From the NCBI RefSeq assembly GCF_006345805.1, contig NW_021833270.1:1-64000 (forward strand): a stretch of 64,000 nt of DNA, given 5' to 3'. The translations under genes were made by a program, and so were the position numbers. The notes under the pieces are model-generated. The model worked only from the letters and a program-made list of their open reading frames with translations. It was not told the DNA's origin and made no database searches. Each line of letters starts with the position of its first letter. The stretch's first letter is position 1. The stretch comes from Octopus sinensis. Its lineage: Eukaryota. Positions 1-64,000 of the stretch are shown piece by piece.

Positions 1-11
1 GCAAACGAAAT

Positions 12-232
12 ACCTATTTCTTTACTGCCCACAAGGGGCTACACACGGAGGGGACAAACGGATTAAGTCGATTATATCGACCCCAATGCGTAACTGGTAC
101 TTATTTAAACGACCCCGAAAGGATGAAAGGCAAAGTCGACCTCGGTGGAATTTGAACTCAGAACATAGCGCCAGACGAAATACCTCTAAGCATTTCGCCC
201 GGCGTGCTAACGTTTCTGCCAGTTCGCCGCCT
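12..232 (-). mobile_element. SINE family B (tRNA-like head, ~220 bp)
   Basis: Reverse complement of the repeat at 10692-10915 and 40211-40425 (ggcgaactggcagaaacgttagcacgccgggcg...gagttcaaattcc B-box-like motif...gtaaagaaata). Confidence 0.8.
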
Positions 233-506
233 TCGTTTCAATACATTACAGTATTTATTTTCAATTTGCTGTCTCAAATATTGCTTTATCCCCGAACCTG
301 ACGGTTTTCTTTTTCTCTTTTTTTCTGGGGTTTTTTAATATCTCTCTCCTTAGCCAAACAATTTAAATAAAATGAGGTAATTTCCGCTCTTAATCTTTCT
401 TTCGTATTTTGAATGTGTTTTATGCATTAAATTTTTCCCCGAAGATTCAACTCATATAATCCAATGGGAAATCCTATATAACCTAATTAACCTGGAAAAT
501 ATTATA

Positions 507-549
<43 letters not shown>

Positions 550-949
550 ATATTATATAATATAATATACAAGTATGTATGCATGCATATGTATGTTTCG
601 TGTGTATACATTGCATACATACATATTCGTAATATATGCGTTTGTATGTGTGTTATGCATTTAGACATATGTATATTATTTATGTGTGTGTGTGTGCGTA
701 TGCCTATGTGTGTGTGTATGCGTGTATATTATACAAATATATATCTATAATATACGTATATATACTATGTATAGACAATATATATACGCACATACACACA
801 GATGAATACACACACATACACACAGAAATACACACACACACACACACATATAATGACATTTACCTTCACATTTTTCCACCAACTTAAAGACACCCTGACA
901 ATGACAACGTAAAACTAGAAAGAACCAAAGTACGTAAGGCGTATGTATG

Positions 950-970
950 TATGTATGTATAGATAGATAA

Positions 971-1042
<72 letters not shown>

Positions 1043-1057
1043 ATAGATAGTTAGAAA

Positions 1058-1101
<44 letters not shown>

Positions 1102-1116
1102 ATAGATAGTTAGAAA

Positions 1117-1149
<33 letters not shown>

Positions 1150-1161
1150 AAATATATATAT

Positions 1162-1225
<64 letters not shown>

Positions 1226-1247
1226 ATAGATAGTTAGAAAATAGATA
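950..1247. repeat. (GATA)n microsatellite with a higher-order variant unit (agataaatagatagttagaaaat x3)
   Basis: Read directly; abuts the 3' end of the Tx1-like LINE. Confidence 0.95.
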
Positions 1248-1621
1248 TGTTTCTTTATTAGCCACACAGGGCTGCACACAGATAGAACAAATTACAAGGT
1301 AGAGCTTTTCTTTGAAGATTTAAAAAAAAAAAAAAAAAGGAAGGGGGGAGTTTCGATCAAAAGGGATCGTAAAAGGAGAGAAAGAGGACAAAAAAATGGG
1401 GGGTTAAAAAAAAGGGGGGGAGAGGAAAAAAAAAATGATCAATAGGGATCGTTATCACAGAAATGTCAATATGAAGTGTAAAGGGGGGAGGACAGGTGAG
1501 GTTTACCCGTGGAAAGAAAAGCTACGGAAAGACCACGGTAACCTCGGTCAATGGAGTACATGTTATATTCTTTTTTTTTTTTTTTTGCGAATAAGCAACT
1601 CTCTGTTTTCAATTTCTGGGT

Positions 1622-4600
1622 TCATAGGATCATGCTCAAGGTGGCTTCGTCATTCATACGTGCCATTCTTGCTACATTCACCCATCTTTTTTAAAACATT
1701 CGCTAGACAAAACTTGCCTCTCTACTCTCACTTTCCTTTTCAAGTGGTACTTGAAGAAGTTGATGAGAGATGACCAGAGAGGAAAGTGTTTGTCTCCAAT
1801 CCTTTCAGACGCGTCCACCAGATAAATTCTTTCGCCATAGCCACAAGGATGATGAAAATAGCTCTTCCTTCCCGTTTGAAGGAAGGAGGCGTGACAATAT
1901 TGACGATAGACTCAGCTGATAAACCGACTCGTCCCACACGTGACAGCAGTTGTTCGACATAAGCCCACAGGTCGGAAATTGTTGGACACTGCACGAGTGC
2001 GTGCAGAACGGTTTCGTCGCTCTGACCGCATCTCGGGCAGGTCGGCCCCGTGTTTCTCGAGCCGTGTCTGTAGAGCTTATCCCGAACGGGTAGCGCTTCT
2101 CGGTAGCACTGCCAGGCCAGGGATCTCTGGAAGTTGTCCATGGGCCCGGCCCGAAGTCGTCCTGAACAGGCGGGTCAGGTACTCCTCGTCGACGTCCAGG
2201 TTCGCCCCGAGCTCGTCGTCGTACCTCCCCTCCACTAAACCCTATAGAATGCTTTGGTTGTGTTGAAGTCACTCAAGGTCGACCCAGGACGGCAGAGTTG
2301 CTTGAGAGCAACGCGACACTCGCGTTGCCATTCGCTCTTCCTCGGCCTCTTTTTGATCCACGACTGCAGTTTGGTCATGGAGACGGCTGCGGGAAAGCGT
2401 GCCTCACAAACGGCGACCACACTGTTCACCGTCGTCTACATAGAGCCAGAGATGTCGCAGTCTCAACGCGTGTCTGCGCATCATCAACCACGGCATGCCC
2501 AGCCCTCCTTTTAGCGGGTGTTGACAGCAAATGGATCGCCTGACAATCGGGACGCATCCTTTCCACACAGAAGCGAAAGAGAATGCGTTGTAGTTTGGTG
2601 ATGGTAGGGTCGGGACAAGGTACGACGGTCAGGCGGTAGTAGATGACGGACGCGATGTACGTGTTCGCCACCTCCGCCCGACTTTTTAGGGACAGTTTCC
2701 TCTCGGCCCATTGCTGGGCGAGAGTGACCACCCTACTCGTTATCTCGTTCCAGTTCTTCTCCACTGGAGGTCCGGACCAAACCAGACCCCGAGCAACTCA
2801 ACGGGCCGTCGGTCCAGCATCCCACGACGGAGGCGCTGGTGGACGGCATGGGCTTGCTTCTCCAGGTGCCTAGTCGCAAGCCCACTGACTTTTCCCGGTT
2901 GATTTTCGCTCCTGTCACCGCTTCGTAGTATTTCAGTGTCTCGCCGACCTGCTCGATGTGCTCGTGGCTAGACACTATGACGGTGACGTCGTCCGCGTAT
3001 GCAGACACGCTCGTCCCGCATCCCAGTTCTCGCGGGATGCCTTTCAAGGTTGCCAGCCTCCGCAATAATGGCTCGAGAGTCAATACGTATAGAAGCGACG
3101 AGAGGGGGACCCTGACGGACCGACCGAACGTGCGATGTCGAAGGGTCTCGATAGATGTCCATTCACGCGAATTACCGAACGGATGCCTCTGTACAAAGCG
3201 GCTATCCAGCCGCGGAAGACGGGACCGAAGCCAGCCGCTCCGAGGACCGCCTCTAAGTATCGATGGTCCACCCTATCGAAAGCTTTCGATTGATCCAAAT
3301 TGATCAGCGCCCCACCCATGCCAGGTTCGTTAACTACCCTGTCTATGATGTAGCGCATCAGGTAGAGGTTGTCATGGATGGTCCGGCCTGGCACGGCGCA
3401 TGTTTGAGCCTTGTCGACCAGTTTCTCGATGACAAGCGCCAACCTCTTGGCTAGCACCTTGGCCAAAATTTTCAAGTCTGCATAAGCAGAGTGATGGGCC
3501 TAAAGTTATCTATTACATTTCCCTTGTTTAGATCTTCTTCAGCAGTGTTACGGCTCCTCGGCTCACAAAACCAGGAATGCTCCCGTTTTGCTGCCAGTTG
3601 CAGTACACCGCCGCCAAGAGATCTCCAAACAAGTCTGGCATACAATTGTAAAGCTCGTAGGGTAGACCATCCAAACCCTGTGATTTGTCCCTCGAGCATT
3701 CTGCCATCGCTTCCTGCACTTCCTCCGCCGTGATGGCACCTTCGCAGCACCCTGCCTTTCTTGTCGAGAGTCGTGGTAGGCTATGTAGGTAGGCACTGAA
3801 GTCCACCCTACGTTCTTGCCCTCCACTCGTTCCGAACAGTCGGGCAAAATGCTGCTGAAAGGCCTCACACATTTTACTTGGCTCGAGCAATTCGCGCCCC
3901 TGTTCATCTACCAGTGACCGAATGGTGGCTTTGTTGCCCTGTTGCGCCTCTGCCACCCGGGCCTCTCTCGCGGCTCCAACACCTTCGTTCCTTAGAGCAC
4001 GCATCCTGCTCTGACAGCACATCCTTCGTGTTTGGCGTTGAAGTGTTGGTCGAGGGCCAACCTCGCCGCCAAAACGTCGGATGCGATGCCGCTTCTAATT
4101 GCCTCTTCTAGCTTCTTAACTAGCTTACCCTCTACTCTATTTCTATCTATGGCTAGTGCTTTGCTGTACCTAATCGCTTCTGCTTTTACTGCTCTCTTGA
4201 GGGCAAACCACCATTTGTTGTTGATGATGGCTCCGTCAAAGCCCTCTTTACTAGTGTGCTAATCCGGTCTCTGAAAACCTGTCTCGATGGGAAAGACGCG
4301 TTTAGTTTCCAGTATCCGGGACCCTGCCTAAGTGTCTTACCTAAGTCTAGCGTACATGTCACAAGTTTGTGATCCGTGTAGCTGACTATGTGGAATTGTG
4401 GACATCCTATGCTATCTCTGTCTACTGTCCTACACAGTATCCTATCTAGATACGATCTCGACGACCCGATGCGGTTGTTCCATGTCCACGTTGGCGCATT
4501 CGGTGGTCTAGTCGGAACCTGTCAGACAGTTGAAAGCGTCTGAGCAGGTCTCTGAGGCATTTGCATCCCCGTCTATTCCTATCTCTACCCACGTAGTCTA

Positions 4601-5048
4601 CATGCGTGTCCAAGGTAGCATTCCAATCCCCCACTAAGAGTAAAGGACGAGACGTTCCCAAGAATACTTCTAGACGTTGAAAGAAATCCGCCGACCTGTT
4701 AAGGGCGGTGCGTAGACTGATACGAGTCGAAAAGCGCACACCATTGCTGCCGTCGACATCCAGGACGACCAGTCTACTACCTCCGGGTCTACGAATATTG
4801 TCCTTACTTGAGATCCAGACTCTTGTGAAAAAGTACCGCGGTGCCACTACCGCCATTCTCGGCAGACAGGGGGGAAAATAGATGTTGAACTGTTCGCCAA
4901 ACATGGTCTTTAGGGCCCGCGGATTGTGGAGTCTGGTCTCACTTATGGCTATGATTTCTAACTTATGTGACTTTATGTCATTTAAAAGGTACCCTTGTTT
5001 CCAAGGGGACCCCAAGCCACGCGCATTTACACAACCAATCTTGATCAT
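1622..5048 (-). pseudogene. ORF2 of the Tx1-like LINE (AP endonuclease + reverse transcriptase + zinc finger), frameshifted
   Basis: Consecutive minus-strand ORF pieces: MIKIGCVNARGL..ISETRL (APE), LLLVGDWNATLD, DKSQGLDGLPYELY, NFRPITLL, LDQSKAFDRVDH, SAYADDVT, CPRCGQSDETVLHALVQC. Stop inferred at 1622-1624 by comparison with the copy at 19.1 kb. Confidence 0.92.
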
Positions 5049-5290
5049 AGTCCTAATGAATTAGAATACAAGTGAAAGAACAGAGGGTTACTTATGCTCG
5101 AAAGTTTTTGCTTCTCTCTCCTTTGGTTTGTCCTCGAGAGATCCCAGTACAGTTTCTTTGTGAGATATTTTTGGCATTACCAACCGCGCTGGGGAAAATG
5201 CCTTTGAGTGTGTGGTGCAGACTTTTGGAGATGTGTAATATTTTGATGTGGTCTGGTGGTGTTGTGTATGGGTGATTGTTTGTTTTTATG

Positions 5291-7087
5291 TCATCTTCTG
5301 TTATGTTGTTTTGATTGGATGTATTCCATCAAATTTGTGTTTTTGGTGGTGTCTATATGTGAGCATGTTTGCTGTATATTTTTGTGGTGTTGGTGTGGCT
5401 GTTGTTTGCGTTGGGTTTTGAAATGTCTTCGTGAGATGTATTTCCCCCTGCTTTGTTCGTGTTTGCATTTGGTTTGGTTGTGTTTCTGCTCTTTATTTTC
5501 CTTCTTTTTGTAGCTATTTGCCATTCCTCACTGGTTCGTCTTCCGACGAAATTTCTGAGGAATCAGTAGGGGGTAGGGGTATGTTGTGGGCTTCTATGTA
5601 TGTCTGTGTAAGTGGTTGTGTTGTTGTTTTCGTTGTTGTTGGTTGTTGAGTGTTTGTGTGTGTGAGTGCGGTATAAGGGATGGGGGATCAGTTTGTGTGT
5701 GTTTTCTTTGTTTTTCTGTTCCTTTGGATTTTGCTGTTGTTGGTGGTGTTGGTTTTTTTCAGGTGTTGAGTGGTTTTTGGTTGATGACGGATTAGCTTGG
5801 TGTGTGCTTCTCTTGTCGTCTTCTGTGTGATGATGGTGGTGTGGGTAGTAGAGCTTTTTTTCCGGAGTGCTTTGGTTGTGGTAGTGGTTGTTGTTGCTCT
5901 TGGTGTGCAGTGGTTGGGCACGTCTTTTTCAAGTGTGTTTCGCTTCCACACAAATAGCAGCGTGGTCGCCTGCCCTCTACCACTATATAGAGTTTGTAGC
6001 CTCCTGGCAGTTCTATAGCGGTGGGTATCTCTCTCTTGCTGCTTCATCCAATTGAAGCAGGAATTCGATTGATTTGCCCACATAGTCTTCTCTCCTAGAA
6101 CCGCGATTTCAAGGATGTTTGTCTCTGACATTGTCTCTGTCATTTCAAAGCAGATGGCAGAGACCAACCATTGTGTTTCGACTTCAAGTGGTATGTTTTT
6201 TATTTGGACTTTCGTGACCCTTTTGTTTAAATAGACTGGTATCATTACCAAGTCGTCCGAATGCAGCTCCAATGTGGAAAAAAGTTTTGCTAAACTTTCG
6301 TTGAGGAAAAGTACTTGGACTGTACAAATTTGTTTCCCCAACTGATATATTCCTTGGAGTCCCATGCAGGACGAAGGCACTTTTCGATTTTTTCCTGCGG
6401 TGCATTTTCTGTTCTTCTTGTTTTCTTGTTTATTACTTTATAAATTATTGTTTTTTTTTGTGTGTTTTCCACGATGTTGTGGAATGTGAAGGTGCAATTT
6501 GTCTCCTTTTTGGAGAAGAGTGCCTTTGTGCGGTTTATCTCTTGTGTGGTGAATGTTACAATTGTTCTTTTTTGTTTTGTTACGTCCGCAAAATTCGTTT
6601 TGAATTTGGCAGTAGAAGTGTTAATTGTGGCAGTGTTAATTGAAGTCATGGTAGTGGGTTGGTGTTGGCGGTATTATTAGCAGCAGAAGGCTTGGATGTA
6701 GCATTTGACGTCGTAGTAGTGGTGTGGTGTTGGCGGTGTTGTCTTTGTTAGGCGGCTTTGTGCCAATTCGTTGTTGTTGTTGTTGGTGGTGATGGTGGTG
6801 ATGCTGGCATTCATGTTTTCGTTTGTATTCATTTTTGAAATCCCTTTCTCCGTCCCTTTATCATCAACAAGTGGTGTGGGGAGTGAGGGGAAATCTAAGT
6901 TAATGTCTTTGGTCGCGGCGATGGTGAATGCGACGTTAGTTTTGTTGTTGTTGGTGGTGGTGGTGGTGATGGTGGTGACAGCGGTGTTCACGCTGCGATG
7001 TTTAGCAGCTAGTGGTAGCAATAGTGTTTTGCTACCGTTCTGCATGACTGGCGGGCTAGCCACGTGGTTTCTAGTTGCCATTTTCAA
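5291..7087 (-). pseudogene. ORF1 of the Tx1-like LINE (nucleic-acid-binding, single CCHC knuckle), frameshifted
   Basis: Minus-strand ORF pieces 7087-6677, 6649-6290, 6380-5688 (VTKVQIKNIPLEVETQWL), 5983-5792 (CYLCGSETHLKKTC) and a T/K/Q-rich tail, located upstream of ORF2. Confidence 0.8.
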
Positions 7088-7305
7088 AATGAAAAATGGC
7101 TAAAAAACCCACGAAAGTTTTGAAAGTTTTTTGTAATTCCGCTCATACAGGGGCGGATTTCTACGTGAATAATTCTCAGGTTTTTTAGTGAATGAACTTG
7201 CACAACGATTAAAACAAAATATTTGACAACAAGGTGTTTTAAACATGTAAAAGTGGCCAACTTACGTGGAGCCGATATGACTAGCGTCCGTCCATTGTGA
7301 GCGAG

Positions 7306-7318
7306 AGATAGATAGATC

Positions 7319-7411
<93 letters not shown>

Positions 7412-7412
7412 G

Positions 7413-7447
<35 letters not shown>

Positions 7448-7455
7448 CAGACAGA
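7306..7455. repeat. (GATA)n microsatellite at the 5' flank of the LINE
   Basis: Read directly. Confidence 0.95.
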
Positions 7456-7459
7456 CACA

Positions 7460-8717
7460 TACAGTAGCAGTAGAGCAACGAAACTTGGCACAGTTATTAG
7501 TCTTTTTTTACATAGGAACCACCCAGAGTTACGCATTTCTCCCATCGTTTGATGCAGCTCTGGAGACCGTTTTTGTAGAAGACCCCAACTTGGTCCTCCA
7601 ACCACGACGTGACTTCAGAAATCAAGGCTGCATTATCTGGGAAAGGCTTTCCTTTCAAAAACAACTTCATGGCTGGGAAGAGGTGAAAATCCGAGGGTGC
7701 AAGGTCAAGAGAGTAGGGAGATGGGGGAGGAGTTCATAGCCGCACGCTTGTGCTTCTGATCTGGCGACACGCGAGTTGTGGACCGGAGCGTTGTCCTGCA
7801 GGAAGAGGATTCCTTTGCTGATCTTGCCCCGCCTCTTGATTTTGATAGTTTCTCTTAATTTCCTCAAAAGTGAAGCGTAATAGGCTCCTGTAATTGTGGT
7901 ACCCTTTTCCAGGAAATCTGTCATCACTACTCCGTCCTGGTCCCAGAAGACTGTGAGCATGACCTTGCCAGCGGAGGGCTGCACCCTTGCCTTCTTTGGA
8001 GAAGGTGAGTCACGGTGCTTCTACTGCATTGACTGGGCTCTTGTCTCTGGATCATAGTGATGGACCCACGTTTCATCCTGTGTAATCAATCTTTTGAAAA
8101 ATTTTGACTCATCTTCTTAGCACATCTCCAAATTCATCCTCGAGCACTCGACGCGCTCTTGCTTCTGGAAAGGTGTGAACAACCTGGGAATCCATCTGGC
8201 AGACACCTTTTGCATATGCAAATGGACATGAATGATTGGTTTCCACAGACCCGGTACTAATCTTGACCTCATGGGCTATTTGGCGAATAGTTATCCGTCG
8301 ATCTTCCAAAATAGCAACCTCAACTTGATGGACAGATGCCTCATCAGTGGCAGTAGGGGGCGACCAGATCTGGGAGCTTTTTCCACAGAGATCCGACCAT
8401 GTTTGAATTCACGATGCTAACATTTTACAAGGTCATATAATGGGGCATCATCACCATAAGTTACTTTCATTTCATCAAAAGTCTCCCGTGGTGTGCGTCC
8501 TTTCAAATATAAAAAGCGGATCACTGCCCGACACTCAACAGGCTCCATTTCACACTTGACTCAGTTCAAACACCTGTTAATCAGAAACCACAATTAATTC
8601 AGAGCTGTAATTTGCCACTTAATCTATAGAGATAGAAATAATTACACATGCTAAATTTCAGCTAGATCAAACAATTGCAAGTGCGTCAGAGGCATTACTT
8701 ATTGAACGCCCCTCGTA
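7460..8717 (-). mobile_element. Mariner (DD34D-type) transposon relic; transposase pseudogene 8548-7497
   Basis: MEPVECRAVIRFLYLKG start, QPSAGKVMLTVFWD, LQDNAPVH, end IKRWEKCVTLGGSYVKKD*. One TIR (tacgaggggcgttcaataagtaatgcc) at 8717-8691; the other TIR is not seen. Contains stops and frameshifts. Confidence 0.9.
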
Positions 8718-8990
8718 CATTCATACATATATATATATACATACATGCATACATACCTATTTACATACATGCATACATACATACATAAATATATACATAC
8801 ATACGTTTGTATGTATGTATGCTTGTGCGTTTGTATGTAATTCTTATAGATAGATAAATATATACATACATACATACATATATACATACATATAAACATA
8901 TATATATACATACATACATACATACATGCATACATACATACATACATACATACATACCATACATAATACATACATACATACATGTATGAC
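8718..8990. repeat. (TACA)n-type microsatellite
   Basis: Read directly. Confidence 0.9.
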
Positions 8991-9244
8991 AGGTCATACA
9001 TTGCATCTGGTATTGGGAGCCCTGATACGAGAATTCTATGGTTTTGTGAGCGTGAAGTCATCTCTAAAATACTATCGTTCCCAGGCTTACTCTGACCCCG
9101 TGTAGAGCATCTTCACTCCCAGTGGATTATATGCTAGTTACTAGCATGTGAATCACTGGAAGTGATGGACCTTTAATTGTCGTGAAAACTTCTGTTGGTT
9201 TCTAGTCGTCTCAATTTGTATTGTATCACTGGTTTTATAGTTGA

Positions 9245-9609
9245 CTAGCACTATGACCCGGCGACGCCGGATCATAGTGCTAGTGCATGCATATACAGCT
9301 GCGTGCGTGCGCACATTCACGCGAGTACTGTCCAAATCTCCGACCAGTCACATACAGCCAGCTGGCATTCAATTGGCGTATCAAGTTTCGGGCATTTTGA
9401 TTGGGTCTTGGATAGAAAATTCACAAAAAAGTCACTTCTATTGATTTTTTTAATGGCTTTGCGGTGTGACTGGGGAAATGTAAAGATGTGCACGGCCACC
9501 TTTGGATGGTTTTCAATGACCATAGAAAGTTCGAGCCCTCTAACTGAAAAATTGCGGATTTGTATAAAGGACACACGCGCAGACATTTTGCCGTTCATAT
9601 ATAGAGAGA
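9245..9609 (-). mobile_element. Non-autonomous Helitron-like element (family H1)
   Basis: Minus strand starts TCTCTCTATATATG and ends with a GC hairpin (ccggcgtcgccgg) then CTAG, between host A and T. Second copy at 61423-61747. Confidence 0.72.
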
Positions 9610-9771
9610 TTACTTTGAAAAGTGGGTTCAGTGCTGTGCAACAATTTATTCACTGAAAACCAATTCAGTTACAGGAACTGCTTGGACTTTTGGAACGTTT
9701 TCACGGACTTACAGAAATTAGAAAATGACCTTACCCAGTCATGAGTTTTCTACCATATATGTACACATGTG

Positions 9772-9807
<36 letters not shown>

Positions 9808-9855
9808 TGTATGTATGTATGAATGTATGTATGTATGTATGTATGTATGTATGTA

Positions 9856-10010
9856 TTACAGCCGGCTATTACCGGTAAAGGTTTTCGTTGCCAATTTTGT
9901 ACAGGACATTGTAGATCTTTAACTGGGCTAAAAAGTCACATTCGATCGCAGCACCAGTAACAGTTAAGCTTCGTGCAATAGCCATACTCGATAACGAGGA
10001 GGCAGCCATC
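9856..10010 (+). mobile_element. Short 3' end of an RTE-type LINE within (TATG)n
   Basis: With one frameshift it reads GFRCQFCTGHCRS..GLKSHIRSQH (C2H2-like C-terminus); ends gataacgaggaggcagccatc directly before (TATG)n. Confidence 0.5.
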
Positions 10011-10691
10011 ATGTATGTATGTATGTATGTATGTATGTATGTATGTATGTATGTATGTATGTATGTATGTATGTATGTATGTATGTATGTATGTATGTAT
10101 CAGCCTCGATTCATTTTCGCATCCCTATCCATCTAGTCACCATAATTTGTGTAGCAGCTTTGGTGGAATACTGGATGTTATCAATGAGATCTACGTTAAT
10201 CCCGCTTCTGAAGAACAGAATCATAAGTAACACTGAAGGAACACTTCAATGATTTTTTTTATGAAACAGAACTTGACGTCCAAAATCTTCGTCCGGTAAC
10301 AAATTGTCTGAAGCTGGGATGATCGGTTCTTAAGGAGACTGATGACTTTGGAAAGAGAACTAGCCATCAAGGAGATGAGAAAAAATCCTACCTTTGACTC
10401 CAGTTGTCCCAAACTTTCCTCAAATCACTATCAGATACACCAAGTTGGGAAATGTATATGCATTAAGACTGCGGTTATTCAGATGTCAGAAAATGCAAGG
10501 CAGTGCAAAGCAGACAAGGAGTAGGAGCTACGAAGACGCGCATTATTTGCCAAGAAAGACTATCCGAATTTCTATCAAGTTTGTATTTGTAAACATATTG
10601 CGACAAAGTAATCATGGAGTGGGTACGAGTTGGTCAAAGCAGACCCGGAATTAAACAAGTAAATAGTTGTGTTTAATATTTAATTTTGTTA

Positions 10692-11212
10692 ACTGGCAGA
10701 ATCGTTCAGCACGCCGGGCGAGATGCTTAGCGGTATTTCGTCTGCCGTTACGTTCTGAGTTCAAATTCCGCCGAGGCCGACTTTGCCTTTCATCCTTTCA
10801 GAGTCGATAAATAAAGTGCCAGTTTCGCATTGGGGTCGATATAATCGACTTAATACCTATATCTGTCCTTGTTTGTCCCCTCTATGTTTAGCCCCTTGTG
10901 GGCAGTAAAGAAATACCGAGGTCGACTTTGCCTTTCATCCTTTCGGGGTCGATAAATTAAGTACCAGTTACGCACTGGGGTCGATATAATCGACTTAATC
11001 CGTCTGTTTGTCCTTGTTTGTCTCCTCTTTGTTTAGCCCCATGTGGGTAGTAAAGAAATAAGTATTTTATCCGTTTTCACATTCTGAGTTCAAATTCCGC
11101 TGAGGTTGACTTTGTCTTTCCTACTTTCCGGAGTCGATAAAATAAGTACGGTTGATGTAATCGACTTACCCACTAAACTGAAATTTCTGGCCTTATGCCA
11201 AAATTTGAAATC
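10692..11212 (+). mobile_element. Cluster of SINE family B: full copy 10692-10915, headless tandem copy 10916-11060, diverged copy 11070-11212
   Basis: Repeated gtcgactttgcctttcatcctttcggggtcgataaa core; the first two copies end gtaaagaaata. Confidence 0.8.
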
Positions 11213-11780
11213 AGTATCTAATTTTTATGAATAATTAATGCATCGTCCAAATAAATGTTTACGACTTTGTAACACTACAATGACATGATGTGTTGTTGTT
11301 TTTTTCTTTTTACATCTGAAGGGTTGACACAAAAACGATGCACATAAATATCTTAGATATGTGTTTGATTATGTAAGAGGTGATTGTATGTATGTTAGTT
11401 GTTATATCATTGAATCAAAAATGATTGGACGCCTGTATTAGGGAAGAAACGGGGTTTATTCACCTCAGTTAACATCATTTCTGCCTCGACATCAACTTCA
11501 TATTAGTTAACAATCAAACATGCTCACTCCTGATAACTAAGTAACCCACAATCTAAACTATATTGATAACTGCACAAATACAATGACGTACATACACATA
11601 CATAAACACATACACGCGAGTGCTCCTGCATAAAATCAAATAAACATACATATACATACACACATACATATACATACGTACATACATGCGCACACAAATA
11701 CATATATACATATACACATGCATGCAAACAAACATATACACACATGCATACATACGTACAAACATACATATATATATATA

Positions 11781-11996
11781 TTTCTTTACTACCCACAAGG
11801 GGCTAAACACAGAGGGGACAAACGGATTGAGTCGATTACATCGACCCCAGTGCGTAACTGGTACTAAAGTTATCGACCCCGAAAGGATGAAAGGCAAAGT
11901 CGACCTCGGCGGAATTTGAACTCAGAACATAACGACAGACGAAATACGGCTACGCATTTCGCCCGGCGTGCTAACGACTCTGCCAGCTCGCCGCCT
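11781..11996 (-). mobile_element. SINE family B
   Basis: High similarity to 12-232. Confidence 0.85.
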
Positions 11997-12134
11997 TATA
12001 TATACGTATATATACACATGCATACACATGCATATGCACATCCATCCATGCATCCATCCATCCATCCACACATCCATCCATGCATCCATCCATCCATCCA
12101 CACATCCATCCATACATCCATCCATACATACATA

Positions 12135-13542
12135 GGAGGGTGGGCTGAAGAGTGCTATCAAAGTGATGCTAGAGCTATGAAATCTTGCATTAATTTCAAC
12201 TCTTTTTATTAATAACTCTACCGTTTCTTTGCAGGTGTACTTGACACCTGACTATTCAGAGAACAATTCGAAAGTAACTAGCCGCGACCTCTCTTGAAAG
12301 TCGGCAAAATCCGGCATCGCGGTATTATCTTGTACCTGTAGAAAAAGGATTTAAGCCGCCCCACCACCACCAAGGACATTCATGCTGACATTGTTGCTAT
12401 GACTGATCTGGAACCCAACCTAGGCCCCCATGTCTACGGCGTTCGCCGTTGGAATAAGGAGTGGTTGGAGATCACGCGGTCGTTGACCTCAAATCGCCAG
12501 GCCTGTTCGGCGTTTGTGAGAGATGCAGCATTGAGGATGAATGAAGCCAGCTCAACCCACCCCGGGTGAATGCTGTAAGTAGAAAGAAAACAAGAAAGAT
12601 TGTTGCTATATTAGGGAATGACGCTCCTGTTTTATCAACATTGAAAAGGTGGGCTGCTGAATTTAGGAAGCGAAGGTACTGCAACTGCCACCACTCAGGA
12701 AAACATTGGTCGTGACAATGAAACAAATAGACAATGCTATTAGCATATCTCATGGATATTTTGCACAATGAACATTGGCACGACGAAGATTTCTGTTCAG
12801 TTGGAGCCACGACTTCTGACTCATGATCAAAAGCACACCAGGTTGTTCAAATCATGGGAAAATCTGACATTGTCTGAGGCAGATCCAGCTTGTTTCCTTG
12901 AACATTTCCTAAGTCAGGATGAGTGTTGGGTTCATCACTTTGAGCCAGACACGAAGAGATAATCCATGCAACGGAAATACCCCTCCTCACCTGCTCCAAA
13001 GAAGGCCAAGATCGTTTCATCTGCAGAGAAGGTGATGGTCTCAGTATATCGGAATGCAAAAGTCATTGTGTTTATTGCGTATCTTCAAAAGGGCCACAGC
13101 ATCAATAGAGAGTATTATGCCAACTTGCTGAGGCAGATACGAAAGGCTATCAAGACCAAATAGCCACGAAAACTGACGAAAGGAGTCTTGTTTCATGCGA
13201 ACAATACTCCGGCAAACAAGCTCTTCGTTTCAATGGCTGTTGTGCGTGGCTGTGGCTTTCAACTGGTTAATCACCCTCCTTATTCTTCTGATTTGGCTTC
13301 ATCTGACAATCATCTGTTTCCCCAGTATGGAAAACCACTTGGCTAAAATCCAGCTGATGATGGCGTCATATCTACTGTTGATGACGTTTTCTTTTTCTTT
13401 ACCAATGGGATCCAAGCACTGCAGTACTGATGGAAGAAGTTTGTGGATTGCAAGGGAGACTGTCTTGGAAAATAAACCTCATTTGGTCTCATTCGATAGA
13501 AGTATTTTGGTCAGCCTATGAACCTTTCGGCCAACCCTCGCA
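12135..13542 (+). mobile_element. Mariner transposon relic, interrupted by an RTE fragment
   Basis: Degenerate TIRs (ggagggtgggctgaagagt / RC gcgagggttggccgaaaggt). Fragments KIRHRGII..KDIHADIVA, LSQDECWVHHFEPDTKR, SAEKVMVSV, HPPYSSDLASSDNHLF. Confidence 0.87.
12401..12598 (+). mobile_element. 5'-truncated RTE LINE (198 bp) with an 11-bp TSD
   Basis: Reads DLEPNLGPHVYGVRRWNKEWLEITRSLTSNRQACSAFVRDAALRMNEASSTHPG*. TSD attgttgctat at 12390-12400 and 12599-12609. Confidence 0.8.
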
Positions 13543-14167
13543 CATACAAACAAATCAAATATATCCTCCGTCATATTCGATGGTTTCTATTCCAGTTATT
13601 CACTCAACTGAATTACCCATCCATTGCACTACCTAGTATATGGCTGACTATTTCACAGACACGCGTACTCTTAATTAAAAAACAGAATCAGGCTGCAACA
13701 CGGCTGGTTCTATATATTACAGACACGTTCTGTCCAGCGGAATTTCACACAGTTTCCGTCCTTCTGCCAAGTTTTACTCTCCAGGCTGCAATGAATCCAT
13801 GGTTATGGCAGAAGACATACATTCACAATGCAATCTAGTCATTTGAATTTTGAATCATGAGGGTGGAAAACAAACTTCTTATTACATACCAGTCCTTATT
13901 TTATTTTATTTGCTGTGTCTAAACAATCGATTATGAGATTTTTTTCATAAATTGGGTTTCCTGAAGCGTTTGATGGAGACGGTAGAAAGGAAGAAACCAT
14001 GGTTCTACAACCAAAACCTTGTTTGCTGCACCTCTACAACACATCTGCTCCTTATCCGTTGTTTGGATGGCAAGGAATAGCACTTGACTGCCGATATCCC
14101 TCACACGTCCTTTCTAAATTTGGATTCAACGGGGTTTTTTCGCCCAAAGTTGATACATATATACATA

Positions 14168-14463
14168 TCTTTATATATAAAAGAGAGGTTGTGTGTCTGT
14201 CTCCTACGATTTAGATTCCTAACTACTCCCACATTTTGCGGTGCAGTTTAACCAAAACCGGGTATTTTATAGTCGTGATTCATATCGAGCCCTTCTGGGT
14301 ATTAGCGCGCGTCTACGATGAGTCTACGATTTTAAAAGTATTTACCATCATTTTTTTCCATCTTTAATGCATTTTTTTGCTGTTTTTTTGGCTATAACTC
14401 TCTAAAAATGCTTATGTAGTTATTTCCCTTACAAACCCGAGCAAGGCCGGGCGATACTGCTAG
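14168..14463 (+). mobile_element. Non-autonomous Helitron (296 bp)
   Basis: A^TCTTTATATATAAAAG start; imperfect hairpin cccgagcaaggccggg at 14436-14451; CTAG^T end at 14460-14464. Confidence 0.8.
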
Positions 14464-14831
14464 TACATAATACATATATACATATACACATCCATCCATA
14501 CATCCATACATACATACATACCTCTAAATGGCCAATTTCAAAAGATAAAAAAGATTGAAGAATATGACTGCAAGCGAACGTTTTAACCATTCGATCATAC
14601 ATAGACACACTTCTGCATTTGTGTATGTGTGTGCATATATGTGTGAATGTACATGTGTTTGTATATATACGTATGCGATAGAGACATAGCTAAAAGGAAG
14701 CCGAACATGTTATGTAGTGCACCATCCATCTAACGATGCGTGCTTGTGACTACAGGGCTTTGTATGGGTGACCTTGAATTTCAGTCAAACTCATAGCTGC
14801 GTCGCTCAGCGTCACTAAGTCACAGATTTTT

Positions 14832-15218
14832 TTGGAAGCACTCCGTCAGTTCCGACGACGAGGGTCCCGGTTGATCCGATCAACGGAACAGCCTGCTCGT
14901 GAAATTAACGTGTAAGTGGCTGAGCACTCCACAGACACGTGTACCCTTAACGTAGTTCTCGGGGATATTCAGCGTGACACAGAGAGTGACAAGGCCGGCT
15001 CCTTGAAATACAGGTACAACAGAAACCGGAAGTAAGAGTGAGAGAAAGTTGTGGTGAAAGAGTACAGCAGGGATCACCACCCTCCCCTGCCGGAGCCTCG
15101 TGGAGCTTTTTAGGTGTTTTCGCTCAATAAACACTCACAACGCCCGGTCTGGGAATCGAAACCGCGATCCTATGACCGCGCGTCCGCTGCCCTAACCACT
15201 GGGCCATTGCGCCTCCAC
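14832..15218 (-). mobile_element. SINE family C (tRNA-derived head, ~390 bp)
   Basis: Minus-strand head gtggaggcgcaatggcccagtggttagggcagcgg...ggtttcgattccc (A and B boxes); related copy at 17929-18181. Confidence 0.8.
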
Positions 15219-15269
15219 AGTCATAGATATACACAAGTTAGAACGAATGTGTATCCAGTCCGCTACAAC

Positions 15270-15460
15270 AGGTGACGATCAGATTGAGAAGTACGTGGTG
15301 TGGTCTGTGAAAATCATCGTATGACTATCTGACATTTGTGATGAAACAGTTATCAGTATATATGTGTCAAATGCTAAGGTGCACTATATCGAACGTATCA
15401 TAATCGGTAGCGAAAGCTGGATGTACAACTACGGAGACGAAACAACAAACCAATAGATGT
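15270..15460 (+). mobile_element. Highly decayed mariner transposase fragment
   Basis: QIEKVRGVVCENHRMTI and RIIIGSESWMYNYGDETTNQ resemble the mariner HTH and first catalytic Asp regions. Confidence 0.5.
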
Positions 15461-15754
15461 AGTTAGATTATCGTTACCGTCTAAAATAAGATAAGTGAAA
15501 GTCAGACTCACATGAATGATGTTGATCATTTTTTTTTTTATTGTTATTGAAAGGGAATTGTTTTGTCTTTTATATTTTACTTACTTTAGTCATTGAACGG
15601 GAAAAGTTTTTAGTCAAAGTACATATTTTAATTTTTAAATCCTAATACTTATTCTATCGGTTCCTTTTACTGAACCAAAGAGTTACAGGTACATAATCAA
15701 GCCAACACCAATAGGTAAGCTGTGGTGACAAATACTAGATACACACGCAAAGTG

Positions 15755-15794
<40 letters not shown>

Positions 15795-15800
15795 TATATA

Positions 15801-16176
15801 TACAACTATTTTCTATAAGTTTCTATACGACTATTTTCTTTAAATTTACCAAATCCACTCAAAAGGCTTTGGCAGTTCGAGGCTATAGTAGAAGTCACTT
15901 GCCCAAGGTGCAATACGGATTCATATGGTTAGAATATATACTCTTTTATTCTTTTACCCTTTTATTTGTTTCATTCATTTGACTGCGACCATGCTGGAGC
16001 ACGGCTTCGAAGGGTTTTTTGGCGAACAAATCGGCTCTGATGCTTATTTCTTAAGTCGAATATATTTATCGGTCTCTTTTGCCAAAATGCTAAGTTACAG
16101 AGCCGTAAACACATCAACAGTGGTGGTCAAACAGTGATGGGGAAAAAAACAGACACAAAGGAACATACATATACAA

Positions 16177-16210
<34 letters not shown>

Positions 16211-16323
16211 ACTCACACACACACCACACACACACATATATATAATATATATATATTATATATATATGTATATATATATATGTAATATATATGTATTTAT
16301 ATATATATATATGTGTGTGTGTG

Positions 16324-16378
<55 letters not shown>

Positions 16379-16387
16379 ATATATATG

Positions 16388-16419
<32 letters not shown>

Positions 16420-16423
16420 TATA

Positions 16424-16459
<36 letters not shown>

Positions 16460-16829
16460 ACTATTTTCTATAAGTTTCTATACGACTATTTTCTTTAAAT
16501 TTACCAAATCCACTCAAAAGGCTTTGGCAGTTCGAGGCTATAGTAGAAGTCACTTGCCCAAGGTGCAATACGGATTCATATGGTTAGAATATATACTCTT
16601 TTATTCTTTTACCCTTTTATTTGTTTCATTCATTTGACTGCGACCATGCTGGAGCACGCTTCGAAGGGTTTTTTGGCGAACAAATCGGCTCTGATGCTTA
16701 TTTCTTAAGTCGAATATATTTATCGGTCTCTTTTGCCAAAATGCTAAGTTACAGAGCCGTAAACACATCAACAGTGGTGGTCAAACAGTGATGGGGAAAA
16801 AACAGACACAAAGGAACATACATATACAA

Positions 16830-16860
<31 letters not shown>

Positions 16861-16870
16861 CACTCACACA
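15801..16870. repeat. Near-perfect tandem duplication (period 655 bp) of a degenerate SINE A plus (TA)n block
   Basis: 15801-16200 and 16456-16855 differ only by single-base indels. Confidence 0.9.
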
Positions 16871-16994
16871 CACACACACACACACATATATATAATATAT
16901 ATATATATATATAATATATATATGTAATATATATGTATTATATATATATATATGTGTGTGTGTGTATATATATATATATGTATATATATATATG

Positions 16995-17034
<40 letters not shown>

Positions 17035-17040
17035 TGTATG

Positions 17041-17129
<89 letters not shown>

Positions 17130-17331
17130 CATGCACGCGTGTGTGTGTGTAGGAACAATATGCAGGTGTATTAGTTTAGTGCTCGGGAAAATAGAAACGG
17201 CCTTTAAGTTTCGAGCCTACGCTCTTCTACTGAAAGGACTGAGAGGGAAAAAATACAGAGAGGAAAATGTGCAGAGTTCAAAAATTCAACATGGTGAGAT
17301 GGCTGAATATAAGTGAGATGATAATAATAAT

Positions 17332-17365
<34 letters not shown>

Positions 17366-17928
17366 TCGGTAACAGTGACCCCAATGAACTAAGGTACACA
17401 TGCGCGAGTGAGTGTGAATGCACGTGAAAATGGGGGAAAGTGTGTGAGTATGTGCGGGTGAGTGTGTGTGCGTACGGACGTGAGTATATGTGTGAGTATG
17501 CGTATGGACGTATGTATATTTGCGGGGCGAATGCGTGTGTGTGTGTGTTGGGTGTTTTGCAGTTGATGTGTGCTTGTTCAGGTGGTGTGTGCACGTGTGC
17601 ATATTTGTGTCTGTGGGCGAAAGTTGTCAGTGTCTATGGATGTTGCGTGTGTTTATGCATGTTGCGTATGTGTGCATATATTGTGTGCATTCAGGTATTA
17701 TGTGCTTGTGTGGGTGTTGGGAGGGAAAGTGTAATGGTGTGTGAAATGAGTAATGAGTTCGGTAGAGAGATGGTGAGTTGAGCCCATATGGCTAAAAGGA
17801 ACGAAGAGAGAAGATTAATTCTTGGTCATGGCGAAGGCAGGAGTCCGGGTGGCACCTATGCAGAAACAGTCCGAACTCCACTCGCAAGGACTTGGCCGGC
17901 CAGAGGTCATATATATATATACATATAT

Positions 17929-18179
17929 GTGGAGGCGCAATGGCCCAGTGGTTAGGGTAGCGAACTCGCGGTCGTAGGATCGCGGTTTCGATTCCCAGAC
18001 CGGGCGTTGTGAGTGTTTATTGAGCGAAAACACCTAAAAGCTCCACTCTTTCTCTCACTCTTTCTTCTGTTGGCTTGCTCGCTTAGCCAGCGGGGTGGCG
18101 TCATTCGAAGGCTAAAACAATGCGAACGCATTGTGACCAGCGATGTGTAGCAACATCTGATGATCTGATCGGTCACGTG

Positions 18180-18181
<2 letters not shown>
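17929..18181 (+). mobile_element. SINE family C, internally deleted, with a different 3' part
   Basis: Head matches the reverse complement of 15218-15105, then jumps to ctttctctcactc and diverges. Confidence 0.7.
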
Positions 18182-18276
<95 letters not shown>

Positions 18277-18338
18277 GTGTGTAAAATATGTATTAAACAC
18301 ATTATGTATGTATTTATGTATGCATGTATAAATAGGCA

Positions 18339-18735
18339 TAGGAGTAGCTGTGTGGTAAGTAGCTTACTTACCAACCAACCACATGATGCCGGGTTCAGTC
18401 CCACTGCGTGGCACCTTCTACTCTAGCCTCGGGCCGACCAAAGCCTTTTAAGTGGATTTGGTAGACGGAAACTGAAAGAAGCCTATCGTATATCTGTATA
18501 TATGTATGTGAATGTGTGTGTATATGTTTGTGTATCTGTGTTTGTCCCCCAACATCGCTTGACAACGGATGCTGGTGTGTTTACGTCCCCGTTACTTAGC
18601 GGTTCGGCAAAAGAGACCGATAGAATAAGTACTAGGCTTACAAAGAATAAGTGCTGGGGTCGACTTGCTCGACTAAAGGCGGTGCTCCAGCATGGCCACA
18701 GTCACATGACTGAAACAAGTAAAAGAGTAAAAGAG
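18339..18735 (+). mobile_element. SINE family A (tRNA-derived head, internal TA/TG tract, gaaacaagtaaaagag tail)
   Basis: Matches many copies in this window (37945, 39662, 53333, 61905 and others). Confidence 0.9.
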
Positions 18736-18806
18736 ATGAATAGATAGATTGTTAGATAGACAGACAGACAGAGAAGCAGGCAGACAGATACACAGACAGA
18801 TAGATA

Positions 18807-20419
18807 TGTTTCCTCATTAGCCACACAGGGCTGCACACAGACGAGACAGATTACAAAGTACAGCTTTTCTTTTTGGGGGAGAGAAAAAAAAGTGGGGAAG
18901 GTTTTCGATCAAAAGGGATCGTAAAAGGGAAAGAAAAAACCATCAATAGGGATCGTGTATCACAGAAATATCATGATGTAAAGTGTAAAGAGGGGAAACA
19001 GATAAGGTTTAACCATGGGAAGAAAAGACTAGGGAAAAAAACCACGGTAACCTCGGTCAATAATGTTATATGTTACCACATTTGTTTGCAAGTAGGTAAC
19101 CCTCTGTTTTCAATTTTCGGGTTCATAGGATTATGCTCAAGGTGGCTTCGTCATTCATACGTGCCATCCTTGCAACATTCACCCATCTTTTTTTGAAACA
19201 TTCGCTAGACAAAACTTGCCTCTCTACTCTCACTTTCCTTTTCAAGTGGTACTTGAAGAAGTTGATGAGAGATTAACCAGAGAGGAAAGTGTTTGTCTCC
19301 AATCCTTTCAGACGCGTCCACCAGATACATTCTTTCGCCATAGCCACAAGGATGATGAAAATAGCTCTTCCTTCCCGTTTGAAGGAAGGAAGCGTGACAA
19401 TATTGACGATAGACTCGGCTGATAAACCGTCTCATCCCACACGTGACAGCAGGTGTTCGACATAAGCCCACAGGTCGGAAATTGTTGGACACTGCACGAG
19501 TGCGTGCAGAATGGTATCGTCGCTCTGATCGCATCACAGGCAGGTCGGCCCCGTGTTTCTGGAGCCGTGTCTGTAGAGCTTACTCCGAACGGGTAGCGCT
19601 TCCCGATAGCACTGCCAGGTCAGGGATCTCTGGGAGTTGTCCATGGGCCCTGGCCCGAAAGTCGTCCTGAACAGGCGGGTCAGGTATTCCTCGCCGACGT
19701 CCAGGTTCGCCCCGAGCTCGTCGTCGTACCTCCCCTCCACTACTCCCCTATAGAATGCTTTGGTTATGTTGAAGTCACTCAAGGTCGACCCGGGACGGCA
19801 GAGTTCCTTGAGAGCAACGCGGTACTCGCGTTGCCATTCGCTCTTCCTCGGCCTCTTTTTGATCCACGACTGCAGTTCGGTCATGGAGACGAGTTGCGGG
19901 AATGCGTGCCTCACAAACGGCGACCACACCTGTTCACCGTCGTCTACGTAGAGCCTGAGATGTCGCAGTCTTAGCGCGTGTCTGCATGTCCTCAACCACG
20001 GCATGCCCGGTCCTCCTTTTAACGGGTGTTGACAGCAAATGGATCGCCTGACCATCGGGACGCATCCTTTCCACAAGAAGCGAACGAGAATGCGTTCTAG
20101 TTTGGTGATGGTAGGGTCAGGACAAGGCACGACAGTCAGGCGGTAGTAGATGACGGACGCTATGTACGAGTTCGCTACCTCCGCCCGACCTTTTAGGGAC
20201 AGCTTCCGCTCGGCCCATTGCCGCGCAAGAGTAGCCACCCTACTAGCTATCTCGTTCCAGTTTTTCTCCATTTGGAAGTCCGGACCAAACCAGATCCCGA
20301 GCAACTCGACCGGACCGTCGGTCCAGCGTTCCAAGACGGAGGTACTGGTGGACGGCATGGGCTTGCTTCTCCAGGTGCTGACTCGCAAGCCCACTGACTT
20401 TTCCCGGTTGATTTTCGCT
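18807..20419 (-). mobile_element. 5'-truncated second copy of the Tx1-like LINE (3' 1.6 kb)
   Basis: Collinear with 1248-2910. The ORFs at 20451-19534 and 19537-19205 encode the RT C-terminal region and zinc finger. Same 3' junction (agatagata|tgtttc) into a GATA/GACA tract. Confidence 0.92.
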
Positions 20420-20564
20420 TCTTTCAGTTTCCGTCTACCAAATCCACTCAAAAGGCTTTGGTCGGCACGAGGCTATAGTAGAAGACACTTGCCCACGGTG
20501 CCACGTAATGGGACTGAACCCGGAACTATGTGGTTCATAAGCAAGCTATTTACCACACAGCCAC
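20417..20564 (-). mobile_element. 5' half of SINE A fused directly upstream of the LINE copy
   Basis: gtggctgtgtggtaa...ggaaactgaaagaagc joins gaaaatcaaccggg of the LINE through a shared AGC. Confidence 0.85.
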
Positions 20565-21046
20565 GTACACACACACACACACACACATAAATTCATGTAC
20601 ATACACACACACAATCTTATTTCGAATTATTAATACCAGTACTGATGTACAACAGTAACAAGATTTGTATCATAACAGTGAAATATCGATAACCTCCCTT
20701 ACATTATGTTTTGTTTTTATCTGGAAATAAAATGAACAAATTGTCAATGCGTGTGTGTGAGTATGTGTTTGGCTGTGTGCGTGTGTATGTGCGAGTGTGT
20801 GTGTATGACTGTAAAAAATTAGTCGACATTAGATTGTCATTTTGATCTGTTCAAAAGTATTTTTAAAAATTTGTATTAAGGGTATATCTAGTTCCGATCA
20901 TATATAAACAATTGCAAGGGAACTAACTCTCAACTACCAAATGTTTTTTTGTCTGCTGAAATTCTGACAAAAATGGCTTAAGGGAGATAATTCTAAATGT
21001 CTACATACATTTCCTTTATAGTGTAGGAACATAGCTAGTATTTGTG

Positions 21047-21092
<46 letters not shown>

Positions 21093-21307
21093 AGCAATAA
21101 TAAATCTCTGAACGAGATATAAACAGTAACCGCTCGACAACGTAAGGTGTACTAGCCATCTGAATGTGGCTAGCCACTGGGGGTGGGGTGTTACTGATGC
21201 TTTTAGCTCCAGGCGATCAACGTCACCAGATGGACTTTAGACACAATCTCAGTGCCCTTGTGTTATTTGCAAAGGGAGGTCATCCTCCCTCGAAAACCTA
21301 AGTACTA

Positions 21308-21352
21308 CATACGGACTATAGTTTCAAGGTAATTGCCTCTTGTCAACGCATG
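21308..21352 (-). ncRNA. Minimal type I hammerhead ribozyme motif, U3-A8 core variant
   Basis: Minus strand: CAUGCG-UUGACAA-GAGG(CAAUUA)CCUU-GAAAC(UAUA)GUC^-CGUAUG. Stems I, II and III all pair; stem III and its loop form the palindrome ACUAUAGU. Confidence 0.75.
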
Positions 21353-21607
21353 GTAAGAACCGGTTTTCGATGAAGGAGACCCCTTGCAAATAATATTTAA
21401 CGTTTTTCACAGCAACCACTGTCACTGATTTAGAAAAACTGTGCTCGACAACGTAAGGAGTACGTTGTCGAGCGGTTACTGTTTATATCTCGTTCAGAGA
21501 TTTATTATTGCTTTCAGACAGTTTTTCTAAATCAGTGACAGTGGTTGCTGTGAAAAATGTTAAATATTATTTGCAAGGGGTCTCCTTCATCGAAAACCGG
21601 TGCTTAC

Positions 21608-21652
21608 CATGCGTTGACGAGAGGCAATTACCTTGAAACTATAGTCCGTATG
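21608..21652 (+). ncRNA. Minimal type I hammerhead ribozyme motif, U3.G8 core
   Basis: CAUGCG(21608-13) UUGACGA(21614-20) GAGG-CAAUUA-CCUU GAAAC(21635-39) UAUA GUC^(21644-46) CGUAUG(21647-52). Confidence 0.75.
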
Positions 21653-21818
21653 TAGTACTTAGGTTTTCGAGGGAGGATGACCTCCTTTGCAAATAACACA
21701 AGGGCACTGAGATTGTGTCTAAAGTCCATCTGGTGACGTTGATCGCCCGGGGCTAAAAGCATCAGTAACCCCCACTCCCAGTGGCTAGCCACATTCAGAT
21801 GGCTAGTACACCTTACGT

Positions 21819-21864
<46 letters not shown>

Positions 21865-21904
21865 TATTATATATTATATATATATGTATATATGCATATA
21901 GTCA

Positions 21905-22116
21905 TTTACCCTCTTATTTGTTTCAGTCATATGATTGCGGCCATACTGGAGTAGTACCGCCTTTAGTTGAACAAATTGACCCCAGAACTTATCGTTGTAA
22001 GTCTAGTACTTATTCTATCGGACGCATTTCCCCCGAACGCTAGTTATGTGGACGTAGACATACCAACATCTGTTGTCAAGCGATGATGAGTGGACAGACA
22101 CAGACACACAACACAC

Positions 22117-22162
<46 letters not shown>

Positions 22163-22300
22163 TCATTCTCCTTCGACCACATCGACTCACAAGCAATGAT
22201 GGGCGCGCGGCTACAGCAGAAGACACTTGCCCAAAGTTCCATGCAGTGGGACTGAACCGGAACCATGTGGTTGGTAAGCAAGCTATTTTCCATACAGCCA
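21905..22300 (-). mobile_element. SINE family A, diverged
   Basis: Reverse complement of the family A consensus. Confidence 0.8.
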
Positions 22301-22439
22301 CACAAATGTATATATATAATATATATATATAGATATATATATTATATATACATATTTTATTATAAAGACATATACATATGTATATACATACATATATACA
22401 TACAATGTTATATATATACATATACATACATATATGTAC

Positions 22440-22472
<33 letters not shown>

Positions 22473-22803
22473 ATATACATAATATACACATATCAATAAA
22501 GATATATAATATATGCGTATAGAATATATTATATATAGATATATGATAAATTACTATATTATCACCGGTGTTCACGGTAATATACATACATACATATATG
22601 TATTATATATCTAATATATATATATATATATAATATATAGATATATATATATATATATAGATATATATACATATATAAGTACATATATAATGTTATGCAT
22701 ACATATATGACAATAATATATATATATATATATAGATTATATATAGATATATAGATATCTACATATATATGTATATATAATAGATAGATAGATAGATAGA
22801 TAT

Positions 22804-22838
<35 letters not shown>

Positions 22839-22954
22839 TAGATATAGTAGAAATATTTTCCGAAAAGATAATATAAAATACACGTGGAAATGTAAGGCTA
22901 AAATATGAAAAATCAACGAAAATGCATATTGCAAATAGAAAAAGGCCATTTATG

Positions 22955-23500
22955 ACAGGTGACGACAAATATATACATTTAGATTGACTGAGGTAGTAAT
23001 ACGAGTCATAAAAATCATTATTATGAGATGATTATAAGATGATAATAAAGTAAGAGAACAAAACGAACCAATAGTTTACGCAATGCTATTCATTGTTTGA
23101 ACAACACCGGTTAATACACGGTGTCAGGTCTAATAGTTCCAGGATGCGATGGGTAGATTGTCGGCATATTATATTTCTAATTTCAAGGATGCGCGTAGAT
23201 TGTTTTTGATTTTGTCGACTACATAGTAGGGTCGGTTAGGCACTGTCTTCGAGAAAAACGGCGCAATGATGCAATTGACTCTGCTAGAAATGTGGAAACG
23301 ACATGCTTTACTGCTTGACATTCGCGTCGGAAACTCCAATACGAATATTTCAGAATGTTTGGGTGTCAATCTGAGGATAGTGCAATCTGAGGACATGTAC
23401 CGAGAGTAATAAAAATCAAACATCCAGTCAACATCAGGGTGTTTCGAGTGATCACTAGTGATGGCGACATATGGCTAAATATTTGTTACGTCTTTTGGTC
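22955..23500 (+). mobile_element. Internally deleted Tc1/mariner-superfamily relic
   Basis: MMQLTLLEMWKRHALLLDIRVGNSNTNISECLGVNLRIVQ is joined to KIKHPVNIRVFRVITSDGD (KHP..VMV.G-like motif). Confidence 0.6.
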
Positions 23501-24059
23501 CCCCCAACATCACAGATAGAACCTGCTTTTTATATTGTGTCCATGTACAAGCACTTCTTTTCTTACATATATATTTTTATATTTTTTACATATTTTTATA
23601 TTTTTTATATATATTTTATTGCTTTATATATTTTTATATATATTTTCATGCACATTACATTTCACCCTTCATATTTGTGCATGTGCGTATAGGGACGTGT
23701 ATATGAACATAATAGTGCGCGTATGGGAATATATACGTGTGTGTGTGCGGGCATGTATATGTGAACATATGTATGGATGCATATATATGAATACTTATAG
23801 GTCTGTGTGCGCGGGTGTGCATGTATGTGTTTCACACGAGTGTGAGTGAGCATATGCATATATGCACATATACATGGGTGCGCATGCAGAGCAGAATTCC
23901 GCCCCGACATCCGAAAATCTAAGTTTTATTATGGCAACCGACTAATTGTCACATATTATATTATAGATAAATTCCTCTATTTACATAATATGGAGGTCTC
24001 ATTTATTCTTCTGTTGTCATATTATTGTTATGAGATATATATATATATATTATATATAT

Positions 24060-24730
24060 GTAAAACTGAGAGTGTGTGTCTGTCTATCTGTCTGTGGGAA
24101 TCCCTAAAACTTTAGAACTACACAACCAATTTCATTCACATTTTACACATGCCTTACTTAGGATCCATGGAGTGTCATGGGCATAAAAAAATCTTAACTT
24201 TTTCCCTAGGGCGACCCCACAGCAATATCATATCTTCACCACTATTTCAGCATTACATGTTAAAAGTAACACAAAAGCATCTCCCTATTAATGTCAGATA
24301 CTTTCACTTTAATACTGAAACTATTAAAGTCAAACCATTATATAAGAGGGATGAACCATTAACAGTGGACATCCATTTTGCCAGAAGATCCTCTATGGTC
24401 TTATATGCTACACCACTGGGTTTCAATTCATATTAATCAAATTAATATTCAAATTTCTCACCCTTATTATGCTAAATTTAAATTTAAACCTAGGACCATG
24501 GGTTTTGGAACGAAGTTTGTTACCACACAGCCACACCTGCACCTATGTATATATATATATGTGTGTGTCTGTGTGTATGTGGGTATAGCTGTATATGTAT
24601 GCATTTATTTCTATATATATAGATGTATATGTATACATGTATATGTGTAGATGTATATATATATAGATATACATGTAATATGTACACATATATATTCACA
24701 TATATACATGCATACATATATACACCCATA

Positions 24731-24776
<46 letters not shown>

Positions 24777-25060
24777 TAGGTGCAGGTGTAGCTGTGTGGT
24801 AACAAACTTCGTTCCAAAACACATGGTCCTGGGTTTAGTCCCACTGTGTGGTGACTTGGCATGTGTCTTCTGCTATAGCCTCAGACCAACCAAAACCTTA
24901 TCAGTGGATTTTGTAGACAGAAACTGAAAGAAATCAATCGTATATATATGTATCTATATATGTAAGTCTCTGTGTGTCTTTGTGTTTCTCCCTCATCAAT
25001 GTTTCACAACTAGTGTTCGTTTATTTACATCTCCATAACTTACTGATTTCACAAGAATAA
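24060..25060 (+). mobile_element. Composite unit: Helitron-like 5' segment + microsatellite + degenerate SINE A; paralogous to 28225-29000
   Basis: Shared gaatccctaaaac..gaactacacaacc.atttcattc start and shared SINE-diagnostic changes (ttccaaaaca, tagcctcagacca, gaaagaaatcaa). Confidence 0.65.
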
Positions 25061-25504
25061 GTACCAGGCTTATCAAAATTAAAAAAAATACACTAGGCAG
25101 TATCTCCATATTTTTGTTTGCCCTCACAATTTATCTTTGTGTGTTTGGTGTGTGAGTGTTGTATACATACATATATCTATATATAGATATATATATATTA
25201 TATATATATATATATATTATATTATGGATTTAGTAGACCAGAAACTTAAAGAAATCAATCGTATATATATGTATGTTATATTTAAGTGTAAGTGTGACTT
25301 TGTTTCTGTGTTTTACCCTCATCACTGCTTCACAACTGCTGTTCGTAATGACATCCCCATAACTTACTGGTTTCACAAGAAGAAACTAATAGAATAAGTA
25401 CCAGACTTATCAACATAAAAAAGCACTACGCTATGTCCTCTATTTTTGTTTGCCCACTCAGTTGTATCTATCAATTTATCTTTGTGTGTGTGTGTGTATG
25501 TATG

Positions 25505-25546
<42 letters not shown>

Positions 25547-25666
25547 CACACACACACACACACATAATATATATAATATATATACACACACACATATATA
25601 TATATATACACACACCACCACATACACACATATATATATATATATAATATATATATATAATATATA

Positions 25667-25973
25667 TACAAAATTAAGGCGAAAGAAAAATTCTAATGCC
25701 AAATATGCCGAAAAAAGGCAAAAATTGTCAATAACCATTATAATTTATGCGTCTCGAAACAAACCGATAGAAATTCCTAAAAAATCCGTTATTACCGCAT
25801 TGGTCCCAATTTCGGGGTTAATTCATAAGAATTTTCCCTTCTTCAGCGATAAATTCGTGAGATATAAGTGAAATACTTTCTTACACCCATGGAAAAAGCA
25901 AGCACTAATTCCTAATTCAGGACAATGCCCATGTCACAAGGTTAAGGTGGTCATGAACTTCCTCAAGGCTATG

Positions 25974-26050
<77 letters not shown>

Positions 26051-26298
26051 GTATGGGTGTATATATGTATGCATGTATATATGTGAATATATATGTGTAC
26101 ATATTACTAATTTATCGCTGAAGAAGGGAAAATTCTTATGAATTAACCCCGAAATTGGGACCAATGCAGTAATAACGGATTTTTTAGGAATTTCTATCGG
26201 TTTGTTTCGAGACGCATAAATTATAATGGTTATTGACAATTTTTGCCTTTTTTTCGGCATATTTGGCATTAGAATTTTTCTTTCGCCCTAATTTTGTA
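25667..26298. repeat. Fold-back element with ~190-bp near-identical inverted arms (25667-25855 / 26109-26298)
   Basis: About 2 mismatches between the arms; TA on both outer sides. The spacer holds a mariner-like scrap (IQDNAHVTR-like) and (TG)n. Confidence 0.85.
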
Positions 26299-26423
26299 AA
26301 TTATTTGTAAATTTAACCTTTAAAGGTATTTTTTGATATGCTGGCCATTGATAAAAAATTTTTCCCGAAAAAATTTTATCCTACATTAGTTATATATATA
26401 TATATATATATATTATCATATAG

Positions 26424-26457
<34 letters not shown>

Positions 26458-26472
26458 TATATATCTATATAG

Positions 26473-26506
<34 letters not shown>

Positions 26507-26519
26507 CATATGTGTACAT

Positions 26520-28198
26520 TCATATTTATTATATCAAAGACAAGTTTTTTTTATGTTCGTGTATTACTTATACATTCGAAAACTGCTGCACCGATCATAA
26601 TGAAATTTGGAACTCAAAATCGAAGCCATGGGAGAAGGGTAATGTTGTGCGTTTCATAAATTTCATGGACTAAAATTACTGAATGGATCCTTATGATATT
26701 TGAAACTTAGATTCAATGCATAAGGGCGAGTATAATGCAATATGTTTGGTTTGAATTTCAGATGGCTTAAAGGGAGCAGAACCCCCCATGAAAATTCATA
26801 AATTTTCGATGTTGATGAAATTTCAACCATGGGTAATTGACACACATCAAGAAGTATTCTCAACGTTTCCACTTCACATGAGGATTCTAAGACACCCTAA
26901 TGTGGGCCTTAACTCCCAAATTTTAGTAATTTCTTTTATGATCCAAAACTAAGTCAAAAGTACTGAATGGATCTTTACGAAATTTGGAAATTATATTCTA
27001 TGCATAAGGGCCACAACCCCCATGAAAATTCATATATTTTTGCTGTTGATGAAATTTTAACCATAGATATTAGATACAAATGAAGTAATATTTCTAAAAT
27101 TTCATCTTCTTACAAGTTAGAAAGACCCCTTCATGGGGACTTAACACCCACAATTTAGTCATTTTATCTAAGCAAAGACAAATAGTTGTACTCTTGGAAG
27201 CTGTGAGGTCATCCGAGCATAGACGATGAGCATTATTTGTAATTCAATGGTACAACAGTGTAAGAGTTTGCTTTGACATATACTTAGATTGTGATTTCTG
27301 CGATGTGCTGCATAAATTGTGAAGTAAATGAGAGGCATCTTTGCCTCCACTGATTCAGTTGCAAAGTGTTGAGTAAAGTTATTTAATTGCAGATCTCCTT
27401 TCCGTCTTTTTATTATCACTGGGTCACACATAGTCCCCACATGGTAACATTAATTTCAAGGCCTTCCCAGATGAGTGACTGGTTATTCAAAGACATTTAT
27501 AGATTGTATATATATTCTGTCCATTTACGTATCAGTATAGTGGTCATTTGCAAACTCCAACTTTCATTTCTCCTTAGCCCTAACGTCACACATTTGTTAA
27601 TGTTTATTTCAGTTGGATCACGCCCTTCCAATTGCTATAGATTCGTAATGCATCTTACGGCTGTGCCTGTCACCTGCATGGTGAGGAATACTACATTGGG
27701 AGTGGTAACGACTAGGGCACTGTAGCTGACTGCTTATTGTGATCATTCGTCTTTTGGTTTCCTGTAGCTTTGCTCTCTTTTACAAACCCAGTGAGCATAT
27801 ATTTCCTATTTCAAAGAAATTCAAACAATAGATATAAGACCCAAGTTAAAAAGATTCTCAACAATTCAACTTCTGTGGTTGACATTAAGATGCCCACCCC
27901 CAATAGGGACGTTAACTCTCACATTTTAGAGCACCATGACCTCCATTCTTCAGGAGCAAAATCCTTTTAACAGGTCTATAAGACTGGAATTTTGGAATAT
28001 GCGCATAAAAATCAGTAGTATGGGATACATGTGGCACGATTACAATTTTTTGGGGGTGTGTAAAGAGGGAAATAACCCTCATCTGCAATTTTGATGAAAT
28101 TCGAAACATAGGTATTCCAGTTCATTACAGAAAATATAACAGAAAAGTCTAATTCTCCAATTGTATGTAACTCTGGCAACACCGGGTAACTCTGCTAG
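26520..28198 (+). mobile_element. Probable non-autonomous Helitron (~1.7 kb) with internal degenerate repeats
   Basis: 3' end ctctggcaacaccggg-taactctg-CTAG^T (28171-28199) resembles the Helitron end at 14436-14464. The 5' segment has the ccgatcataatgaaattt motif. 5' boundary is approximate. Confidence 0.6.
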
Positions 28199-29000
<802 letters not shown>

Positions 29001-29089
29001 TGAGAGAAATATGAGCAATATCTGAAGTCGCTAAAGGTGCAATAAATTGAACTTCTTTTGATTTAGTAGTTAGTGATCTGCAAATGTGG

Positions 29090-29480
29090 GTATCTTAGAG
29101 ATGGTCAAAGTGTTTGTTGTAGCTGTAATTGTCGCACACACACAAACAAATAAAAACACACAGTCGCTCACACACGTACACACAGAAATGAAAACACTCT
29201 CACACACAGACACACACAAACACTGAAATGAAAATACACACACACGCACGCACGCACTCGAGCACACAAAAATAAAAACACTCACTCACTCACACACACG
29301 CGCACAAACACAAACACGGAAATGAAAATAGCCACACACACTCACACACAGTTACAAACTCACACACCGGGAAATGAAAACACACATTTACACACTCACT
29401 CACTCACACACACACTCAGGCACAAACATTGAACTGGAAACACTATGTCACACAGAAGTGAAATCACACACACACACACA
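29090..29480. repeat. CA-rich degenerate minisatellite anchored by gaaatgaaaa
   Basis: The motif recurs 4-5 times at roughly 40-85 bp spacing among (CA)n. Confidence 0.6.
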
Positions 29481-30352
29481 GACTGCCTGACCCACACACT
29501 CATACAATTTCTTCAGAATGTCAGTTTTAAGGTCAACATATTTAAAGCATAAATAGCAACAAGTGCGCATCTTTGCATGTATCTATGTGTATGTGTGTTC
29601 GGATGTATGTGTGTTTGTGCGTGTGTGAGCACAGTCCACACATACGCCCCCGTAACTTACCGGTTCGGCAAAAGAGAAAAAGTTAGAATAAGTACTACAT
29701 CCGAACACACATGCACACATATATATATATGTATTTATATATATATATATATATATGTATAAATACATGCATTCATACACATACCCGTGTATATACCCAC
29801 ACACGCATATATACTATACTTGATCAAGTCCAAAGGGTAGTACTAGATATTGTGAGTGTAATTAAATGTAAATTATAAGCGAGTCGATGTTTATTTGTTA
29901 AAGTTAACAGCAGAAAAGTTGCAAGTGTATGTTTGCCTCTTCCTGCGCGAATGCAAGTGTGGCCTTCACATGCGAAAAACAAACGCGCCTAAATTTTAAA
30001 CTGTCACGTCTTTTATTAATATGATTCAAGGGAAGGAACTCTAAAAGTTGATTTTCTGTTATCTCCCTTATTTAGGTAGTTAATAGAATATAAACTTTTC
30101 TGGTTATTTTCTGTTTTACACACTTTTAATTTTTTCAGTTATTTCACTGCGGCCATGGTGGAGCAATGCTTTTATTCGGGCAAATCGACAACAGGACTTA
30201 TACTTTGTAGGCCTAGTATTTAAACTATCGGTCCCTTTTCCCGAACCGCTAAGTTACGAGGACGTGTGTGCACCAGCACTAGTTGTCCAGCGATGTTGGA
30301 GAGATAAACAGACATACAAACGTTATATATATAAAACACAACACACACCTGT

Positions 30353-30398
<46 letters not shown>

Positions 30399-30478
30399 GT
30401 AGTTATATAATATAATTATATATATATATATATATATATATTATGTAAGCGAGAAAGAAGCAACAAGAATGGATAGGT

Positions 30479-30565
30479 TTTTAGTACAATCGTTTCATAC
30501 AAGACGGCTTTATTAAAAGTTGCAAAAATTACAGCATATACGTGTCCCGTACTCATCAGCTAAAA
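30479..30565 (-). ncRNA. Type I hammerhead motif with an enlarged stem-loop II; core intact
   Basis: Minus strand: UUUUAG-CUGAUGA-GUACGGGAC(38 nt containing AAUAAA)GUCUUGUAU-GAAAC(GAUU)GUA^-CUAAAA. Stem I is 6 bp and stem II is 9 bp. Confidence 0.72.
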
Positions 30566-30816
30566 TACATGTGAGTTCTCTAGACATCCTAGTGGTTGAG
30601 GCTATACTCATGAAGTAATGTAGATAATTAAGTAACATAAACAATTTCAAAGTTCATTAAAGTTCTTTTTTAAAATTCTGTGATAAGACTGTACGTCATC
30701 TTTAAAGAACTTTAAAGAACTTTAATGAACTTTGGAATCTGTTTATGTTACTTAATTATCTACATTACTTCATGAGTATAGCCTCAACCACTAGGATTCT
30801 AGAGAACTCACATGTA

Positions 30817-30905
30817 TTTTAGCTGATGAGTACGGGACACGTTTATATGCTGTAATTTTTGAACTTTTAATAAAGCCTGTCCTTGTATAAACGATTGTAC
30901 TAAAA
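30817..30905 (+). ncRNA. Hammerhead motif copy lacking G12 (probably inactive)
   Basis: CUGAUGA at 30823-29, but GAAAC reads AAAC at 30889-92. Confidence 0.55.
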
Positions 30906-31109
30906 ACCTTCCATTCTTGTTGCTTCTTTCTCGCTTATAATCACCCCACATTACTGTAGTGTTAAAACAGTATAGTTTTTTTTGGTGCTCTAAGTTAGGT
31001 ACCATATTCAAGTAAATTCATTTAATTAACTTGAATCTTTATTGCTTTTTGTATATATATATATATTATATATATATATATATATATACCTATATTATGT
31101 CTGTGTGTA

Positions 31110-31256
31110 TGTTCCGTCTATCAATTACTACTCACAAGGATTTTGTGGGCACGGGCTATATTAGAAGACACTAGCCCAAGACGCCACGCAGTGGAACTGA
31201 ACCCAGATCACTGTCTTTCGTAGGCAAGCTACTTATCACACAGCCACTCCTTCGCC
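31110..31256 (-). mobile_element. SINE family A head half
   Basis: Reverse complement of gcgaaggagtggctgtgtgataag... Confidence 0.7.
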
Positions 31257-31259
31257 TAT

Positions 31260-31300
<41 letters not shown>

Positions 31301-31332
31301 TACATACATAAATATATATATATATATATAGT

Positions 31333-31705
31333 AAAAGCAATTAAGATTCAAGTCAGTTCTAATGAATTCACTTGAATGCGGTACTTAACTTAGATGCACC
31401 AGAAAACTATATGGTATTAACCATACAATAATGTGGGGTGATTATAAACGAGAAAAAAGCATCATCATTAAAGAACTTTGGAAGTCCGCTTACAACCTGA
31501 ATTTGCTTTTTATAAAATTATCTCCGATACTTCATGAGTGTAGCCTCACCCACTAAGATGTTTGGAGAACTCATATGTGTTTTAGCTGATGAGTACAGGA
31601 CACTTTTATCTGCTGCAATATTTGCAACTTTTAATAAAGCCTGTCTTTGTATGAAACAATTGTACTAAAAACTAATCCATTCTTGTTGCTTTTTTTCTCG
31701 TTTAT
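31333..31705. mobile_element. Inverted pair 2 of the second hammerhead-bearing repeat (31333-31461 minus, 31468-31705 plus)
   Basis: The left arm is the reverse complement of the 3' extension seen at 30925-31050; the right arm is homologous to 30714-30938. (TA)n on both sides. Confidence 0.75.
31580..31670 (+). ncRNA. Type I hammerhead motif with an enlarged stem-loop II; core intact
   Basis: UUUUAG-CUGAUGA(31586-92)-GUACAGGAC...GUCUUUGUAU-GAAAC(31653-57)AAUU-GUA^(31662-64)-CUAAAA. Stem III and its loop form the perfect palindrome ACAAUUGU. Confidence 0.72.
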
Positions 31706-33409
31706 ATATATATATATATATATAAGTGGGGTGTGTAGCATGCTTACCAACCACACGGTACCTGGTGCAGTCCCACTGCAGGCACCTTAGACAAGCGTTT
31801 TCTTGTATCGTCCCGGGCCGACTAAATCCTCATGATTCGATTTGGTATCGGAAATTGAAAAAAGCCTGTCGTATACAAAACACAGAAGTGAAAGCACACA
31901 CACACACATTGGCTGACCCACACACTCATACAATTTCATTAGAATGTCACGGTTTTAAGGTCAACATATTTAAAGCATAAATACCTACAAGTGTGCATCT
32001 TTACATGCATCTTTACATGTATATGTGTGTGTGTTCGGACGTATGTGTGTTTGTGCGTGTGTGAGCACAGTCCACACATACGCCCCCGTAACTTAACGGT
32101 TCGGCAAAAGAGAAAAAGTTAGAATAAGTACTAGGCTTCCAAAGAATAAGTCCTGGGGTACGTCTGAGGCTTAATGTTACTGAGGACTGTTTGCTCATCA
32201 CTAGAAGCCGAAGTGCCAAACGTCCATGAGAGATCTTTCCTGGGGGTCTCATTGCAACATTCGATAAGCTGAAAGACTACATCGTTACTTGTGAGATGCA
32301 TGGCTTGTTTGTAATCTGACCATCTCAGTTCAAATTAAGCCCGATCCTCACCATTTCCAGCTGCAGAGATGATGGGGCAGCGGGCCTTCTCGTGTGACAC
32401 TTTCATTGGTGCGGCCAGTTGCTCAGCCGTCCAATGGATAGTGACGTCTACAAAGCAAAGCAAGGGTTACAGGAATAAAAAGGATCAATGAATATAATTA
32501 TAATTGATAGTGGAAAGAGAAATCTCAAATGTGCAAGTGTACAAGAAAATTGTTGAACCACATAGATAACAGGACATATCAGAAATATCTTCTTATGCGG
32601 CAATGAATATTATTATGTAACTAAACCATTTCATCTTTACAAATATGTGTAACATGAAATCAAGATGTACTGTGAATGATGGTTAACAATAGAAGAACGA
32701 ATTATATGATGCTTTCCGTGGTTATATTTCTCCTATTCTAGTAGGGGATGAGGCATGATTGGACAAAGCATTAACCTTTGCCCTCATCCCTGCTTTTCAA
32801 TGCTAAACCCGATATAAAACCGTGATCAACACTCTACCGTTCTCATCACCCCAAAGCCTAACTCCTAGTTCAAACTTTGATCTCTTACCTAATTATTCTC
32901 TCTAAAAACCGTTCACAAATCCCCAAGCTGACCCTAATATAGACTAAACTCAGAACACAAATCATAACAGCAAACCCTCACCAACATAAGAAAAACCACT
33001 TACCTTTGGCCATTTGGGATTTATAATACAAGGCATGATATGCAAACAACAAGCAAAATATCAACCAACATTTGAAAGTCAAGTTTTATTTGTGTGTCGA
33101 ATCATGAAATACACTTGTTAAATAAATACAGTTGTCCTTACATTTACACAGTACATTGCTTCCACAAGTCATCAAACTAATAATTTTCATGCGAAATGAA
33201 ATTGATGTTTTTATTTATAATATAAACAAATTAATTATTGAAATTAATATAAGAAATACAATTAACGTGTATGTGTGTCATCATCATTTAACATTCGTTT
33301 TTCATGTTGTCATGGGTTGGACTATTTCACATGATCTGAGATGAATTACTACACTTACCTCTAATGTCTGTTTTGACATGGTTTCTATGTCTTAGAAAAG
33401 TTTTGGTAA

Positions 33410-33830
33410 CTCTGACAGTTTCCAGCGCACAATGCTACAATACAGAAATACACCTGACTGAGACACACACTTGTCCCCAGCCATGTGCATCTTTGGCAGC
33501 CCAATACAATACTTTATTCTCATCCATCTCAGCAAGTACCAGTCACATTCCATATTGCATGAGACTATGACTTCTCGAAAAGAAGACCTGCGTAACCGCC
33601 ACATGCGTGCTACTGAACGGTTGTCCAAACACACATGCTCACTTCTACCACTGACTTTCGGACAATGTCCTAATCCAAAGCCATGTTGGACCCAATCCTA
33701 CAAATGGGAGAAAAACTGGTACCATCGTAGATGTACACCAGTTCGATCCGTACATGGTGAGAGTGGATGGCTCAGGCCGAGTCACACTGTGCAACAGAAA
33801 ATACCTCTGTAAATATCTACTCGTTCTTCC
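33410..33830 (+). mobile_element. Gypsy LTR retrotransposon integrase C-terminal relic
   Basis: FQRTMLQYRNTPD..LSPAMCIFGSPI..LRNRHMRATERLSKHT and [18 protein letters not shown]. Confidence 0.8.
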
Positions 33831-34419
33831 CCGTGCACCACTGCTCATGGTGCCTGAACCACGTGCATTCCTCACACCAACACCAATGACAAGACTACCT
33901 TTAACATCAGCTCATTCAGCTGCACCACCAATGCCCTCTTCCCGAATCCAAAATTACCATGACCAGAAACATATCTCACTACCTACACACAGAGCCACGC
34001 CAACTAACACCACGTTCCCAAAAATGGTCGTACTCCGACACCCCTTCAAGACCCTGCCCTCCAAGAGCAACCCTTATCTGATGCAGTTTATCCCCCATCC
34101 AGACTCGCAAAGACTGACACAAAAGCCTGACGCACAACTGACACACTGCACCTTGATCGTCACACCATCAATATTGATTAACTGTCTCTCACACTAATTA
34201 TCACATTTTCGTTAACCATTTAATTCATATAATCAGTCTTCTTTGCTTCCCCTCAAATGACTTGGGGAAGGCATAGATGATTACAACGGAACACATATAT
34301 CATCATTAATTACATTACATTCAATTAGCCATACATTATTCGTTTCATTATCCACCATGTTTTCCTTCACGTTTCAGGTATACTAAGGACTTTTTTTTTT
34401 CGTTGCTTCAATCTGTGTA

Positions 34420-35340
34420 CATAAAGTGTTTGTGAAAGCAAAGAGCTTTCACACTTATTTACTGATGAGTTTCTTCTTATATCTAAATCACTACCAGAAC
34501 TAGAGAACAAATTTCTCATATGGAAGCAAGGTCTAGAATTGAAAGGCCGTAGAGTTAACCTACCCAAAACCAAAGTCTTAGTAAGTAGGAAAGCAGACAA
34601 GTCATAAAGCCCTTCAGGTAGATGGACCTGATTAATCTGTAGGAAACGGGTTGATAGAAATTCCATAAGATATACTTTGTGTAACACATAATAGGTGTTG
34701 AAATATCAGAAGAAGGTAAACTGGGAAAATATTTTTTGTATGTGGAAGATGCACATGTACAGTAAACACTAAAAATGTACAGAAAATGGGCTTTATCAAA
34801 TGCCAGAGGTGGACGATAAAGATCGTTGAGTAACAAAGTCAGTAGCAGAGGTGGATGAACCAAGAGTGTGGCTGCAAGAATAAAAATAGGCTGAGCAAAT
34901 TCAGAGAGCTCCTTCCTCTGTTTGGTAACTAAGGGTCTCTCCTTCAGAGTGAAAGGAAGATTTCTGATGCCTGTGTTCAGACAGCTATGCTACATGGCAG
35001 TTAAACATGCACTGTGACTGCAGAGTACATGTATAGGCTTGGAGGAAATTAAGCTAGCATGCTTCAGTGGATGTGCAATGTCAGTGTGCATGTACAACAA
35101 AATCTAAATGTTTTGAGAGAAAAGTTAGGCATAAGGATCATCAGGTACAAGAGAGACGACTGAGCTGGTATGGACATGTGATGCATGTAGATGAGGACAG
35201 CTATCTGAAGAAGTGCTGATCTCTAACAGTTGAGAGAAGTTGTGGAATAAGTAAATATAAGAACACATGGGACGAGGTGGTAAAGCAGAATCTTTGACTG
35301 TTGGAAGTCACAGTGACCGATACCTTTGGTGACATGCCAT
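34420..35340 (+). mobile_element. RTE-clade LINE relic (RT C-terminal half)
   Basis: Decayed ..DEFLLISKSLPELENKFLIWKQGLELKGRRVNLPKTKV, AMLHGS, ERRLSWYGHVMHVDED, KNTWDEVVK. Confidence 0.8.
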
Positions 35341-35390
35341 GATTGAGAAGTCAATATATTGTAATTAATTTCTCCTCAATTAATTTTTTA

Positions 35391-35565
35391 CAACCTCTGC
35401 CCACAACACTCATGAAGTGCTTGGTGTTAGGAAGGGCATCGATCCATAGAAACAATGCCAAATCAGACTGGAGTCTGCTGGAGCCCCTCAGCTTACCAGC
35501 CCTGATGAAACTGTCCAACCCATGCCAGCATAGATAATGGACATTAAATGATGATGATGATGACG
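35391..35565 (+). mobile_element. Short repeat family D (ttaggaagggcatccagc...ccatgccagcatgg...(gat)n tail); also at 37180-37345, 42905-43066, 45085-45255, 51935-52192 and 59162-59345(-)
   Basis: Six or more related copies, repeatedly adjacent to RTE C-terminal fragments. Probably an RTE 3'UTR or an RTE-dependent SINE. Confidence 0.7.
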
Positions 35566-37379
35566 ACAACAATTCTTTTTGTAAAACTTTCGCCTTTTAT
35601 GCTGAACATCTAGTTTAAAGTTGATTTTATGCATTGAATTTTCATTTCCAGAGAAATCAGTTTTAATATTTCAAATTCAAAAATATTGAACGAAATAGTA
35701 GCGAAAGGAAAATTTTGGCTTTAATATCAGTTCACTACTGTTTGTTTGAAGTGACAAGTAGCAATTCTTTCTGTGAACCATTTATTTTACAGCCAAGTAT
35801 TATGCAAATGGAAACTTTTACATGTCTCGGGAAAGTTATAAATGCAGGCTATGTGAGACCAACTTAAATAATTAAAACTACACAAATTCATCAAAATTCA
35901 TTCACAGATTTTATTCTATTAAACTTAAAACGGTGGAGATGCACAATTTTAGAGTGTTGGGAAAATACCTTCCAATATTTCTACCATCTCTTTATATTCT
36001 AGTTTCAAATCCTGTTGAAGCTAACTTTGTTTCTCCACCCTTCTTGGTTGATAAAAAAAGTGCCAGTCAAGTAATAAGATCAACTTAAGAAATTAACCAT
36101 TTCCTCTAAAATTTGAGGCATTCCCCTGTTTTACAAACATAACCAATTAATCAAATATCATAGGAAAAATAAATCTGCATGATAGGAAACAGGATAGCTT
36201 TCCTGTCATTCAAATATTTATGAAATTTACAATATACCATAATTTCAGCAATTCACATAGTCATATTGTAAGAGAGTTCATCATCATTTCACTAAAGATG
36301 CATACAGTAATATAGAAACTGATATTGCCAAATCAGCTTTCCATATGAAAACTTTCATTAATTAAGAAATCTTAACCAAAATCAATATTTTTTATGCTAT
36401 TTCACCAATGAGCAACTAATAAGGCAGAGTTTAAATCCATGCTTCCTTCTCCAGTTTATCATAAGCCTCTCAATCCATTCAAGTGTTTATTGAAAGGTCA
36501 ATAATCACCAGTTTATGTTCAATGATTCCAAACAGAAATTATTTGTGTGCTTGTATGTGAGTGCCTGAGCAAGCACATGTATATCTCTCTTGAGAACAAT
36601 AGATTTCGTTGGTGGTACCTGTTATCTCAATTCTAACTTTTGGTGGCTGAGAAGAAGTCAGGAGTGTCAAGTGACAAAGACATTATTCTGCTTAGCTAAG
36701 GCATCTGGTAAATGTAACTGCTGTCACTCATAGAAAAACTATTGTTTTAGCGTAAGAAAAGTGCTGTTGAACAGTTAAGTGAAATTTGGCGATCAACAAT
36801 CAAATCCATGCCATGTCTGCATGAAACCACTATATCACCTATGTCTATCCCTCTATTCATAATATAACCCAGTGCTACTCAACCATTTCTCACCTATGAA
36901 CCACCTTAATCCCTGTTTTATTCAGGAGGGCCCTCATAGCCAATCAGTGTTTTAAAAAATCATTATTATATTTATTAGTAAATGTAAAAAGAGGTGCTGA
37001 AATAGTTTGTGTCATAGAAGTATAATCACTTTTATTCACATGACTTTTAACCCTTTTATACAACCACAAACCTCATTTGAAGACCACTGCTTTAATTCCT
37101 CATCACCTGGCACAAATCCATTTCCCTGTGTTCTTGTCTTACAAATTTCTTTGGAACCTCATTGCTGGTGCCACATGCAAAGCACTCAGTAGGGTACACA
37201 CTATAAAGTGATTGGAATCAGAAATGGTAGAAACCATGCCAAGGCAGACAATAGAGCTTAGCACAGTGTTCTGAATATGCAGCTCCTGTCAAACAGTCTA
37301 TCCCTTTCCAGCATGGAAGGCAGACGTTAAATGATGATAGTGATACTACAGACCATACTCAGAGATATGGTGGTTTTTG

Positions 37380-37780
37380 AGGAAGCTAAATATAGACAAA
37401 TAGCTTGTGAAATCTGCACAGGCTATATACAAGGGTACAATCAGTAACAAGACATTTCACCATGAGTACAATGACAAATTTAGTGTACAGGTAGGTATTC
37501 ATCAGGGCTCGGCTCTCAGTCTCATCTCATTCATCATCATTCTGCAGGCCATAACAGAGGACTTCAAAACTGCCTGCCCTAAGAACTACTATATGCTGAT
37601 GGTCTCACTCCAATAGTGGAATCTGTAATACAGTGCAAAAGAAATTCCAGGTGTGGAAGCAAAACATAAAATGAAAGAACCTTCAATTTGACTTAGCAAT
37701 GACCAAGGTAAAACACTATGTGCAATCACTGTAGACAAGAATTCCTTAAGGTGTACCCAGTAGAGGCTATGGACACACAA
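37380..37780 (+). mobile_element. RTE RT fragment
   Basis: QVGIHQGSALSLISFIIILQAITEDFKTACP (RT motif region). Confidence 0.75.
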
Positions 37781-37944
37781 GACATGCAGGGCAATCACAA
37801 GGAAGTTAACAAGACAGCTTCCTTTTCTCGATGGATATCAATATGTCCCTGATATAATCGAGTTTTGAAGATGGAGTGCAATTGAAAGGATGACAGAACT
37901 ACAAAAAAGATTCTAATTGACATTAAAAGAAGAATTCTCAAAAT

Positions 37945-38330
37945 TGTGGTGTGGTAAGTAGCTTGCTTACCAACCACATGGTTCCGGGTTCAGTCCCACT
38001 GCGAGGCACCTTGGGCAAGTGTCTTCTACTATAGCCTCAGGCCGACCAAAGCCTTGTGAGTGGATTTGGTAGACGGAAACTGAAAGAAGCCCGTCGTATG
38101 TGCGTGTGTGTGTTTGTGTGCCTGTGTTTGTGTGTCTGTGTTTGTCCCCTTAGCATTGCTTGACAATCGATGCTGGTGTATTTATGTCCCCGTTACTTAG
38201 CGGTTCAGCAAAAGAGACCGATAGAATAAGTACCGGGCTTACAAAAGAATAAGTCCCAGGGTCAAGTTGCTCAATTAAAGGCGGCGCTCCAGCATGGCCG
38301 CAGTCAAATGACTGAAACAAGTAAAAGAGT
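37945..38330 (+). mobile_element. SINE family A
   Basis: Near-consensus copy. Confidence 0.9.
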
Positions 38331-38380
38331 ATTACAGAATCAAAAGTTGCCACCTTTAGAATATTTTTATTACTGTACAG

Positions 38381-38434
38381 ATAGACAGTAAGAAAACAGC
38401 TCAGTTTGCTATTTCGTTCCAAAGAGCAGTACAG
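38381..38434 (+). CDS. Candidate 54-nt phase 0-0 internal exon (IDSKKTAQFAISFQRAVQ) of an unidentified gene
   Basis: tttttattactgtacAG acceptor and GTGAGA donor; only frame 0 is open; sequence is unique. No homology recognised. Confidence 0.25.
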
Positions 38435-38839
38435 GTGAGAAACATAAAATGGACAAGGTGGGTGATGAGTAAGCAGAAATAATACAATGAACAATAGAAG
38501 AATCAATCAAAATATTTGTGTACAAAATAACAAACAGGAATGAGAAACAATAAGAACAATACATAAAGAAGAGTAAGAGAGAAATGGAAAGAAGGAGAAT
38601 TTCCACTCACAGTTCTGTGCCATCTGTCAGTCTATCTATCTGGAAATCATTCTATTTCCAGTTCTAAATATTTGGTAGTACCTATATCTACTGTTCCCTT
38701 TATCTCTATTCCTATCCTCCTGGCACTATCTATTTATCTATCTAATCATTTGCCTGTTTTCCTATCTGCTCCTCTCTATATATCTCTGTATGTCTCTCTC
38801 TTTGGTCATCTATCTATCTATCTGTTCATCTATATATTA

Positions 38840-39247
38840 CTTACTTTTACTTTTACTTGTTTCAGTCATTTGACTGCGGCCATGCTGGAGCACCGCCTTT
38901 AGTCGAGCAACTCGACCCCGGGACTTATTCTTTGTAAGCCCAGTACTTATTTTATCAGTCTCTTTTGCCGAACCGCTAAATGACGGGGACATAAACACAC
39001 CAGCATCGGTTGTCAAGCAATGCTAGGAGGACAAACACAGACACACAAACACACATGCACACATATATATATATATATATATACGACGGGCTTCTTTCAG
39101 TTTCCGTCTACCAAATCCACTCACAAGGCTTTGGTCAGCCCAAGGCTATAGAAGAAGACACTTGGCCAAGGTGCCAGGCAGTGGGACTGAACCCAGAACC
39201 ATGTGGTTGGTAAGCAAGCTACTTACCACACAGCCACTCCTGCGCCT
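38840..39247 (-). mobile_element. SINE family A
   Basis: Near-consensus reverse copy. Confidence 0.9.
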
Positions 39248-39661
39248 ATATCTTGCTATTAATCGACCTATCTACTCATACATATATTGATCATTCTCTA
39301 TCTATCTACCTTTTTTTCTGTCTATCTATTTATCAGTCAATCAATCTAATTATTTGTCCATCTAACTGTTGAGCTATCGGGTTATCATGCTGTTTCTTTA
39401 TCTGGGTATTTCGGAATTCCTGTCCTCATCTCTATCCCTAATCATCTGCCTATGCATTTATCTTTTTTACGTTTGTCTGCCTATCTCTTAAAAGAGTCTG
39501 TCTGTCTTCTATCTCTGTTTCCCTTCATCTCTATCTGTCTGTCTGTCTATCATTCTACCTACCTTTCTTTCCATTTATCTGTCTGTTTTTCTGGTTCACT
39601 GTCTATCACTATATTAATCAATCTGTCTCATAAACCATCTATTTGGTAATTGTTATATAGG

Positions 39662-40060
39662 AGTGGCGCAGGAGTGGCTGTGTGGTAAGTAGCTTGCTAA
39701 CCAACCACATGGTTCTGGGTTCAGTTCCACTGCGTGGCATCTTGGGCAAGTGTCTTCTGCTATAGCCCCGGGCCGACCAATGCCTTGTGAGTGGATTTGG
39801 TAGACGGAAACTGAAAGAAGCCTGTCGTATATATGTATATGTATATATAAGTGTGTGTGTCTGTGTTTGTCCCCCTAGCATCGCTTGACAACCGATGCTG
39901 GTGTGTTTACGTCCCCGTAACTTAGCGGTTCAGCAAAAGAGACCGATAGAATAAGTACTGGGCTTCCAATGAATAAGTCCTGGGGTCGATTTGCTTGACT
40001 AAAGGCAGTGCTCCAGCATGGCCGCAGTCAAATAACTGAAACAAGTAAAAGAGTAAAGAG
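39662..40060 (+). mobile_element. SINE family A
   Basis: Near-consensus copy. Confidence 0.9.
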
Positions 40061-40210
40061 TATATCATTATGCATAATCTCAAATACATATCCATCTATG
40101 TATTTCTCTATCTATCTATCTCTTTGTCTCTCTCTCCCTTTCTATGTGTTTCTCTGAATTTCTATCTCCCCATAGTCTTGCTAGCAATGTGTATGTCTGT
40201 CTATCTATCT

Positions 40211-40425
40211 CGAGCTGGCAGAAACGTTAGCACGCCGGGCGAAATGCGTAGCCGTATTTCGTCTGCCATTACGTTCTGAGTTCAAATTCTGCCGAAGTCG
40301 ACTTTGCCTTTCATCCTTTCGGGGTCGATAAATTAAGTACCAGTTTCGCAGTGGGGTCGATGTCATTGACTTAATCCCTTTGTCTGTCCCCTCTATGTTT
40401 AGGCCCTTGTGGGCAGTAGAAAATA
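40211..40425 (+). mobile_element. SINE family B
   Basis: Matches 10692-10915. Confidence 0.85.
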
Positions 40426-40944
40426 TATCTCTTTGTCCTTCTAACTACCTACATCCTTACTTATTTGTTAACCATTTCATCTTCTCTCTCCTCATCTATC
40501 TATCTATCTATTTGCCTGTCTATCTACCTGTTTCACTATCTTTCTATCTATTACCCCTCATACCCTTCCCCTTCATTTTTCACTTTTTCCAGAAATATAT
40601 ATTTTTTTTTTTCAAAACATAGAAAAATACGAAGATTACAATTCTGAAAAAATTAAATCTAAATTTGTGCCTGTTTTATTTCATATTCTTAATCTCCGTA
40701 TTTTCCAACGTAAATTGATGGAAAAAAAGGAATTGGAAAAAGTTTTTAAAAGAGGACCCACTTTAATTTCACATGAATTACTTTGTCATATTACTTACGA
40801 GAAATGATTCTGAGAGAAACCTTTGCAGAAAGGTGAGTGGATTACTTACATTATGTTAATGCAGTTTTGTGAGATTTGGCTGATATTTCTAGCATGTTAA
40901 CAGCCTGCTTCTAGGTATGAGAGTATGAATCTCTCTCTCTCTCT

Positions 40945-41295
40945 CTCTTCACTTGTTTCAGTCATTTGACTGCAGCCATGCTGGAGCACCGCCTTTAGTC
41001 AAGCAAATCGACCCCAGGACTTATTCTTTGTAAGCCTAGTACTTATTCTATCAGTCTCTTTTGCCGAACCGCTAAGTTCCAGGGATGTAAACACACCAGC
41101 ATCAGTTGTCAAGCGATGTTGGGGGGAAAAACACAGGCACACACATACATATATAAATACATATATACGACGGGCTTCTTTCAGTTTCCGTCTACCAAAT
41201 CCACTCGCAAGGCTTTGGTTGGCACGAGGCTATAGTAGAAGATACTTGCCCAAGATGCCACACAGTGGGACTGTACTCAGAACCATGTGGTTCTT
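40945..41295 (-). mobile_element. SINE family A, head truncated
   Basis: Reverse complement of the consensus. Confidence 0.85.
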
Positions 41296-41321
41296 GTTGA
41301 CAAACAACAACAGTAATTGTA

Positions 41322-41990
41322 TTCACCTCAATAGACATCACTGATTGGTTGAAATTTCCAAAATACGAAAAATTTAACAACAAATAGCTTACAACTACAG
41401 AATTTTCTCAAGAACGCCAAGAGAAAGTGATGTTTTATGTGACACATTCTACCAGTATACGAAGTTTAAAAGTGTTTAGTTACAAAGAAATTATTTTTTA
41501 AATCTGCCGGTCAAAGTGAAAAGATCCGACGATCATCTTCACAAATGTAAATAACACAGGTGGTTTGTAGTGTTCTTGTAACGAAAGATCACCAAGATCC
41601 CATTTTTTTTTCAGAATCATAATCTTCGTATTTTTGTACGTATTTCGCAAAAAAAAAAAAATAATAAAGTGGGGAAGGATTCCGTTTACATCTCCGCCAT
41701 GTGAGCCTATTTTTGGAAAGACTTCCGTCCACCCCACCCCCAATATTTCAGATTTTTTTTTTTTTTGCCAACCCTCACATAATCTTTTTCCATTATTTTT
41801 TCGCGAATATTGTGTGGTAGGGAAAGTTGGGGATCTTTTCGGTTTGAACGGCAGTTTTTTTAAATAATTTCCACATAACTAAAAAATTTTAAACTTCGTA
41901 TACTGGTAGAATATTTTTAGAAACATCTTTTTCTCTTGGCTTTATTGAGAAAATTCTATAGTTTGTAAGACATTTGTTGTTTTTTTTCTT
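41322..41990. mobile_element. Two partial MITE family E pieces in opposite orientation (41322-41528; 41830-41990)
   Basis: Terminal motif ggatcttttcggtttgaacggc or its degenerate reverse complement; internal sequence shared with 63472-63886. Confidence 0.7.
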
Positions 41991-43091
41991 CAAAAAAGTC
42001 TTTATTAGTAAACTTTTTTCTTGCATATAGGTCTTGTAAGCTGATAAACTCTCCCCACTCCTGAATTAAATGTAAAAACTGTCAATTAAGTGAAATGAAT
42101 ACATGTAAAGTGGGAAAAAAATCTGTAAACACTTTTTAATATATGCAAACATAATGATTTATTTCTAGGGTGCATGACCATATTAGTGGGTCCACATCTC
42201 TAATATCTGACCAGTAGAGGAATGTATGCAGTGGCTTAGTTTTTTGCTGTACATTCTAGGTGACACTTCCTCAAGGTGTCAAGTAGTGGGACGAAACCTG
42301 AAACCACATGGTGGGGAGGCACACTTCATAACTACACGACCATAAACAGAAGATGGCTGACGACCAAGTTTTGATGGGTCCCAACTTGCACACTTAAAGT
42401 ATTATTGTTGTACTCCTTGTTAACTCTCACTTGGCTGACTACACCTCTGTACATAGCCTGTACAGCTGCACAAGCCATTCTTCTACTCTTCATTTCCTTA
42501 AGAACCACCTGATGACCAAACTATCAAAGTTCTTCTCCAGCTCTATGAATGTTACGTATACAGGCTTACTACTAAGCTCTTCTTTTGCTGTAATCTCATT
42601 AGGAAGATGATATTAATTGTACCTGTTCCTGGTATAAAGCCCAATCACATCTCATTTAGACTTGTTCCTAATTAATCTTGTAATATTAACTCAATAACTC
42701 TCGCTACCTGGTCTGACAATTTGATTCTCTGTAATATCCTCTGCTGTGTATCTGCTTTACCTTTTTAACAGTTTACAATCCTCTGTTGGATGTGCAATGG
42801 CAGAGTACAAGTGTATTGAGAGAAAAGTTTGGTATAAGAGGAATGAAATGTAGTGTGCAAGAGAGAAGACCACTGGTCTGGCCATGTGATGCACGTAAAA
42901 GCAGCCATTACACTCTTGGAGTGGTTGGCATTAGGAAGGGCATCCAGCCATAGAAACCATGCTAAATCAGAATGGAGTCTGGTGCAGTCTTCCAGCTTGC
43001 CAGCCCTGGTTAAACTGTCCAACCCATGCCAGCATGGACAATGAATCTTAGATGTTGATGATGATGTTGAAATCTTCTTTGGCTATAGGAA

Positions 43092-43571
43092 CTCGGTCAC
43101 CAGTGTAGCGGGTATGATGCTTGGCCACTACTTCTGGTCTGATCTGAGGGTAGCCCTTAAAAGGACGGTTATCGCAATTAGATCCGATCCAAGAATAATC
43201 CTAAAAAGGACTGTTATCGTAATTAGATCGGGTCTGAGAGTAGTCCTAAAAAGGACTGTTATTGTAATTAGGTCGGATCTGAGAGTAGTCCTAAAAAGGA
43301 CTGTTATCGCATTCAGATCAGACTTGAATTAGCCCTGAAAAGGACTGTGGTCGTAATCAGCAAAACTGGTCAGACGAAAGCAGTAGTTGAAATGACGAGC
43401 AGACAAGAGGTGTAAGTTTATACAGCAATTTATTTCAGGCATGAAATAGCAGTACAAAGGTTCGAGGCGGCGTGAGTGGCGAGTGTGGCAGGCGAGAGGG
43501 ACACGATTTACATCGGTCGAGTGCCAAAAAGCCAACTGCCTTTACAGCGATTTATGATGTCTATTTATACA
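43092..43571 (-). mobile_element. Gypsy-type 5' LTR (43571-43104, TGT...ACA) followed by a primer-binding site
   Basis: Minus strand TGTATAAATA...AATAAA...GCTACA then c-TGGTGACCGAG; the first 8 nt match a tRNA-Trp 3' end. No internal region follows. Confidence 0.7.
43136..43360. repeat. 45-bp tandem repeat, ~5 copies, inside the LTR
   Basis: Translates as the 15-aa period SDLRVVLKRTVIVIR; no unique spacers. Confidence 0.9.
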
Positions 43572-43579
43572 AAAATATC

Positions 43580-44110
43580 AGCAGTGATGTTTAGCCAGTG
43601 TCCAATAGAATGGCAGGTAGGTAGCTTTTGTCCAATGTAAGGTCAGGCAAGTCACTGGGGGTAGTTGCTTTGTTTTCTCTGGTGATGGCAGATGTATTTC
43701 CGGCGTCCATGCAAGTTACTTCCGGTGACTGTACACCAGCATAGTGGAGTTGCCATTGGCAGCCAACCTTAAACTCTTCTGTTATAACCTGAAAGACTAT
43801 GGTGAATAGGAGTGGTGTTAGGAGAATGAGTTGTAGGGAAGAGGTATGTTGGGGACAGATTAGGTGCAGGGACAAATTATATGAAATGGACAGGTGTTCT
43901 CAAGAACAGCAAATCACCTGTCATCTTGGTGCTTTTGTCATCCACCCCCGTGACACTCAACTCAGAGAAGATGACTACTTCACTTCTTCGTTCCACAGCT
44001 CTTTCTGCATTTAATTGCTGGCACTTCGTTATGCAACTGTCATATCCACTGCACATCACATGATCACACCAGTGCAGTTTTCTCTCTTGTACACACACAG
44101 GGCAAACGTT
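43580..44110 (-). mobile_element. RTE fragments
   Basis: LLFTIVFQVITEEFKVGCQWQLHYA; VQERKLHWCDHVM. Confidence 0.65.
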
Positions 44111-45324
44111 TTCAGGTTTTTTCATGTTTGTTTCTTTGTGTCTGTGTTTGTCTCCAACCACCAATTGACAACCAGTGTTGGTGTGTTTATGTCCCCATAA
44201 CTTAACGGTTCAGCAAAACAGACCAACTGAATAAGTACTAGGCTTTTGACTAAAACCTTTCGAGGTGATACCCCAGCATAACTGCAGTCAAATGACTGAA
44301 AAAGATAAAAGGCTTTGCTTACAAGGACCATAGTAGAAGGCACTTGCAGAAGGTGCCATGCAGTGGGACTGAACCTGAAACTACTTGCCTTGCAGTATTT
44401 TGTTACATAACCTTATGTTTAAAGTTCAAATCCTGTAGAGATTAATAAAATCCAGTCCCAAAACAAGGTTAACTGAAGCTGCTCTACCCACCCCCACTCC
44501 CTTCTATGTTGCTAGTTATGTCTCATTTCATTCTGAAATCAAATGTTTTTGTAACAATCTATAAAACTTATTATTAGCGTAGTTAATGAATACTAGGTCT
44601 TTGGATATGTAGTGGAATTTTGTCACGCCACTTCCTAATGATATTGATTTCTTTTTTACATAGGCACAATTTATCAGAAATTTGTAAGAAGGGGTTAGTA
44701 GTGCATTTTATCAACTCCAGAAGAATGAAAAACAAAGTTGACCTAAGACACGCAGACAGACCACACACACACATTGATTGTCCTCACTGCTAACATTAAC
44801 ACTCCTTTTCTAAAACCATAGAAAAGAAGAAAAATATTTTGTGTGGCACTAAATTCTGCCAATCCTTTACTTAATGAGGATTTCTGAAGCACATCAAAGC
44901 AAGAAATTTAATGTTTACAGAGTTACAAGTGATATTCAGTCATCAAATTGTGTAATCAAACAGAAAAAAGAGAAGGCAGATTGCTAAGAAAGCCATGTCT
45001 TCTCTTAGAAGCTTCACCAGACATTTACTTAATCTTATGGGTCCATTTTTTACTGTTTTTTTTTGTATACATAACTTGCTGGAACCTTGTAAAAAGCACC
45101 CAGTACACTCTGTAAAGTGGTTGGTTTTAGGAAGGGCATCCAGCCATAGAAGCTATGCCTAAACAGATATGGAGCCTAGTACAGCTCTCTTGGTTACCAG
45201 CTCCTATCAAACCATCCGACCCATTCCAGCATAGAAAACAGATGATAAATGGCGATTGTGAGGAACTTGTTTGTAACTCTTATTTTCTTTTTTCATTGAA
45301 TTCAATAACTATATACTCTTGTAC

Positions 45325-45732
45325 TCTCTTTTTACTCTTTTACTTGTTTCAGTCATTTGACTGCGGTCATGCTGGAGCACTGCCTTTAATCGAGCAACTA
45401 GACCCAAGGACCTATTCTTTGTAAGCCCAGTACTTATTCTATCGGTCTCTTTTGCCGAACCGCTAAGTGACGAGGACATAAACACGCCAGCATAGGTTGT
45501 CAAGCAATGCTAGGGGGACAAACACAGACACACAAACATACACGCAAACATATATATATATACATATATACGACAGGCTTCTTTCAGTTTCTGTCTACCA
45601 AATCCACTCACAAGGCATTGGTCGGCCCGGGGCTATGGCAAAATACACTTGCCCAAGGTGCCACACAGTGGGACTGAACCCGGAACCATGTGGTTGGTTA
45701 GCAAGCTACTTACCACACAGCCACTCCTGCGC
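45325..45732 (-). mobile_element. SINE family A
   Basis: Near-consensus reverse copy. Confidence 0.9.
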
Positions 45733-46029
45733 CTATTTGTATATTTTAAATGAAAAATATGATAGACAAATCAAAAAAAAGAAGAAATCAAACTATTTGT
45801 TTCTAATTCTTTGTTTAAGCATGTTCTCATCAAGTACGTACTTATACATATTCATTCAAGAATCTTATCTCATTAAAATGTAATTGCTTTCCAGGAAGTG
45901 CTTGGTGAAGAAGTGTTATGTATGTCAACAGATGAAATAATTAGCCGAACCAGACTGCTTGATAATGAAGTTAGCATATGTAAATATGTAACATTATTGT
46001 TGAAGGTTCCCTCCTGATCTACTTATTTC

Positions 46030-47087
46030 GGATCTTTTCGGTTTGAACGGCTGTTTTTTCTAGCGGTGTCATCTGAAATTGTCACCCATAATTATGACCC
46101 TAGTATCAATCTATTGCATTTCAATTTCTTTTAGGGTTAGGGTTAGGGGTGGGGGGAAGGGTATCTTTTTTCTTCACAAATGTAAATAAACCCAATCTGT
46201 TTCTTAAACGAGGGACATATTCATACGGCACAGAATGTTTTTTTTACCTCAATGGACATCATTGATTGGTTGAAATTGCAGAAATTGAAGAAAAAAAAAC
46301 AACAAATATCTTACAAACTATAGAATTTTCTCAATAAAACCAAGAGAAAAAGATGTTTACCAGTATACAAAGTTTAAAAGTGTTTAGTTACGTGGAAATT
46401 ATTTTAATTTATTTTATTTTTGCTCTCATCCAAAAGGATTCTACAATTTCTGGATGCTGACACTGAAAGGTAACCATCTCTTCCAGAGTTGTCCTTTTCT
46501 CCACTCCACCAGACTTATACATGCCATGTATGGAAATGCCTCCAGTTACTTCAAACCAACAAGACCACCAGCCCTGACAGTGTCCCTTCCATTGAAACTC
46601 TGACGTCTGGCAGCTGACTTGGCAAACACCCATAAAATTATCAACCATCGTACAAAGAATAACTCTGAGCACCTTTTCAAACTCCACCCATCTAACACCC
46701 GTGGACATATTTACAAAGTCAGAAAACAGCACAGCTCCCATGACTTCAGGAAACATTTTTTCACGCTGAGAGTTGCTGAAGCATGAAACAAACTGCCGGC
46801 ATCAGTTGTTAGTTGTCGGAGCACTGCATCCTTCAAAACGTCTATGCTTCCTGAGATTCGCCAACACTACACCTGTTTCTCCCCTCCATACACACACACA
46901 AGCATGTATCTGACTCATACACTGTTCCCTTTCCAGACATTACTGCATATACTCTGACAAATTGTGGTGCACCTGAGTACTGTATACAATAATTTCATTA
47001 TTATTACATACAACCAATGCACATCAGAACCAGCATCTATCTTTTTTGAGTGCAAAAAAAAAATGCCGTTCAAACCGAAAAGATCCC
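46030..47087. mobile_element. MITE family E interrupted by LINE fragments
   Basis: TIRs ggatcttttcggtttgaacggc (46030) and gccgttcaaaccgaaaagatccc (47065-47087). Confidence 0.8.
46560..47008 (+). mobile_element. CR1-clade LINE 3' end
   Basis: LAADLANTHKIINH..SNTRGHIYKVRKQHSSHDFRKHFFTLRVAEA*NKLPASVV, then a 3'UTR ending ataatttcattattatt. Confidence 0.8.
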
Positions 47088-47576
47088 TTATTTCTTCATA
47101 GTTTTACATTTGTTGCAGTTTGAACAAATATTCTAATTACATAATCAATTAGAATTGCTACTACCAGAAATGCATAATTAGCAATATTCTTTACAAGTTT
47201 GCTTTTATATACCGAAAACAATTTTTACCTGTATTTTCCATGCAGGTATGAGTCGACTGAACTGCTGTACTCCATATTGTCACTTATTCTAATCTTCTGT
47301 CATCTCATTTAAGAGACTTGATTGTTCTGTGACCTCATCACTTTCACATCATCCCTAGTCTTTTGCTGTGGCTATGGTTACCTTTCAGTGTCAGCATCCA
47401 GAAATTGTAGAATCTTTTTGGACGGACTGTTCTTCTCCTTCAGTGATTTATTTAACATTACCACTTAACCCTTGATTGCAGACTACCACTCTGTCATCTG
47501 CAGTTAACTCCCACATCTCACCCCAAGACAGACACTGCTCTTTCTTCTCTGACAAAGCCATTTTAGAAAAACATTT

Positions 47577-48202
47577 GGATCTTTTCCTTTTGAATGGCAC
47601 TTTGTAACATAATTTCTAGGAAACTAAAATGTTTTAAACTTCGTATACTGGTAGAATGTGTTTATAAAACATCTTTTTCTCTTGGTTTTATTGAGAAAAT
47701 TCTATAGTTTGTAAAATATTTCGTTTGAAATTTCGAGCATTTCGGCATTTTTAACCAATCGCTGACCTCCATTTGGGGTGAAAACATTTTCATTTGACAC
47801 TGCTAGAAAAAAATCCCATTTTCCGTAGTGGTGTCGTATGAAATTGTCACCCATAATTATATCCCTAGTATCGATCTATTGCATTTCAATCTATTTTAGA
47901 TTTAGGGTTAGAGTTAGGGTTAGGGGTGGAGAAGGGTATCTTTTTTTCTTCGCAAATGTAAATAAACCCAATCTGTTTCTTAAACGAGGGACATATTCAT
48001 ACAGCACGGAATGTTTTCACCCCAAATGGAGGTCAGCGATTGGTTAAAATTGCCGAAATGCTTGAAATTAAAGTGGAAACATGTTACAACATATAGAATT
48101 TTCTCAATAAAGCCAAGAAAAAATGATGTTTTATACGAAGTTTAAAAGTGTTTAGTTAACTAGAAATTGTGTTGACATGTGCCGTTCAAAAGGAAAAGAT
48201 CC
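47577..48202. mobile_element. Palindromic MITE E derivative flanked by a 40-bp direct repeat
   Basis: 47577-47790 is the inverted copy of 48005-48202. Flanks 47537-47576 and 48203-48242 are identical except for 1 nt. Confidence 0.8.
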
Positions 48203-48530
48203 GCTCTTTCTTCTCTGACAAATCCATTTTAGAAAAACATTTTTCACACATGTTTTCCCACATCATTCCCACAACTAAAACTCATAATCCCAAATCCTTC
48301 AAGTAATTCACTCATAACTGTACTGCCGCAGTTCAGGAAGACCATTCTTTACAATGCTCAAAGAAAATCGCCTACCCTTACAAACTGGGAACAACATTTA
48401 CCCACCATTGACACACATACCTCCATACACAAACCCACAAGCCATGGGGTTGGTACTTTAGTTCCCTTGCTAAAAAGACCTTGGTAAGTCTGTAGAATCC
48501 TCCTTCCTTCCACATTTGCTGTCCATTTGG

Positions 48531-49140
48531 ATATATAAAGAATAAACAAAAACCAACATACCAAGCGAACAGCTATCGTATCCAGTGCAGCATGTAGGAA
48601 TGTTCATCCTTTACACATCTATGTAAATGGCAGGCTTTTTTGAATTGCATTTCGGTAACAACGTGCTTATTCGGAATACTCCGGTTAAGTTTACAATTTA
48701 AAAATAGGATAAACTTTTCATAAGAATTTATCAAGTAGTTAGCGTGAAAAACCTCATAAGAGAAAAAAACCCATCAATTTTTTCCTTTTAAATTTATTTA
48801 TTTATATTATATAGAGGGCACTATTACACATAGATGCCTCACACTAGGAGGGCCTCTTAAAGTCAAAACTACTAAAATAAATAAACACGTTGTACCGAAA
48901 CGATTCTCGAAGCAAGTTATTTAAAAACAGAATTTAGCCACGTATCACTCTGTGATTTCGTAATCAGCGCAATAATATGCGCTCTTTACTCACGCTAGGA
49001 GGGACTATTAAAGTCAAAACTACTAAAATAAATAAATCCCGCCATTTACATAGATGTGTAAGGGATGAACATTCCTACATGCTGCGCTGGATACGATAGC
49101 TGTTCGCTTGGTATGTTGTTTTTGTTTATTCATTATATAT
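48531..49140. mobile_element. MITE family F, ~103-bp TIRs, ~610 bp
   Basis: 48531-48634 versus the reverse complement of 49038-49140; internal 41-bp direct repeat at 48845 and 48996; TA-rich ends. Confidence 0.8.
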
Positions 49141-49424
49141 CTTGAATTATGCACACACGAAAGGAACAGGATTTATTAGGAAAGAAAAGAGTAAAGTACA
49201 GAGATTGAGGCGACAAAGTGAATGGCGAGCAGCAGCTGTAAGACGAACAAGGTGGACTTATGTCGAAGAAATCGTGTACGAGACGCAAAGACAACTAACT
49301 CTAAACCTCACCCAAACACACATACATACACATGGATACACACAAGCGCACGTATACAGCGCCCAACACACGGAGGTACACGCATACACACACCTTCATG
49401 AAAACACTACACACACACATGCAG

Positions 49425-49455
<31 letters not shown>

Positions 49456-50439
49456 GATAGATAGATAAGGAGAGAGAGAAAGAGATCCACACACACATGT
49501 ATGTTTGTGTGTGTGTGTATAACGAAAGATACGAGTTAGTTGTATTTGGACAGACTTTATTTTCCGAGTTCAATTTTCGTCTGAGTCGATTTCACTTCCA
49601 TACCCCTGGGTCCATATATTATACCTGCCAAATTTAAGACTCATTTACAATATTTCAATGTAAAAATCTCACGTAAAAATTCAAAAATATAAATCCCACT
49701 GTAAGGGAGGTAACTCTAACAATGAACGTTGGGGAAATGTGCCAAACACTTCAAATTACCTCCCTTAATCGACAAGAAACACAACTCTTGCCATTACTTT
49801 GAAATAGCAATTATTCAAATAAATCTCCCTTTAAAAACGATGGACATAATTATAAAATGCTCTATACCCAATTTTTATTGTGCCGTACGCCAACACAAAT
49901 ATTAAATGGGTATTAAAATGGGTTAACGATCTGCCCTTTTCTGATGGATACATTGAATCGTTTCCTTTCTACACAACAGAGCGTAATAGTATAGGTTGTT
50001 TTCCCTTTTTCCAATCGATGTCAATACGAAGCAGATAACATCGTTTCGAGATGTTTCCATCGGGATGACTACATTCACACAGCTTTCGCCAATTCTGGAG
50101 AAGTTGAGAGGAAGAACACGACGATGGAACACTAATGATACAACCGTCCTGTCCACGACCCTCTCGCTTTCTCACTTTCGACAACCTCACTTGATCTATT
50201 TAGTTACGGCTGCTAGAATAACAGGGAATAAGTAAGTCTAACTCTGTCTACCCATTTACAAGAAAATATAACTCTTGTTACCTCGTATGCTTTCCCACTG
50301 CTTTTATACATGCCTACCCATCAGGTTTTAGCTTTTATTATATGTAATGGAGAAATAAATGTTATCTACAACTTCAGCCACTCTTTCTTTCATGGAATCA
50401 ACATCAACATCTTCGCCTTCATCACAGACAGCAACCGTT

Positions 50440-51600
50440 ACATTCTGGTATCCACCCCGTTACACTGTTTTATCTGGAAACAGAGATCACCAGCTTTTAA
50501 AAATCTTGTTTGTGAAAGATTTAGATGTATCGCAATGTGCTTCACAAAAACTAGCCAGGTGGAGTTTGATCCCATCACAGTATGATTTCATTTTTAAGCA
50601 TGTTCCTAATAAAAGTATTCCACATGTCGATGTCCTCTATCGATTGCGGTATAATGAGAATAACAATGGTGACATAATTTTCTTGGTTTCGCATTTAGAC
50701 AAATGTGACAGTACATGGCAGAACATCGATCCTATAACGATGGAAGGCATGCGAAAACAACTAAATGCAACAAAATAAAGAAGAAATGGCAAAACAGGAG
50801 ATTGGTCTCAAATCTGGAATGTGCATTTGTTAAAGGGAAGGATTTCCTAACATGCGAGAATGGCTTAATATATCATAAAAATTGTCGGTTTATCCCAGCA
50901 CCTTACAGATCCACAGTATTAGCTAAAAATGCATGGCACAGACATGGGCATTCAACAAACAATTAAGAAGGCACGACTCTGTGTTTAGTGGCCTGGGTTG
51001 GCTTACTTGGTGGAGATCTTTGTCAAATCTGACAGTTACCCGAGAGCTAGGCCAAATTTAGCAAAGGCAAATGATTCAATGGCCTATTTCTTGGCCCTGG
51101 GAATGTGGGCATATGTTCCAAATATTGGTAACATAATTGTAGATGCCTATTCAAAATGGATCAAGACTTTGTTGTGTCCTAATCACTCAACTGAGGTGGT
51201 AAAAAGCAAGCTTTTGGAAGTTTTCACTTGTTTTGGCGTGCCCACTGCTTTAGTAATGTACAACAGACTTGAATTTGTTGCATTAAAGAATATATTGTAT
51301 TCAAAGCAGAAAGATAGACACTTGGTTACAGTCCAGCATCTAACAGCACAGCTAAAAGGGCCATGCAAACTGTGAAGGCTGCACTGAAGTATTTTGATCC
51401 AAAGGTAGGGAATTTGGACAAATACTTGAACAAAATTCTGTTCAACCATTGGAGTGCCTCAGGTAGTTGTAAATTATCACCAGCCAAAAAGCTAATAAAA
51501 AGACAATTGAGGGTTGCTACAAACCCATTCTTCAGAAAAGGTGAGGATGTGATACACAACACCATGTTTGACAAGGTTGCATCCAAGGCAAAATATGCGA
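50440..51600 (+). mobile_element. Gypsy pol relic (RNase H end + integrase)
   Basis: RDHQLLKIL..SQKLARWSLIPSQYDFIFKHVPNKSIPHVDVLYRL; IVDAYSKWI; FTCFGVPTALV; MQTVKAALK. Confidence 0.85.
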
Positions 51601-53332
51601 TACATACCAGAAAGAATACTGCATGGATTAAGGAGGGTCGCCTACTGCGGTTAGTGGCAGTTGAGCAACTAATACTGCTAAACACACAAGAACCAGAACT
51701 AGAATTAAGTACAACGCTTTGCACAACGGTTCACACTGAGTCTGCACGGATACCTAACAATGATGGTGTGATTATATCAAGTCCCTTGGCTAGGCATGAT
51801 ACCAATGCCGGAGTCATAGAAGAAATGAAGCAGCCTATCATTGACAATGCTAGCTGTTGAAGATCAATCATGAAAATTGCATCGAGCCCTGAACTGAGAT
51901 GTAGCACAATAATTGCAGCAAGATGTATAGTCCACACTGTGAAGTGGTTGGTGCTTAAAAAGGCCATCCAGCTGCAAAAACATTGCTAAAACTGATCTCA
52001 CCTGTGGTTGTGCCACATAAAAAGCACTAAGTCCATTCTGCTGAGCAGCTGGTGTTAGGAAGAGCATCCAGCTGTAAAAATCCTGTCAAAACAGTCATAG
52101 AAGTCTGGTGCAGGCTTCTGCCTGGCCGACTCCCGTCAAACTGCCCCACCCATGCTAGCGTGGAAGACAGACATTAAACAATGAGGGTGATTATTAAATA
52201 TTTTCATTTTTATTTAAGCAACCAAATTTCCGTCAACAAAAAGACTGTGTGTGTGAAGAAAGGATCACAAGACACCCTTCACATAGCAACCAAATCTCCC
52301 TCATAGCTCATAGTAAGCCCAATGATTGAAATAACATTAAATATCTTTAGTTTCTCACTAAAATTGTTGCTGCTTTACTGGCCTACTGGTGGAGATGTTT
52401 GGAAGTGAAGATTTCAAACCCCATCCAGGAATTACAAGGGGTCTTATTAAATATTTATTTTATCTAGTTTCAGCTCATGAGCTGTGGCCATGCTGGGGCA
52501 TCGCCATTTCGTTCTTTTTAAGCAAACAGGTTTCACTCAACAAAGAGATTGTGTGTGTGTATAAAGAAGAGGCCACAAGGCAGCCTTCCCATAGTAACCA
52601 AATCTCCTTCAAATCTTCACTGTAAACCCAATAACTGAAATGAATTTTAATATCTTAATTTTGTCATTAAAATTTTTGCTGCTTTCATGGTCTAATAGGT
52701 AAAGGTGTTTACCAGGAGTAACTAGAACACCCAAGCAGGGGATTAAAAATCTCTGCCAGGAATTACATGGGGTCTTATTCAATATTTTTTTTAAGCAACT
52801 AAATTTCCTTCAACAAAAAGAGTGTGTGTGAAGAAGGGGTCACAAGGCAGCCCTCCCATAATAACCAAATCTGATTCAACTCTTTATAGTAAGCCCAATA
52901 ATTTAAACATCTTAATTTTCTCATTAAGTTTGCTATTGCTTTGTGGGTCCAGTAGGGAAGGGTAACTGGAAGTGGAGGTTTCAAATCTCTGTTAGGAATT
53001 ACAAGGGGAGTCTTATTAAATACTTTTATTTAAACAACCAAATTTCCCTCAACTAAAAGATAGTATGTGAACAAGGGGCCACAAGGCAGTCTTCACAGAG
53101 TAATTAAATCTCCCTCATGTCTTTATAGTAAGCCCATTAATTGAAATAAATTTGAATATATTAATTTTTCCTTTGAAATTGTTAATATGTTGATGGCCCA
53201 GGAGGTATTAATTTTGAGATGCAGAAACAACATCCAAGTGAATGTTTCAAATCTCTGCCAGGAATAACAAGGGATCTGAAGTATTTTTATTTAAGCAACC
53301 AAATATCCCCCAACAAAAGATTATGTGGACAA

Positions 53333-53735
53333 GGCGCAGGAGTGGCTGTGTGGTAAGTAGCTATCTAACCAACCACATGGTTCTGGGTTCAGTCCCACTG
53401 CGTGGCATCTTGGGCAAGTGTCTTCTGCTATAGCCCCGGGCCGACCAATGCCTTGTGAGTGGATTTGGTAGACGGAAACTGAAAGAAGCCTGTCGTATAT
53501 ATATGTATGTATGTGTGTGTGTTTGTGTGTCTGTGTTTGTTCCCCTAGCATTGCTTGACAACCGATGCTAGTGTGTTTACGTCCGCGTCACTTAGCGGTT
53601 CGGCAAAAAGAGACCGATAAAATAAGTACTGGGCTTACAAAAAGAATAAGTCCCGGGGTCGAGTTGCTTGACTAAAAGGCGGTGCTCCAGCATGGCCGCA
53701 GTCAAATAACTGAAACAAGTAAAGGAGTAAAAGAG
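53333..53735 (+). mobile_element. SINE family A inserted in the satellite
   Basis: Near-consensus copy; the satellite resumes after it (gggtcacaagg). Confidence 0.9.
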
Positions 53736-54109
53736 TAAAGGGGTCACAAGGCAGCCTTGACATAGTAACCAAGTTTCTTTCAAATAATTACAGTAAGCCC
53801 AATAATTGAAATAAATCTTGATATCTTAATTTTCTCATTCATATTCTTGTTGCTTCAGAGGCCCAGTGGGTACGGGTGTTGAGGAGTAGTAATATAACAT
53901 AGAAGTGGAGGTTTCGAATCTCTTCTAGGAATTTCAAGAATTTTTTTTTTTTTAATGACTTCATTTTTATTTAAGCAACCAAGTTTCCATTAACAAAATG
54001 ATTGTGTGTGTGTGTGTGTAGAAGAGGTCGCAAGGCAGCCTTGACATAATAATCAAATCGCCTTCAAATCTTTATAGTAAACCTAATAATTGAAATAAAT
54101 TTCAATATT

Positions 54110-54319
54110 CTTTTATTCTTTTACTTGTTTCAGTCATTTGACTGCGGCCATGCTGGAGCACTGCTTTTAGTTGAGCAAATCGAACCCGGGACTTATTTTG
54201 TAAGCCCAGTACTTATTTTATCGGTCTCTTTTGCTGAACCGCTAAGTGACGGGGACGTAAACACACCAGCATCGGTTGTCAAGCAATGCTAGGGGGACAA
54301 ACACAGACATACAAACACG

Positions 54320-54395
<76 letters not shown>

Positions 54396-54552
54396 TACGA
54401 CAGGCTTCTTTCAGTTTCCGTCTACGAAATCCACTCACAAGGCATTGGTCGGCCCGGGGCTATAGCAGAAGACACTTGCCCAAGATGCCGCACAGTGGGA
54501 CTGAACCCGGAACCATGTGGTTGGTTAGCAAGCTACTTACCACACAGTCACT
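54110..54552 (-). mobile_element. SINE family A inserted in the satellite
   Basis: Near-consensus reverse copy. Confidence 0.9.
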
Positions 54553-54667
54553 CTTTCTCACTAAGGTGTTGTTGCTTTCGTGACCCAGTAGGTAAGGGTG
54601 ATCAGAAGTGGAGGCTTCAAATCTCTGCCAGGAATTACAAGAGGCCTTATTAAATACTTTTATTTAA

Positions 54668-57216
54668 CCCTTTCGTTACCATACTTCTAACCAAAATACA
54701 CCACTTATGTGTTTCAATTAATTTCTAACATAATCATGAATGTAGTCTGGTTTCATTAAACAACTCTAACATTTTTATTTATCAACATATTAACGTGATT
54801 TTTGGAAAAAAATTTAACAAAAGGTTCTCAACCAATTCTATTCCATAACTTTTGTCTCAAAGTGACTTTAATTACAGGTCAATATAGGTAAATTAAACAA
54901 AATATAAAATTGTTAAACTTTTTGTTCAAACATCGCTATAGAAAATGGTTTATTAGCTAATATTCAATTGGGTATACAACAAAATTTTACTATAGAAGAG
55001 TTGTGCACATTACTGGATTCATCAGGTAAATTTAAGTACACAAAAGACAGGTGTACCATAAAGATATAAATAAATTGAAAGACTGGAATTTATCTGTGAA
55101 GAAAACTAGAAAACAAAATACACACACACCATCAACTAGATTAAATAAGCTCTCCCACATGCATAGATATACAGAAATATACAATAATGATTTACAAAAG
55201 AAATTAATCAAAATTCATCACTCACCATGCAGGTAAATTAAAATTACACATAAAGAAAAATAAAAACAAAGTAAATTTGAAAATATTTATAAAATCAAAC
55301 AATATTCCTGTCATGAAAACCTGTAAAGCACCCTGTTCTACAGAATGCAACCTTGCAGAATGCACATTGGAGTGTTGTTTCAACAGCCCTTCCACTAGGA
55401 GCTTTCTCTTTTTTGATGAAGGCATTCGCGACACTGCTATTTGTGATACTTGATTTTTTTCTGATTTATGTAGATTGGTTGAATTCAGAAGGATATCCCT
55501 CTGGCAGGCTTTGTTTCTTCTCCCTACAGTTATTTTTTTCTTAGCAATAATCAGCTTTTAATTGTGTTGCTACACCTGCAGGGAACTGCAGATGGTCGCA
55601 TCGCTTTTGAGCCGGTCCCGATTTGGTATATAGTATAAACGCATTAGTAATACTCATATTTTCAATATACTAAACCAGGTATTGCCACCATTTATTTCCC
55701 GGTTTGCCAACTGGATAATAAGACATCATCTGATTCAGCAGATCTACACCATCCATGTAACTGTTATAATCGAGGTTCACAAATGTAGCCATGCACAGGT
55801 AGACAGAAAATTGACCTGACTTTTATCTCTGTATGTGGTTGCTAGCAAATTTCCTTTCTGCCGTTGAAATATTTCACCTTTTTTTTTTTAATTTGCCTTT
55901 TTTTTTATATCCAACGGCAGTCCTTTTCTACTAGCGATCACTGTTGCACATGTATGTGCTGCCACAGTATCTAAATTCTCCGCAAGTTTGACCGAACTGA
56001 AAAGTCCGTCAAAAAATAATATACAGCCCTGGTTATGGTATGAAAGTGATAAATTCCAGACCACATCGTACCCTAGGCCATGCTGACTAACATAATTGTC
56101 TCTTTTTCCACTATAAAATTCAAATCCCCAGCAGTAACCAGTATTTGATTCACAAATCTTCTAAACTTTGATCCCCCATTCTGTGGGCTTTCCTGGCATA
56201 TATTGTTGAAAACACACTCAGCCTTTATAGCCTAACATACCTTCATCGATAGATAAATATCTCCCTGGTTTATAAACAGTTTTATATGTGTTTTGAACAC
56301 AGTCAATGAGGGGTCTTATTTTAAATAATGGATCAAAGTCTGGTTCTTCATGTACTGGTGTACTGCTCATGTCTCTTACATGTAAATACTGAGTCAATTT
56401 CAAAAATCGTGTCCTCGACATCATATTTGAGACATATTTGTCTCTAAAGGGCTCATCACTACTCCAGTAATTTGTTATTCTGGGTAACTTTCTGATACCC
56501 ATAATAATATTTATGGCAAAATATGCCTGAATTTCATTTAAGCTTGTGGGAAACCACAAACTATCCTTTTTTTCGCTTTGTTTACTTTCAGCGTAACGGT
56601 TTGTTTCCACCGTAATTATTTCAAATAGGCTTATTGGAAAAATTAAAAAGAAATAGTCTAATGCTTTACTCTCCTGGGAAAGACTGTGACTTGGCACAGT
56701 TTCTTCAGAAAAATCACTGAAATAAACAGTTTTTAAATTTTCGCTTCATTCAGGTGCCAATTCATTTTCTTTATCGCTGTTGGAACTCTTGGATTCACTG
56801 CTTTCACTTTCGGAAAATGAAACATCAGATTCATTATCAAATACCACGTGCTTTTTTTTTCAGTCATAGAGTTAGATTTATCAAGGTCTTCAGTGGAAAA
56901 TCCTTCGAATTCTGACTCACTGCTTGACAAATCAATTTTTTGTCAGAATTATAAATTTTGAAAACACAACAGGAACAAATTTGGAAAAAAATCTCCCAAA
57001 ATTCACAGAATGAAAATTACAAATCGATCATTGCACAAAACTGTAGATGAACTGTTTACGAAGTATAATCAGGTGTTTTCATGAATGTACTAACGAGATT
57101 TGCTCTGATATTCTCATTTAAATATGAATAGGTGATTACAGCCGGTTTTGGGTGGCTTGGTCACATGAACCAAAATTTTTTTTCGGGTGGCTTTGGGCGG
57201 TTTGGTAACAAAAGGG
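54668..57216 (-). mobile_element. piggyBac transposon (2549 bp), decayed transposase at about 56930-55310
   Basis: TTAA at 54664-67 and 57217-20; 14-bp TIRs ccctttcgttacca / tggtaacaaaaggg (13/14 match). Protein fragments VETNRYA, YLSIDEGMLGYKG, YNSYMDGVD, and a Cys-rich C-terminus. Confidence 0.92.
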
Positions 57217-57826
57217 TTAATTTACCAGGAGTTACAGTGTGATGTGGCTTATCATCAAGAGGATTAATTGGATCATTCTTTTTTGATGCTACTGTGACTG
57301 GTCCCATTTAGTTGAACTTGCTGCAAATCTGTCATGCCAAGCATTAGAGAAGACTTTAAAGATGAGGAATTTTATTTTCAGCAATATGGGGCACCCCGCA
57401 CGCTACCGTTGCAATGTTAGATCTTTCCTTGATGAGATCCTGCCAAACAGGTGGATTGGATGTAGCGGTTTCATTGAATAACCTCCACATTCACCAGACC
57501 TCGCACCTCTAGACTTATTTTATGGGAGTACATAAAAGACAAAGTCTACTCTATGAAACCTGCAACAGTCGCTGATTTGAGAGCAGCCACTGAATGAGAA
57601 TGCATGCAAATACAAAACGAATTGTTTCGTGATGTTTGTGATTCCATTGCTTTGTGTTGTCACCAGTGCCTGGGCCAGAACAGATGTCAGTCTGAAAACA
57701 GGCATTGATAAAACAATTAAATAATGCCTGTAGAATCCAGTCAATTTTAAAAATGAAATGTATTTAAATAAACACCTACTTTACAATTATTTAAAGTGTG
57801 TGTACATTTTTGAGGACACCCTGTTA
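57217..57826 (+). mobile_element. 3' half of a Tc1/mariner-superfamily transposon with its right TIR
   Basis: [47 protein letters not shown]; TIR ttttgaggacaccctg-TA at about 57806-57826. Confidence 0.85.
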
Positions 57827-58516
57827 TATATATATATATATATATATATATGTTTGTGTGTGTGTGTGATCATCATCATCATATTCGTCATTTTACTGTC
57901 TGATTTTCATGCTGAAATGGGTTGGAAAAGTCATCACAATCCAAGCTATTTGTTATTAGAAGCTATTTCCCCCAAACACTAGGTGCTCATACACATCATA
58001 CAAGACTATGCAGATCTCACAACCCTATACTTTCTCTACTCATTTGCCAACCATTTCTCAGTGAATTTAGGGTGCATTTTATGTGGCAACAGCACTAAGA
58101 ATGTTGTTGTGGCCACCAGTCTCTCAAGAAGTGGCACAATTTGATGGCTTTGTATTATGGCACCAACACAGGAGGTGAGGTTGAAAGATTAATGTTAAAC
58201 ACAGCAAGGTTTAAGTTGAACATACAGTCTATCCTGAGAGCTTTTTGTTACTATTTCAAACCAACAAGGTGTAAGTTACACAAATGGCAAACTACAACAG
58301 TCTATTGTATGTTGACCAACCGACGATAGTACTACATTGGAAAATAAGAGAGAGAGAGGGGAAGAGGGAGTGTGGGTAGGGAAGGGTATGAAGGAAGACA
58401 TAAAACAGAGAGACAAACACGGAGACAGACACAGAGAAAGAAAATGAGACACACAAACAGAAAATGAGATAGAAGAACAGATAAGGAGACAGACAAGTAG
58501 ACAAAGAGACAAATAG

Positions 58517-58519
<3 letters not shown>

Positions 58520-58576
<57 letters not shown>

Positions 58577-58582
58577 GAGAGA
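58520..58582. repeat. (GA)n microsatellite
   Basis: Read directly. Confidence 0.9.
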
Positions 58583-58759
58583 CAAGGAGTCAGTTCTTTA
58601 ATGGTTCAACTTACTGATAATGGAAAGACTCCAACTTCAAGACTTCTTGCCAAGCCTGTTCATTGTTAGCAATGTGTATTTTGACAATATATTCCATATC
58701 TTTTGGTTTGATGTCATCTGCATGCCACTGCCATCCTGTTGGGAGGAATAAATAAAAAG

Positions 58760-58905
58760 ACACTGTCAATGTCGGCACATTGAAAAATAGATTTAGCTAG
58801 ATTGTTGAGCTGCTTGAATGGAGGCATGTTGATGTATGCTGCATTCAAGAGGCAAGGTGGAGAGGAGCTTCAGCCAGGTTCCTCACAGGCAAGGCACAGT
58901 TATAA
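58760..58905 (+). mobile_element. RTE endonuclease N-terminal fragment, duplicate of 60540-60687
   Basis: About 146 bp with only a few mismatches to the downstream copy. Confidence 0.8.
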
Positions 58906-59471
58906 AAAAGCAGGTGAGCAAAGAGGGAGACAAATAAGCAGACAGCTATAGAGACAAACAGATCATCAACATCATTGTAATGACCACTCCCCAATGCTTC
59001 AATGGCTCAAACAGATCTCCTTGAGGCAGATTTTTTTTATTGCTGGATGCATTCCCTGTCACTAAACCTTGCCTGTTTCAAAGCAAGGTAATATTTCCCT
59101 ATGAGTAAACATGCTTTTCTTAATGGAAGATTGGGAACAAACATTACGTGTGTGTGTGTGTGATCATCATTTAATGTTCATTTTCCCAAGATGGCATGGG
59201 TTGTATGGTTTAAGATGAAGAGGCAAGGCAGAGAGCTGTATCAGGCTCCACTTATCTGTTTTAGAACAGTTTCCACAGCTGGATGCCCTTCTTAATGCCA
59301 ACCACTTTACACAGTGTACTGGGTGATTTGTATGTGCTCCAGCACCAGTGATGTATATGTGGCACCAGCACAGATACTTTTTACACAAATACACACATGC
59401 ACGCACACACACACACACACACACACACAACACACACACACACACACACACAAACACAAACAGATATACAT

Positions 59472-59830
59472 ATACAAAGGTTGCACAAAATAAGGAACCA
59501 CTTCAAAATTCCAAACAAATTTATTTTAATATTGTTTTGGACCGCCTTTGGCAGTATTTACAGCTTGAATTCTACAAGGTATGGACTCTTACAAAGTTTG
59601 AATTGTTTCCATAGGAATGTTTGTCCATTCTTCAACTAAAACAGTCTCCAATTCTTGTAGTGATGATGGTGGAGGACATCGACTCCACTTCTGGCTGTGG
59701 TTCTTATAAAGAATCTTCAGCACGTCTTCTTAGATTTTCACGCCACTTCATTCATTGTTGTTTCGAGATGTGCATAGCTAAGCTAAGAATTTTTCTCTTG
59801 CTTTTTTAATTGCCTCATTCATTCATTCAC
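59472..59830 (-). mobile_element. Tc1 transposase C-terminal relic
   Basis: Minus strand PPSSLQELETVLVEEWTNIPMETIQTL*ESIPCRIQAVNTAKGGPKQY*, next to a TIR-like end at about 59472-59500. Confidence 0.7.
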
Positions 59831-60519
59831 TCTTCTAACCTGTAATACTAACATGTACTATCATAACCTGTAACTATTTAATTCTTCAAATAACCTTCAA
59901 CCCATAATTCCCTAAAATCTTAGTTCTCCATCACTGTTTCATAAAGTTTTCACCATTGTTCTCTAAAATCTGTATGCATTCTTTTTTTACTTATGTCTCC
60001 CTTCCCAGCGACAGTAAACTGAACATTGCTTGTCTTCAATGCACCCACCCATTCCCACCCCCACCACCTATACCGGAAATCTATTCTCAATACCGGAAAC
60101 CCCTACAGATCTCTGCCTCACTTCTGTACCAGAAGAATTGTATACCTTTGTCCCTCCTTCCCTACCACCAATAATTATCCACACAACTGCATTCACCAAA
60201 AGGTGATATGCTATTTAGAAAATCATTAGTAAATTAACAAATCACTTACCTCTTTCTCCTTATATATAATGGACTAAGCAATAGCAGATCATTTATATAA
60301 TTAATTAATTTACACATTGATTTATTTATATTTGCAGCAGTAATGCTTATATTTACAATGCTACTCACTACCAATTGGAACAACAATTTTAACGGGTTTG
60401 AATGATGATAGGTTAAAGCAAGACCAGCTGATGTGACATGTCTTTTATCAAACGATCACTGAAACCTTATTTTCAGGTGCCCAATACTATTCTCTCCTGT
60501 CCATGTTCCCTCTCACACC

Positions 60520-61420
60520 CCTTACCCAGTTTTCGTTGGCACTGTCAATGTCGGCACATTGAAAAATAGATTTAGCGAGATTGTTGAGCTGCTTGAATGG
60601 AGGCATGTTGATGTATGCTGCATCCAAGAGGCAAGGTGGAGAGGAGCTTCAGCCAGGTTCCTCACAGGCAAAGCACATAGGTATAAAATCTTCTTGGAAG
60701 GTAACAGTGATGGAGTAAGCAGTGTAAGCATACTTCTTGCATGGAATTGGGTGAATAAGGTCATATAGGTAGTCAGAGAGAGAGAGAGAGAGCAATAAAT
60801 TGATTAAGCTCAGGTTAATCTTGCAGAAAAGCATAGTGTCAGTTATCTTTGCCTACTCCCCACAAGTGGGCCTACCAAATGAACAGAAGGACCATTTTTA
60901 TGATATTCTCCAGCAGGCTACCTCTAAGATGAATGACAAGGATCTTATCTTCACTGCTGGGGACTTCAATGAGCATGTCAGATGGCAGCCCGGTATTTTC
61001 CATGGCGTACATGGAGACCATGGAATTGGCTCACAAAATAAAAAAAGAACAAGGCTACTGGAATTCTGTGATGCAAATAACCTATTGATCTGCAACAACA
61101 ATTTCAGGAAGCTGACCAGCCATCTGATAACCTATCAATCAGGTGGCTACGCTAACCAGGTCGATTACATTCTCACCAGGCAGTGGGATGCCTGGTTGCT
61201 CTTAAATACAAAGACCCCCCCCCCTCTGGTGAAGAATGTATCCCCCAGCATAGACTAGTCATTAGTTACTTTATACTTCTGGCCAGAAGGATGCCAAGAA
61301 GCAGACCAATCTGGAAAAGAAGGATTTGGAAGCTTTTTGGACCCTTCATATGGTCAGAGATTTAGGGACATTCTAATCGAGAAATTTGATGAGAGGTAGG
61401 AGGAATAACTGCTTAAAAGG
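60520..61420 (+). mobile_element. RTE LINE 5' coding part (AP endonuclease), decayed
   Basis: VDVCCIQEARWRG, SVIFAYSPQVGL, AGDFNEHV, RLLEFCDANNLLICNNNFRK, NQVDYILTR. Confidence 0.85.
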
Positions 61421-61422
61421 TA

Positions 61423-61747
61423 CTAGTGCATATACAGCTGCGTGCGTGCGCACATACACGCGAGTACTGTCCAAATCTCCGACCAATCACATACAGCTAG
61501 CTGGCATTCAATTAGAGTATCAAGTTTCGGGCATTTTGATTGGGTTTTGGATAGAAAATTCACAAAAAAGTCACTTCCATTGATTTTTCAATTGCTTTGC
61601 GGGGTGACTGGGGAAATGTAAAGATGTGCACGACCATCCTTGGACGGTTTCAAATGACCATAGAAAGTGCGAGCCCTTTAACTGAAAAATTGTGGATTTG
61701 TATAAAGGACACACACGCAGACATTTTGCCGTTTATATATATAGAGA
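61423..61747 (-). mobile_element. Helitron-like family H1 copy
   Basis: Homologous to 9280-9609; ends at the first CTAG and lacks the hairpin. Confidence 0.75.
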
Positions 61748-61904
61748 TATGATACATTTAATGCATAAGTCATTACAAAAGAAGAACAAGTCCATATTAA
61801 CCTATCAAAATTCGAATGGAAATTGGTTATGATATGCCGAATATTACAATGCCTCAGCGGGCTATTACCCCTAGATCACTACTTGATGTTGAATAATTTT
61901 GTTC

Positions 61905-62307
61905 AGGCGCAGGAGCGGCTGTGTGGTAAGTAGCTTGCTTACCAACCACATGGTTTCGGGTTCAGTCCCACTGCGTGGCATCTTGGGCAAGTGTCTTCTG
62001 CTATAGTCCCGGGCCGACCAATGCCTTGTGAGAGGATTTAGTAGACGGAAACTGAAAGAAGCCTGTCGTATATATGTATATATATATATGTGTGTGTGTG
62101 TGTTTGTGTGTCTGTGTTTGTCACCCTAGCATTGCTTGACAACCGATGCTGGTGTGTTTACGTCCCCGTCACTTAGCGGTTTGGCAAAAGAGACCGATAG
62201 AATAAGTACTGGGCTTACAAAGAATAAGTCCCGGGGTCGATTTACTCGACTAAAGGCGGTGCTCCAGCATGGCCGCAGTCAATTGACTGAATCAAGTAAA
62301 AGAGTAA
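61905..62307 (+). mobile_element. SINE family A
   Basis: Near-consensus copy. Confidence 0.9.
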
Positions 62308-62993
62308 GTGCTATACTAATAAATTTCATTTCTATTACACGAGTTTGCATACTATTCAAAACAATAGTTGATATAGTTATTTCATAACTGTATATCTTCT
62401 GTAGGAGTCGTGAAATGTATTTTAGAATTTTCTCCACAAATATCGATAATAGGTTCTCACAAAACGTGATTCGGGTGCAAACGCTGTTAAGTTAAACACG
62501 AAGAAACCAAACTGAATAGGTTGGAAACAGTTGGTCACTTATATCTCAGACATTTTCTTACATCAAGTGCTTTCTAGCAATTTCTTTATTAGTATAACGG
62601 TAATTCATAATCACAACATCTCAAAATTCCTCTTAAATTTGCTCTGTAGTATTTATGTATATATTTATTGAATTGTGTTTGTATTTATTTTCTAATGGCC
62701 TTACAAAGAAAACCACTTACGATGGAAGCAAAGTTAATCGAAAACTACTTATTTCGCTCTCGCAAACTAATACATGTTTTACAGAAAACACACTTACATG
62801 TATGGTCTATAGAATAGATATATATCTGGTTGTGTGTATGTTTATATGTACGTATATATACACTTATGCATGTATATATTGTATGCGTGTATATGTATTT
62901 ATATTTACATTTATCTATAGATATATATGTATGTATATATCGGCACACAAACGCGCGCGTTCACACACACACACGCACGCAAAGACACACACA

Positions 62994-63030
<37 letters not shown>

Positions 63031-63148
63031 GCACACATACACATACACACACAAACACACAAATGTATATATACCATGCATACATATATCTATATTTTTC
63101 TAGTTTATTAGTTACAAAATAAATGCCTAGTGCAACATTCAGTTTACT

Positions 63149-63186
<38 letters not shown>

Positions 63187-63471
63187 TGTGTGTGTTTGTG
63201 TGTGTGTGCGCGCGTGCAAGTGACTGTAGTGCTAACACACATTCTACAAGATAGCGATTTTCGAGTAACATCGACTTTTATAAACAGCGATTATTAGGCG
63301 TATATTTTCACTCGGAAAAAGGAAAAGTCAATGGTCGAGTATCATTTATACAAAAAGATTCCACATTTGGTGACAACATTTATTGCTGTATTTTCTTTTT
63401 TGGATCTTATTTAGCAACTCTGTGATAAAGCTTTCCAAACATGACCATTCGTCTTCAATTATATCAATACT

Positions 63472-63886
63472 GGGATCTTTTCGGTTTGAACGGCAGTTTC
63501 TAACATAATTTCTAGGTAACTAAAAAATGTTAAACTTCCTATACTGGTAGAATGTGTTTATAAAACATCTTTTTCTCTTGGCTTTATTGAGAAAATTCTA
63601 TAGTTTGTAAGATATTTGTTGTTTTTCTTTTCTTCAATTTCTGCAATTTCAACCAATCAATTACGTCTATTGAGGTAAAAAACATTCTGTGCCGTATGAA
63701 TATGTCCCTCGTTTAAGAAACAGATTGGATTTATTTACATTTGTGAAGAAAAAAGATAACCTTCACTCCACCCCTAACCTTAAAACAGATTGAAATGCAA
63801 TAGATCGATAGTAGGGTCATAATTATGGGTGACAATTTCAGATGACACCGCTAGAAAAAACTTCCGTTCAAACCGAAAAGATCCCG
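63472..63886. mobile_element. Complete MITE family E (~415 bp)
   Basis: TIRs gggatcttttcggtttgaacgg / ccgttcaaaccgaaaagatccc with TA near both ends. Confidence 0.85.
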
Positions 63887-64000
63887 TAACATTTTACACC
63901 AAAACCGATTGTGAGGTCTCCCATGTGATTTCCTATTCGTTAGTTTTTCTACAAGAGCCGAGAGAATATTTTTACTGATGCAATGATTTATGAGAAACGA

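What the first reader, a model, noticed from the sequence alone, without database searches (positions are those of the whole stretch)
21092..21819. Retrozyme-like element: two circularly permuted copies of one 353-nt hammerhead RNA, integrated back to back
Seen: the right arm (21461-21813, plus strand) is a 353-nt unit whose first 6 nt (TACGTT) reappear at 21814-21819. The left arm (21442 to 21092, minus strand) is the same unit but starts 57 nt later in phase, runs across the unit's end-to-start junction, and stops 4 nt short of a full turn. Each arm therefore covers almost exactly one monomer in a different permutation, and both span an uncleaved hammerhead site. There is no ORF. Known: non-LTR retrozymes of metazoans are non-coding ~170-400-nt units with a type I hammerhead; they yield circular RNAs and are thought to be mobilised by Penelope-like elements. 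Inference: these arms were reverse-transcribed from a circular (or tandem multimeric) RNA. I am not aware of this family being described in octopus.
Basis: partly seen in the sequence, partly recalled or inferred. Interest (0 to 1): 0.93.

Follow-up and report, generated by a model that had tools for sequence, protein, structure and literature searches.

The report
Hammerhead-like retroelement inserted as inverted pair
A 728-bp non-coding insert in a (TA)n microsatellite consists of two head-to-head copies of one closed 353-nt unit carrying a hammerhead-like ribozyme motif; it looks like a retrozyme-type parasite of Penelope-like retrotransposons, a kind already known in other molluscs.

Summary
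The sequence observation is real. Window 21461-21813 (+) is a 353-nt unit (U), followed by 6 nt of a second turn. The minus strand of 21092-21442 is U58-353 joined to U1-53 (97.7% identical).

Each arm carries a type I hammerhead-like motif at the tip of a ~45-bp rod. Its architecture is the canonical metazoan one. It is sub-threshold in Rfam (17.1 bits against 34), and core position C3 is U in both copies. A general descriptor hits only here in 64 kb and never in 100 shuffles.

The layout matches published Penelope-like-element insertion architecture: a head-to-head inverted copy, partial tandems and a (TA)n target. There is no ORF and no RT or GIY-YIG gene nearby.

I could find no other copy of the unit, so family size, expression, circularity and catalysis are untested.

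Verdict: probably a retrozyme-like, PLE-mobilised element in an octopod genome. This is a new member of a known kind and of moderate interest. The two arms, each about one turn long, hint at a circular template.

The parts
21050..21091 (.). Left half of the (TA)n microsatellite target
   Evidence: Sequence read. The (TA)n run ends exactly where unit sequence begins (21091/21092).
21092..21144 (-). Left arm, outer (3') part: U1-53, the start of a second turn
   Evidence: 53/53 identity to 21461-21513 (pair I7).
21145..21442 (-). Left arm, main body: U58-353
   Evidence: blastn 97.3% over 298 nt, E=1.6e-142; global alignment.
21308..21352 (-). Left copy of the hammerhead-like motif, with core UUGACAA (U3-A8). 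Predicted cleavage is after C at 21314 on the minus strand.
   Evidence: Alignment. Found by the descriptor once position 8 is relaxed to R. No Rfam hit at E<=10.
21443..21460 (-). Third unit-junction fragment (U349-353 with 1 mismatch, plus U1-13) at the 5' end of the left arm. Comparable to the short 'tail' seen at PLE insertions.
   Evidence: Direct-repeat family D6; blastn 13/13; sequence read.
21443..21473 (.). Centre of symmetry: a perfect 13-bp palindrome around the 5-nt AGGAG, marking the head-to-head (5'-5') junction of the arms
   Evidence: stem of 13-14 pairs, loop of 5.
21461..21813 (+). Right arm: one complete 353-nt unit (U1-353), 43.9% G+C, no ORF
21567..21696 (+). Self-complementary rod (U107-138 pairs with U202-236) with the hammerhead-like motif at its tip
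   Evidence: Internal inverted similarity; minimum-free-energy folds.
21608..21652 (+). Right copy of the type I hammerhead-like motif. Helix I is CAUGCG/CGUAUG (6 bp). The core is UUGACGA (U3.G8). Helix II is GAGG/CCUU (4 bp) with loop CAAUUA, followed by GAAA. Helix III is AC/GU with loop UAUA, so ACUAUAGU is palindromic. GUC ends at 21646.
   Evidence: Rfam RF00163 full-length match 1-45/45, 17.1 bits, E=0.065. It is the only descriptor hit in the window, with 0 hits in 100 shuffles.
21814..21819 (+). U1-6 repeated, the start of a second turn of the right arm
   Evidence: pair I10 runs to 21819.
21820..21893 (.). Right half of the (TA)n microsatellite target
   Evidence: Tandem Repeats Finder row 21819-21893, period 2.

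Best explanation
This is one insertion of a small non-coding, non-autonomous retroelement of the metazoan non-LTR retrozyme type: a 353-nt unit with a type I hammerhead-like motif. It was placed in a (TA)n microsatellite by the machinery of a Penelope-like element (PLE).

Proposed course of events:
1. A source locus is transcribed.
2. Unit-length RNA is released and closed into a circle, or stays multimeric if the U3 core cleaves poorly.
3. A PLE endonuclease nicks both strands of a (TA)n tract.
4. Each 3' end primes reverse transcription on the closed template.
5. Each cDNA runs about one turn: U6 back to U1 on the right, U53 back to U58 on the left.
6. The two 5' ends are joined head to head, leaving an 18-nt junction 'tail'.

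Shown here: the closed 353-nt cycle, both arms crossing the ribozyme site and the unit junction, the head-to-head orientation, the (TA)n target, the absence of coding capacity, and the strongly self-paired fold.

Inferred: the RNA intermediate, its circularity, the identity of the reverse transcriptase, and any self-cleavage.

The copy now looks like a young fossil. The arms differ by 1.7% in substitutions, and half of those are at CpG sites. If transcribed across, the locus would form a ~350-bp hairpin.
For: 1. Closure of the unit. The right arm shows U1->U353->U1-6. The left arm shows U58->U353->U1-53. The centre holds a third U353->U1 junction. The outermost-left 53 nt pair with the innermost-right 53 nt, which a simple inverted duplication cannot produce.

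2. Arm length. Each arm's main body is one turn, +6 nt on the right and -4 nt on the left. By chance this is about 13/353 x 9/353, roughly 1e-3 (thresholds chosen post hoc, from the coordinates).

3. Hammerhead-like motif.
- Rfam Hammerhead_1 matches end to end at 17.1 bits and is the only ribozyme family hit.
- A general type I descriptor gives 1 hit in 128 kb of both strands against 0 in 100 dinucleotide shuffles. With position 8 relaxed it gives 2 hits against a shuffle mean of 0.01.
- Helix I of 6 bp, helix II of 4 bp and helix III of 2 bp with a palindromic tetraloop are exactly the 'canonical metazoan' architecture in PMC4209133.
- The U3-A8 core of the left copy is a natural covariant reported there for Cercyon PLEs.

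4. Fold. The plus-strand circle folds at -116.3 kcal/mol, z = -5.2, 67% paired, with the motif at the tip of a rod. Retrozyme circles are described the same way (PMC7229834).

5. Insertion architecture. Partial tandems, an inverted copy joined at the 5' end, a short tail and a (TA)n target are the published PLE hallmarks (PMC8557442). PMC4209133 also reports paired hammerheads 100-700 bp apart on opposite strands.

6. No attached gene. The only RT active-site motif in the window belongs to a LINE, and there is no GIY-YIG-like motif in any frame.

7. Host. The flanking LINE's best named relative is from the octopod Argonauta hians. Octopus genomes carry Penelope-like elements (PMC13282606, PMC8967140).
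Against: - The hammerhead is far below Rfam's gathering score (17.1 against 34). It is not found at all when more than about 1 kb is searched.
- Both copies have U at the near-invariant C3. The pattern of CpG differences between the arms suggests the common ancestor was U3.G8, which is probably a poor catalyst.
- The left copy gives no Rfam hit.
- No other copy of the unit was found in the 64-kb window, JGI metagenomes, IMG/VR, prokaryote genomes or the protein collection via its pseudo-ORF. These collections hardly contain octopod DNA, however. Multi-copy status, tandem arrays, conservation of the motif and expression are therefore all untested.
- The ends of the arms do not coincide with the predicted cleavage site, so nothing ties the ribozyme to the ends of this copy.
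- The 44-nt gap (U14-57) has no microhomology and no clear cause.
Confidence: 0.6

Rival explanations
1. Retrotransposed, but from a linear multimeric or terminally redundant transcript rather than a circle. An RNA starting near U349/U1 and running a little more than one unit was copied from both target nicks. The left arm later lost U14-57.
For: Both arms share nearly the same 5' phase at the centre, U1 and U349, as expected for a defined 5' end of a linear RNA. The U3 core may cleave poorly, which would leave multimers. PLE transcripts are terminally redundant through their pLTRs (PMC8557442).
Against: It does not explain why the right arm ends within 6 nt of its start phase. Nor does it explain why the left arm's internal breakpoint (U58) lies within 4 nt of its outer end (U53). 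The joint chance is about 1e-3. The 44-nt 'deletion' has no flanking microhomology.
Confidence: 0.2
2. DNA-level origin with no RNA step. Monomer circles (eccDNA) or fragments of a 353-bp satellite were captured by end joining at a break in the fragile (TA)n tract. Alternatively, this is a small remnant of a rearranged satellite array.
For: Unit-length pieces opened at different positions (U1 and U54-57), with small gains and losses at the joins (+6, -4, and an 18-nt filler), look like end-joining products. (TA)n tracts are abundant in this window. No poly(A), target-site duplication or RT gene is present.
Against: No satellite array of this unit exists in the 64 kb. A head-to-head pair in (TA)n is specifically the PLE signature. 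The unit has a hammerhead-like motif and an RNA-like compact fold, which a plain satellite does not need. That said, hammerhead satellites are themselves what retrozymes are.
Confidence: 0.12
3. Assembly artefact: a palindromic chimera from long-read library or assembly errors over a tandem repeat.
For: Inverted, tandem PLE-type structures are known to trouble assemblies (PMC8557442). The centre is a perfect short palindrome.
Against: The arms are offset in phase rather than mirror images. They differ by 6 substitutions, 3 of them at CpG sites, plus 2 indels, which looks like real decay. Both outer ends abut the same microsatellite cleanly.
Confidence: 0.04
4. The hammerhead resemblance is irrelevant, and the locus is an unrelated foldback/MITE-like DNA element or a hairpin-RNA (siRNA/miRNA-like) gene.
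For: Long inverted arms give strong hairpin scores. Rfam miRNA-precursor models hit the centre at E=2.6e-18. (TA)n/TA targets are also used by some DNA transposons.
Against: The termini are not inverted repeats of each other: the left end is the reverse complement of U53 and the right end is U6. The miRNA hits are to plant families, far below their gathering scores, and reflect any long hairpin. The descriptor statistics argue against a chance hammerhead.
Confidence: 0.04

Closest known systems
Metazoan non-LTR retrozymes (Cervera & de la Pena 2020, PMC7229834), e.g. the 350-390-bp units of Mytilus galloprovincialis and the 330/353-bp axolotl/newt 'satellite 2' units
   Same: A non-coding unit of ~170-400 nt (here 353). 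G+C below 50% (here 43.9%). One type I hammerhead-type motif per unit, with helix I of 6 bp, helix II of 4 bp and a 2-bp helix III capped by a palindromic tetraloop, implying a dimer mode of action. A highly self-paired predicted circle. Head-to-tail unit junctions. A host genome that also carries PLEs.
   Different: Only about one turn per arm rather than tandem arrays of 2 to more than 60 units. Arranged as an inverted pair. Core C3 is U in both copies and the Rfam score is half the threshold. No evidence yet of a multi-copy family, of expression or of circles.
Penelope-like element insertions and their pLTR hammerheads (Arkhipova 2006; Cervera & de la Pena 2014, PMC4209133; Craig et al. 2021, PMC8557442)
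   Same: A partial tandem forming a pseudo-LTR-like redundancy. An inverted copy abutting the 5' end. A short extra 'tail' at a junction. A (TA)n microsatellite target. Paired hammerheads a few hundred bp apart on opposite strands. The U3-A8 core variant is documented in Cercyon PLEs.
   Different: No RT/GIY-YIG ORF. The whole element is 353 nt and closes on itself, so it is not a fragment of a 3-4-kb PLE. The tail is 18 nt rather than 30-40. PLE 'min-HHRs' usually have a long helix II and almost no helix III, whereas this motif has the canonical retrozyme-type architecture.
Hammerhead ribozyme type I, Rfam RF00163 (Schistosoma, newt and cricket type)
   Same: Full-length alignment to the 45-position model. 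Shares UGACGA, GAAAC, GUC and a CAAxUA loop 2.
   Different: 17.1 bits against a gathering score of 34. U at C3. G.U at the base of helix II (10.1-11.1). The left copy also has A8.

Membership tests
Hammerhead ribozyme type I (Rfam RF00163) | Score at or above the curated gathering threshold (34 bits) | tested here: not met
   No hit at gathering in the window. The right copy scores 17.1 bits, E=0.065, in a 101-nt search. The left copy gives no hit at E<=10.
Hammerhead ribozyme type I (Rfam RF00163) | Three helices around the core in type I order, with cleavage triplet UH and the A15.1-U16.1 pair | tested here: met
   Helix I 6 bp, helix II 4 bp, helix III 2 bp, GUC at 21644-21646. It is the sole descriptor hit in the window, against 0 in 100 shuffles.
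Hammerhead ribozyme type I (Rfam RF00163) | Conserved core C3-U4-G5-A6-N7-G8-A9 and G12-A13-A14 | tested here: not met
   U4-A9 and GAA are present, but position 3 is U in both copies. The right copy is U3.G8. The left copy is U3-A8, a natural covariant per PMC4209133.
Hammerhead ribozyme type I (Rfam RF00163) | Self-cleavage | not testable with these tools
   Needs in vitro transcription of monomer and dimer constructs.
Metazoan non-LTR retrozyme | Small non-coding unit (~170-400 nt), G+C below 50%, without LTR, PBS or PPT | tested here: met
   353 nt, 43.9% G+C, longest stop-free stretch 66 aa.
Metazoan non-LTR retrozyme | Units in head-to-tail tandem copies in the genome | tested here: inconclusive
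   Three head-to-tail junctions are present, but each arm holds only 1.02-1.05 units.
Metazoan non-LTR retrozyme | Multi-copy dispersed family | not testable with these tools
   Nothing was found in the collections available. These hardly contain octopod DNA: an abundant LINE returned only 13 protein hits.
Metazoan non-LTR retrozyme | Compact, highly self-paired predicted circular RNA | tested here: met
   Circular minimum free energy -116.3 kcal/mol, z=-5.2 against 200 dinucleotide shuffles, 67% paired. The linear fold gives z=-5.45.
Metazoan non-LTR retrozyme | Expressed as linear and circular monomer RNA | not testable with these tools
   No transcriptome data are available here.
Metazoan non-LTR retrozyme | Co-occurrence with autonomous PLEs in the host genome | tested here: inconclusive
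   No PLE in the 64-kb window. The literature reports Penelope-like families in Octopus genomes. The host species of the window is only inferred to be an octopod.
PLE-type insertion architecture | Partial tandem plus an inverted copy joined at the 5' end, a short tail, and microsatellite (TA)n target preference | tested here: met
   The anatomy was compared with the description in PMC8557442. The tail is 18 nt rather than 30-40.
PLE proper (autonomous element or its pLTR) | RT plus GIY-YIG ORF between the repeats | tested here: not met
   No ORF lies between or beside the arms. There is no GIY-YIG-like motif in the window, and the only RT motif belongs to a LINE. The unit closes on itself at 353 nt.
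Foldback / MITE DNA transposon | Terminal inverted repeats reaching the element ends, and a target-site duplication | tested here: not met
   The left end is the reverse complement of U53 and the right end is U6, so the outer 47 nt on the left pair with the inner part of the right arm. A target-site duplication cannot be scored inside (TA)n.

The most novel reading that the evidence does not exclude
The two arms are direct genomic footprints of target-primed reverse transcription on a closed 353-nt RNA circle. Each cDNA, primed from one strand of a (TA)n break, went round once and stopped at its own starting point (+6 and -4 nt). If dispersed copies genome-wide show the same 'one turn, any phase' rule, this would be the first sequence-level evidence that circles, not multimers, are the retrotransposition template of animal retrozymes. 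It would also show that PLE-type double priming acts on them. The family would further be one whose hammerhead core runs on U3 (U3-A8 or U3.G8) in a cephalopod.
Probability: 0.2. Interest if true: 0.65.

Novelty: new member of a known kind. Interest (0 to 1): 0.4.

Why it matters
Animal retrozymes are thought to move through circular RNAs copied by Penelope-like reverse transcriptases. That step has only been proposed (PMC7229834) or supported by phylogeny (bioRxiv 10.64898/2026.07.22.740005).

A clean, young, single insertion could serve as a worked example of the integration chemistry. Here both arms are one turn long, cross both the ribozyme site and the unit junction, and sit head to head in a (TA)n target. 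That gives a simple rule (arm length of one unit, arbitrary phase) that can be tested genome-wide.

It would also extend hammerhead-bearing retrozyme-like elements to cephalopods, where I found no report in the searchable literature.

On its own, as one locus with a sub-threshold, C3-mutant motif, it is an ordinary transposable-element annotation.

Tried and rejected
- Rfam at gathering on the whole window gave nothing.
- Rfam at E<=10 on 1.1 kb gave only spurious long-hairpin hits, such as plant miRNA precursors. The hammerhead surfaced only in a 101-nt search.
- Searching for other copies failed everywhere: blastn against the window, two exact k-mers in JGI metagenomes, a degenerate hammerhead pattern in IMG/VR, and a 24-mer in prokaryote genomes.
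- The 'pseudo-ORF trick', searching the unit's longest stop-free translation against 5.8 billion proteins, found no candidates.
- Exact look-ups of two window ORFs to find the source assembly were not on record.
- I ran no further search on the plus-strand pseudo-ORF. An abundant LINE returned only 13 hits, so octopod DNA is barely represented.
I replaced it with inspection of all ORFs of at least 70 aa within about 5 kb either side and regex checks for GIY-YIG and YxDD motifs.
- I tested whether the unit is an old dimer of ~155-nt half-units, suggested by repeat family D6. The best internal direct alignment scores only 11, so I rejected this.
- I considered a snap-back (self-primed) origin for the central palindrome. 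I rejected it because the 5-nt loop and the sequence beyond the 13-bp stem do not fit self-templated extension (reasoned).
- The bacterial promoter/terminator scan is not applicable to a eukaryote. It only re-found the central hairpin.

Full report
**1. Observation**

- The right arm, 21461-21813 (+), is a 353-nt unit (U). Positions 21814-21819 repeat U1-6.
- On the minus strand, 21442->21145 is U58-353 (298 aligned nt, 97.3%, E=1.6e-142).
- It runs without a break into 21144->21092, which is U1-53 (53/53).
- A global alignment shows 6 substitutions and two 1-nt indels between the arms. Three substitutions are at CpG sites where one arm keeps CpG and the other has TpG or CpA.
- There is no ORF. 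The longest stop-free stretch in any frame of a tetramer is 66 aa.

One point was missed. The 18 nt between the arms (21443-21460) read on the minus strand as CTCCT-TACGTTGTCGAGC. That is U349-353 (one mismatch) plus U1-13 (family D6). With 21461-21473 they form a perfect 13-bp palindrome around AGGAG.

The left arm is therefore U349..U13, a 44-nt gap (U14-57), then U58..U353..U53. The two arms meet 5' end to 5' end at nearly the same phase.

The unit closes on itself. The U353->U1 junction occurs three times, and U53->U58 continuity is seen in the right arm. The outermost-left 53 nt pair with the innermost-right 53 nt, so this is not a mirror-image duplication.

**2. The hammerhead claim**

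- Rfam finds nothing at gathering in the window.
- It finds nothing hammerhead-like at E<=10 in 1.1 kb. The only hits there are spurious long-hairpin matches to plant miRNA models.
- In a 101-nt search, Hammerhead_1 (RF00163) aligns end to end (1-45/45) at 21608-21652 (+). The score is 17.1 bits against a gathering score of 34, with E=0.065.
- The left copy gives no hit.

By hand the motif reads as follows. Helix I is CAUGCG/CGUAUG. The core is UUGACGA. Helix II is GAGG/CCUU with loop CAAUUA, followed by GAAA. Helix III is AC/GU with loop UAUA, then GUC^.

A general type I descriptor of my own finds exactly this site in both strands of the 64 kb. It requires Y3-UGANGA, helix I of at least 5 bp, helix II of at least 3 bp, GAA, A15.1-U16.1, helix III of at least 1 bp, and H17. 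It finds nothing in 100 dinucleotide-preserving shuffles. With position 8 relaxed to R it finds both arms, against a shuffle mean of 0.01.

The 6/4/2-bp helices with a palindromic tetraloop are what Cervera & de la Pena call the canonical metazoan type I hammerhead, which works as a dimer (PMC4209133; PMC7229834). ACUAUAGU is an 8-nt palindrome, so two copies can build a long helix III.

Against this, the near-invariant C3 is U in both copies. The right copy is U3.G8. The left copy is U3-A8, a covariation reported as natural in Cercyon PLE hammerheads. Because the G/A difference sits in a CpG, like two other arm differences, the common ancestor was more likely U3.G8.

I therefore call it hammerhead-like. 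The motif is statistically not a chance occurrence. It fails two formal membership criteria, and its activity is doubtful.

**3. Fold**

- The plus-strand unit folds at -122.1 kcal/mol as a linear molecule (z=-5.45).
- As a circle it folds at -116.3 kcal/mol (z=-5.2 against 200 shuffles, 67% paired).
- U107-138 pairs with U202-236 to form a ~45-bp rod with the motif at its tip.
- The minus strand is less stable (z=-4.0) and carries no ribozyme-like motif.
- G+C is 43.9%.

**4. Surroundings**

The insert lies inside a (TA)n tract, with 21050-21091 on the left and 21820-21893 on the right. A target-site duplication cannot be scored there.

- Upstream are a LINE 3' fragment (19005-20426, 91% identical to 1499-2917) and its ~148-nt tail (20417-20564), followed by mixed microsatellites.
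- Downstream is a copy (21897-22301) of a ~400-bp SINE-like family with at least 10 copies in the window.
- No RT/GIY-YIG gene is nearby. The ORFs within about 5 kb are microsatellite translations or the LINE tail. Pfam on the ten longest ORFs gives only a LINE endonuclease and a piggyBac fragment.
- A six-frame motif check finds one RT YADD (the LINE) and no GIY-YIG-like motif.
- The LINE ORF's best named relative is from the octopod Argonauta hians (59% identity).

**5. Related sequences**

I could not obtain any.

- The window has no second locus.
- Exact-word scans of JGI metagenomes, IMG/VR and prokaryote genomes were empty.
- A protein search with the unit's longest pseudo-ORF was empty.
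- Window ORFs are not on record in the contig index.
- An abundant LINE returned only 13 hits, so these resources barely hold octopod DNA.

Absence here says nothing about copy number in the host genome.

**6. Mechanism**

The layout matches published descriptions of PLE insertions: partial tandems, an inverted copy abutting the 5' end, a short tail at a junction, and a (TA)n target bias (PMC8557442). PMC4209133 also notes paired hammerheads 100-700 bp apart on opposite strands.

Retrozymes are proposed to be copied from circular RNA by PLE enzymes (PMC7229834). A 2026 preprint argues that they are non-autonomous PLE derivatives. Octopus genomes carry Penelope-like families.

I therefore favour a single PLE-mediated insertion, primed from both strands of a (TA)n break on a closed 353-nt template.

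The strongest hint for a circle rather than a multimer is length. The right arm ends 6 nt past its start phase. The left arm's main body ends 4 nt short of its start phase. The joint chance is about 1e-3, though the thresholds were chosen after seeing the data.

The shared central phase (U1 and U349) and the unexplained 44-nt gap keep a linear, terminally redundant template alive as a rival. A DNA-level capture of satellite or eccDNA monomers cannot be excluded either.

The arm differences, which include CpG-type decay, argue against an assembly artefact.

For a rough age, assume the arms were identical at birth. Then 6/349 substitutions is about 0.9% per arm. On the O. vulgaris scale in PMC13282606 (JC 0.065 for about 18 My) this is of the order of 2-3 My.

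**7. Verdict**

This is most likely a retrozyme-like, PLE-mobilised, hammerhead-type element in an octopod genome, and so a new member of a known kind. The ribozyme is sub-threshold and carries a C3U change. The 'family' is a single locus so far, and no RNA evidence exists.

Interest is moderate. The arms of about one turn each are the feature worth following genome-wide.

Noticed in passing
window 1400-5100 (-) and 19005-20426: A LINE with an APE-type endonuclease (4446-5048, Pfam Exo_endo_phos) and an RT YADD motif near 2999. Its 3' part recurs at 19005-20426 (91% identity to 1499-2917). The 305-aa ORF at 19534-20451 (-) is the post-RT tail; its relatives carry PF13966 and the best named one is from Argonauta hians.
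   Followed up: partly
window 21897-22301 and at least 10 other sites (e.g. 37949-38331, 38850-39237, 39674-40115, 45331-45724, 53342-53737, 54105-54551, 61917-62315): A ~400-bp SINE-like family at 73-79% mutual identity. Its last ~148 nt match the LINE 3' end at 20417-20564, suggesting a LINE-SINE tail partnership. Copies carry microsatellite tails.
   Followed up: partly
window 56218-56697 (-): A fragment of a piggyBac-type transposase (Pfam DDE_Tnp_1_7, E=4e-33).
   Followed up: no
window 60800-61258 (+): An ORF with a weak endonuclease-reverse-transcriptase match (Exo_endo_phos_2, E=5e-5, below the cut-off), probably a second LINE fragment.
   Followed up: no
window 10771-11060 and 43141-43357: Two non-microsatellite tandem repeats: 145 bp x 2.0 (88% matches) and 45 bp x 4.8 (80% matches).
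   Followed up: no
window 21361-21599: In E-value mode, Rfam gives strong-looking hits of plant miRNA precursor models (MIR8622 E=2.6e-18, MIR821 E=8e-17) across the palindrome centre. These are generic long-hairpin artefacts, far below the gathering scores.
   Followed up: yes
proteins P0001-P0005: The closest relatives of the window's LINE ORF sit on short contigs in metagenome or MAG records, one labelled Herbaspirillum sp. This is probably cephalopod DNA contaminating those records.
   Followed up: no
window 21132-21152, 21288-21308, 21443-21463: A weak 21-nt similarity (71%) between the unit-junction region and the stretch just 3' of the predicted cleavage site, spaced ~155 nt apart. The best internal direct alignment scores only 11, so there is no sound evidence that the unit is an old dimer.
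   Followed up: yes
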